In this document: positions 1-64,000 of the stretch, piece after piece
Layout: each line of letters opens with the position of its first letter
How positions within the stretch are numbered: the first letter of the stretch is position 1
Assembly: GCA_951406725.2 (NCBI GenBank)
Contig: OX597816.1
Coordinates: forward strand, 82,336,001-82,400,000
Length of the DNA stretch: 64,000 nt
Source of the DNA: Octopus vulgaris
Taxonomy: Eukaryota
Reading direction: 5' to 3'
Translations under genes and position numbers: made by a program
Notes under the pieces: model-generated
What the model saw: only the letters and a program-made list of their open reading frames with translations
Databases searched by the model: none
Told to the model about the DNA's origin: nothing

Positions 1-39
1 TTTTAAAAATAACAATTTTTGAAACCATTTCTACCTCCA

Positions 40-745
40 TAATAATTATGGTTTCTAATTTAGGTACAAGGCCAGCAATTAATTTTGAGAAGAGAGGAAT
101 AGTCAATACCATCAACTCAGTAATTGGCCTGTATAATATTTTATTGATCCAAGGGATGAATAGCAAAGTTGACCTTACTAGGCTTTGAACTCACAATGTA
201 AAGAACCAGAACAAATATTACAAAGTATTTTTTCCAACATCAATGATTCTGCCAATTCACTAGTTGAAAAAATGATTTCTGATTTTGTCACAAAGGCCAT
301 TATTTTTGAAAAGAGGAGTTAGTTGATGATATCAGCCCAGTACTTGACTGGCACTTTTTATGGATTCTGAAAAGAGGCCAGACAAAATTAATCTAGGTGA
401 GATTTGAACTTAGAATGTAAAGAACCAGAAGAAATTTGGCAAGGCATTTTTCATTGCTCAAATGATTCTGCCGAATTTAGTGCCTAATAATAACTGTTTC
501 TCACATAGGCACAATGTGTGACATAAAAAAACCCCAAAATATATAGATAAAATAAAGTAGGGTTATTAAATTGGCCCAATACTGGACTGGTGCTTTACAT
601 TTTTGACCCTGAAAGAGTGAAAAGCAAAGTTGATCTAGGTTGGATTGAAAGCAGAATGTAAGGATCCATAGCTAAATACTGCAAAGCATTCTGCCTTAAG
701 TTCTAATGATTTTGCCAATCTATTGCCCTTATGATAATAATAATG
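40..745 (-). mobile_element. Head-to-tail cluster of three decayed copies of the (TTA)-tailed SINE
   Basis: The blocks ggtacaaggcc...ttgacc...tttgaactc...aatgtaaagaaccagaa...aatgattctgcc recur at about 220-bp spacing. Confidence 0.75.
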
Positions 746-1029
746 ATGGTGGTGGTGGTTTTTAACTGAGGCACTAAACCAAACATTTCTTTTGAAGTGT
801 ATATCACATACAGAGGTTTGATAAGTGACTTGAAATGAAGCTATAGACCTTTGAGTCATTTATGCAGCTGTCACATGCATTGGATGTAGAAAAGTTATTG
901 ACAGCCAGTGCATTATTCCATATAATATATGGTTACTACAAAGATATGAAGCACATATTCATGAAGAGTGGTGTGTCTCAATTAAGGAAGTAAAATATCA
1001 ATACATTTATATCTTCAAGAGAATAATTT

Positions 1030-1500
1030 TAACAATGTGCAATGACTGCCTTAGCCGCATAAAAATGAAGAAATTAACAAATTAAACAGTGAAATGATGA
1101 AAAAACTTCCAGGAGAGACTTCTGTAAATGTTAACAATGTTACTAATGACAAGTTGTTTGTATCCACCAGAATTTATTAATTCTCTTAATGTTAGAGATG
1201 TATTCCTTCACTTTAGTTAAAGAAATTGAAGCTCCAATAATATTGAAAAACCTTAATCACAGAAACAGCCAATGCAAAACTACACATTATAGACTTTCAT
1301 CAACAAATGACACTTAAATACAAGTAAAATAACTGGTGATGATGCAGAATGTACTTTTACAGACTTGCCATTTACTTTAAGAAGACATACATCAATTCCC
1401 TATCAGAAATGCATTTATCATGTCATGGGTAAAGCATATTAAAATGTAGCAATTATTTTCTTAAACCAGTGTCCACACATTATCAGCTGTATGCTACAAT
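1030..1500 (+). pseudogene. Helitron PIF1-like helicase remnant
   Basis: Fragments KNEEINKLN..LPGE, YPPEFINSLN, KNLN, DLPFTLRR, QFPI and KPVSTHYQLY. Confidence 0.7.
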
Positions 1501-3896
1501 CTGCAGCATAAAATTGACAATCTTTGCAAATCAAAATTAATTTACTACATCAAAAGAACATTGCAAACATCCCAGTGATGAAGTATATAGAAACAGCAAA
1601 AAGTTATAAGTAACATGTATTTTGTTTTTATTTCCAATTTGTGTTATAATCAATGCTGTTCAGTTCCAGGTCAGTCATGATTTTGATTTAGCAAACTAAT
1701 ATTCAAAGACATTCCATCAATGACTACTGCCTCATCTTTCTTCCAGGTTGGCACATCCAGGACTATACTGACATCCAATGTGTTTTTCTTTCTTTAAAAT
1801 AGGTGTGGTAGGAGTGATTTGGCTGCTATGTCTAGCAGGACCAGCTACAGTATAGAAGTTGTTTGTTCAAGAAATGTGCACATATACACAAGCATACTTA
1901 TGCATGTAAATAAATACATATTTAGAAAATTACTGGGACAATGTCTCTTTCAAAAATTTCAGTAGTTTAAAAAATTTAACCTTGCTATACTCATGTTAAT
2001 GGTTTCATCAAGACTAAAGGAACAAAAATAAATAAATAAATAAGTTAACCTAAGTAGTATTTCAATTTAGACTGCACAGGAATGACAATACTGTCAGATG
2101 CTTAGTTTTGTGATAGCCCACAGTTTCAGTCACTCTTGCGTTGTATATTCCTTAGCTGCATTCATCTGGTAAATGATTTGATCTAAGATAGTGTGTTGAA
2201 ACTAAAACAATGGTATCATGTCAGATCATACTTGACATTTAAACACACACACATGCATGCAAATTATTTTTGCAATAATACTACATATTATGTAACAAAT
2301 GAAATGGAATACAACTGTAAATAATGGTTTTAAATGGTTAATATGACCGCCATAATGGAAGTTGTGCACTGTCTTAAATCAAGAAAGCTAAAATGATAGA
2401 ATTCTAAGTTACATGCAAGGTGCTCCACCTTTACACAACCACAGTAATTTAAAAATTCTCACTCAGTTCTTTCATTTCATTAAAACTAAGGAGAGGCTTT
2501 TGAAATGCCATGTGTTCTGCTTCTTCACTATATTTATATGCCCCAGTTTGGTCATTTAAAATTACTATATTTACACATGACCTCAAGAGAATTATCAAAT
2601 GATTTACATTACTGTCAAAATACTTCCAGAGAATGCATTATCTAATTAAAATGATAATTTCATTAGACTCCAACATGTGCATGAAACAAAATACAATTTG
2701 AACAAAATTTCATGTTAAACTATGTCAGCATATTGTTATTTGTTAGAATGTGCAGATAAACACCCTTACTTGGTTATCTCAAAATGCTACCGATTAACAA
2801 TTGTCTAACATTTTCTACAAGATGTACTACTCAACAGAGGCAGTAATTTTCCTGACTATCCAACAAAAATAAAAGATGATCTAATAGTGTTGCATTCAAT
2901 CTCCTCTCCAACAGAAAATGCCAGAGGCTTGTATTTGCCAATTTCAAGCAAAGTAATTGAGTGAAACAAAATTTTAAAAATAAATAAGAAACAAACCCTG
3001 AAGTATAGTAAAAAAAAAAAAACAGGCTATTAATGCTGACAAGTGTGCAACAACAATCAAGTGAACTAAAAAGAAATTAGATTACAGATGTGTTATTGTA
3101 ACTGGAATCAAAACAATTTATGATTCCATTAAAATCAAAAATGAGAACTTTAATCCACATTAGGTGAAAACAAAATAAAAATGTAGATCAACAGGAAAGA
3201 TTTATTGACCTAAATCAATCAGTTTCAAATTGTACATTATTACTTAAGCTTCTTACAACAAGAACTGAAATGATCAAAAAATTGACCCAGCTTTCGTTTT
3301 CTAGGATGAATTTTTTAAAAAATCATATCCTAATTTACAAAGCTAGTCAACATATTGTTTGCACTTCAGTTACAAATCTATCTTGATCACGTAAATTTGT
3401 GACCAGCTCATCTATTTCATAGTGTATCCAGAAGTACATTACTTAATATGCCCTTCTTTTTTATATTTTACAATAGCAGAGTAAGATCCAAGGTTTGCAT
3501 AGCATTTCTAAGATGTAAAGTAACCAGATAGAGGCTCCCTCACTGTGTTAGTTTATGAAAAGGAAGAAAAGTTGATAGATTTTCCAGAGAAAAGTTTTTG
3601 TTTGCAAAGGATCTATCTACGACAAATTACTCAACCTGTGCATTACCCACTCAAAATAACTCAATAATTTTATAGTATTCTTTCTACTTAGGGTGGTGAG
3701 CTGTACTAACACAAGTTATTATTTACACTTAGATGAACTGAAATATTTACAATGCCTTGGCAAGAAACAGAGTATAGATTGGTTTCATCATCAATATCAT
3801 CATTTTGCATCCATTGGTTTATGATTCCCAAATCAGATAAGGAAAATCCTGCTATGGGTACCATATAATCCAGTACTACTTGTTTTATGGTTGGCA

Positions 3897-4806
3897 ACAG
3901 GCTGTTCAGGACATTCTGCAGGACTAAAAGCAAGACCTGTCAAAAGACAGAAATGAGCAGCTGCACTTGATACTTAAAGGAGTGCTTTGTTTTGAACTTT
4001 TGCTATACCAGATACAAGGTGCTTGGGCTAAATTTGAAAATATTTTATCTTTAACCCCCCCCCCCCCTTCTTTATGTATTGATGCTCAGTCAATAGCATT
4101 AGATCATATAAAGATTAAAGTTGTAGTTGAGAAAGAGTTAACTGACATAGAGGACTGGAAGCCATCTGAATATTGGAAAACAGTTACCTGTGTCATTTGC
4201 ACTGTCAAAATTTTTGACATAACTGCTGCTCAATGCTCTGTGAACACTGTAAAGGCTGTAAGACATGGCATTGGACAGCTGCAACAGACACTACTACAAA
4301 GCCACGGTCAGCAGGAAGGGACACAGTCAGTTCTTAGCTATAGAGGGTTACTGCTGGAAGGCCATTATGAGTGGCAGCAGGATTCAACTCCTTGCCATAA
4401 CTCTGAAAAGAGTGAGTAGTGGTTATTGGAGAATTTCTATAACTTAACCAGCCCTAAATTCTGGCCTCCTGATATCCCTGATTGTAATGTCATTGATTAA
4501 TTTATGTGGGGACTTGTTTGAGAAAAAAACATGAGCTGCTCTGCTAGCAATACCAAGGCTGAGCTGGTGGCCCAGAGGTATTCGAAGATCTTCCCAAGGA
4601 CACAATGAGGAACGCATGCACCAGTTTCCACAGCTGCTTAAACGTTGTGTTAGAAGCTGAGGGCAGACACTTTGAGTAAGCTGTTACTTCCCAGCCATAA
4701 AGTAGTTGATATTCTTTGATTTTTTTAAATATTTTATTTTTGGATGGGATATTATATACTCTTTTTCTTTAATGAAAACTATAAAATTTAACCTGAACAC
4801 CCTGTA
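3897..4806 (+). mobile_element. Decayed maT/DD37D-like (Tc1/mariner superfamily) transposon
   Basis: YEWQQDSTPCHNS..WLLENF..FWPPDIPDCNVID*FMWG at ~4365-4510. Imperfect TIRs are acaggctgttcagg (3897) and cctgaacaccctgta (4792-4806). Confidence 0.72.
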
Positions 4807-5959
4807 TAAACTGATTAAACACCCTTTTCTTATAAATTTAAGCAATATGCACAGTTATTTTTCTCATTTTAAAATCAGTTAACAACAGCAAAAATTGAAT
4901 TAAAAATCAAAGTATAAAATTCAGGTCATTAGTTAGCAGTTTGAAATCTGGATGGCAGAAATTTTCACACAAGCTGGAATAAATTTTCCAAGCATTAAAC
5001 AATGTGATTGACAATTAACAAAATTGCTTTTGGGAATAACATGCCATGAGAGAAGATGGATACAAATCAACATCTGAAAGTTAATTTCAATGTCAAATAG
5101 CTATAAAGGAAACCATACTACCTATGATAATTTTATGTCTCATACATTTAAATGGTTCTCTTTTAAATGACGTCTCTGGAAAATGACCCCCAAGCATATT
5201 TGTTTTTCATTAATATTATTTTTAAAAAAAATAGAACTCGTAAGCCAATATTTCAATAATTTTACTATGTAATACAAAACACTTGGTTATCAATTCCTTG
5301 CAATGCTTTTGCAAAATCTCTTTCTCTAAGGATTCTTTTTTTAATCTAAACTTATTCTGAGGCTGACACATTGAAAGTATAAAAAACTTAAAATCTAATC
5401 AATATCCAAAGGATGAATATCAATGAGATAACTAACGATGTACAAACCATTACATTATGTACTTAATGTACTAAGTTACTGACACATATCTTTTGCCTAG
5501 GTTATTGTCACATTTCTTCAAGAGATATGTAGATAAGCTATCCTCATGTTATCACAGCAGAAATCAATGTCTACTGATACTTTGCCAGTTAAAAAATTTT
5601 TTATTAACATATTTCCATCTAGTAACAGCAAGTTCTATTTGAAATTTTGTTGAGTTTCATCTCTCTAATGGACATAACATTCCAAATGTAAAGGTAAAAG
5701 ATATTACAAGATCAGTTTAAGGAAGAGATAAAACAAGAATAAAAAAAAGCAGAAACAACTGTTCTCTCTTACTCTACATACATACACAAACAAATCATTT
5801 GAGGAAATTAAGTGGTTTTATGGAATGGAAAATGCCAAAATTATTCTTTTAATAATTAGTCAATAGAATAGAATGCTAGCTAAAGGAATTACATATATTA
5901 ACCCAAATCATCTTACTGATGGCCTTGGCTTTTTCTGTTAAAGCCAAATTTTAAAAAAT

Positions 5960-6479
5960 ATCAGCTGAAAGCAGTTTTGGCACAAGCTGGGCAGACACAC
6001 ATCTCATACCCAAACCTTCAGTGATAATGGACTGTACCGTAACTAATCTGCACATGCTCTGATAACTCATGGATGGTGAATTGACGATTTCCCTTCACAG
6101 TTGCAATGTTTTTCTCTGTTCTGCTGGTTGAGGGTCTCCCAGAATGTTCATCATCATCAACATTTTTTCAGCCATCTTGGAAACGTCTGAACCGCTTATA
6201 TATTTGTATGCAGCTCATACACTTCTCTTCAGACACTTTCTGCAACTTTGTGTAGGCCTCTGAGCAGGTATCACCATGACAACTTTCTCTGTCATGGTCA
6301 ATGCGATGATCACATGCTAAACCCCTTCAGCTGTAAACAGTGGCAGTGAGCTAGAACATTAAAACTTAATGTGAAGGCTCAGCAGAGTTCAAGGTCAATT
6401 TCCCCAAGCAGCTTCACACTGTGCCCTTTAGCTTCATTACTATGGCAGCAGTCTGGATATTTATTGATCAGACCTTGTA
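5960..6479 (-). mobile_element. Mariner transposon 5' remnant (TIR plus N-terminal HTH)
   Basis: Minus-strand end tacaaggtctgatcaataaatatccagact; translation FRRFQDG*KNVDDDEHSGRPSTS...TIHELSE..ISYGTV..LGMRCVSAQLVPKLL. Confidence 0.8.
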
Positions 6480-7011
6480 TTCTGAAGTGATTTATAATAT
6501 ATTCAGGTACAAAATTAATGCAGCCTCTGGTACTGATTATCCCGGGATAAAAATTAGATTTGGAGTTTAAAATTTATGTTACTTCTAAAATTCTGATACT
6601 GTACATGCATACACACCACCAATATCTAATTACTAGCTTCCCACAGTTAACAAATACTTATTACCTTTGTGAGTTAAACTTGTCAGCATATCAACATAAC
6701 AGGTATAACAATAATAACTACTGCAGAGTTTACTGAAACAAACTTTCAAATTGTAATACTTAGAGACTGAGGGTTTATAAAAGGTATTTCTGGAAAGCAT
6801 TAGGTCAACAGATCATGTCAATTACATGCCTGCTCCTTGTAAACACAACAGGCACTCTTACTGATCCAACAGTCTAGCAAGGTCTTCAGGTCTAACTACC
6901 ATTTAATAGCCTGTATTTTCAGTCCTTTACATATCACAAATATAAGTCTTTTGATAGTCAGGGTAAGATTGAATATGATTGCTTAGCACAAGTGCAAAAA
7001 AATATTTAGAT

Positions 7012-7371
7012 CATACGCCGCCCCGACTGGCCTCCGTTCGTGGCCGTTGCCAGCCTCGCCTGGCCCCTGTGCTGGTGGCATGTAAAAAGCACCATCCGTC
7101 CGTGGCCATTGCCAGCCTTGCCTGGCCCCTGTGCCGGTGGCACGTAAAAAGCACCATCCGTCCGTTGGCGTCTGCCAGCTCCGTCTGGCACCTGTGCGGG
7201 TGGCACGTAAAAAGCACTCACTACACTCACGGAGTGGTTGGCGTTAGGAAGGGCATCCAGCCGTAGAAACACTGCCAGATCAGACTGGGCCTGAAGCAGC
7301 CTTCTGGCTTCACAGACTCCAGTTGAACCGTCCAACCCATGGAAAGCGGACGTTAAATGATGATGATGATG
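7012..7371 (+). mobile_element. RTE 3' UTR-only insertion (about 3 repeat units, terminal domain, (GAT)n)
   Basis: gtgccggtggcacgtaaaaagcacc units, then ggttggcgttaggaagggcatccagccg, ending gcggacgttaaatgatgatgatg. Confidence 0.9.
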
Positions 7372-7569
7372 AAATATATTTTAGACTGAGGAATTTTAAA
7401 GAGAAAGTGAGAAAGAGAAAGAATAAACTAATGCATACAAAACTTAAAATAAAAAGATGTGGATTTTATGTTTTAAATATATTTTTCAATTTTTGCATAT
7501 TATTGAGAACTTGTAAATAACAATTTCTAAAAAAAATCTTGTGATGATATTTTAAGATAATATCAGGAC

Positions 7570-7602
<33 letters not shown>

Positions 7603-7639
7603 GGAAAAGGTAGAAGTTAAAAATGCACTGAGACTAGTT

Positions 7640-8900
7640 AAAATATTTTATAGGGAGTTCATGGCTTAAATTAGTATATGTCTTGAATAGGATTTGATTG
7701 ATAGAGAATAGTCAGATGACTGGTCTTAAAAATTTTTGTAGGTTCCCTGCTATGTCTGTGTGTTAGTATCAAGTTAAGGCTGACACAGTTGACTGAACAG
7801 GTCCAATCAATGCTCTGAATGTTTTCTCTCAAGTGTTTGGAGAGAATGAACACATGCTTAAGTTTAGAACCTCTTTTTTTACATTTCTCACTATGTCTGT
7901 GAGTTAGTGTCACTGACAGTATATTTTGTACCTAAAAAGGCCAAATCAGTTAGTGAACATGTTTAGTTACAATAAAGGTACTCCAAACTCAATCAGTCTG
8001 GTGGGAGAGTGGACAGGAGTTGTTTATATGTATTCCAGTGGCTAAAGTTTAGGTTGTTTAGCTGTGTAGGTTCCTCGTGTTAAATGGCAGAATGAGTTTT
8101 GTGTGTGAATAGTTATTTGTGTATGTACTCTGTTAAAGATTAAGTCTTGATTTGTACTTTTGTATGAAAATATTTTCTTTGTTTATCTGTGGTATTCACT
8201 GAACATAGGTAGAGTGGACTTTGGGGAACTTATTTTTTGCACATATGTCTATGTGCCCATTCAGTGGAATCTGTCTAGTACTGGGGTTTCAAATTTATTG
8301 ACGATAAATGCCCAGTCTATTTCTTAGAGTAAGCTTTGTTTGACCTGTGTAATCATCATTACATCATTGACATTTGATAGCATATATTAAATTCATTGAA
8401 GAACATGTAAAGTAATTTTTAATGGTAAAAATCTGTCCTGTTTTGAATATGTATGTTGTGTCTTCAATAATGTTGATGCAAGTCCTTCAATTGGGGTGGT
8501 CACACTTCTTGACTGTTAGTGTAAGAATTGTGGAAGGTAATTTAGCACTTGTGAGGATTTTTTGAGGGACTTTGATTGTCTTTTGAAAACTTGTTTCATT
8601 CTTATTATTTACTTTTTATTATTATCTTATTATTTACTTTTTCGTAGTGGGTCTTGTAATGTATTTATCTCCTTTGTAATGTTCAATATCCATAATAACT
8701 ATAGCACTTCCCTTAAATGTTATTGTTAATCAGTTCATAAGTCTTGTCATAATGGTGCTTGCACATAAACACTATGCAGTGCTGTGATCCAGCACCTTCA
8801 CTGTTTTTAGTGTGTGATGGAGTGCATGTGGTTAAATTGATATGATACTCAACAAATAGTCTTAAAAGCAATACCATAAATAATGTACAAGGACAAAACA
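7640..8900 (-). mobile_element. Penelope-like element remnant (GIY-YIG endonuclease region and downstream sequence)
   Basis: Minus strand ~8330-8415 reads FTCSSMNLIYAIKCQ*CNDDYTGQTK, the GIY-YIG pattern, preceded by a KC..P...TC motif. Boundaries are approximate. Confidence 0.7.
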
Positions 8901-9508
8901 AGTACCTCTCACCCAGTTTACTAGTACTGCTGCTACCCATACAACCACCTACTGCTTGGGTGCCTGTAACAGAGTAGCTCTGATCTAAGGATAATTTCCT
9001 CCTTTATTTTTTCCAAAAAGTAAACAAAAAAAAAAGATCCACTTTGCTGTAATTAGGGACCATAAATGTATAGTACATTATTTTAAACATGATTGGTTGG
9101 TTTGTTGGTGTGCCATGTTTGGTTCCATTACTTTCAGACCTCTAAGCACAGACATAATCTATATTGTTTTCATGAGAGCATGTGTACATAAAAAAAGTTA
9201 GAATGTGTGCTAATGTGTCTATAGTTGTTGAAGCACACCATATATATAATAGATAGGCAGAAAGTATTAAGAATTCAAAGTACAGAGTTAATATTGAACT
9301 AAATCAAAAGATTGGTGAGCAGGGCAAAAAGACAAAAAAACAGTTTCTTGTTTGTACATAAAGTAGTTTTGTAGGGAAATATAGATGAAATAAATTTAAA
9401 AGAAAACTGTTTCACCATAAATTTGAAAATAAGTCGACAGCTACAAAGCAAAAAAAAAAAAAAAAAAACTGATTTTAACAATATGAATATTCAGCCAAGT
9501 AAACTCAC

Positions 9509-9601
9509 CTGAAGAACAAACTTTTGATCAATGAATTTTTTAGCAGAAGTTGCCACAAAGTCAGGAGATTCTAAAAACCTTAAGAAAAATTCATAGACAA
9601 T
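9509..9601 (-). CDS. PPP2R5: Next internal coding exon (93 nt, phase 0/0) of the same B56 gene
   Basis: Translation [31 protein letters not shown] directly follows WPHLQ in B56 proteins. It has a polypyrimidine tract plus ccccag acceptor and a CAG/gtgagt donor. Confidence 0.96.
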
Positions 9602-9780
9602 CTGGGGAAAAAAGAAAAAAAGAAAGGCTTTATAAGATTGGTTGATAGCTATAACAAGAGAAAGAAAGAAAAAAATTATACATATACATTAAAAAGAATT
9701 ATGGAAAGAAATAACATTTACAAATAATATGAACAAGTTACAGTGAACTTCAGTGTTAAATTGAAACAGATATAAACGTA

Positions 9781-9925
9781 AGTGCAGGAATAGATTATAA
9801 GCTTACATCCCAACTATATGGTTTCAGGTATTGCACAACATTTTGGACAAGTGTCTTCTTATACAGCCCCAAGCCAGCCAAACCCTTGTGGGTTTGATAG
9901 ACTGAAACTGAAAGCAGCGTTTGTG
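9781..9925 (+). mobile_element. CORE-like SINE, 5' part
   Basis: ggacaagtgtcttct...cccttgtg...agactgaaactgaaagcagc is homologous to the 30365-30738 element. Confidence 0.75.
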
Positions 9926-9926
9926 T

Positions 9927-10142
9927 ATCATCATCAGTTTTAACATCTACTTTTCCTTGCTTACTTAGGCCGGAGTTTATTGAGGCAGATTTCCTGTCAC
10001 CAAATCCTCACTTGTTTCCAAGTATTATTTTACCAAGGTCAGACATGTTTTCACAGAATATTGGAAATGAATGACATTGCTTTTATGACAGTGATGCTCA
10101 TTTACAAATATCATGTAATATCAAAACAAGAAAATACAAATA

Positions 10143-10178
<36 letters not shown>

Positions 10179-10330
10179 GGCTTCTTTCAGTTTCCGTCAA
10201 CCAAATCCACTCACAAGGTTTTGATCAGTTCAAGCCTCTAGATGACACTTACCCAAGATGCCTTACAGTATGACTGAACCTAAAACTATTTGGTTGGGAA
10301 GTAACTTCTTAATCACACAGCCATGCTTGA
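9927..10330 (-). mobile_element. CORE-like SINE ending in an RTE-like tail
   Basis: caggcttctttcagtttccgtcaaccaaatccactcacaagg...cacacagcc, with a catcatc tail at 9927. Confidence 0.8.
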
Positions 10331-10354
10331 ATGTGTGTGTCCGTGTCCATCTGT

Positions 10355-10387
<33 letters not shown>

Positions 10388-13300
10388 AACAGCATGTGAT
10401 TGTTGTAAACAAGCACCATTGTCATACATACAGCTTTGTTCATTTCTAGTCTTCTGTAGAAAAATAACATGCGCCTGGCTATAGGTAAATATTACCTTGT
10501 TTGGAAACATATGAGGGTTGGTTACTGGAGGGGTGATGTAAGATAATAAAAGAAGATAACTACTGTATGGGGAGTGTAATGGAGCTTGGAACTATATGAT
10601 AAATCCTTCTAGACTACATGGTTATATCTGCACTCCTGTGGTTAACCACAAGCAAATATGTGTAAATGCACAGATATGTGTTCCTGCATGCTTACACACA
10701 CAAGTATGGAGGAAGTTGTAGCTACAAATCACAATGCATGTGAATATTTGTGAAGATTACGTGAAGATTATGATGTGCAGTGTAGAATGATTGAGTGAGA
10801 GAAAGAGAGAGGGTGAGAGAGTGGGGAGGAGGTTATATCTAACCTAAAATAACTGAAAACTTGAAACTGCTGGTCATTGGAGATTGTCTTTTTTTTAACA
10901 CTTCCTAGGTGAGAGATATGTTTGAAGCCAAACATTCTCTACAAAGAGCAAAAATCACACCTCCTTTATATTGTATATATCAGAGGTTGAATTTTTCCCA
11001 TTTACTGTCAATGCAGAAACTTAATGCAGTAGCCTCAAGTAGTTTATATGAATATTTATAGTGTACTTTAGTAAAAAGACACTTAGCTGAAGACTAGCTA
11101 TGAGATATACTGTGGCATATGTACATGTCTCTTGATAACAACAAGTATGTGTTATGGGAATTGAATACAGCTCCACTCATTGACCATTTTCATTTCAGCA
11201 GAGAATACCCAGACTAACACAACCATACATACACTTTCCGCAAGAATTTGAGTTACATATACATTCATACAAACACACATATCTATATACATAGCAAGCA
11301 AGTAAGCAAACACACAAACAAATATTGAGTCAGTTGAATGAGTGAGATGTGCTCAATATATGTTGCAGAGTATCTTGGTTAACTGAAGCTGAATTTTTGT
11401 CTAGTTACTCAAGTTTCATGCCTCTGTGATCTTTAGGTGAGAACTGTTACCAACTTGGTTCTTATAGCATATTTATAATCATTGGTTTTTCTGTGGTCTT
11501 GTTTTGCATTTGCTAATTGGCTGTTATTGCTCTACTGCTTCATGGATCATTTTTGTTTTTATGAGGATGTGTGTTTCTAATTTGCATATCCTAGATTTAG
11601 CTATGATTGTTCTTTTGTGAATTGTTGAATTTAACTAAAACTAATTAAGGACAGTTCTTTTGTAAAACTTAGTTTATGGCTTGCTGTGGCTGTTAGAAAG
11701 TATGTATTTATTTCAATGGTAGTGTGTGTGTGTGTGTGTGTGTGCCCGCACGCGCATGCATGCATGCACGCCAACAGCTGGAATTCGTATATTTGTCGAT
11801 GTTTGTCAAGTTGATTGGTTATGGCTACAATAAATGGGATTGTGTGTGTGTGTGTGTGCACATATGTACATAAATGCGTAACAAATATATACAAATGTAT
11901 AATTATATACGTGTGTGTGTATGTATATCTATATAAACAGATATAAATGTTGGTTGGTTGATTTTTCCAGTCATGCTTTACATAGTATAAAGAGAGAGCG
12001 CCTGTCCTTATTCTGACAACTGCTCTTTCAAAACATTCTCTACTGCAGTTAATTAGGTTACTTAAGTAACAGAAGCTATCTCTAGGGAACCTCACAAGCA
12101 ACTGAGAGCATCTATTTCCCATGTGTTTATTACTCCTGCTTATCTGCCACATATAAAATGTCTTCTGTTGACCTGCTTATGATTTCACTGCACCTTTTGT
12201 GTAACCACAGCTTGCACTGGGTACACCTTAGGGAATTCTCCCTGCCCCTACACTCCTCACACTCCCTCTTCACCACAGCTTTCATGTACATTTCTGCTGA
12301 ATTCACCCCCTCCTTGTTGACTGCTATGGCTTAAGAATTTCAAAATATTTGGTCTCCAGCTCTACCAATCATACTCTGGGTAGTTGAATTAGAAGTATTC
12401 AGTCAACTGAACAGGATTACCATTATATTGCATTATTTTTAAGATATGTACATCCTCTTGTCTTTTAATAACGAAATTTTTCTAAGAGACATACAACAAA
12501 ATAGGACAGTATTAAAAATATATAAAAACAGAAATGCAACAAAACTATAGAAAAATTTTTAATTTTAAGTCTCATTTAAATCTGACCCCCCACCCCACCC
12601 CTGCATGCATGCACATGCAAACACACAAAATAAGGAGATAGATATTGCTGGCTTAACATCTGTTTTTCTATGCTAGCATGTACTGGGGAAATACAAAAAC
12701 ATGAACATACAAACTTTAATGCAAAGAAGCATATAAAAAATATTTACTGGAATAGAATGAAAAATTTTTCAATAGTGTTACTTTGGAAAGCAAGAACAAT
12801 GTGCAAGCAGTTGGTCGATTCAATTGATACAGAATTGAAATGGGAAAACATACCTCAAAACCAAACTAGATAATTAGTTTAATTTTAGACAAAGATTTAC
12901 ATGACAGAAATAGAGAAGAAAGGAAGAAATAGATGTAATGACTTAGCTCTAAGCAAAATGCTCAATTAAATTGCTTAACAACTAAGCTATATGAATACTG
13001 TTTGCTTGTGAGATGATTCATTCAATTAGCACATAAAATTTTGATAGCCAAAATTTGCAGGAGCTGTTCTGACCTAATTACCTAACATTTGCGATTGTCT
13101 CTTCAAATCAATTGATTTAAAGATAAACAAAATCCACCCACTTTTCTTTGGACAGAGGACATTAAAACCGAAAATTATAAATGTTGAGTATTACTATAAA
13201 TTATGAATAAAATATTACACCTTTTCATGAGGGGACTGCAACAAACTGTTGCCTAGAGCAGTATCTTTACCAATTCTGATACAATTTGCTATTTAAGTAG

Positions 13301-14672
13301 CTATGATGTACTAGTGCTGTTCTAAAAATATAACAAAAGTTTATATACTGGTTGTCTATTAGTAGACAACAAGGAGTGGAAGTAATTTCATTCCAAATAA
13401 TGTGACAAAATTGCATTGTAATTCAAAGGAACTTTTGAATTTTCTTTTAAAAAGTCAAGACTTAAAGATTAAGTAGAAAGCTTTATGCTTGAAGCCATGA
13501 ATTCAGATTTTGCTTCAGTCTTAAGATAAATTAACTTAAAGTAATAGTGAGAGGTAAGTCTGACTTTTGAAACAAGAAACAATCCTAGACATGTTTTTTT
13601 TTTTAATTTAAAAAATTTTTTTTTTATAGATATCATTAAGCTTGAGTATACTATATTATTCTAATGAGATCTTAATACAGTGACAGATGCCTTTAGTTGA
13701 TCCTTATTTGCAAACAAAGAATGGGCTTATTTCTTTCTTGAAATTATTTTCCCTTTTCTTTGAGTGACCAATAAACACTGCCAGGCTTTTGTTTTCTTTC
13801 CCCCATCTAAAAGCAAAATTTCAATAAATAATTATTTTGCATATGGGATTCTGTGAATCACCTATTATCTCTGTTCATACTATTTGTCAGTCCATTAGCT
13901 CTTCTATTTGCAATTTCAAACTTCAAGTGCTTCAATCCTGTTCCATTTTTAAGGAACACAAAAAACTCCACCGAAACTTTGTCTTTAATTTTTCCACAGT
14001 GTCATACCATATTAAACGTGTTACTAGTAGCTAAGCAGCTTTGAAGCACTTAGCCCAATGTGACTGGCAGAAGCAGTAGAATGTGGAACAAAATGCACTG
14101 TTGTATTATTATTTAGTAACAATTTTTACGCTCTGAGTTCAAATACACCAAAGTCAAATGACTTCTATTCTTTCAGGGTTGATAAACTAGAGTAGCAAAA
14201 TTGATAAATCTGAATTTGAGGAAGGGGACACAGAGGCACACAGATTCATAATAAGTTTGTGAGCCTTTGCTGAAGGTTACAAGTTTTATATTGTCCATTG
14301 ATGGATTCATTTTTTTTTTTACTACTATGAAGCTACAAGTAATGAAGTTTGTTCACACACTGACTTTATCCATAAATATATTTCATTCTACAATTGTAGG
14401 GTACTCAAATATTGTTTATGTAGTTTCATTTAAAGTGTGTGTGTGTGGGGGGGGGGTAAGAATCAGATGGTTGTGTAAATTTGGATAAAAAGTATCGCTG
14501 GATGTCCTTTCATGATTACTAGGATCTACATTCAACATAGACTGATATAGCAGAGTTAGGTAGGTTGTTCAAGGGAATAATGTACTAGCTTACATCTTGA
14601 TTCAATAGCAAGTGCAAATTTTCCAACAATGTATTTTGGTATGTACTATTGTATGTACTACATACAAAATTA

Positions 14673-14760
<88 letters not shown>

Positions 14761-15606
14761 GAAATAAATTAGGCAACTATGTTGCAGAATTTAAAGTAAA
14801 TTTAACAGCTGATCAATTAATATCAATACTTCTGTGAGAAAGAGCAGACCAATTAATGAATATGCAAGCTTCTGCTAGCAACAGCTGCTAGTGTGTAACA
14901 AAGAAGCACTAGATACTGATAGCAACATGGTTATCCACTGCATGAAACCAAATCCCTTCTATAGCTCAGTGTAAGTTTACTGAGCAAGAAACTCTAAGGC
15001 AGAAAAACTATCGTACATTGTATAAATTGGACAATGTGTTGGTGTATCACAGGCAACATAGCTGGAGTTTAGTAAGATAACAGGATAAACAAGATAAACT
15101 GGATCTAGAATCTACACAAGTACTTTGTTTTTCATTAAGTTTAGTACTGGAGTTATTTTTTATAGTTGAAAAGTAATCAAGCTGAAAGTAACGGTGACTG
15201 AGGCTAAAATATATGCCATAGCTGTTATCATAATAACTTCTATGATGAGTGACACTTCAATTCAGTTACACACAAGAGTGAAAATATTCATAGCTCTGGA
15301 GATGACCAACAGATTTACTTGTAATCAACCCTTGCAGCTCTTTAGGAAAAGTTGATTTTAATATTCTTGGTAAATACTTAAGAATGTGTATTGTAAATGT
15401 ATCAACAGTTACATTTTTTCAGATACTGAACTAGTAATTCTATTAAAACAGTAGCAGTGTAGCTAAAAAGTTCACTTCACCACTCTGTGATTTCAGGTTT
15501 GAGTAACATTTTCTCCTGTTCTTCAACCTAACTGATACCCTGTAAATGAAATTTGGGAGACAAAAACTATGATCTGTCTATAAATGATGAGGATTGTTGA
15601 GATATA

Positions 15607-15830
15607 TCATCATCATTTAATGTCTATCTTCTATGTGACATGGGTTGAATGGTTAGACAGGATCTAATGAGCCAGAAGAGTGCATCAAGCTCCAATATCT
15701 ACTTTGGCATGGTTTCTGCAGCTGGGTGCTCTTCCTAACACCAAACCCTCTACAGAGCATACTGGGTTCTTTTTTCATGGCACCTGCACTAGCAAAGTAG
15801 TAAGTAACTTGCAAGACAAGTCTCTTTGAC
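15607..15830 (-). mobile_element. Older RTE-family 3' terminal fragment
   Basis: catcatcatttaatgtc...ggcatggtttctgcagctgggtgctcttcctaacacc, a diverged version of the terminal domain. Confidence 0.7.
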
Positions 15831-15849
15831 CAAGTAGGGGGATACATGG

Positions 15850-16245
15850 GTGCAGGCATAAAAAAGTTTGCCTCCCAACTGCATAATCTTGGGTTCAGTC
15901 CAACAGTGTGGAACCATGAGCAAGTGTCTTTTGCTCTAGCACTGAGCTGACCAAAGAATTGTGAGTGGATTTGGTAGGTCGAAACTGAAAGATGCCCATC
16001 ATAGATGTGTGTTTCTGTCTGTGATTTTTTGTCTTGAAATTATATGCTAGATGTAAGCAAGCATCATACAAGTGGTGTCATTCATTTCTAGTCTTTCATG
16101 AAAACTTGTCTAGCCAAGGAGAAATATTACCTAACTTGGACACAGTTGAGAGCTGGCAACAGAAAGAGCATCCAGTTAAAAAAAACTTGCTTAAATGAAT
16201 TCCATCTGACACATGCAAGCATGGAAAGGTGGACATTAAAGTGAG
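15850..16245 (+). mobile_element. CORE-like SINE with RTE-like 3' stem-loop
   Basis: gggttcagtcc, gagcaagtgtctt and gtgagtggatttggtagg; ends catgcaagcatggaaaggtggacattaaa. Confidence 0.8.
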
Positions 16246-17023
16246 TGAGTGTTTATGTTTACAGGTGTTATCACAGAAAGTTTAGCTTGGTAATTCAATA
16301 AAATAACTGACTGAAATAAATACACTATAGGCTAAAAACCCTTAAAGTGGTCCCTCAACATGGTCACAGTTCATTGAGTGAAATCAGCAAAAAAGTAAAA
16401 ATAAGAGAACACCATTAAGCAAACATATTTCAAATGTACTTAGCCATCTTACTCAACAAACATCATACAAGATGAAAGTGCTACAGCATCATATTCTAAG
16501 CCAGAAGATATGATAAAATTTCTATTCTTAGGTGTCTTTGAAATGCCAAAACCTAATCAAACTCTGGAGTTGCAAAAAAATTCCTAGATGCTACTGAAGT
16601 GCCAAAACAAAGCATATTCTGAAGTAAGAGATAAACTGGGCAAAAATATCAAAAAACTTCAGTGATTTTATATAGTTCAACAATTTGGAACCAGCACTAG
16701 AAATGATGTTCATTCATTTAGTGCCAATTATTCTGCAGCTTAAATCCAGCCTGCCTTAATTGTTTATAATCTCACCTTGGGTTAATAAAGATAAAAACCA
16801 GTAATAATTTGGGAAATTTTCTTTGAAAGCAATCACTCAATTTAGAAAATATTGACAGCCTAATATTTGGAGATATATTTCAGGTGTAATGAGAAAGCTA
16901 GGCCATGGAAGATTGTAGCTAATTTAATATTCTATACAAGTTAGAAAAAATTAGCAATGAAAGACAGCTGCACCTAATGTAAATTTAAAGTTGGATTCAT
17001 TGACAAAACAAGTGTGTATGTGT

Positions 17024-17082
<59 letters not shown>

Positions 17083-18379
17083 GCAATAGACACAATTACA
17101 TAAAAGAAAACTTGGTGTCCTCAGCCTTTTAAAAACTTCCAGAGTTGGAAAGATGGTTGAGAATTAATTGAGGTAGAGTTCAATTTCAATTGTTGCAGTT
17201 ATTTTTAGCACCAGGTAGTTTTGACTGAGCAGATCTCGTGTCCGAAATTTTTGTTTATCTAAGACTACACTACCCAAAGTGACCCTCCCGTTTCAAGATG
17301 GCAAAGTGTGATTTGAGTATTTGGCTATATCTAGCAGATTAATTGTTACTAGCTGGAGAAAAATCTTGAGTAAGAAGGGATTTTAAAAAGAATACAGTTT
17401 TGGTAAATTATTGCATCACATGAGGCAAATAGACTACACCTCAGGAAAAAAAGCTATTTTTGTGAAAGTGTGAAATGAAAGCTTTGTACTACATTATATA
17501 TATATATATATATATATAATGTGCACAAAAGTAAGATGTGATTTCTAAATGGTTCGCAGATGTCTAGGGCTAATGTATTTCCTGGCTCAGATGAGATGAA
17601 GAAACCTTGGTCATATGCAACATTTGAGACTTTTTATTGCTTGGCTTCTCAAATTGCATTTACAAGAATATCTAGAGAGTAATTAACAGGTATTATTTCC
17701 AAGGTTATAACACAAGCACAGCTAAAGACGACAGATTCAAGAATATTAATATAAAGAGGAAACCCATCCTCTGTAGTATAGTCTTGGGTGTACAACACAT
17801 GTAGGCTCATAATAAGTCAGTAGAGATTATTACATCTGACATTTGTAGGGTACTTGAGATTTCAGTGCTGTTTGTGAGCAGATCTGCAGTTCAATCCCAC
17901 AGCATAGTGTTTTGTGATTTTGCAAAAGTGTCTTCTATGGCCTCAGCTTTGTGAGGAGCCATTCTTGTTATCGGACAATGGGCTCAACCTATTGCTTGGT
18001 TTAACACCACCTACTGGTCTTTGGGCACTTCTAAAAAAATCCACAAAGCCAACATACAAATTAATCACCTGCCTGAAGATAACTTCCATCAATTACAGAG
18101 ACCCTGAAAAGAGTCATAGGTATTGCCCTTCTTACTGTAAGTTTCAGAGAGAGAGAGAGAGAGAGAGAGATAATTATGTTGTGGATTTACCTCTTTCAAA
18201 TACATAATGTCTATGTTGCAGAATAAATTTACAAATTGTAAAATCATCAAGTATATTTTGAAGTTCTCTAATGAATAGTCTATAGTAGCTATAAGAGCAA
18301 GAGAATGATAACTAGCAAAGTCAATGAGATGAATGCTGAGATGGTGTTAGTTGGAGGATACTATTAGACAGAAACCAAA

Positions 18380-19677
18380 TTCACAGGAGGGCAAAAAAAA
18401 GAGATCTATCAGAAGATTTGTTTACATATGTATGACCAAGTCAGTAAGTAGCAGGGGTGGATGCTCTGAAAGAGTAGCTGCTAGAATAAGAATAGCCTGG
18501 GCCAAGTTCAGAGAGCGCCTACCTCTGCTGGTAACAAAGGGCCTCTCACTCAGAATGAAAGGTAAACTGTATGACACATGAGCAAACTGCCATGTTACAT
18601 GGCAATGAAACTGGAGCTGTGACTGCTGAGAACATGCGTAAGCTTGCAAGAAAGGAAGCTAGTATACTCCATTGGATTTGTAATGTCTGTGCATATATGA
18701 CAGAGTGAAAGTGCCCTGAAAGAAAAGTTAGACATAAGAAGCATCAGGTGTGGTGTGCAAGATAGAGAACTGCACTGGTATGGTCATATGTTGGATATGG
18801 ATGAAGACAGCTGTGTGAAAAAGTGTCATACCCTAACAGCAGAGGGAACCTGTGGAAGAGGTAGACCTGGGATGAGGTAGTGAAGCACAACCTTCAAACA
18901 TTGGGCCTCACAGAAGTAATGATAAGTGACTGAGACCTTTGGAGATATGCTGTGCTCGAGAAGATCTGGCAAGTCAAGTGAGACTGTAACCATGGCTTAT
19001 GCCAGTGTCGCATAACTGGCCCATTTAAGAATACCTTTCAACCATTAGGCAATATACTGTGCTTGAGTAATCATGTTGAGTCAAGTGAAATCATTGTCAT
19101 AGCCGATGCCAGTACTGCCTGACTGGCACCTGTGCCAGTGGCATATAAAAAGTACCATTCGAGTGTGGTCAATGCCAGTCCCGCCAGACTGGCTCCAATG
19201 CCAGTGGCACATAAAAAGCACCATACAAATATGCTTGATACCAGTGCTGTGTGACTGGTACCATGCCAATGCATGTAAAAAGCACCATTTGAATGCGGTT
19301 GTTACCAGTTCCCTGACTGGCTCCCATGACACATGGACACATAAAAGCACCATTTGAGCATGGTCATTGCCATTTCCGCCTGACTGGCTCTCATGCCGGT
19401 GACACGTAAAAAGCACCATTCAAGAGTGGTCAATGCCAGTATCGCGTGACAAGCCCTCGTGCTGGTGACACGTAAAAAGCATAATCCAAATGTGGCCATA
19501 AAAAGCACCATCCAAACATGTAAAAATCACCCACTACACTTTTGGAGTGGTCGGCATTAGGCAGGGCATCCAGCTGTAGAAACCTTGCCAGATCAGACTG
19601 GAGCCTGGTGCAGTCCTCAGTCAAACCGTCAACTCATGCCAGCATGTAAAGTGGATGTTAAACAATGATGATGATGT
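18380..19677 (+). mobile_element. Decayed RTE LINE 3' fragment with about 8 degenerate ~60-bp UTR units
   Basis: GGCSERVAARIRIAWAKFRERLPLLVTKGLSLRMKGKLYD matches the 47070-47732 ORF. Repeated gcacataaaaagcacc units occur at 19100-19530, and the copy ends gttaaacaatgatgatgatg. Confidence 0.92.
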
Positions 19678-19781
19678 ATGTAATGTTCAGTTGGATGCAA
19701 AGCCAGATTTGGAGTTTACATGCAATTGAACATTGCAGGGTAGAGTATGTGTGTGTAACCCTGTTTGTAAACTATAACTTG

Positions 19782-19825
<44 letters not shown>

Positions 19826-20899
19826 GCTAAGAGACCAGAATATACAACTGCAATTGGGAAAATCATTGAATAGAGTTTCAAAATGAAGTAAATGTTGGTG
19901 ATTCTCTTGCAAATTATGCTTGTGAAGAAAACTTATTTGACAACACTGGGGTATTTTCTCCAGCTGTTGAAGGCTGTTATTCATTTATTTATTTTTTTGT
20001 TCATATTTTAATGTCATAGCCTATTTTGAAGGTTATATAATTGTGGGTCATAGAGGAACATTACTCAGAGGGATGTTTTTGTCATTCATTCAACAGACAT
20101 GGTGAAGTAATTATTGGTAATCATCAGAGTTAGATCCAATTAATTAGCTTGCTTGAATGAATGAAAACTGATGTTGTGGTTGCTGAGTATGGTTACATAT
20201 AGTGACACAGTAGAGATCAAAGCTTTGCATGTATTAAAATAGGGGTTAGTAAAAGACATAAATGTAATGTGTAGTAGATGTAGAGTATTTTGAATAAGAA
20301 AAATTTCATTTTCTGCACTACTGGGTTAATGTTAGTGAGGTGGGTAGGTGAAAAAGAAATCTGAAAGTTGAAGTCCGTGGAAACAAGGATTTCAGTGAGA
20401 GGAAAGCTGTGATGAATGATCCTCATGTAGGAAAAGTGGTCAAACTAAATGCTGGTAATAGGATGAGTTTGAAGAGTGATAAAAGAAGAAGGTGCTTTTG
20501 AAGTATTGTAGGGGTTAAGTGAAATAAAAAACCCAGCTGGAGTAACTGAAAGTATTTGTTGCTGATGCCAAAATTATTTGAATTCATTGATTATAGCTGT
20601 AAAACGATGCTTTAGGTCAGTACAAATGGAAGTATCTTGTGTGAGCCCAAACTATAGATTAAAATATCTTATTCTCATTTCGATAATTAACTCAAAGAAA
20701 AAAATTGTGAGGGAGATGTTGAAACAAATGCTAAGATAAATGGTCAAGTTAATTGAGAGGTGATTTAAGTTACCAATCCAAATAACTATAGTAAAAAAGA
20801 TAAACAATGAAACAAAATATCAGATTATTTAAGATCTGTATTACTCCACAAGGCAATGACAAAATTCATGAATAGTGATAATTGTGGTCAGTCAAATCA

Positions 20900-22050
20900 G
20901 TTTTCAAGGAAACCAAACAAAATAAATTGAATTTCTGACAACTAATGCTTTGGGATGAAAATATCACCTGCATCATCATAATCAGTCAAATAACCATATT
21001 TCTATGATGCCAGTGATTGGAAAGGACTGAACACTAGTACATTTCCATCAATACAATGATAACTGTAAAATCTAATTTTTAAGGATTTGGTTGGATTAGC
21101 TAGTTTCAAGCTATTCTAAAGCACATTTTTTTAATGTATTTATTGGAATGGTCAAAACTGAAGGCCCTTTAAGAAGGGTGAAATTGATGCATTTAACATT
21201 CCAATGGTTGCAAGAAAAACAAGGCAAAAATAGAATTCCAGAGTTCAAAATCTGAGAGAAAGACCAAACGTGGTAGTTAGTTGGGTGAAAATGCAGCATA
21301 GGTGATGAAAAGAGGAGACAAGTGAGTCTAAAGTGGTTGAGAAGAGTGACACAAAGCCAACCAGCTCCAAGAAGCAGAGGCCACTGTAGAGGTGATAGAA
21401 AAGTGAAGGAGAGGAGCCAGAGGCTGGAATGTGTTGGTGAGTAACTTTACGGCAATCAATCAGATTACCTTTCTCTAGATGTAGTATTAAGATGTCAGTC
21501 CGTGTAACAATAGTATTATCCCAAATGTAGGATCAGTATTCCATTATAGGTTTGTGATAGTATCAAGAAAATGAAATAGATAGGCAACAGTATGATAGTG
21601 ATTCAGACCAAATTGGTCATTTCAAATATGAATAATGTCATCATTTTAGGAAAAATACTAGCAGACAGTTTGAGTGTTGAAGTTGTTTGCATGCTAACTA
21701 GAAAGTAATCTAAACAAATTAGAAAAACTGTACATTTTGTCAAGAACAATATACCATAACATTTGATGGTACATTTAAAGCAAAACTTAACGATTTGGTT
21801 GCAGTTCTTGCACTGAACTGGAAGTAGTTTATAGCTGAATGACTTGATAAAAAACAAATATCAAATTGAATGAGAGAAGTTGGAGCCCATAAAATGGGTC
21901 AAGAAACTGTGATGCCAATGCAATTTCTCTACAAGTTGTTTGTTAATAGTGGAGTAAGTATGACAGGCAAACTCAAGAGATGTTTCACAATGATGCAATG
22001 GGGTTGAAACTCTGGAAGATATCTTATTGGCTTAATGGTTACATGTTTCT
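20900..22050 (-). mobile_element. Old CR1/Jockey-like LINE 3' remnant; related piece at ~42830-43200
   Basis: The block ccagctccaagaagcagag(g/a)cca(c/t)tgtag is shared at 21361 and 43048 and reads LFYHLYSGLCFLEL-like, typical of LINE ORF2 C-termini. Confidence 0.5.
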
Positions 22051-23676
22051 AAAGTGGTGAATTATTAGTTCATTCAGTGAGTTATCAGTTAAGCAATTAG
22101 ACATAACTATAACTACTACCACTTTCCACTCCATTGGCTTGAAGTTTCAAAACAATGTAAGGAATGAAATTTAAATTCAAAGTAATCGAAGTATGCACTG
22201 AGTATTCTTGTATATGATTAAATAATAAATTTACTTAAGTCTGGTATCGAATAAACAAAAAACAAAACTGAAATGTTAAAATTTCTCCAGTGAGACAGAG
22301 ATTGAAAACCAAAGATAAACAAAGGACTGAATCTGAGAAAAGAAATATTACCAAAATCCATTTTGATTGACAACTTAGAAGAACAAACTCACAAAAGTTA
22401 TATAACTCAATGCACTTCAAAAGATTTTAAACAACTGTAAGTTACCAGTAGCTAAAATTACAGTTTAAAATGTTAGCTATTCAGAAAAATCAAATCAAGT
22501 TTCAACTGATAATAAAGAAGTGCAATGCAGCCTGAATTATGATAATAATGAATGTAAAAGATCAACAGAAACTACACTGGATAAATAAAAGAGAACAACC
22601 AATTCTTCACAAGTACAGAAGAGAATAGTGAGTGAAGGAGAGAGTAATAACATCTTGCAAAATACATAAAGGTGATATTCACAACTAACAGGGTTTGAGT
22701 AGGAGTGGGTAGTTTTACTGCTTACTCAACCTGAAAATTATTTATCTGACTAGAAATATAAGGAAACCAGAATCAAAGAAGACAACAAGTGTAAGATAAA
22801 TGATTTTCATAGAGTTTCCATCAAGTGAAAGGTCTTAGAATTTGTTGGAAATAAGAATGACAGCAATTATTATTCAGATATTAATACATAACAAAAGCAA
22901 AAGCTGTATGAAACTAAAGTTTTATTTTCTGCTCTATGTAGTTTTTAGTAATGAAATAACACTAGGTTTTTATATTTGTGCCAGTTAACTGAAAAACCAA
23001 ATTCTTATTTTAAACAGATGCACAAAACAACAAATTAGTTCTAAAATGAGTATTTATCTGTAACTAAGAGTCAAATCAAATGATTACCAACTCTAAAGTT
23101 TGGAGTGAGAAAGAAATGATTGTGAATAATCCTTCGATTTTCCCCTAGGGAAGAAACAGTAGAAACACAGGCTGTTCTCAAAATATATCATTTCATCTGA
23201 ATGCCTCTTCACCATATACAGATGCTGATGTATTAATATAATTCTTGGTATTCAAAGATTTCTAAATTGTATATATTTCTTTGTTTTGCTTGGGAATCAA
23301 TTATTTAAATAATATGAATAAAATATAAATCTTAAAATACTGTTACACCACAATGCATCTTTTGATTAGTATTTCAAGCAAAAAAAAATGGTTATATAAT
23401 TTTCACCAGAGAACTGTTTGTTCTGTAAAACTCCAAATATATTCCCAGGCAAGCCATTTTAACACAGAAGAACGACTGACTGCATCATCCCAACACCAAA
23501 ATGATATGTCTACTACATATATGTATAATTTAAAATTCCCTATTTGTTCTGTTTAACTCAAATACCTTTAATTTTCTGTTTACCACATTATAAGGGTTCA
23601 TATAACTCACATTAACTGTTAACAATATTTCACAAATATCAAATAAAATGGCTGATTAGAACAAATTCCAAGGCAA

Positions 23677-24776
23677 AACTAGAAAAGCACTCGGAGAGCA
23701 TAGACCTCCACCAAGCAACTCATTTCCACCCATATACACGCAGGCTGAAAATTGCCCAATTTCCCAAACCAACGCCGCCAAAAACATAACCTCATCATCA
23801 TCATCATCATCATCGTTTAACGTCCATTCTCCATGCTAGCATGGGTTGGACGGTTCGGCCGGGGATCTGGGAAGCCAGAAGGCTGCACCAGGCTCCAGTC
23901 TTATCTGACAATGTTTCTACAGCTGGATGCCCTTCCTAACGCCAACCACTCCGTGAGTGTAGTGGGTGCTTTTTACGTACCACCCGCACAGGTGTCAGGC
24001 GAGGCTGGCATCGGCCACGGTCGGATTGGTGCATTTTACATGCCACCGGCACGGAAGCCAGTCGAGGCGGCACTGGCTTCAGCCACGATTCGGATGGTGC
24101 TTTTTATGTGCCACCGGCACGGAAGCCAGCCGAGGCGGCGCTGTGGAGGTAAAAAAAAAAAGTAACAGCCATATGATTTTTTTTTTTTTTTAAACCCTAA
24201 CCATACTAAACCTAACTAAACCTACCTATCTACTTTACATCCCTCTGTGGTCAGTATAGTATCAGTCATCCCTGAAGAGTCTAGCCTCAGCTGTTGCTAT
24301 CACTGCCTCCTCCTTCTCCTCCTCCTCTGCTGCTGCTTTTATCAACCCTTGAATATGTGTCATTTAATTTCTGAACTGTTTTGCTGCCGTTTGTTTATGT
24401 AGTTTGATCCTTTTATCTAGTTTCTAGTAAGATAGACATGTGAATAAAATTACTAACAGAGAAACGAAAATAAGATTTTGGAAACAGCAATGCCACCATA
24501 GGTTACGTGAAAACCATGAATGTATTTCAAGGGAGATAATCAGAGAAAGATTCAAACAATGTAACATTGTAATACTTCATGTAAAGTAAATATAACAAAT
24601 GAAAAATCCTTCAAGAATCCATAAAAATTTCTGGATCACTACAAAAGTTTTCTCATCTGTTCCTTGTAAGTTTCATCGAATACTGTTCACAACTTTTTGA
24701 GTTATTTTGCCCACAGACGGACAGATGGACAAACCAACACCGATGAAAACATACCTCCTTCCTTGGCAGAGGTAAT
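23677..24776 (-). mobile_element. HINE-like element(s) on the minus strand, interrupted by an RTE tail
   Basis: aactagaaaagcactcggagagcatagacctccaccaag (3' end) at 23677, aaaacataacctc...ggaggtaa flanking the RTE insert, and a second 5' end aaaacatacctccttccttggcagaggtaat at ~24745-24776. Confidence 0.65.
23793..24143 (-). mobile_element. RTE 3' UTR-only insertion nested in a Helentron-type element
   Basis: (CAT)n at 23793, then gtttaacgtcc...ctggatgcccttcctaacgccaaccac and three UTR units. Confidence 0.9.
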
Positions 24777-25302
24777 TAGTGCTACTCTATATAACAATAG
24801 CTGATACAAATGTTGGTTGGGTGATCTCACCAGTCACACTTTACTTTACAGAGAGACAGGGAGAGAGAGTAGAAAAGCGATATAGAGATAATAAACTTAA
24901 GTGCAGGATGAGTGCACATGTTAGGCTTGATGGCAGGCAAGGAGTAAAAAACTGCTACAGACACAGATAGTGAGAAAGAAAGAAACATGAAAACAGAGGA
25001 GAAAGAATGACACAGTAGTTATGAGAAGAGTTATAAAAAATTAGAAATTTGTTGTATTAAATTTTAAGGTAATAATTTTTTATAAAAGTTGGATTACAAT
25101 TTTTGTATGTATACCTATTGCTCATACTATTCTACAATGGTGAAAAGTTACATCTCAGACCAGCCGAAAACAGTAGTCAAATCTCAGCCAGCCAGAAACA
25201 GCAGTCAAATCTTGCTCAGATCACACCCTACCATTTTAAAAAGGGAAAGACACATAGGACACATATCTAGATATACAATAGGATAGTATGTTTTTTTTGT
25301 TT

Positions 25303-25427
25303 TTTACTTGTTTCAGTCATTTGACTGCAGCCATGCTGGAGCACAGCCTTTAGTCGAGCAAATCGATCCTGGGACTTATTCTTTGTAAGCCTAGTACTTA
25401 TTCTATCGGTCTCTTTTGCCGAACCGC
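25303..25427 (-). mobile_element. SINE/LINE 3' tail fragment (non-RTE tail type)
   Basis: ttacttgtttcagtcatttgactgcagccatgctggagcac and tacttattctatcggtctcttttgccgaaccgcta are near-identical to 30381-30468. Confidence 0.8.
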
Positions 25428-25553
25428 TATGGTCACAACTGGAATACCTTTGATCATAGGTCTGTTCACATAAGGTCTGCAGTGAAAAAGCAACTTAAAG
25501 CCATTGAGCCTTACAGGCACTACTGAAGACTGTTTAGAAAGGAATAAGCATAA

Positions 25554-25660
25554 TACAGTGTACCCCAACTTATGTGCGGTTTGGTATTTGCCGTCCCAGT
25601 TATTTGCGGGTCCTATAACTGCTCGCGGAAACCACCGCATATTCGCAGAATTGTAAATAC
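25554..25660 (+). mobile_element. Possible pogo/Tigger-type terminal fragment
   Basis: TA-cagtgtaccccaacttatgtgcggttt resembles Tigger/pogo TIRs. No partner end was found. Confidence 0.4.
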
Positions 25661-27419
25661 TAGAATTCTTTGTATTCCAATGATCTTTGGAGATATCACC
25701 AGCAAATCAAATGATAACAAACTTTTATGTTCATTTGGTGAAAGCACATTCCTCTATTTACTCCAGTCAGCTTGGCTGACAACAGACCTAAGTATGACAT
25801 CAGAGTTGTGTTAGCAATAGGATGGTAAATAGGATGGCATTAATACCCAGTCATAAATGTACTTAAGCTGATTGATTTTTGAAAATTTGCAACTACTTAT
25901 GTATTGAGAAACAAATATATCTAAAATTTAGATAACATTAAACTGTATTCATTCCCATTCAATGGGGTTTAATTAAATATTGTAGATTAGTGTGCTAAAA
26001 CCTACCATGTTCCTGTATAGGAGTGTTAGTTCAATATCATCATAGGGAAATGTAGATAATGTATATAAAATGAAGGAAAGGAGCCCAGAAGAAACATAGT
26101 ATAAATAAATATTTAGATGGCAGAGTTAGTCATACAATATATACTATCACAGAAATTTGGAAATATAATGTATGAATTTATAATGTGAAGCTGGATTGTT
26201 TTGAAATTCAAAACTGGAGTTATGCTTTATTCGTAAATATTATCAATTATTTTTTCAGTTGTATTGGGTTCCTTCTATGATTATATAAAGAACTAATTTT
26301 TTTAAAATTATTCTTTACACATGTTAATCTAACTATATAAGTTACACTGAAATCAAACAGCATAAAATATGGTATGTTTATGATAAAATTCCAAATTAAA
26401 AGACAAGAAAAAAAAGGTGGCTAGTTTTTTTACTGATATCAAGAAGCTAACTTTACTTGTGGAGAGAGAGAGAGAGAGTGTGTGTGTGTGTGTGTCATGC
26501 ATGTGTATTGATAAAGGTGTTTCTAAACTGCTAACACAATTCATCCATTCATATCTAATACACAAAGCTAACGCATAAAACATGGAGCTGAAATATAGAT
26601 GTTCATGTTTGGCAAAGTACCACATAGCAGCAATCAGAGAAGAAAAATCAATAACTAGGTTATATTATTCCCACTTTTACTAAGTAAATTCAGTGCATTC
26701 AAACGAGTGCACTTGGAACGTGAATGAGAAACTTCCAGTTTTAGATTTCATATGTGAATGAAACAGGAGGATGGGGGTGGAAGGGGAGATAATAAATAAA
26801 TAATACATAAGAGGCCATCAAGAAATTGGTTGGTTGCTCATTTATACATAAACTATTTTGAGTAAAAGAAATAGCTTGGAATAAGGTTACTCTATCTATC
26901 AAGATAGTGATTATTACAAATAATATACAGATAATATAAGAGCTAAAGATATATTACCAAGAAAGTTAATGTTTGGCTAAAGATGAGAAGAAAGAAAAAA
27001 ACACTACCTCATCCACCACTGACAATCTTATATTTATATCACAATAAATTCCAAGCAACTCCAGTTGGTTGTAAGTAATACACAACTTTTTTTTTTTTTT
27101 TGTCAGAAGTCAACAAACAAATCATTAATGATTTCTACATAACCAATATAAAGCCTCAAATTTAGCACAGAAGTAATGGAAGCTTTGACATCCTTTCAAA
27201 CTGAAGCAATGCTGACTTATTATCCCACCCCTGCCTTCTCACTTAATAATGACTTTTTACATAGACATGAAATATAATTTTGAAGGTGTAAACAAAATCA
27301 CAATGTTTATATCACTAACAAAGTCAATGATTAGAGACATAAATGGAGAGGAATGATTCCAAATAAGATTCTAGATTCAGTTTACTAAAACTACCTTTGT
27401 ATAGTAATTATTATTATAA

Positions 27420-27700
27420 AAGCAGTAAGCTGGCAGAATTGTTAGCATGCCAGACAAAATGCTTAGCAGCATTTCTTCTGGCTTTATGTTCCAAGTTCAA
27501 GATTCTGTGAGATTTACTCTGCCTTTCATCCTTTCAGGAACAATAAAGGTATATGCCAGCCAAGCTAGTTGATTACATTGATTTGCTCCTCCTCCAAAAT
27601 TTCAGGCCTTGTGCCAAAGTTGAAAGAATTATTATTATTAAAATAAGCAATCTCACAGAATCGCTAGCATTCCAGACAAAATGCTTAGCTGCACTATTAA
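27420..27700 (+). mobile_element. (TTA)-tailed SINE followed by the start of a second copy
   Basis: agctggcagaattgttagcatgccagacaaaatgcttagc...gcctttcatcctttc...ggccttgtgcc...attattatt. Further copies lie near 14035, 28320, 32850, 37005(-) and 56030. Confidence 0.75.
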
Positions 27701-27777
27701 TAGAGCAAGAATTGATGAAACAGTATAAAGCTGGACGAAATGCCATGAAAGTTTTTGGTTTGGTCTTTTGCTTTTGC

Positions 27778-28168
27778 CATCATCACTTCAATGTCCACTT
27801 TTCTATGCTTGCATTGGTTGGATGGAGTTCAGAGACATATTGTCTGTAACTGGATGCCCTTCCTGTCCTCAATTCCCAAATGTTTCCAAACAAAGTAATA
27901 TTTCTCCATAATCAGACATGTTCTCACAGGACACTGGAAATGAATGACACTTTGTGTGATTGACATTCATTTACAATTATCACAATGTCAAGACAAGAAC
28001 ACACACACATATACAACAGGCTTCTTTCAGGTTCTTTACACCAATTTTACTCACAAGGCTTTGGTTGGCCTGGAGCTATAGTAGAAGACACTTGTCCAAG
28101 ATGTCATGCAGTAGACTGAAAATGAAAACATGGTTGGGAAGCAAACTTCTTAACCACACAGCTATGTC
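27778..28168 (-). mobile_element. CORE-like SINE with RTE-like tail
   Basis: Reverse complement of the same family, from catcatcacttcaatgtccacttttctatgcttgcat to ttaaccacacagc. Confidence 0.8.
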
Positions 28169-28485
28169 TATGTATTTTGAGTTCAAATCTTGATGGGATT
28201 TACTTTACCTTTATATCTTTCCAAGGCCTATAAAATGAAATGCAAATCATATAATAGAAATAATTTAATTGATTGTACTCCTCTTTCAATATGTTAACTC
28301 CCTGCTAAGTTAAATTATTGAATTCAAATCTTGCCAAGTCAACTTTGCCTTTCACCCCTCCTGGGTCAATACAATAAAGTAGCAATCAAGGACTGGAGTT
28401 GATTAAATCAACTAACGTCTCTTCCTCTAAAATTGCAAGCCTTGTGCCTAAATTGAAAACATTATTGTAAATTATTTTATAACCA

Positions 28486-28841
28486 GTATAGCTGTGTGGT
28501 TATAAAGCTTACTTCCCAACCATGTCGTTTCAGGTTCAGCCCCATTGCATGGAACCTTGGGCAAGTGTCTCCTATTATAGTCCCAGGCCACAAAAGCTTT
28601 GTGAGTGGATTTAGCAGATGGAACCTGAAGAAGCCTCGTGTGTGTGAACATGCATGCATTTGACATGTGGTGGGTGTAAACAAGCACCACCGTCATATAA
28701 GTAATGTTGTTCATTTCCAGTCTTCTGTGAAAAACGTTGAGTGATTGGAAAAGAAGAGCTTCAAACCACAGAAAATCAACCTCAAGGAATTCTTTCTGAC
28801 GCATACAAGTATAGAAAAGTGGTCATCAGAATGATGATGAT
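28486..28841 (+). mobile_element. CORE-like SINE with RTE-like (GAT)n tail
   Basis: tagctgtgtggtt, ggttcagcccc and ccttgggcaagtgtct; ends gaaaagtggtcatcagaatgatgatgat. Confidence 0.82.
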
Positions 28842-30021
28842 TCACATAATGTAATTTTCCTATACCTATGTATCCCCTTTGATAGTAGGTTAACATATAT
28901 TTATTTTCCTTTTGTTTAATGACAAGCTTAGGTTGAAGGCTCAACTCCAGTTTAGTTTTCTGTATTGCATGTTGAAAAGGTTTCCTTTTCCTGCCATCAT
29001 CTGAAAAAACATATTCCAATATCTATGAGCCATATCTTAACAGCACAGCTCATGAGCAATTGTTCTTATATTCATTTTTACATCTGTTTCTCCACACTAG
29101 CATGAGTTAGACAAATATGTTATTGAAGCATTTGTTTTACAGCCAGATAACCTTGTTGATGCTAACTTTTAACTGTCTTTCAAGTAAGGGGCTTCTTATT
29201 CCACATGGCTTTGAAGGCACAAAGTGAGCCAGTGATTTATTAACAGAAGTGCCAACAAGAACATGCAAACATTGTGCCATATGTGTAAGCTAGTGGCAGA
29301 TATAAACAAATACACACATTCATATGGTGGGATTTCTTTAACATTATCTCTTGCTCTTCACAGAGTGAACAAAGAGAATTTCGCCTACCAAGTTGGATGA
29401 CTGAGTGATACTGATGAGATATATAGATATCATACAGACTATAGTAGAGGCTAATATATACAATACACAATTGTCTGAACTTCAACTAAGAAAAGTTATG
29501 AGCTGAGCAAATAATAAAAAAAAATCCTATATTATCATGAAGAAGAAAAAAAGTTGACCTCATTTCAAATTAAAAGTATCATACCATGTTTGTTGCACTT
29601 TCCAACTATAAACAACTTTTAGCTGTTGTTCAAACCTGGCTACAGGATAGTGAAATTCTACTACATGACAACTAATTTTATCCTAACCAAGCAGAGTGCT
29701 AATTTCTGCTGTGAAAAACATGTAAATTTCACATATCTATATCTCTATATCTATATCTATATCTCTATAAATATATCTATATATATATATTGTTTATAAA
29801 AATCTCATTTGCTTGACAAGCAAGTCTTTCATAAAAGTGCTAAATATTTCCTTGTATCATTGTCCTCATCACCTTCCCCATAACTTTAATTTTCATCTTC
29901 TCCATTCTCACACTTCAGTTGTGGAAATTAAAATTTACCCTTCTGGATTCTTGACATGTCTCATCTAGCTATGATCACTGAACATATTACCTGGAATCTC
30001 TCATAAAAAATTCATTCAATT

Positions 30022-30165
30022 CGTTAGGAAGGGCATCCAGCTGTAGAAACATTGCCAAATTAGACTGGAGCCTGGTGCAGCCTTCTGGCTTCCCAGAACC
30101 CCGGTCGAACCGTCCAACCCATGCTAGCATGGAGAACGGACGTTAAACGACGATGATGATGATGA
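30022..30165 (+). mobile_element. Short RTE 3' terminal fragment with (GAT)n tail
   Basis: cgttaggaagggcatccagctgtagaaac...ccatgctagcatggagaacggacgttaaacgacgatgatg. Confidence 0.92.
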
Positions 30166-30363
30166 TATATATATATATATATATATATATCTATATCTAT
30201 ATATCTATATCTATATATCTATATATATATATCTATATATATATATATATCTATATATATCTATATCTATATATCTATATATCTATATATATATATATAT
30301 ATCTATATTTATATATATCTATATATATATCTATATATATCTATATCTATCTATCTATATATA
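30166..30363. repeat. (AT)/(ATCT) compound microsatellite; the same motif occurs at 29733-29788
   Basis: Directly visible. Other simple repeats occur at 14675-14754, 17028-17078, 19786-19822, 34828-34868, 35443-35506, 40120-40157 and 54398-54428. Confidence 0.9.
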
Positions 30364-30364
30364 T

Positions 30365-30537
30365 TTACTCTTTTACTCTTTTACTTGTTTCAGTCATTTG
30401 ACTGCAGCCATGCTGGAGCACCACCTTTTAGTACTTATTCTATCGGTCTCTTTTTGCCGAACCGCTAAGTGACGGGGACCTAAACACACCAGCATCGGTT
30501 GTCAAGCAATGCTAGGGGGACAAACACAGACACACAA

Positions 30538-30568
<31 letters not shown>

Positions 30569-30738
30569 TATATACGACAGGCTTCTTTCAGTTTCCGTCT
30601 ACCAAATCCACTCACAAGGCATTGGTCGGCCCGGGGCTATAGCAGAAGACACTTGCCCAAGATGCCACGCAGTGGGACTGAACCCGCAACCGTGTGGTTG
30701 GTTAGCAAGCTACTTACCACACAGCCACTCCTGCGCCT
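30365..30738 (-). mobile_element. Young tRNA-derived SINE with CORE-like domain (octopus OR-type)
   Basis: Minus strand: ggcgcaggagtggctgtgtggtaag (A box-like), ggttcagtccc (B box-like), cttgggcaagtg (CORE-like), an internal (TG)n tract, and tail ccagcatggctgcagtcaaatgactgaaacaag(taaaagag)n. Confidence 0.85.
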
Positions 30739-31415
30739 ATATATATATATATATAAATAAGAGAGAGAGATAGAGAGAGAATAAAATTCAAACTTTTTTT
30801 TTCAAATTGATATTGTGAGCAAAGATAAAAATAGTTCAATAATACAACAGCTAAATTATTGCTGCACTAGTTGCACACTCATTCTGCTGCCACATGTAGG
30901 AATAAGTTTAATAACCAATAACCAGACAAACTATATTTATGATACTTTGCCTACAACAAAGATCAAAAGTCCAATTATGAATAATAATGTACACAAAGAA
31001 ATGAATTTTTTATGAGAGATTCCAGGTAATATGTTCAGTGATCATAGCTAGATGAGACATGTCAAGAATCCAGAAGGGTAAATTTTAATTTCCACAACTG
31101 AAGTGTGAGAATGGAGAAGATGAAAACTAAAGTTATGGGGAAGGTGATGAGGACAATGATACAAGGAAATATTTAGCACTTTTATGAAAGACTTGCTTGT
31201 CAAGCAAATGAGATTTTTATAAACAATTATTGGTTAGTATCCTTGCTTGGCTAGCAGCTTTCTGGTCATAGATATTAAAAATGTACTGAATAAATTAGGA
31301 GGAAATTTTCTACTTAACACACGCTGGAAAAAAAAAATGTAGATAGTTTGGTATGAAAATATTTCAGGTGTTCTGGTATAAAAAAAATTGAATGACGGGA
31401 AATACAAATGGTTAC

Positions 31416-31517
31416 CTGTAAATGGGGCCATGATGCTTCTAGTGTGGGATCATCTTCTTCTGGGTCAAAATCAGGATTATCATTAGGTGGTAGTGTTCGA
31501 AATATATTACAAGCAAT
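31416..31517 (-). CDS. PPP2R5: Internal coding exon (102 nt, phase 0/0) of PP2A regulatory subunit B' (B56), alpha/beta/epsilon (widerborst-like) clade
   Basis: Manual translation gives [34 protein letters not shown], matching the B56 signature NxFRTLPP...FDPEEDEPTLEAxWPHLQ. Acceptor is ttcttttcag and donor is CAG/gtaacc. It lacks the longer SSNPTGAEF-type loop of the gamma/delta isoforms. Confidence 0.96.
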
Positions 31518-31976
31518 CTGAAAAGAATAAGATTAATGTTAGAAATTGACATTTAAGTATTTCAATGGTATGATGAGAAGTTGGTGGACTAATTACACTG
31601 AATGGATAAAAAACAATTCTGTAAACTTTACCATTTATAAAATTGTACCATTGAATGAAAAGAATATTTAAGATTGCTTAAATGATACGCAATTTAATTA
31701 GTAAAAAATATTCACCTTCGATTAACCATTGACAATACAATCTTGTTCCAAAAAAAATAAATAAAATGAAGTAACATGCTAAAAGGTATCTATATTTATG
31801 AAATGCAAAAATTTCAAATGCTATTTTCTTATTTGACTTCAAATTTTAACAGAGTGGAATAAATCCATTCAATTAATGCCCTTTGTATAAAAAAAATGCT
31901 ATTTTAAAATTATTTACTAAATAAATAGTGAAAGAAACTTTTAAGTAACAACAAAGGATACATCCAACCTTAATTT

Positions 31977-32372
31977 CATTCATTTTATGTCTGTTTTCCC
32001 ATGTTTGCATGGGTTGGATATGTGATTTGAGGCATTGGTTTACAGTTGGATACCCATTCTCACACTAATCTTTACATGTTTTTCAAGTAAGGCACAACTT
32101 ACAATGTTTAAGGTATGAAGTGGTCAAATGATTTGTTGACAGGAGAAACTGACAGCAATAATATCCACCACATTTACTTGTGTGACAGGTGATATTATTG
32201 CAATACAAGTGATTGCAGATGTGCATACACCAATACACACATTTGTGTTCTTTCAATTTCAGTCTATCAAACTCCCTAACATTGGCCTGGGCTATAGAAG
32301 ACACTTGCCCAAGGTGCTGTGTATCCAAAGACCACATGGTTAGGAGGTGAACTTCTCAACCACATAGCCATA
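31977..32372 (-). mobile_element. CORE-like SINE, decayed
   Basis: gggctatagaagacacttgcccaagg and aaccacatagcc, with the RTE-like terminal stem at ~31990-32020. Confidence 0.75.
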
Positions 32373-33311
32373 CTGTCAGTAGTTCTCTAAAGAATAAAAA
32401 TAACTAATGTGATGGACTCTGCTAGAAGGTGAGAAGGTAGAGATGAGAGGATAAAATAAAGTGGATACAGAGATATAGCCAGTTAAGAGAAAGAAACCAA
32501 TAACATGAATAGGATGTGTGTATTTTAAATTTCAGAAGTCTCATGGAAAGTGAAGTTCTGACAGTGTGGAACACAACTGTATATTTGTACAGATATGCTA
32601 GACAGTCAGGCAAGAGAGAATTATCTACAAAGAGTAGATATCAGTTGTGATGGTGTGAATGGACAAAGATGATTTTTAAGCAATTTTTAAAGCAAAACAA
32701 TGAAGAAAAAAAATTTGCAAAATTTTCCTAAAAGTGATATAATATTTAAAAATAAAAAAAAAAATCTCAATTATATTAACTTTTCCTAAGCAAATAATCA
32801 ACAACATTGCAATGTAATTAAATTTCAGAATAAGATAAAAGTTATCATGGATGGCAAAATCAGCGGAGCACTTAACAAAATGTCTAGCGCAAATTCTTTA
32901 TATTCTGTACGTAATATGCCAGGGTTAACATATTGGCGAAATGTTGACTTTCCTCTTCAAATATATGGCCTTGTGTCAATATATGATAATATTACAATTG
33001 AAAACGTGTTGGAAAGGCAGACAATTTACTTATACCTGTTTAGGTTTTGAATTCAGATCCAAAAAGCATTTATTTTGCCACCCATATTTCCAACCCCAGT
33101 AAAAGAAGTTATGCATTGATTTGATTTAGTCAACTCTACCTCTTTTTCAATAATTTCTGGCTCTTTAAATATGGAACAAAATTACATTTGCATTTGTTAT
33201 TTATTATCTATATCATTCTACTAATCACAGCAACTGTTCAAATATTAAGCTATATTTTCAAAGGGAAATAATCTCACTCAATATTCTATCTGTTGTAATC
33301 ATACAAGCATA

Positions 33312-33522
33312 CAGGGTGGCCCAAAAGTAGGTTTACAGTCATCACATAGGCACTTTAAATTTCTTTTACAACATTTTATTACATTTAAATTTCTAACTTA
33401 CAATTAACTAAATTAGCATAGAATAATGGTTTCATATTTTTTATAATTAAAATCCGCTGTTAATATATATGAATGCAAAAGAGATAGTTGACTAACTGTA
33501 AACCTACTTTTGGGCCACCCTG
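33312..33522. mobile_element. Tc1/mariner-type MITE (211 bp) with perfect 28-bp TIRs and TA target duplication
   Basis: TA-cagggtggcccaaaagtaggtttacagt ... actgtaaacctacttttgggccaccctg-TA. Confidence 0.93.
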
Positions 33523-33736
33523 TATATATGGACATGACAGAAGTAAATAGACACACTATAAAACATCATAAGATATATATATTTTTTATTAATTGACATT
33601 TTTATGGTTAAGTTTCTATATGTGACTGTTAGCAAGAAATTTCTGAAGAGAATATTTATCATCCGATCAGCAGTATGCCTAATAAGGTCCTTGCATTGAA
33701 AAATGCAAAGGACATGTCTACTAAACATGTTTAATC

Positions 33737-34717
33737 ATGCCACACACAAAAGAGGCCAAATTTCAAAGAGGTTGTATTGTCAGTCATCTGAAGGTGGACT
33801 TCGCCAGTTTAAAATATCTCAGTAAACCTTGTGATCCCGCTTTCTACAGTTAATAGAATGATTGTGCAATTCACCAGGGAAGGGAAGGAGTCTTCATCAC
33901 CATGTCCAGGTAGACCAGGACTCTTCGCTTTGTGGGATAACCTCATTACAAGGCCTCTGACAAAGCAGAATAAGTTGATGTCAGTCTCATAACAGCTGTC
34001 AGGAATCTCTACAAACTTGGCTACTATGGCAGAGCAGCAAGAAGGAAGCCACTTCGTCGACAAGTCAATATCAAGCAGAGAAGAAACTGGGCCAATGAGA
34101 TTGTGGAGAGGCTACTAGCATTTTGGGACACTGTCATATTCTCCTGATGCGTCCAGATTTGCTATATTTTCTGACAGTGATCGAGTGTGGATCTGGAGAC
34201 TGTGGTTAAGAATTTGATGTGAAATATTGTAGCCAACAATGAGACATGGTGGCTAATCTGTGATGGTCTGGGGAGCAATTTGGATTAATGGTTGATCAGA
34301 GCTGGTGGAGTGTGAGGGAAACATAAACTCAAATATGTGTCCATATTGCAGAAGAGATTCCTCTCAATCTTCTCCAGTGGTGAAATGATTAAAGAAGACT
34401 CTTTATTTATGGAAGATGGGTCTCTTTGTCACACGGCTAAAAAGACCCAAGTTTGGTTGGAAGCAAATGGCATTAAGAAGCTTCCATGGCCAAGCTAGTC
34501 ACCAGATAGGAATCCTATTGAACACATCTGGGGCATAATGGACAGGATACTTCGTTAAAAAAAAAACAAGAAAGTATCCTCAAAGCCAGATCTTTTGAGA
34601 TTACTGCATGAAACTTGGCAAGAAATTTCTGAAGAGAATATTCATCATCCGATCAGCAGTAGGCCTAATAAGGTTCTTGCATTGAAAAATGCAAAGGACA
34701 TGTCTACTAAACATTAG
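33737..34717 (+). pseudogene. Decayed Tc1-family transposase
   Basis: N-terminal HTH-like MPHTKE..FQRGCIV / [13 protein letters not shown], then SVMVWGAI, FMEDGSLCHTAK and LPWPS*SPDRNPIEHIWG (compare WPSQSPDLNPIE), ending AKDMSTKH*. Confidence 0.85.
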
Positions 34718-34818
34718 ATATTCACATTATAATAATCAATAAATAATTTGAATGTATAATTTCAGATTTAAATAAATTTTAATGATTATAAGGGTGTTTA
34801 TTTACTTAAGTCATGTCA

Positions 34819-34868
<50 letters not shown>

Positions 34869-34871
<3 letters not shown>

Positions 34872-35429
34872 TCAGTATGCTTTGCTGGATGTGCAATGTC
34901 AGTGTGTTCGATAGAGTGTAAGCCTCTTGAGAAATCAGATGTGGTGTGCAAGAGAGATGACTGTACTGGTATTGTCATGTAGTATTTATAGACGAGGATA
35001 GCTGTGTAAAGAAGTGCCGATCTTTAACTGTAGTAGGAACCTGTAGCAGAGGTAGATCCAGGAAGACAAAGAACAAGGTGGTGAAGCATGATCTTCGAAC
35101 TTTGAGCCTGACTGAAGCAATGACTAGTGACCAATAACTAGTGATATGCTGTGCTTGAGAGGACCCATCAAGTCAAGCAAAATCACAGTTGTGACAGATA
35201 CCAGTGTGACGCAAACTGGCACCCATGCCGGTGGCATGTAAACGCACCCTGGTGTCACACAAATTGCTCCCATGCTAGTTGCACATAAAAGCGCCCATTA
35301 CACTCTTGGAGCGGTTAGCATTAGGAAGAGCATTTAATCATAGGAAACCATGCCAAATCAGACTGGAGTCTGGTGCAGCCTTCCAGCATGCCAGCCCAGT
35401 CAAACCATCGAACCCATGCCATGATGATG
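34869..35429 (+). mobile_element. RTE LINE 3' fragment inserted between (AT)n tracts
   Basis: Homologous to the RTE ORF end (WMCNVS...WY..H...GR.RK), followed by the terminal UTR and (GAT)n. Confidence 0.85.
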
Positions 35430-35434
35430 TAATA

Positions 35435-35507
<73 letters not shown>

Positions 35508-35849
35508 GAGAGAAAGAGAGATACACACTAATATTGAATGGTAAGAATGAGTGCTCAACGCCATATTGGTGGATAAAAATTCTTTTTTTGTAGGTTAACC
35601 AATGGTCTTCATCTTCGTTTTGGATGAGAATACATGAAGTTACATGAGACTCTACAGGATTTTGAGATAAATAAATATACAAATCGTGGGAGAAATCTTA
35701 ATTGTTGTTCCCCTTGCATATGTTGAAGGATCAATAGTTGATCACATATTCAGTGAAAAACACAGGTAGAGAAGTCATTCTTTCTCACTCAAAAACACAG
35801 ACTGAGTTGCAATAAAAGAAGCAGTGATAGCTCTTTCTAGATAATTTCT

Positions 35850-36260
35850 TCAAGACAGAAAATGAGTGACAACCAACTGCTACCCTATTGAACTTTTGAA
35901 TGCATTCAACCCTTCTAGAAATTCTTTACATGTTATTTTGAAGTTTCAAAACCTGAGCAGTTGTGCCTTTGGGCAATTTATCCAATAAAGACATTGTAAT
36001 GGGACAAGACTCAAGGTCTTCTATTTTCATCAAAATTGTGTCGAAACTTTGACAATAGTACTTTAACAAGAAAAGCACTAAGTGACACAAATTTAACTAC
36101 TAAAATGGAAAGAATTCAATTTCCATTATGATTATCATCTATAATAACTATAAATAAAGCACAAGGTCAGGTTTTCAATAAAAGTAGGAATATATTTACA
36201 GCAGCCAGTGTTCAGGCATGAACAATTATATGTTACTTTTGCTAAAACTCAAAAATTATT
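35850..36260 (+). pseudogene. Helitron PIF1-like helicase remnant
   Basis: Fragments YPIELLNAFNPS, CNGTRL, ITINKAQGQ and KVGIYLQQPVFRHEQLYV. Confidence 0.8.
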
Positions 36261-37737
36261 GGATATTGGAGTTGTAAAAATTATGAGCATGGAATTTTCA
36301 TGGGTCTCATTAATACAATTGTTGTCCAATATAATTGTTATTAATATAATTGTTGTCCAAGTGGTTTTGATACCTAGTTGGAAGTAATTTTCTCTTTTTT
36401 TCTTTAAGGCTTAATCAGAGGTGGAAGGGCAGTATTCATGAATGAGTAGGGGTAGGGGCTCCAACACTGGTAGAAGGGAATAACCCTTCAGACTGGAAAG
36501 ATGGCATGCTTGCAACAAAATGGACTTATTTCCACACTTAAGGTGTTAAGCAGTGGGATCATACAAAACCACTTAATGGTAAAGCACATAGCCTTGTGAT
36601 TACCAACACTTTTCCAATGCCTTGTAGAAAGAAATGGTCATCACAAGTTGTTTTTCACTGCTTCACAAACCTTTAACTTCATACCTATGTAAGCAACAAT
36701 CATCATGAGGTTAAATTGTGACTATGTTGGTTGCAACATATATCCATAGAAAATTACTGAATAGGTAGTTAATTGAATGTTACCTGTTTGTGGTAACAAA
36801 AGAAAGACTTGAAACCAGTCAACCAAAATGATTCACCTTAATATAAACACAGATGTTTATGAGTTGTAATATATAGAAGCAATAGAAAAGGAAAAATTAA
36901 AATAACTTATATTTCAGTGCTTACCAAGCATTTTTATTATGATATGCTCAGCAAAATATTTTTAGAACTTAACAAATCCACAATACAAAATATTCCTTTC
37001 TATTATAGGTACAAGGCCTGAAATTTGGGAGGAGGGAACTAATTGATTACATCCACCCCAGTGGTTGACTGGTAATTATCTTATCAACCTTGAAAGGATG
37101 AAAGGCAAAGTCAACGTTGGTGGTATTTGAACTTAGAATGTAGACAAACAAAATGCCACTAAGCATTTTGTTTGGCATGCTACTACAACACAAAATACTG
37201 GAAACATAAAAGCTGAGATTTTTAGAGAGAAGGAGAGGAAGGCAAGTTGAGTCACGGAAATCTTTTCTAATAGTTTTTGTAAAATTATTTATTAGTGACA
37301 TTAAAGTGAATGCTGATGGCTACACGAAATTGAAGTGATGTTGCAAACTTAAGAATTTACTTCTGCTTAACAACTCTTTTGCCCAACTTATTTGTAGATC
37401 TTATATACATTGTGAAATCAGTACCATGTAAAAAGCAGAGCTATACTTGAAATGTAACTTCTAGCATATTTCTGAAGTAGGCTGTTGTTTCTTTGTATGT
37501 GTATAATTTGTTGATTAATTCAAAAACATTATGAAAAGATACTAGTTTTCTGTGAAGTTAATTCTATTAACTATGTAGCCAATGAAATTCTTTGGATCCA
37601 ACAACAGGCCTAGTGTCTTGGATAGGCAGGCATAAGGTGTTTGATGTGTCTGTGAAGCAAACTTCAACATTTAATCAGGATTCTAGCCATAGGCAGTTCA
37701 ACTGATGCTAAATTCTCAATCATGAAATTGAAAGATT

Positions 37738-37883
37738 CATCATCATCATCATTTAGCATCTGCTTTCCATGCTTGCATGGGTTGGATAGTTCAACTGGGG
37801 TCTGAGAAGCCAGAAGGCTGCACCAGGCCCAGTCTGATCTGGCAATGTTTCTACGGCTGGTTGCCCTTCCTAATGCCAACCAC
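37738..37883 (-). mobile_element. Short RTE 3' terminal fragment
   Basis: (CAT)n followed by the reverse complement of the same terminal domain. Confidence 0.88.
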
Positions 37884-39610
37884 AAAAATTGAATTCATAC
37901 AGAAATGATGTTAGACTTGAAACTCAGTAATTTTTTTCAAGGTTCTACTAAACCAGTATTTGAATGGTTTAAGACTGTCATTCATTTTACACAAAAATTT
38001 TATAATTCTAAACAAAACAAACAGAAACAGTAGTAAATAATAATAAAAATCCATTTAACTTGTATCCAATAAACCAATATTATTCAAAACAAACACATAC
38101 TTCAAAATATTCTTCATTATTAACATAGTAATTGCTCAGCTTGAAGATTCCGAAATGTTTATATTTGAAAGGCATATCACTTCTGGAAATCAATCATTTC
38201 TAAGATTCTTGCATGTAGTTTATATCTGAAAGGCACATCATTTCTGGAAATCGATACTTTTATCTTAATAATACTTTTTGCTTTTATTCCTCAACTTCTC
38301 TCAATGCCCATAGATTTATAAGCAAAAAATACAATATAAGGTGAAAGGAGAGGTGTATGAGAAGTTGAATTTTTTGCCCAAACTAATATCTGATGTCTTA
38401 AGTTAAAGTGTATTGCATTCTGCATTTCAAGGTCACAAACCAATAAATTCATATGCACAACTACTCAAGGTATTGGAGAGAAAGTCATAAGCAAAGGTTA
38501 ACTTAAAAGTGATGACGGGGATGGGTAAACAAATCACAAAATACAACAGTTCAAAAGATCTACAAATACACCACAAAACATACAAATTGGGACTATAACA
38601 GAAATATAAGGTTATTTTATTTAATTATCTACTTTTATCCTTTATTGTTATCAAGAGAGGCCATGATATTAGTGTTCAAGATGTTACACAATTGACTGGC
38701 ATCTCTCTTGTTCAATAGGAGGTCAGTAAGAGGTTCTCCTCTGAAAGGACTAATTCAGCACTGGAAATAATAAAAGACTTATTGGTTACACTTTCACCAG
38801 TTAAATTGATTCAATCAATTGAATAAGTTGTGGAAAATGTTCACTGTGTTTGTAAAGTCAAAATATTTATTTACAAGCAGATAATAGGCAGCAGGAAATA
38901 AAAAGTATATATATATATTGGTAAACTGGTAGATATTATTCTGTGAAAGCAAAGACAAAAGCTAACCACTAACTAGACAAGACACAAAGAGAGAAAAAGC
39001 GACGGTTTACACATGACTGCTGGCAACAAGTGAGAAAGCATTAGAGAATAACAGCCATTTTACTTCTGTTTAACTAGTCAAAAACATAGCTCACAGTTTA
39101 TTTAGTCTCTTATTGGCTAAAATAACACTAGTGACAATAATGTAACTAGACATCATCTGCATAAGATCCACTTCAAATGTTTCATGCCCACTATGCCTGT
39201 CTATTATTTGAAGCCCATAATATTTGTCCATCTATGTTACATATGTGCAGAGAGTAAATTAACTTGCAAAAAATTTAGCGTTTTCATTTGACAGCTCTTT
39301 TATATTTAGACTTGGCCAAATTTGTTAATTATTATACATGAACTAATTGATATTTATCTACAAGTTCTTAATAAGTAATTTTAGTTGTCACCAATCCCAA
39401 TTTGTGATTTGGCTTCAATTCCCAGTTGGAACTAGTTCACTTTCATCAATCACTGTCTCTTTTATAAAACATTAGTGTCAAATATTCCATTTCTCACCTT
39501 ATAAACAGAAAAGCAACATCATACTTATTTAAAAAGCACCAATAAGTAATTCTGAAATGCAAAGTTTAAAAAAAACAAAAAGAATCAACCCCCTCATCTT
39601 TGTAAAATTT

Positions 39611-40117
39611 ATTACCTCTGTCTTAGCGAAGGCGGAAGTATTGTTTTCAGTCATGTTTGTTTGTTTGTTTGTTTGTCTGTGGACAAGATATCTCAAGAAC
39701 CACTAGATGGATCTGGATGAAACTTTCAGGGATGTTTGGCCTTGTAACTGGCATGATCTCATTAGATTTTGAGATCAATCTGGTACCGGACAAAGATTCT
39801 GGATTATTTTCCTGATTTTTAAAACTTTACATATATATATATATAAAGTTTCACATAGTTCTCATGTACATGCACACACATACACTCACACATTTTCAGC
39901 ATTGAACATTACCATTCCATTTTGATTGTGTACACACACACATCTCTCTTTTACACACACGTACTCACACTTCAAACACCGTTTATTGGCTTTTTCATTC
40001 TTTCTTTCGTTATTCATCTATCATCCCTTCTTTTCTCATTCCCTCTCAGTCATAGCTATTACCCTCACAACTTCTCCTTCACCATATTAATATTTCATCC
40101 CCTCTCCCTTCACCTCT

Positions 40118-40159
<42 letters not shown>

Positions 40160-40326
40160 ATTATTTTTCCATTTGAGAGTGGTCGGGTTCATTTTTAGCA
40201 TTCTTGTTTGTGACAGCAGTCCCATTTATTTCAGATATTCTCATTTTAAAAATCATCTCCAGCTAATCATTAAGAGGACGTTGGTGTTGCCTTGGCGGAG
40301 GTTTGCGTTCTCTGAGTGCTCTCGTT
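39611..40326 (+). mobile_element. Helentron-associated (HINE/DINE-1-like) non-autonomous element
   Basis: Starts attacctctgtc...ggcggaagt, contains (GTTT)n, and ends ccttggcggaggt plus a short hairpin gcgttctctgagtgc. These are subterminal inverted repeats and a 3' stem-loop. Confidence 0.75.
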
Positions 40327-40711
40327 GGTTATTAAATTATGTTATTTTAAATAATCACGTAAAAGCTTATGTACATTTCATAGAAATCTATAAACATTTA
40401 AGTTAAAATAATTTCATTTTAAAAATCTGTACACAATTCCAAATTTCACAAAATGAAAAGGAAAGCATCAATATTTTATAAAATGGCTGCATTTATTTTC
40501 TCAATTTCAAAAAAGATCATTTACTCAAAAAACTGCATATTTTTAACTTCAACCACCTTTCATATCTCACAGAATTCCATTTTACAAATAAGTTCGTACA
40601 CTATCATAAACTACTTATCTTTTCAACTGGAAATAGTACTTCCAAAAACAATTCTTATCCTTTTTGACCAACCTACCTCACTGTAAGTAAGATAACATAT
40701 TGTCCAACATG

Positions 40712-42218
40712 CATCATCATCATTTAGCATCCATTGTCTTGCTGGCATGGGTTGGACAGTTTGACCAGGACTGGCAAGCTGTAAGGCTGCACCAGACTCC
40801 AGTCTGATTTGGCATGGTTTCTACGGCTGGATGTCCTTCCAAACACCAACCACTCAAAGAGTGTAATGGGTGCTGTTACATGCAACTAGCATGGGTACCA
40901 TTTGCATGACACAGATATCTGCAACAACAGTGATTTTACTTGGCTTGATGGGTCTTCTTCTCAAGCATGACATAATGCCAAAGTTCTCAGTCATTGCTTC
41001 TGTGAGGCCCAACACTTGAAAGGAACTTTTCACATGATACTGGCACTAGCCACTTTGCCTCCATGAGGCCCAATGCTCGAAAGTTAAATGACACCAGCAT
41101 CAGCTATGATTACGATTTTACTTGGTTTGTTGGGTCTTCTCAAGTACAGCATATCACCAAAGGTCTCAGTCACTACTAATTGTCTCTGGGAGACCCAGAG
41201 TTTGAAGATCATGCTTCACTACCTTATCCCATGTCTTCCTGAGTCTACCTCCGCCACAGGGTCCTCCACAGTTAGAGATCAGCACTTCTTTACACAGCTG
41301 TCCTCATCCATATGCATCACATGACCATACCAACATAGCCGCCTCTCTTGCACACCATATCTGATGCTTCTTATTCCCAACTTATTCTCAAGATGCTTAT
41401 GCTTAAACAAACATTGCACATCCAGCAAAGCATACTGACTTCATTTCTCTCAAGCCTATGTATGTCCTTGGCTGTCACAGCTCATGTTTCACTGCCATGT
41501 AGCACAGCTGTTCACACACAGGCATCATACAATCTGCCTTTCATTCAGAGTGAGAGGACCTTTGTTGCCAGCAGAGGTAGGAGCTTTCTGAACTTTGCCC
41601 AGCCTAATCTTATTCTCACAGGTATGCTCTTGGAACATCCACCTCCACTACTAACTTGGTCACCTAGATAACAGAAGCTATCTACTACTTCCAGCTTACC
41701 CAACTTGATAGAGTATATTTTCTGTACATTTTCAGTGTTCACTGTACCAGTGCATCTTCCACATACAAAAGCTATTTTTCCTGTTAACCTTCCTCTGATA
41801 TTGCAGCACCTCTTAAGTGTCCATAGCTTATACCGGGTACATCTAATGGAGTTTCTACCTACACCTTTTTTACAGATCAAGCAGGGCCATCTACCTGAAG
41901 GAATTTGTGATTTGTCTGCCTTCCTACTTACTAAGACTTTGGTTTTTGCTAGATTAACTCTAAGGACCTTTGATTCTAGACCTTGCTTCCATACCTGAAA
42001 CTCCTATAGTTCTGACAGTGATTTAGCTATAAGAACAAAGTCATTAGCATAGAGGAGCTCGCAGGGGCAGCCTATCTTAAATTCTTCTGTTATTGCCTGG
42101 CAGACTATGATGAACAAGAGAGGACTGAGGACCAATCCTTGGTGAACCCTTACTTATACCCTGAATTCTTTGCCGTACTCGTTACCAACCCTCATCTTGC
42201 CAGTAGCGTCATTATACA
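40712..42218 (-). mobile_element. Decayed RTE LINE copy of the same family (RT C-terminal half plus 3' UTR)
   Basis: GVGRNSIRC, KLEVVDSFCYLGDQVSSGGG, RIRLGWAKF and a degenerate LLYAND are present with stops and frameshifts. It has the same 3' terminal sequence and a (GAT)n tail at 40712. Confidence 0.93.
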
Positions 42219-45200
42219 GAAATTCATTTGATACTAATAAATTTGAAATAGATGAAAAACATTTTAAAGGTACTGAATTTAAATTGATCCTCATTTTGTC
42301 ATAGATTCAAATGAATAATGATATTGCTTTCAGGAGAAAATATCTCTGTTTAGGTACTTTATTTCAGATGCTTCATCTATAGTGCATTTAGTTTTTAATA
42401 CAACAAATTTTCTCATTTGCATGTATGAATGTATGCACTCAGAGACTGAGATACAGAGATATGATTAAACTTCTGAAGACAGTGTTGGCACCCACAGCTG
42501 GATTATAGCAGCCCAAGACACAAACCTATGAAGGAAAACAATCCACTTTTCCTACTATGACTTGACATATGGATTTTCAAATTTGGTGTGCATCATGTGT
42601 GTGCAAAACACACATTTACATTTTGTTTGTTATAAGTTGTAGTAGTGCAGTAACTATAGTTCAGAAGTTCAAACACCTGACTGCCTTATAGTTGGGAGTA
42701 ACAAGAATGCATAAGCAAAGAATTATTAATTCACAGTATAGTGCAAGCACTAAATTCTCTAAGTTTTTAATTTAATTTTTTAAAACTTATTGTTTTGATC
42801 TGGGAAAGAGGGCTGTGCCCATCACCCTTGTAGGTCCTCTAAGACTGGCGATGTAAATGTTAATGTTCCATTTGGACAAATCAAGGCTACAGGGGAAAAC
42901 ACCTACCAAGAGAGTATTCCAAATGGATAGCATTCTGGGGAGGAAAGACCAGAAAGATAGTCAGATCTGGGTGTGGAAGGTGGACACTTAATAGATGATG
43001 AAATGAGACATGAGTTGGAAGTATGAGTGGAGATGGCATGTGACCAACCAGCTCCAAGAAGCAGAGACCATTGTAGTAGCACCAGAAAAGGTAATTAGGT
43101 AAATAGGTACCATGGGATAGTAAGGTTCACCACTATTAGTGATAGACCAATAAAATTGACAAATGTTCCTTGAGCACAGAGCTGAATTTTGATCCTTCTA
43201 TGGATTTCAGCCAAGCTAAAAGAATTAATACCACACCTATATCCTCAATTCTATCAGTAATGCAAGCACACAACTACTTGCTTTGGTTTGTGAGACTGAA
43301 GTTCAGTTGTATCCCAATTTCTAATAGTTTTATTGTTAGCAGTAGGAAAGGCATTAGATTTAGCTTTGAAAATAATTGTTCCAGTATTATACACATCTCC
43401 ATAGTTATGAAAATTGTCGTGTTCAAGTGAACCTGTTAAAATGATATAAAACTCAATGTGTATGCATACATAAAAATTGATGAACGCGTGCACATACTTG
43501 TGTAAATAAACTAACTTATGGAATTAGACAAGAGTATTTAAAATTTAGCAGTAAAAAGATAAACCAATTTATTAAACACAGACTTGAGAATTTTTATCAG
43601 ATAACCTTAAATAATATTAAAATGAACTCCAACTTTATTTCTTTAAACTACAAAATAAATTTCACATTCTGCCTTTTTATTGTTTAAAGTCCATAAATCA
43701 ATATTTGATTACAGGCTGGTGTTACATGATTAAGAAAATAATGTCACACATCTTTAATGAATTAGGATGTACAGTATGAGTTTTCTAATGACAGCTATGC
43801 AAGACTTCAGATATACAGTTGACGATCAGCTACATGTTAGCTCACAGCTATTCTTAGTAATAAAAAGACTATTAGATATCTAATTGTTCAGTTTCACTTG
43901 ACATCTGTTTAAACAGAATACAACAGTTTAGATGGGAAGAAATTAACATCATATTTTAGTAGTCGTTCCTATTGCTAGCCACCAGTTGTAACCCAACCAC
44001 AAACAATGACATCACCACCCTTAGCTAAGCCCAGCATAATTTTCTAAATATTTACAAGTATACACACACGCAGACCATCGTGGAATTTGAACTCAAAATG
44101 CTAAGAAGAGCCACAAATATTGCAAGGCATTCTATGCAATGCTTTAACATCCACCAGTTCACCACCCTATAAAAGAACATCAAAGTTTATGAGGTTGTAC
44201 AACATTCAGGTCTTCCTAAATTCCTAATACACTTCAGAAGTTTAATGCTACACTATTGAAAAATTAAATCAAACATTCCAGATTCTAATTAGAAAGACTG
44301 CATTATGCAGTGTACTCTTACTAATACTACTACTTGATTCTCTAAATTTGTTGACTTGGGAAAAAAATTTCAGTATTGATAAAGTTCTAATCTAGGTACT
44401 GTAGGTGCTGCTCACAACAAAAAAATTTATAACATGTGTATGCTTGTTTACTATTTTGTTAATATAGTACTAGGAACATAAGAATTGTCAAAATTTGTTT
44501 CCTACTAACAATTTTTCAGAACTTATGAGGAGTGAAATGCCCTTAGTGCCCTTGGTCACAAAGGTGATTCTCCACTTGTTTTTAAAGATAGCAGAGCAAC
44601 AGAAATATGATGTAATTTGGTTTTGAGATCAAACTGTATGAGGTTTGATATCACCACTCATTTCTCCAGAGTCAAGAGAGATACTGAAGTTCAACTGACT
44701 TCAGTACTTTCTTATCAATATAAAATTCCCAAATCCTAAAGATTTTTTTATGCAATGTAATTAGCCCAGTATAAAGATTATACAACTATTGCATGAATTT
44801 GGATGAAATTTGCTGATACAATAATCGCTGGTGTACATTGTGAATGTAGTTTTTACTTGTTGTTGGAGTTTTACTTTTCATATCATTTCACTTGCCAAAG
44901 TAGGTTGAATGCAGTTGAGCTGATTATACATAGGTGTTTTCACATACACTTGCAATATGCCGATTCCTGGACACTGATTACTTGTCTCTTTGTAACTTGG
45001 AAGCTGCACAACACCCATTAGAAAAATGATTCCAGTTTATACTTTCCTCTCCACCAGCCATTATTGTAAAGTGGTGAATGTTATGGAGTAAACTGGTAAA
45101 TTTTCAACTGGTTGAAACACTATCACTGTTTCAATCCCAAGTAAAACCATTTTATATGATTTACACAGCCAATATCCATGGGAAAAGCATGAACATCTTA

Positions 45201-45949
45201 ATTCTCATCACTCCCCTTGCAAATAAAAGTAAAAGGCATATCACACCTGCCAACTCATACAAGGACAGAAAAAAACAGGCATAGAAATTCTGAGAATATT
45301 AGTGCATATTAGTTGGAATTCTATAATTTTAAAGAATGATTACTTGGCTTTCCCTAGCTCATGTACCATAGTGATGAACCTGTCACTGTTCAGCTGTTTT
45401 TGAGTTCCAAAGCTACAACTGTCTCTGGACTTTCACATGTTCTATATGAACACGATGACTCCAAATCAGTGAAAAGCTTTATTTTTCTGTCAAGGTTCTT
45501 GATTTGTCAATTTCATTTCAAAATATTTTAATTGCATTAGTACTACATGACTATTGATTGAAGGTTTTTGTTCAGTAAATTCATTGATTCTTTTATAATA
45601 TCCTCCATCAGCTTGAGGAGCTGAATCTCATCGCTTTCCTTAATCCTGAGCTATTAATGTATTTCAACAAATGAGATATTTTTGGATTTGATAAGGTGTG
45701 GGGAGGGGGGATGGTGCACTTGTCTAGCCTAAATTCCATTTTGCTATCCTTGGACTTCTACACAGTCTACAAAGTATCCCAGAGCAACTCCATTATTGTA
45801 ATTAGAATGGCAGGACACAGAGTAAATGCCTTACAGTATTTAGTTTTGTTCAGAATTTAAATCCATCCAATGCCTAGTTTGCTCTTCAGCTTTGTAATTA
45901 ATCAAATAACCATTAACTATACAATGAGACAATTCAATTGACTATCATT

Positions 45950-46125
45950 GTCATAATCGTTTAATGTCCGCTTTCCATGCTGGCATGGGTTAGCTGGATG
46001 CCCTTCCTAACGGCGACCACTCCAAGAGTGGAGTGGGTGTTTTATGTGGCACCGGCACAGGAGCCAATCCAGCAGCATTGGCAATGACCACACTTGAATG
46101 TTGTTTTCCACGTACCACCAGCACA
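45950..46125 (-). mobile_element. Internally deleted RTE 3' terminal fragment
   Basis: cgtttaatgtccgctttccatgctggcatgggtt joined to agctggatgcccttcctaac, plus one UTR unit. Confidence 0.8.
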
Positions 46126-46206
46126 CACACACACACATATATATACACACATACATACATATATATATACACATACATACATATATACATACATACATAT
46201 ATATAC

Positions 46207-46241
<35 letters not shown>

Positions 46242-46253
46242 TACACATACATA

Positions 46254-48970
46254 CATCATCATCATCATCATCATCATCGTTTAACGTCCGCTTTCCATGC
46301 TAGCATGGGTTGGACGGTTCAACTGGGGTCTGGGAAGCCCGAAGGCTGCACCAGGCCAGTCAGATGTGGCAGTGTTTCTACAGCTGGATGCCCTTCCTAA
46401 TGCCAACCACTTCGAGAGTGTAGTGGGTGATTTTATGTGCCACCGACACAGGTGCCAGACGAGGCTGGCAGACGGCCACGCTCGGATGGTGTTTTTTATG
46501 TGCCACCGACACAGGTGCCAGACGAGGCTGGCAGACGGCCACGCTCGGATGGTGTTTTTTATGTGCCACCGACACAGGTGCCAGACGAGGCTGGCAGACG
46601 GCCACGCTCGGATGGTGTTTTTTATGTGCCACCGACACAGGTGCCAGACGAGGCTGGCAGACGGCCACGCTCGGATGGTGTTTTTATGTGCCACCGACAC
46701 AGGTGCCAGACGAGGCTGGCAGACGGCCACGCTCGGATGGTGTTTTCTTATGTGTCATCGACACAGGTGCCAGACGAGGCTGGCGGACGGCCGCGCTCGG
46801 ATGGTGTTTGTTACGTGCCCTCAGCACGGAGGCCAGTCATTGCGGTACTGGCTACGGTCACGTTCGGATGGATTTCTTATGTGCCACCGGCACTGGTACC
46901 ACAAGGATACAAATTCCATTGATGTTCATCTATTTTGATTTGGTTCGATTTGATTTGATACGATTCGATTCTCACTTGCCTCAACAGGTCTTCACAAGTG
47001 TCACAAGAAGGAAGGTATGCACAGGTGGACTGACTACGTCCCAGGTAGGGGCCACGGATTATGGCTTCACTAGTCTTGCCGGGTCTTCTCACGCACAGCA
47101 TACTTCCATAGGTCTCGGTCTCTAGTCATTTCCATGGTGAGACCTAACGTCCGAAGGTCGTGCTTCACCACCTCGTCCCAGGTTTTCCTGGGTCTACCTC
47201 TTCCACGGGTTCCCTCAACTGCTAGGGATTGGCACTTTCTCACACACCTATCTTCATCCATTCTCGCCACATGACCATACCAGCGCAATCGTCTCTCTTG
47301 CACACAACAACTGATGCTTCTTAGGTACAACATTTCTCTCAAGGTACTAACGCTCTGTCGAGTAAGTACACTGACATTACACATCCATCGGAGCATACTG
47401 GCTTCGTTCCTCACGAGCTTACGCATGTCCTCAGCAGTCACGGCCCATGTTTCACTGCCATGTAGCATAGCTGTTCGTACACATGCATCATACAGTCTGC
47501 CTTTTACTCTGAGCGAGAGGCCTTTAGTCACCAGCAGAGGTAAGAGCTCCCTAAACTTTGCCCAGGCTATTCTTATTCTAGCAGTTACACTTTCAGCGCA
47601 CCCACCCCCACTACTGACTTGGTCACCTAGATAGCGGAAACTATCAACTACTTCTAGTTTTTCCCCCGGAAAGTGACAGAAGTTGTTTTCTGCAGATTTT
47701 CGGAGGTCAATGCTCCAGAGCACCTGCCACATACAAAAACTATCTTCCCAGTTAGCCTACCTTTGACATTGCTGCACCTCTTATGTGTCCATAGCTTACA
47801 CTGGGTACATCTTATAGAGTTTCTACCTACACCTTTTCTACAGATCGAGCAGGGCCATCTTCCTGATGATATTTGTGGGTTTTCTACCTTTCTACTTATT
47901 AGGACTTTGGTTTTAGCTAGGTTGACTCTAAGGCCCCTCGATTCTAAACCCTCCTTCCACACCTGGAACTTCTCCTCCAGTTCTGATAGTGACTCAGCGA
48001 TTAGAGCGAGGTCGTCAGCATAGAGGAGCTCCCAGGGGCAACCTGTCTTGAATTCCTCCGTTATTGCCTGGAGGACTATGATAAATAGGAGGGGCTGAGT
48101 ACTGAACCCTGGTGGACCCCAACCTCTACTTTGAATTCTTCTGTGTACATGTTGCCAACTCTAACCTTACTTACGGCATCTCTGTACATGGCTTGCACAG
48201 CCCTCACCAGCCATTCATCTATCCCTAGTTTCCTCATTGACCACCAGATGAGGGATCGGGGGACCCTATCAAAGGCTTTCTCCATGTCAACGAAAGCCAG
48301 GTACAGGGGCTTATCCTTGGCTAGGTATTTCTCCTGCAGCTGCCTTACCAGGAATATAGCATCAGTGGTGCTTTTCCCTGGGACAAACCCAAACTGCATC
48401 TCATCTAAACTAACTCTCTCTCTAATTAGTTGGGCTATGACCCTCTCCGTAACCTTCATTACCTGATCCAACAGCTTGATACCTCTGTAATTATTTGTAT
48501 CCAGGGCATCACCTTTACCTTTGTAGCAGTTGACTAGTATGCTGCTACACCAGTCATTGGGTATGACTCCTTCGTGTATCACCTGGTTGACTATACGGGT
48601 GACTAGGTTATAGCCGACACTGCCAGATATTTTGAGCATCTCTGCAGTAATTCCTGATGGGCCTGGGGCTTTCCCTGTCTTCATGCTTCTAATTGCCTTA
48701 GCTACCACGGAACTATCAACTCGGATAGCTGGTCCCTCTGTTGGGTCAACATTTGGCAGACTCTCTTTATCCCATTCATTTTCTTTATTCAGCAAACTTT
48801 CATAGTGGCATCTCCAAACCTCTCTCTTTGCATCCTCATTTAGCGCAAGTGAACCATCATCCATGCGAACACACTTCTCTCCTACCACATCACGATTCTC
48901 TCTCACACACTGTCTTGCAACACGAAATACCTCAAGTCTTTCATCCTCACGGCTCAGAACATTGGCAGAA
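46254..48970 (-). mobile_element. RTE-clade non-LTR retrotransposon (LINE), 5'-truncated and young; RT coding region, 3' UTR and (GAT)n tail
   Basis: Minus-strand frames give [63 protein letters not shown] (48011-48022), FRYLG, RLRWYGHVARM and RGRGRPRKTW. Stop is at 47070. There are two 1-nt frameshifts (~48090, ~47665). The (GAT)n tail is at 46254-46278 and the element sits in an (ATAC/AT) microsatellite. Confidence 0.96.
46435..46900 (-). repeat. Tandem ~63-bp repeat array in the RTE 3' UTR (six near-identical units plus 1-2 diverged ones)
   Basis: Unit atgtgccaccgacacaggtgccagacgaggctggcagacggccacgctcggatggtgtttttt starts at 46435, 46498, 46561, 46624, 46686 and 46750, with diverged units at 46813 and 46879. 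Confidence 0.95.
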
Positions 48971-48997
48971 CATACATACATACATATATACACATAC

Positions 48998-49028
<31 letters not shown>

Positions 49029-49035
49029 CACATAC

Positions 49036-49066
<31 letters not shown>

Positions 49067-49435
49067 CACATACATACATATATATATATATACACATACA
49101 TACATATATATATATATACACATACATACATATATATATATATATACACATACATACATATATATATATATATACACATACATACATATATATATATATA
49201 TACACATACATACATATATATATATATACACATACATACATATATATATATATACACATACATACATACATATATATATATACACATACATACATATATA
49301 TATATATACACATACATACATACATACATATATATATATATACATACATACATACATATATATACATACATACATATATATATATATATACATACATACA
49401 TATATATATATATACACATACATATATATATATAT

Positions 49436-49474
<39 letters not shown>

Positions 49475-49663
49475 CATACATACATACATATATATATATA
49501 TACACATACATACATACATATATATATATATACACATACATACATACATACATATATATATATATATACACATACATACATACATATATATATATATATA
49601 CACATACATACATACATATATATATATATATACACATACATACATATATATATATATATACAC

Positions 49664-49694
<31 letters not shown>

Positions 49695-49697
49695 CAC

Positions 49698-49732
<35 letters not shown>

Positions 49733-50187
49733 CACATACATACATACATATATATATATATATACACATACATACATATATATCTCTCTCTATATAAACA
49801 GCAGTTTGTCTGTGCGTTTTCTGTGTGTCTGTTTTCTCGTACCCTCACTCTGACCACGGCTTTCAACCGATTCTGATGAAACTTGACACACACATAGCCC
49901 AATGTCATAATTCAAAACTAACGCAGCGAAAATTTTGAAAAGTTCCCCCAGTTCTGAAAAAAATCGATAAATTCGACATGGGGTCGAGAATCAGAAACCC
50001 AAACCACAGACCGTCTAGGGGACGCAACTCCACCTATTTTAACTCTCAAAAAAATTTACCATCATTTTTTTCCCATTTTTTGGCTATAACTCTCTAAAAA
50101 TGCTTTATAGTTATTTCCCTTACAAACCTGAGCAACGCCGGGCGATACTGCTAGTATATATATACACATACATACATACATATATAC

Positions 50188-50218
<31 letters not shown>

Positions 50219-50264
50219 TATACATACATACATACATACATATATACATACATACATACATACA

Positions 50265-50298
<34 letters not shown>

Positions 50299-50351
50299 CA
50301 TACATACATACATACATATATATATACACATACATACATACATATATATAC

Positions 50352-50382
<31 letters not shown>

Positions 50383-50477
50383 TATACACATACATACATA
50401 CATACATATATATATACACATACATACATACATACATATATATATACACATACATACATACATACATATATATATAC

Positions 50478-50512
<35 letters not shown>

Positions 50513-50517
50513 TATAC

Positions 50518-50548
<31 letters not shown>

Positions 50549-50679
50549 TATACACATACATACATACATACATATATATATATACACATACATACATACA
50601 TACATATATATATATACACATACATACATATATATATATATACACATACATACATACATACATATATATATATATACAC

Positions 50680-50714
<35 letters not shown>

Positions 50715-50983
50715 CACATACATACATACATATATATATATATACACATACATACATATATATATATATACACATACATACATACATATATATATATATA
50801 TACACATACATACATACATATATATATATATACACATACATACATACATACATATATATATATACACATACATACATACATACATATATATATATATACA
50901 CATACATACATACATATATATATATATATACACATACATACATACATATATATATATACACATACATATATATATATATACAC

Positions 50984-51014
<31 letters not shown>

Positions 51015-51137
51015 CACATACATACATATATATATATATATATACACACATACATACATACATATATATATATATACATACATACATACATACATATATA
51101 TATATATACACATACATACATACATATATATATATAC

Positions 51138-51168
<31 letters not shown>

Positions 51169-51341
51169 CACATACATACATACATATATATACACATACA
51201 TATATATATACACATACATACATACATATATATATATATACACATACATACATACATATATATATATATACACATACATACATACATATATATATATACA
51301 CATACATACATACATACATATATATATATATATACACATAC

Positions 51342-51372
<31 letters not shown>

Positions 51373-51979
51373 CACATACATACATACATACATATATATA
51401 TATACACATACATACATACATATATATATATATACACATACATACATACATATATATATATATACACATACATACATACATATATATATATATACACATA
51501 CATACATACATATATATATATATACACATACATACATACATATATATATATATACACATACATACATACATATATATATATATACACATACATACATACA
51601 TACATATATATATATATATACACATACATACATATATATATATATATACACATACATACATACATATATATATACACATACATACATATATATATATATA
51701 TACACATACATACATATATATATATATATACACATACATACATATATATATATACACATACATACATACATATATATATATATACACATACATACATACA
51801 TATATATATACACATACATATATATATACACATACATATATATACACATACATATATATACACATACATATATATATACACATACATACATACATATATA
51901 TATATATACACATACATACATACATATATATATATATATACACATACATACATACATACATATATATATATACACATAC

Positions 51980-52012
<33 letters not shown>

Positions 52013-52193
52013 CACATACATACATACATATATATATATATATACACATACATACATACATATATATATACACATACATACATACATATATACATATATA
52101 TATATACACATACATACATACATATATATATATACACATACATACATACATATATATATATACACATACATACATACATATATATATATATAC

Positions 52194-52252
<59 letters not shown>

Positions 52253-52257
52253 AACAC

Positions 52258-52290
<33 letters not shown>

Positions 52291-52329
52291 CACATACATA
52301 CATACATATATATATATATATAAAAACAC

Positions 52330-52360
<31 letters not shown>

Positions 52361-52457
52361 CACATACATACATACATATATATATATATATACACATACA
52401 TACATATATATATATATATATACACATACATACATACATATATATATATATATACAC

Positions 52458-52488
<31 letters not shown>

Positions 52489-52491
52489 CAC

Positions 52492-52522
<31 letters not shown>

Positions 52523-52609
52523 CACATACATACATACATATATATATATATATACACATACATACATATATATATATATATATACACATACATACATACA
52601 TATATATAC

Positions 52610-52650
<41 letters not shown>

Positions 52651-53483
52651 CATACATATATATATATATACACATACATATACACATACATACATATATA
52701 TATATACACATACATATATATATATATATATACACATACATACATACATACATATATATATATACACATACATACATACATACATATATATATATACACA
52801 TACATACATACATACATATATATATATACACATACATACATACATACATATATATATATATACACATACATACATACATACATATATATATATACACATA
52901 CATACATACATATATATATACACATACATACATACATATATATATACACATACATACATACATACATATATATATACACATACATACATACATACATATA
53001 TATATACACATACATACATATATATATACACATACATACATACATATATATATACACATACATACATACATATATATATATACACATACATACATATATA
53101 TACACATACATACATATATATACACATACATACATACATATATATATATATACACATACATACATATATATATATATACACATACATACATATATATATA
53201 CACATACATACATATATATATACACATACATACATATATATATACACATACATACATATATATATACACATACATACATACATATATACACATACATACA
53301 TATATATACACATACATACATACATACACATACATACATACATATATACACATACATACATACATATATACACATACATACATACATATATACACATACA
53401 TACATACATATATACACATACATACATACATATATACACATACATACATACATATATACACATACATACATACATATATACAC

Positions 53484-53528
<45 letters not shown>

Positions 53529-53537
53529 CATACATAT
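48971..53537. repeat. Compound (ATAC)n/(AT)n/AC satellite of about 4.2 kb, split by a Helitron; left remnant at 46124-46253
   Basis: Directly visible. The higher-order unit cac(atac)1-4(at)2-9 varies in length. Confidence 0.97.
49783..50154 (+). mobile_element. Non-autonomous Helitron (372 bp) inserted into the satellite
   Basis: 5' TC and 3' CTAG termini, subterminal hairpin cctgagcaacgccggg about 10 nt from the end, an A|T insertion site with no TSD, and an internal caaccgattctgatgaaact motif. Confidence 0.85.
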
Positions 53538-54239
53538 GGATATATATATGTGTGCGTGTGTGTATCAAAATAAGCAATAAGGATATCCAGAGGTGATGCA
53601 GTACGATTGTTTCACGCAACTCCATTTAATTGAACAATGCAACCATTACATCAATTTAAATGCATAACAATCCTCAGCTGCACAAAGACATAGAATTTAA
53701 TTAAATCAAAACAAATGGACACAGTATGATTTTACTTAAAATTTCCAAGAAGTTAAGGAGATAGACAAAACATACTACCTTCACTTAAGCTTAGAAGCTA
53801 CTAAGGTATCAGGAAGAAAGACTTGTTAGAGATTTTGCTTGTCACTGTTTTATGGGGTCAGTTTTAATTTATAGACTAGTTTTATCAAATACTTGTATGC
53901 CTAAGAATATCTGGACAGTTAGACGATACAAAAAACACAAGAAAAAACAAGGACGGGTCATTCAGAGCTTTCTATCATCAGTTGAGTTGCAGATCGTCAT
54001 TGCAGTTTCGGCTGGCTATAGTTGAGACTGCTCTAATCTGGCTGGCCACAAGGAAATGTAAGCTAAGAGCACTAGATTCTCTGGAAGAAAGCAAGCGAAT
54101 GTATATGAAAACAAGGAAGAAGGAAAAAAAAAAAGAATAGAGAAATGGTACACAATTACAAATACAAAGTCAGAAATCTTGTTACTGCTGCAGCAAGCTG
54201 GTAGAAACTTTAGTACCTCAGAAAAAATGCAAAGTGGCA

Positions 54240-54397
54240 TTTCATCTTTCTTCTGTTATGAGATCAAATTCCACTGAAGTCGACTTCGCCTTCCATTCTT
54301 TCGGGGTTGATAAATTAAGTACCAGTGAAACACTGGTACTTAATTTAATCAACTAGCCTCCTCTCCCAAAATTTCAGGCTTTGCGCCTTTAGTAGAA

Positions 54398-54429
<32 letters not shown>

Positions 54430-54680
54430 GGCGCCGAGCTGGCAGAAATGCAAGCATGCCAGGCGAAATGCTTAGTGGTATTTTGTCTGTCTTTACGTTC
54501 TGAGATCAAATTCCGCCAAGGTAAACTTTGCCTTTCATCCTTTCGGAGTCGATAAATTAAGTACCAGTTGCATACTGGGGTCGATCTAATCAACTAGCCC
54601 TCACTCCCCTACAAAAAAAAAAGTTGGGACCTTGTGGCTAGAGTAGAAAAGGTTATTATTATTACTACTACTATTACTAC
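54240..54680 (+). mobile_element. Two tandem copies of a second tRNA-derived SINE family (Meta-domain-like) with (TTA)n tails
   Basis: ggcgccgagctggcagaa head, gagatcaaattcc B-box-like motif, gcctttcatcctttcggagtcgataaattaagtaccag central motif and (TTA)n tails. The Meta-domain assignment is from memory of that motif. Confidence 0.78.
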
Positions 54681-57600
54681 TAGGATGGGAATTTGACAAA
54701 ACGCTATCTCTTTATATACAGAATTCAAATTTTATTTGCAAAAAGTAAAATAATAGAGATAATAAATCAAACTCAATTCAATCAACTATTTCCTTCCCAA
54801 TAAATTTGTATCCTTGTGTCAATCAATATGAGAAGTCATCATCTTTATTATAGCACCACCATGTACTATAATAATGATATACACACATGCACACACCTGC
54901 TTCAAAACAAATTTTATTTCTGAAGATAAAACTGGTTCCCTCTTAATCCCCAAGTTTGATGCCATAATTAAGTAGAACATATTTGCATTTCAATCCTAAT
55001 TACTTACAATTTTACTAAAGTTAGATTAATGAAAACAGTTACCATACTTTAAATCAGGACACTATTCATAATTTTTATATTTCATTAAGTCAATAATGGG
55101 GAAAATTGGCCATTTTAGTTGTCTGGCTAATTACCTTTTTTTTATGGAAAAGATAAACAGAAACTACTTTTAACATTTTTTTTTTTTCTCTAAAGATGAA
55201 GTAATAGAAACAATGCAGTGTCTGTGTGTATGTGTACTTGCACATGCAAATGTGAAAAGAAAAAAAAGGAAAAGAAAATTCTGACTATAAAAAAAATGCC
55301 TGGCTTAATATTAGCTTTTCAACTTTTTCCAACCTGCAGGCTTTAGAAACCAGAAAAAATATTTTTTGTAGTAATCTACACATAATAGTCCAACAAAAAA
55401 AGGTAAAACATTGGAGAAATTTCATAGTAAACCAATGAAGTTATGTTCAAAGCCTGATTTTAATACTACATATCTCATCCTGCTGTGCATTGTTGTTGGT
55501 CCTTGAGATATCAATTTCATTTTCACTATCTGCAAATGACCAGCTATTCCAGCTATGATTGTAGCCTAAGCTTTGAGCTACCCACCTATTATGCAGAACA
55601 ATTTGTTGGCTTGATACTACCTTAAGTCCTAAATGACCATAATGGATTAAATGATGGCCAATTAGTTTGAGTTCAAATCCACTGTAAACATTTCATTTTT
55701 ACTTTAGATATAAGGTATGATCTGATTCACTTCCTTTACCCAACTGTCAGTGATAGGTATCAGATTGTCTGTAAAAAGTTATATGCAGGAGTTGCATTCT
55801 ATCTAATGGAAGGAACCCTCACCTCACAATGTAGAGAGTTGATTTTAAGCACTGGCTTCATGATTTACACTTTTTAATTAACTCTTAGCTTCTTGGGATG
55901 AACAGAAGGGTTGATTTCATTTAGATTTGGACAGATTTCTTTTCACACTCATTACTAGGAAGCACAAAGACATCTTTCATTTCAATTTCAATACATTACA
56001 AGTTATTACTATTGTAATGATTAAAACAGGCAGATAACAGAAATGGTAGAGTGCCAGGCAAAAAAAAAAAAAAATTTTTTTTCTTTTTCCTTTTATACAT
56101 TTCTCAGGGCTAATATAAAAGAAATGTCAGTCAAGTACTGGGAGTCAAATTGTGTGGATACAATCTGAAATTTTGTGGTTATGTGTTAGTATCATAACTC
56201 ATTAGCATTATTTTAAATAGCAATATTTAGCCTTTAACCCTTCAATCATGAAATGATTTTCATCTTTTATCCTTCTGGTGTTGATAAAATATGTACTAGT
56301 CACACGCTGGTCAATTTAATCAACCCTATGGTTTTTGGTCTTGTGTCAAGATTTAAAATTGAAAAGCAATCTGAGGTTCTATAAAAAAAATATATCTACA
56401 CCATTTGAAGATTTTAATTAACAACAATCTTTTTCTAATTATGAATACTACTGAGAATGCCTAAATAGTAAAAAAAAAATCAATTTACAATGTCATATGG
56501 GAAGAATATTTTTATTAACAGTATGAAAAAAATTTGTTTTTCAACAAAATCCCCACCACCACAGCTTTCTCAAAAATAAGAACAAGAATGATATCCCTGA
56601 TGCATTGTTGATTTAAGACTATTGAATCATATAATGTGTTGCAAGAATAGCAAATCATAATAGATTTGAAAAATCCCCCCCGAGTGAATTGTATATGGCT
56701 ATAATTGAATAAAAGAATTACATTCAATGCACTGGTGAATTTTATTGATATATTTATTTATTTATTTTAAAATTAAGTCATCTGAATTTTGCTTGCTGAT
56801 TTACTGATTACCTTCAAACATTTCCCTCTCTGTATATACACACATACACACACACTCTCTCTCGATGCCAAGACACCAACTATGAATGGAGAAATAAAGA
56901 TGTAGATACCAAAATATCTGGGGTGGTTTTTTTTTTTTTTTTTGTAAATGGACATTAGTTTGGTGGGTGGGAGACAAAATTTCTTTTGAGATATATTTTT
57001 CCTTATGTAAACTAATTTAGTCAACAACTATCTCTGGATACCAAGTCTCCAAGTTTAAATTACCAAATTCATAACATTTTATAATTGGTGTCTCAGTTGT
57101 ACATGAAATTCATAGCAACACAAGATTTTTTGGGGTGTGCTAATATGGTATTTTGCATTGTTCCAGAATAGAATATACTTTGCAAATGGAAACAAAGCAG
57201 AATGTAACATCCAAAGTCATTTATCTAATATATTTTCGAAGTGTAAATATTTCAAAGATAAACAAATGAAAAATAATGTACCTCACTCCTACAACTTTTG
57301 GTTGTTCAAAGTTAAGTTAGATGCTAATACTATGAATTTTTCAATTAACAAAGATAATAAAAATGTCAAAAGAATTTAAGAGGAATTACTGAAAGCAATT
57401 GGAATTGTTGCTGAGCTTTTCATGCAAATTCCATATTTGCTAACTCTTAGCTTAAATTTCACATACTGCATAGTACAGAGCAAAAATGAAATGAAAAATT
57501 ATCAAACAACATTGACATAGCAACTGATGCAAGAAAACTATTCAATCTCCACAAAGAACCTGTAGAATACATATTCCTAATAATGCAAAACCAGTCAAAC

Positions 57601-60600
57601 TATGATGGAAATTGTATCACCTCAGTGTTAGGTATTCAGTACATAAAGACCATAAACAACTCACTAGAAATGGAAGCAGCCAAGCTAAAAACCAACACCA
57701 CCAAACATAATAAACATACATACTATCACCAACATGACCCACTACCACACAGAATATCAACAGTATTTAAGGAAAACTTCAATGCATAAAACTTGACATA
57801 TGGTAGAAGAAAAGAATATCACAACTAAATTCCCTCTATTTCAATAACACCTCATATTCACAATAGTTAGCTACAATATATAACTACTGCACCCATATAG
57901 GCAAACAATACCACAACACTCCTTTAATCATGTACCTAATATCATCAAAATATACCTCAATGAACAAAACTAGGAACTTTACAAACTTCAATAAAAGCTC
58001 ATTGAACCAGTAAGAGAAAATTTCAGTTCAAAACTGAACAACAGATTCTACAACACACACACTCACCAACAAGTAACACAGGTATACCTATTAACCAACA
58101 ATGGAGCCTGTATGTGGTCACTCAACCCATTAGAAATCGATGTCAATTATCACTCAAACTTCATACTATTATTAAAAATTAAAGATAAGACATGAAATAA
58201 TGTAATTCTATACCTCCATTTAAAATGATAGGCTGGTCACAGCTGGAATACCTGTATTTATAAGACTGCTCAATCACAGATGACCTGAGATTGCCAGGAT
58301 TAAACAACAATCAACTTTGTTGAATTAAAACATGCAGTATGGGTTTTCTCTACAATTAGGCATTCAAGCATTGAGATTCAAGCCTCTGGTCTAGAGGTAT
58401 CTTCTTTCTTCCCTACCATCAGTGTCAGAAGACCTGAAAAGAGTCATAGATGCTGCCATCCTTCCTCTGACTAAGCCAGTATTTTTTCTATAAGGAGAGG
58501 GCCACGTTTAATAAAATTAAGATAACTTTAAACTGTTTAAACTTTCCTCAACATCAGAGTAAAGGGGGGAAAAAAAAGAATTATATGGATGCAAAAATCT
58601 TTTGTTTTCTAATCTGTAAAAAGAAAAGAAAGACAAAACATAAATTTTAATATTTCTTGGTGAGGAGATCATATCAGCCTGCAAACCATTGAACTGAGCC
58701 ATGAAGAAAAGAGAAAGTGGTGAAATCCCACTTCATTTCTATACTCAGTATGTTGGAGTGATTTATCTAAATGACAATTAAAGCAATATAAACCAATGAT
58801 TACCATCTTTCAGGTTTTAAATGATCCAACACAGATCTAATACATAAAACAATTTTAGATAGCAAACTGAAAATTTTTTATGTTGATACATCAATCAGGT
58901 CTTGTTGAAATTCAATTGAGTTTATTTTTCAGAATAATTGTCTTCAAGCATAAGATTTATCAAATCTATGATAGTGCAGGTTTAACTAGTCTTAAAAAAT
59001 GTAATTACTTTATAAACCAGTAAAAAAATTAAAGATAAAATAGAACAAAGGGCATCCATACTGTGGAAAGATATAATTTGTAACAAGTGCTTTCAAAAAT
59101 CTTGACAATACTGATTCAAAACAACATAAGATTAACTCTTAGACTAAACTTAATAATTAACTAGTGAGATCCATGAATATTTCAAGGAATTAATGGTAAA
59201 CTTATTGGTTTATTTCTGAAAACTTTATCCAAAAAACCTGAAAGTATAGCCGGTTTCATGTCTGTATCAAATGATAGTCACTCATCTGCAAATCATTGAA
59301 GAATAAAGGAAATTAGAATACGATAAATTAATGCACTTTATATACTTTATACACAATTTCTTCAACTTAATACACAGCACTCTGCCTCTTCTCTCTCCTT
59401 TTTCTCTTGCTCATTGCCTTTCTCTTCAACTTATGTGAAAGTGTTACACACAGGCTAAGTAATGGAGGGGGGGAAAAACTTAGTTTTAAAAAAAAATTGT
59501 ACAGTTCACTCACCACCCATTTCCTCCTCCATCTCTCCTTCAACTAATCACATGGAAGTATTACAGACAAGCTAAGTAATGGAAGAACAAGCAAAATTAT
59601 TATAAGACTCTCTTTCGCTCTCTCTCAGAACAAAACTCAAAATTAGCAATACAATTGCAATTAAGTCTGTTAAATTGCAAGTGATATAAATGAAATTAGA
59701 AAGTGTTACAAGCCCTCCCTCCACTCATTACAGATTCTATTGGCTTAGGTTTACTAACTGTTGGTGCTTATTCACAAATGGTGACAAAGGTTAATATACA
59801 TACTTTTTTTTAAGTAAGTCTTAAGAAAAATACAATTATTTCTCTGTACTTTGTCAGTTTGCTTTAGCTTAACAGTCCCTTTCTTTAAAACAAGTGCCAA
59901 CACAAACTTGATTAAAGACTAATGATTAACTAGAAGAGAAACAAATTGGATAATTGATTACTCATAGATACTTTACTAGGCCATATTTAAAGAGATATTT
60001 GGAAATTGTTATAACTTTTTGCTAACCATACCAAGAATAGGCTTAAGAAGCTAACCAAGAGATAAAAGTAATTCTCAAAGTACAGTCCAATTTTCAAAAT
60101 AATCTCTGCATCTGAATGAACAAAACACACACACACACACTAAAGAACTATCTTGAACAGCTCTTTAAATGATAAATTTCAAAAATTGATGAACATTACT
60201 GGAGGTGTCTTGAGAAGCGGAATAAAATAGATATTCAATAGAAGATTACTATTATTTAAAATATGACACCTTAACCGTATAATCAATAAAACCGATCATT
60301 GCTGAAAAGATCTGAAAGCAGTTCTCAACAGGATATTTTCAGTTCTTTTTCCTCTGATACTATATCTGTTGGACATAGCTATTTTGAACTAAAGCTCTCT
60401 AGGTTCAGCTGACAGCACTTTTCCAAACTGCATATATCAATAATGATTTTAGAAATTCAACAGAAAACTGTATTAATAATAATTTTTCTCAACCAATCTG
60501 CAATCATCTGATTAATCATACCATGTTTCTCCTCAAATTACTGCCAATCTATTGGCATCATTATTGGACTTATTTCTCACCTGAACACTATGCAGCCTAC

Positions 60601-63212
60601 ATATATTGTCAGTAAAAGGTAATTATTAAACACTATGCTAGTTTCATTCTCAACATTAATTAAGGGTCGTGATATTAGCCACTTACAAAGAACAAGAGCA
60701 ACCCTTAAAGTTACTCAAGAATCTATCATACTTCTTGGTGTCTGCACAATACTAAATTTTCATCTATGCTACTTCTATTAAAGATCTGTCCTTTTCTCTG
60801 ATGAAAGAGTCTAACACACATAATTCCTTACTCATAAATTTTATTTACTTTCAAGAGCTAAAATAAATCTATTTTCCTGGATTTCAAATTTTCTAGTAAC
60901 TACTGATTTCACAAGAGAGCAAAGCTTCTGTCTTTATTCAGAAAGTGTTCATAATATATTTTAAACCCAATTTCAAAATAGTTTATATAAAACTGATATG
61001 CACTACTATGCAATCTTTTAATGCTCATTTATCCATGATAGAATGGATCAGATAAATTTGTAATCTTGAAGACTTCTACACACTCTTACACATTTTTAAA
61101 GAAGGGACAACAGAATACGACTATTTTATAAAGTCAAACCATTTTGACTAATTTTCTCAAAGTATTAAATGAAGTTTCTTTGTTGTATAGTATCCTAAAT
61201 ATACATTATATTTTTATTATCAGTGAAGTTAGAAATCAGCTGATTAAGTCAAATCAAATGGCCTACTCAATAGCTCCAAAACAACTAGAATCCCTTCCTC
61301 TAAGATAAGTTTCTTTTTATGAACATCACGAAAGATAAGAAACAGATACCATTATGTATTGTAAGATTACACAATACATAGAGAAAATACGACAATGAAA
61401 ATGTAATATAAACATGAATAGGAAGCTGTTATATTCAACAGAACAGAAAATGAGCACAAAATTTAAAAATTGATCATTTATAACAAAAAATTAACCAATA
61501 ATTTATAGTATTCTCCATGTCCTTAAGTTAAATTTTCAATAAATTTCTACCGTTTTATTTTACTTTACAGTTAAAAATATAGCTAACTTCATCATTCATA
61601 TATAATAAATCCCGATACTGATAACATGAATGAAAAAGAAATTAAAATGCAATAACAGGTAAGTCTGGAAAAGGTTTGTTTCCAGAACATAAAATTTATA
61701 AAATCAATACAGATGATCCAAAAATTCAATAAAACCATTTTCTAAAAAGAAAAGTGCGTGTGTATGTGTTGGGGAGGGGGAGAGATTCTATATGAATCCG
61801 GTTTTAAAGTAAACAATCTGAATTGCAGTGACTGAGAATAAATAAATTGCTGTTATCAAAAGTCATCCAAATAATACTATTTGAAGAGCTTTGAATGACA
61901 GTTACTTTCAAAGTAATTTTAAAATCACTATTGAGTTAAGCTTCAAAGAAACCAAATACACTCAATTTTCAGTTGAACCCAGTTAATTATTCAAATTGTG
62001 CTGTCACAGGTGGAATGGGTTTGTATAGTAGGTGAGATTCGAAATATTTAGCAATTTGAAGATGAAATTTTGAATCTGCCATCTATTCTAGAAGAGGTTG
62101 CTCAAGTTCTTCTAGAAGTTTAAAGAGATACGTCTTCCACCAGAAACAGCTCCAGTCTGCTAAATAGAATTGTTGGAGAACAAAAACATTTATTAGACTA
62201 AACCCAGAGACAACAAAGTGCCTGCACTGAATTTGAACTCAAGATTTGAGCCAATTGTCCAAGTTACAGAGTTCAATACTGCAGGAACACTACTATTACT
62301 AACTTGGACTAAGATTTAATATACTTAAGAGCAAACACAACCAATTTATAATTGCTATTATAATGCTATGTTTCAAAGAGGTAACTGTTAATAGGAATCT
62401 CACAAAAAGAATGCATCTAAATTGAAACCATATGCATTCAATAGAGCCTGCAAAAGCTAAACCACATAGGAATATTTTGAATTTCCCCTTACTCCTCAAT
62501 ACAATATTGTTATCCTTCTGCATTTATTCAGATATCCTATAGAAAGATGGTTATTTTTAAATATTGAACCATAAATTATTTACTCAATAATTTGATGACA
62601 AATTTAATGGGAAATAGAAGATATTAATAAAACTTCACAATCAAATATTTGGCTTCATGAATTTATCAGTATTCTATTAAATAATAACCGAAAGAGCTGC
62701 GATAAAGTGATTTCTTTTATCTTCTGATAACAATTGAAATCCTGCAAAATTATTTGCAGTCTAGGCATGAAGGTATAAAGAAAGTATAACATGATGGCAC
62801 TTTAAAGCAACTGAGATGAAAATATATTAGAAATCAATATTGATTTCTTGTACTAGCACAAGGCCTCAAATTCAGAGATAAAGGGAAATAAAATTGTATA
62901 ATAATTGTAGAAGGTGTCTTTAAAAAAGGTTACAGGTAAGAAATGCCAGAAGAGGAATCTATTGACATTAGTCCCTATTTCTGTTGTGTAGCCACAGCAA
63001 TACTTGCTCAATTAGACAAAAGACTAAGCTTTAGTTTGGTCTGGAACTAAGTTGCATTTTGTGGTAGTGTTGATTCCTAAAGATTTATTATGCTAGCAGA
63101 GTTTTGTGATTGAAAAGTGTTGCAACCATGTAGTTCAGATTTGATCCCACTGAATTCTTTTTGAGAGGAATTTGGAAGGCAGAAACTGTGAGGAAACATC
63201 CGTGCGTGCATG

Positions 63213-63475
63213 CATGCGTGTGTGTACATATGCACACATGCGTGTGTGTACATATGCACACATGCGTGTGTGTACATATGCACACATGCGTGTGTGTACA
63301 TATGCACACATGCGTGTGTGTACATATGCACACATGCGTGTGTGTACATATGCACACATGCGTGTGTGTACATATGCACACATGTGTGTGTGTACATATG
63401 CACACATGCATGTGTGTACATATGCACACATGCGTGTGTGTACATATGCACACATGCATGCATGCGTGTGTGTAC
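63213..63475. repeat. 24-bp minisatellite, about 10 copies
   Basis: Unit catgcgtgtgtgtacatatgcaca. Confidence 0.95.
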
Positions 63476-64000
63476 CCATCCATCCATCCATGCATGCATG
63501 CATGTATGTATGTGCATATACCTGGTAGATTTATCAGAAGCTAAAGCTTCTTGAATCATCACTGCACTTGCTGTTACTGATCAATCAGACATAAGAATGT
63601 ATATATGTAAGGGCATACTATACATATATATGTGTGTCTGCGTTATTATTTTATGGGCAAATTTTAAAATAACAGATTTCCTGAGGTGGAGACTAAAAGT
63701 AAAGTGGCAGGTTTGGGGTGAGGGTTATAAAATTCATTTTGTCTGCCAAGCAGAAAACTATAAGATGGTTGAAAGTTTATAGAGAACCATGAAATATATA
63801 ATTTCTTTTGAAACATTTGATTTTTTATTTAGATGGTGTAAAAGTGCAGTCTTAGGAGACATCACCAACAAAAGCTATAATCCTTCTTAGTTACTTGTTA
63901 ACTCTTTGATATAAAATGAAAAATAATAGACAACACTCAAAGTAACAATTCTAACTATAGAAAGAAATCAAAGACAAACTATTTATAATGTTATTCTGCT

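What the first reader, a model, noticed from the sequence alone, without database searches (positions are those of the whole stretch)
29733..31227. Host-intron/RTE chimera: apparent RT template switch onto the host pre-mRNA creates a 228-bp dsRNA stem beside an exon
Seen: 29789-30016 is a 227/228 reverse-complement copy of unique intronic sequence at 31000-31227. It is joined through 5 unexplained nt (caatt) to an RTE 3' end with a (GAT)n tail (30022-30165), and the whole cassette is flanked on both sides by the same AT/ATCT microsatellite. Read in the RTE's orientation, the captured piece is the sense sequence of the minus-strand B56 pre-mRNA. Inference: target-primed RT began on RTE RNA and jumped to the nascent host transcript about 1 kb away, as in U6-L1 chimeras. 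DNA-templated repair is the alternative. In the pre-mRNA the arms would pair completely (the one mismatch is G-U), starting 188 nt after the 5' splice site. That is a strong ADAR substrate in a lineage known for heavy A-to-I editing.
Basis: partly seen in the sequence, partly recalled or inferred. Interest (0 to 1): 0.72.

Follow-up and report, generated by a model that had tools for sequence, protein, structure and literature searches.

The report
Local DNA patch at retrotransposon junction
A very young jumping-gene fragment inside an intron carries a reversed 228-base copy of DNA lying about 1 kb away, likely patched in by DNA-templated repair as the element inserted; this is a known kind of accident, predicted to give the gene's unspliced RNA a long hairpin.

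Summary
29789-30016 is a 227/228 inverted copy of intron sequence (31000-31227) found only twice in the genome. It joins through CAATT to the 145-nt tail of a very young RTE-type LINE, antisense in a B56 intron. Contigs of one public run show the left junction and both branch points; five other runs show only the source, so the allele is recent and polymorphic. Among 171 other young copies, 4 carry similar inverted local captures at the 5' junction, taken from either flank (3' junctions 0 of 171; microsatellite edges 6 of 2302). I favour DNA-templated snap-back or strand invasion during 5' joining (about 0.6) over a switch onto pre-mRNA (about 0.27). The strand-bias test was inconclusive, and its weak signals fit the RNA model. 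Both routes are in print for L1 and R2. The U6 analogy is weak, since U6/L1 chimeras are reported to form by RNA ligation. The hairpin is predicted only; editing was not testable in a carrier, the exon lies outside the stem, and near-perfect stems are common here (14 in 1.5 Mb). The scan noted similar patches at Penelope junctions in another genome.

The parts
29733..29790 (.). Left AT/ATCT microsatellite (target site, 5' side); its last two bases (AT) are shared with the captured arm
   Evidence: joined to the arm in an X3 contig
29789..30016 (+). Captured piece: inverted copy of 31000-31227, 227/228 identical
   Evidence: 228-nt contig in X3
30017..30021 (+). Five extra nucleotides CAATT; with neighbours they form an ATTC-ATTC-AATTC stutter at 30010-30022, likely a false start and re-priming
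   Evidence: sequence; comparison with source; mechanism inferred
30022..30166 (+). 5'-truncated 3' end of a young single-ORF endonuclease/reverse-transcriptase LINE (RTE-type) with (GAT)n tail
   Evidence: 100% to all 40 places scored; 63 exact subfamily copies; long copy L111 has an intact 1043-aa frame
30165..30364 (.). Right AT/ATCT microsatellite (target site, 3' side)
30365..30737 (-). Older multicopy SINE-like element between cassette and source (tRNA-like head is my recalled reading)
   Evidence: several 77-80% copies in the window
31000..31227 (-). Source of the captured piece, unique intron sequence of the B56 gene
   Evidence: uninterrupted in contigs of X4, X6, X8
31416..31517 (-). 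Exon of a PP2A B56 regulatory-subunit gene; donor 188 nt before the source arm in transcript order
   Evidence: Pfam PF01603; splice ends

Best explanation
This is a recent, polymorphic, 5'-truncated RTE-type LINE insertion whose 5' end carries an inverted copy of nearby intron DNA, likely made by DNA-templated synthesis while the insertion was being sealed. Shown: structure, youth, polymorphism of the arm, and enrichment of such captures at 5' junctions. Inferred steps: (1) the element nicked the bottom strand in the (AT)n run and reverse-transcribed 145 nt; (2) the cDNA, which is continuous with the bottom strand of the right flank, came off its RNA and paired back onto that same strand about 835 nt away, exposed by resection or by invasion; (3) after a false start (the CAATT stutter) a polymerase, a host theta-like enzyme or the RT itself, copied 228 nt outward; (4) the new end joined the left microsatellite through 2 nt of AT microhomology. 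The by-product is a predicted 228-bp intronic stem with no sign of function.
For: Tail identical to the youngest subfamily and arm 99.6% identical to its source, so both are equally recent. 4 of 171 other young copies carry inverted local copies at the 5' junction (L147, 61 nt unique plus AT run, 100%, 349-445 nt into the 3' flank, 2 places genome-wide; L162, 21 nt plus a stutter, 113-133 nt into the 3' flank; L085, 28 nt from 1.5 kb in the 5' flank with 4-nt microhomology; L120, fold-back of the adjacent 5' flank) against 6 of 2302 microsatellite edges (Fisher p 0.003) and 4 of 4965 random points. All four are inverted and come from both flanks, which snap-back on either broken end predicts. 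Print precedent: 22 templated insertions among 3,598 L1s ascribed to pairing with nearby DNA (bioRxiv 10.1101/2024.08.27.596794, passages); fold-back inverted duplications of 52-220 bp (PMC10191854, passages); R2 snap-back onto nearby target DNA (PMC11371274, passages); ZfL2-2 5' extra nucleotides derived from flanks (PMC4245944, passages).
Against: No observation here separates a DNA from an RNA template at this locus; both have the same strand. The inverted excess is not significant (4 of 4 p 0.125; 4 of 5 with the complex direct case L142, p 0.375), and 5' against 3' junctions is 4 against 0 of 171 (p 0.12). Weak orientation signals fit the RNA model: base skew suggests a gene antisense to the RTE at L162 and perhaps L147, and a VERL_C exon near L120 is antisense to its RTE. 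The reported L1 templates lie typically within 15 bp of the site, far closer than here. Filters were tightened after looking at the data, and L120 could be an older palindrome. Co-insertion of arm and tail is inferred: no run showed the empty site directly.
Confidence: 0.6

Rival explanations
1. The RT left the RTE RNA and continued on the B56 pre-mRNA (or on a ligated RTE/pre-mRNA fragment) transcribed across the site, copying 228 nt.
For: The piece is sense to the transcript and lies in the part already transcribed before polymerase reaches the site. The stutter sits at the cDNA-proximal end, in line with synthesis starting from the cDNA. One such L1 case is reported (PMC10191854, passage and legend). 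Skew at L162 and L147 and the exon near L120 are compatible. An unchecked scan note reports a U6/RTE chimera in this genome.
Against: No clean direct-orientation capture among 171 copies, although sense-inserted copies should give them. Fold-back and microhomology cases occur. A transcript stalled at the nick would end at the site, not 635-835 nt before it (inference). The one mismatch is not an A-to-G change in the copy. U6/L1 chimeras are reported to form by ligation (PMC6789731, abstract).
Confidence: 0.27
2. Two separate events: the RTE inserted, and a later break repair at the microsatellite added the inverted patch (possibly removing more of the RTE).
For: Near-perfect inverted duplications beside microsatellites occur away from RTE junctions (6 of 2302 edges; 14 pairs in 1.5 Mb). 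No target-site duplication can be read.
Against: Both parts are equally young; such patches are about nine times more frequent at 5' junctions than at microsatellite edges; 145 nt is an ordinary truncation length (30 of 171 copies are 160 nt or shorter).
Confidence: 0.1
3. Assembly or library artefact.
For: The right-junction contig and the A at 29889 were not seen in X3; X3 may be the sample behind the assembly.
Against: X3 has a contig across the left junction at depth 31.7 (flank 56.9), and the arm contig breaks exactly at both ends with raised depth, 98.6.
Confidence: 0.03

Closest known systems
L1 'templated insertions' (bioRxiv 10.1101/2024.08.27.596794, passages) and fold-back inverted duplications at L1 5' junctions (PMC10191854, passages)
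   Same: 5'-truncated LINE fused at its 5' end to a copy under 250 bp of local genomic sequence; rate of the same order (0.3-0.6% there, about 2% here)
   Different: RTE-type element in an invertebrate, carried in an assembled genome rather than in a tumour clone; template 635-835 nt away on the 3' side instead of typically within 15 bp
R2 'snap-back' 5' junctions (PMC11371274, passages)
   Same: cDNA 3' end primes extra synthesis on the opposite strand of nearby target DNA before joining
   Different: Engineered R2 at rDNA in human cells; most snap-backs there are onto the cDNA itself
L1 co-inserted with nearby precursor mRNA (PMC10191854, passage and Extended Data Fig. 9g legend; figure not seen)
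   Different: Single reported case; RNA template not demonstrable here
ZfL2-2 5' extra nucleotides derived from flanking sequence (PMC4245944, passages)
   Same: Flank-derived filler at the LINE 5' junction
   Different: L2 clade in cultured cells; described as several nucleotides long
U6/L1 chimeras (PMC6789731, abstract)
   Same: Foreign sequence 5' of a truncated LINE
   Different: Abundant distant small RNA, joined by RtcB ligation; here a unique local intron piece
RTE-2_OV of Octopus (PMC9115989, passages)
   Same: Single-ORF EN/RT LINE with zinc-finger-like module and signs of recent activity
   Different: ORF 1109 aa there, 1043 aa stop-to-stop in L111; sequences not compared, identity untested

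Membership tests
LINE insertion with locally templated 5' filler | 5'-truncated LINE with intact 3' tail | tested here: met
   30022-30166
LINE insertion with locally templated 5' filler | Filler is a near-exact copy of unique nearby sequence abutting the 5' junction | tested here: met
   227/228, 5 nt from the junction, 2 places in the genome
LINE insertion with locally templated 5' filler | Filler and element inserted together (one target-site duplication or an empty allele) | tested here: inconclusive
   Microsatellite hides any duplication; runs without the arm exist but the empty junction was not seen
LINE insertion with locally templated 5' filler | Template was DNA | tested here: inconclusive
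   Geometry of 4 other cases favours it; not significant
LINE/pre-mRNA template-switch chimera | Captured piece is sense to a host transcript covering the site | tested here: met
   B56 on minus strand; a one-in-two outcome by chance
LINE/pre-mRNA template-switch chimera | RNA hallmark in the piece (splice junction, editing mark, processed end) | tested here: not met
   Purely intronic, colinear, mismatch is not A-to-G in the copy; absence does not exclude RNA
LINE/pre-mRNA template-switch chimera | Family-wide strand bias with host transcription | tested here: inconclusive
   No host exon found for 4 of 5 other loci; skew weak
RTE-clade LINE | Single ORF with AP-type endonuclease and RT, microsatellite-like 3' tail | tested here: met
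   L111: 1043-aa frame, PF03372 and PF00078; (GAT)n tail
RTE-clade LINE | RT groups with RTE references in a tree | not tested
   No named reference set obtained; atlas gave only generic EN/RT clusters. The RTE label rests on architecture and recall
ADAR hyper-edited inverted repeat | Long intramolecular duplex in one transcript | tested here: met
   Predicted only: arms pair fully in the fold of 29780-31240 minus
ADAR hyper-edited inverted repeat | A-to-G clusters in RNA of a carrier | not testable with these tools
   Only contigs; the RNA-like run X10 runs through 31227 without a branch and shows no change
Fold-back DNA element with terminal inverted repeats | Arms multicopy and bounding one mobile unit | tested here: not met
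   Arm unique; source arm uninterrupted in other individuals

The most novel reading that the evidence does not exclude
This active RTE family copies nascent host pre-mRNA in about 2% of its insertions, so it keeps creating near-perfect intronic hairpins de novo; the likely heterozygous B56 allele would then be a natural allele-specific test of how a new duplex recruits ADAR and alters splicing in a heavily editing animal.
Probability: 0.15. Interest if true: 0.6.

Novelty: new member of a known kind. Interest (0 to 1): 0.3.

Why it matters
It extends locally templated 5' fillers, known from L1, L2 and R2, to an active RTE-type family and gives a first rate (about 2% of young copies), with templates up to 1.5 kb away. 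The allele is polymorphic, so a carrier offers a with/without comparison for editing and splicing next to a new 228-bp duplex. Its weight is limited: the mechanism class is published, no function is indicated, and similar stems are frequent in this genome.

Tried and rejected
Arm as a multicopy repeat or terminal inverted repeat: rejected. RTE tail older than the arm: rejected. Survey hits dropped by hand: L180 and L223 (multicopy fold-back elements), L117 (97% locally repeated unit older than its 99.9% RTE), L229 and L115 (RTE inside a pre-existing duplication), L127 (diverged copy in a duplicated block), L138 (older RTE tail); L142 kept apart as a complex direct rearrangement. Five segmental duplicates (L112, L114, L116, L122, L155) and three loci without a visible 5' end were left out before counting. 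Gene orientation at five other loci: 300 of 433 candidate frames scanned against Pfam; the only cellular-gene hit over cut-off was VERL_C near L120; T/A skew was positive on the B56 sense strand in 6 of 8 bins, too noisy to call. Editing: X10 and X17 contigs cover little of the arm and show no T-to-C change; A-to-G at 31135 in X8 comes with two other differences at depth 2.4 and is on the wrong strand for editing. An extra depth step in X3 near 29990 first looked like the right junction but equals the source-side contig. Distant templates for junctions with unexplained flanks were not searched.

Full report
Observation. The inverted pair is exact as described: 29789-30016 against 31000-31227, 228 nt, one mismatch at 29889. 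The arm occurs at 2 places in the 2.8-Gb own genome. Left of it lies a 58-nt AT/ATCT run, right of it CAATT, then a 145-nt LINE 3' end with a (GAT)n tail, a 200-nt AT/ATCT run, an older multicopy SINE-like element, and the source. Pfam B56 exons on the minus strand at 31413-31517 and 9506-9604 of the window, with more exons outside it, place the whole structure in one intron of about 22 kb; the source starts 188 nt after the GT donor.

The element. The tail is 100% identical in all 40 places scored of 1,330 candidates; a diagnostic 29-mer has 63 exact matches and 1,019 with at most one mismatch. A long copy, L111, has an intact 1043-aa frame with endonuclease, RT and a weak PHD-like hit. This is an active or very recently active RTE-type family (clade label not tested by a tree). 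Copies are mostly 5'-truncated (median 339 nt) and 77 of 171 run straight into an AT-type run at the 3' side, so both the short length and the microsatellite target are ordinary for it.

Reality and polymorphism. Seven runs were laid, X3 twice, all as contigs. In X3 the arm is a separate contig of exactly 228 nt at depth 98.6 against 43-58 for the flanks, and an 82-nt contig joins the arm end to the window's left microsatellite at depth 31.7, which suggests heterozygosity. The right-junction contig was not among the roughly 80% of records read. In X4, X6 (another organism label) and X8 (low depth) one contig runs through both ends of the source; in X1 and X10 it runs through 31227; X17 does not cover the arm. 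So the arm is absent from, or unseen in, five runs and present in one, which may be the assembly's own sample. The empty insertion site itself was not seen.

Family survey. I fetched 179 stretches of 7-10 kb around young copies: all 62 other exact copies, 37 one-mismatch copies listed first, and 80 stretches from the first 100 of 468 exact matches to a longer variant pattern. After removing 3 without a visible 5' end and 5 duplicates, 171 remained besides the window. A rule for near-identical, locally unique copies ending at a given point gave 5 inverted and 2 direct hits at 5' junctions, 0 inverted and 1 direct at 3' junctions, 4 inverted among 4,965 random points and 6 among 2,302 microsatellite edges. 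Hand inspection left four inverted cases (L147, L162, L085, L120) and one complex direct case (L142). Fisher p is 0.003 against microsatellite edges, 7e-5 against random points and 0.12 against 3' junctions; control points are not independent, and looser earlier rules gave more 3'-side hits from older fold-back repeats. L147 and L162 have the same geometry as the window (inverted, from the 3' flank, copied outward); L162 also stutters at the element-proximal end. Smaller fillers copied from the element itself are frequent (for example L074, L091, L098, L113).

Mechanism. At this locus a DNA bottom strand and the B56 pre-mRNA have the same sequence, so the locus alone cannot decide. The cDNA is continuous with the bottom strand of the right flank, so pairing back on that strand gives exactly an inverted 3'-flank copy; the left broken end folding back gives inverted 5'-flank copies, as in L085 and L120. 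An RNA template would also give direct copies wherever the element is sense to its gene, and no clean one was found, but 4 of 4 is only p 0.125. Against my reading, the attempts to orient host genes at the other loci were inconclusive and their weak signals (skew at L162 and L147, a VERL_C exon near L120) fit the RNA model. I put DNA-templated filling at 0.6, RNA at 0.27, two separate events at 0.1, artefact at 0.03.

Known kinds. Passages read: 22 templated insertions among 3,598 somatic L1s, under 250 bp and typically within 15 bp of the site, ascribed to pairing with nearby DNA (bioRxiv 10.1101/2024.08.27.596794; its supplementary figure on distances was not visible); fold-back inverted duplications of about 52-220 bp in 4 L1 insertions and one co-insertion of nearby precursor mRNA (PMC10191854; figure not visible); R2 snap-back and U6 'extra template' junctions (PMC11371274); flank-derived 5' extra nucleotides of ZfL2-2 (PMC4245944); 5' extra nucleotides in 14.6% of truncated L1s (PMC2912911, first part and passages); mRNA/L1 chimeras (bioRxiv 10.1101/2025.02.02.635956); an active octopus RTE (PMC9115989). 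Abstracts only: U6/L1 RNA ligation (PMC6789731); RTE target choice linked to the 3' microsatellite (PMC6007223). Six searches listed no paper on such fillers in a cephalopod RTE; the library lacks most subscription journals.

The hairpin. The minus-strand RNA of 29780-31240 folds with both arms fully paired, so editing in carriers is a fair prediction; intronic and repeat-associated editing is abundant in squid (PMC9068888, passages). It was not testable here. The exon is outside the stem. This intron already holds 13 inverted pairs of 100 nt or more, including a 95% pair between the new tail and 23815-23941, and the 1.5-Mb sample (biased to RTE neighbourhoods) holds 14 pairs of at least 97% with arms of 130 nt or more within 3 kb. 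The stem is therefore unusual only in being new and polymorphic.

Verdict. A real, young, well-resolved example of a known class of LINE 5'-junction accident, recurring in about 2% of copies of this family. Interest 0.3.

Noticed in passing
L211 (G000:C2:151160378-151161385): Two 195-nt RTE tails, 100% identical and truncated at the same point, lie head to head about 660 nt apart in a tandem repeat; possibly one event or a later inverted duplication.
   Followed up: no
L142 (G000:C1:27019600-27020800): RTE tail flanked on both sides by exact direct copies of nearby DNA (138 nt from about 1 kb upstream at the 3' side, 53 nt at the 5' side); a complex DNA-level rearrangement.
   Followed up: partly
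L140, L192 5' junctions: Inverted RTE pieces at the 5' end, as in twin priming; appears rare in this family.
   Followed up: no
L098, L074, L113 5' junctions: Repeated short re-copies of the element's own 5' end, in L098 interleaved with (AT)n, suggesting several abortive priming rounds.
   Followed up: no
L134:7105-8680 and L138:6146-7381 (oriented to the RTE strand): Inverted pairs of 532 and 476 nt at over 99% identity next to microsatellites, away from any surveyed RTE junction.
   Followed up: no
window 46250-48950 and 48970-53549, minus strand: An older copy of the same LINE, with RT frame and a 63-nt tandem array in its 3' UTR, abuts a 4.6-kb AT/ACAT microsatellite.
   Followed up: partly
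window 23815-23941 and 30022-30148: The new tail also forms a 127-nt, 95% inverted pair with an older tail 6 kb away in the same intron.
   Followed up: partly
G000:C16:30312630-30329336: A second, compact B56 paralogue on the plus strand; the C3 gene spans over 220 kb.
   Followed up: no
L120:9474-9998 (+): Open frame with a strong VERL_C (vitelline envelope sperm lysin receptor C-terminal) match.
   Followed up: no
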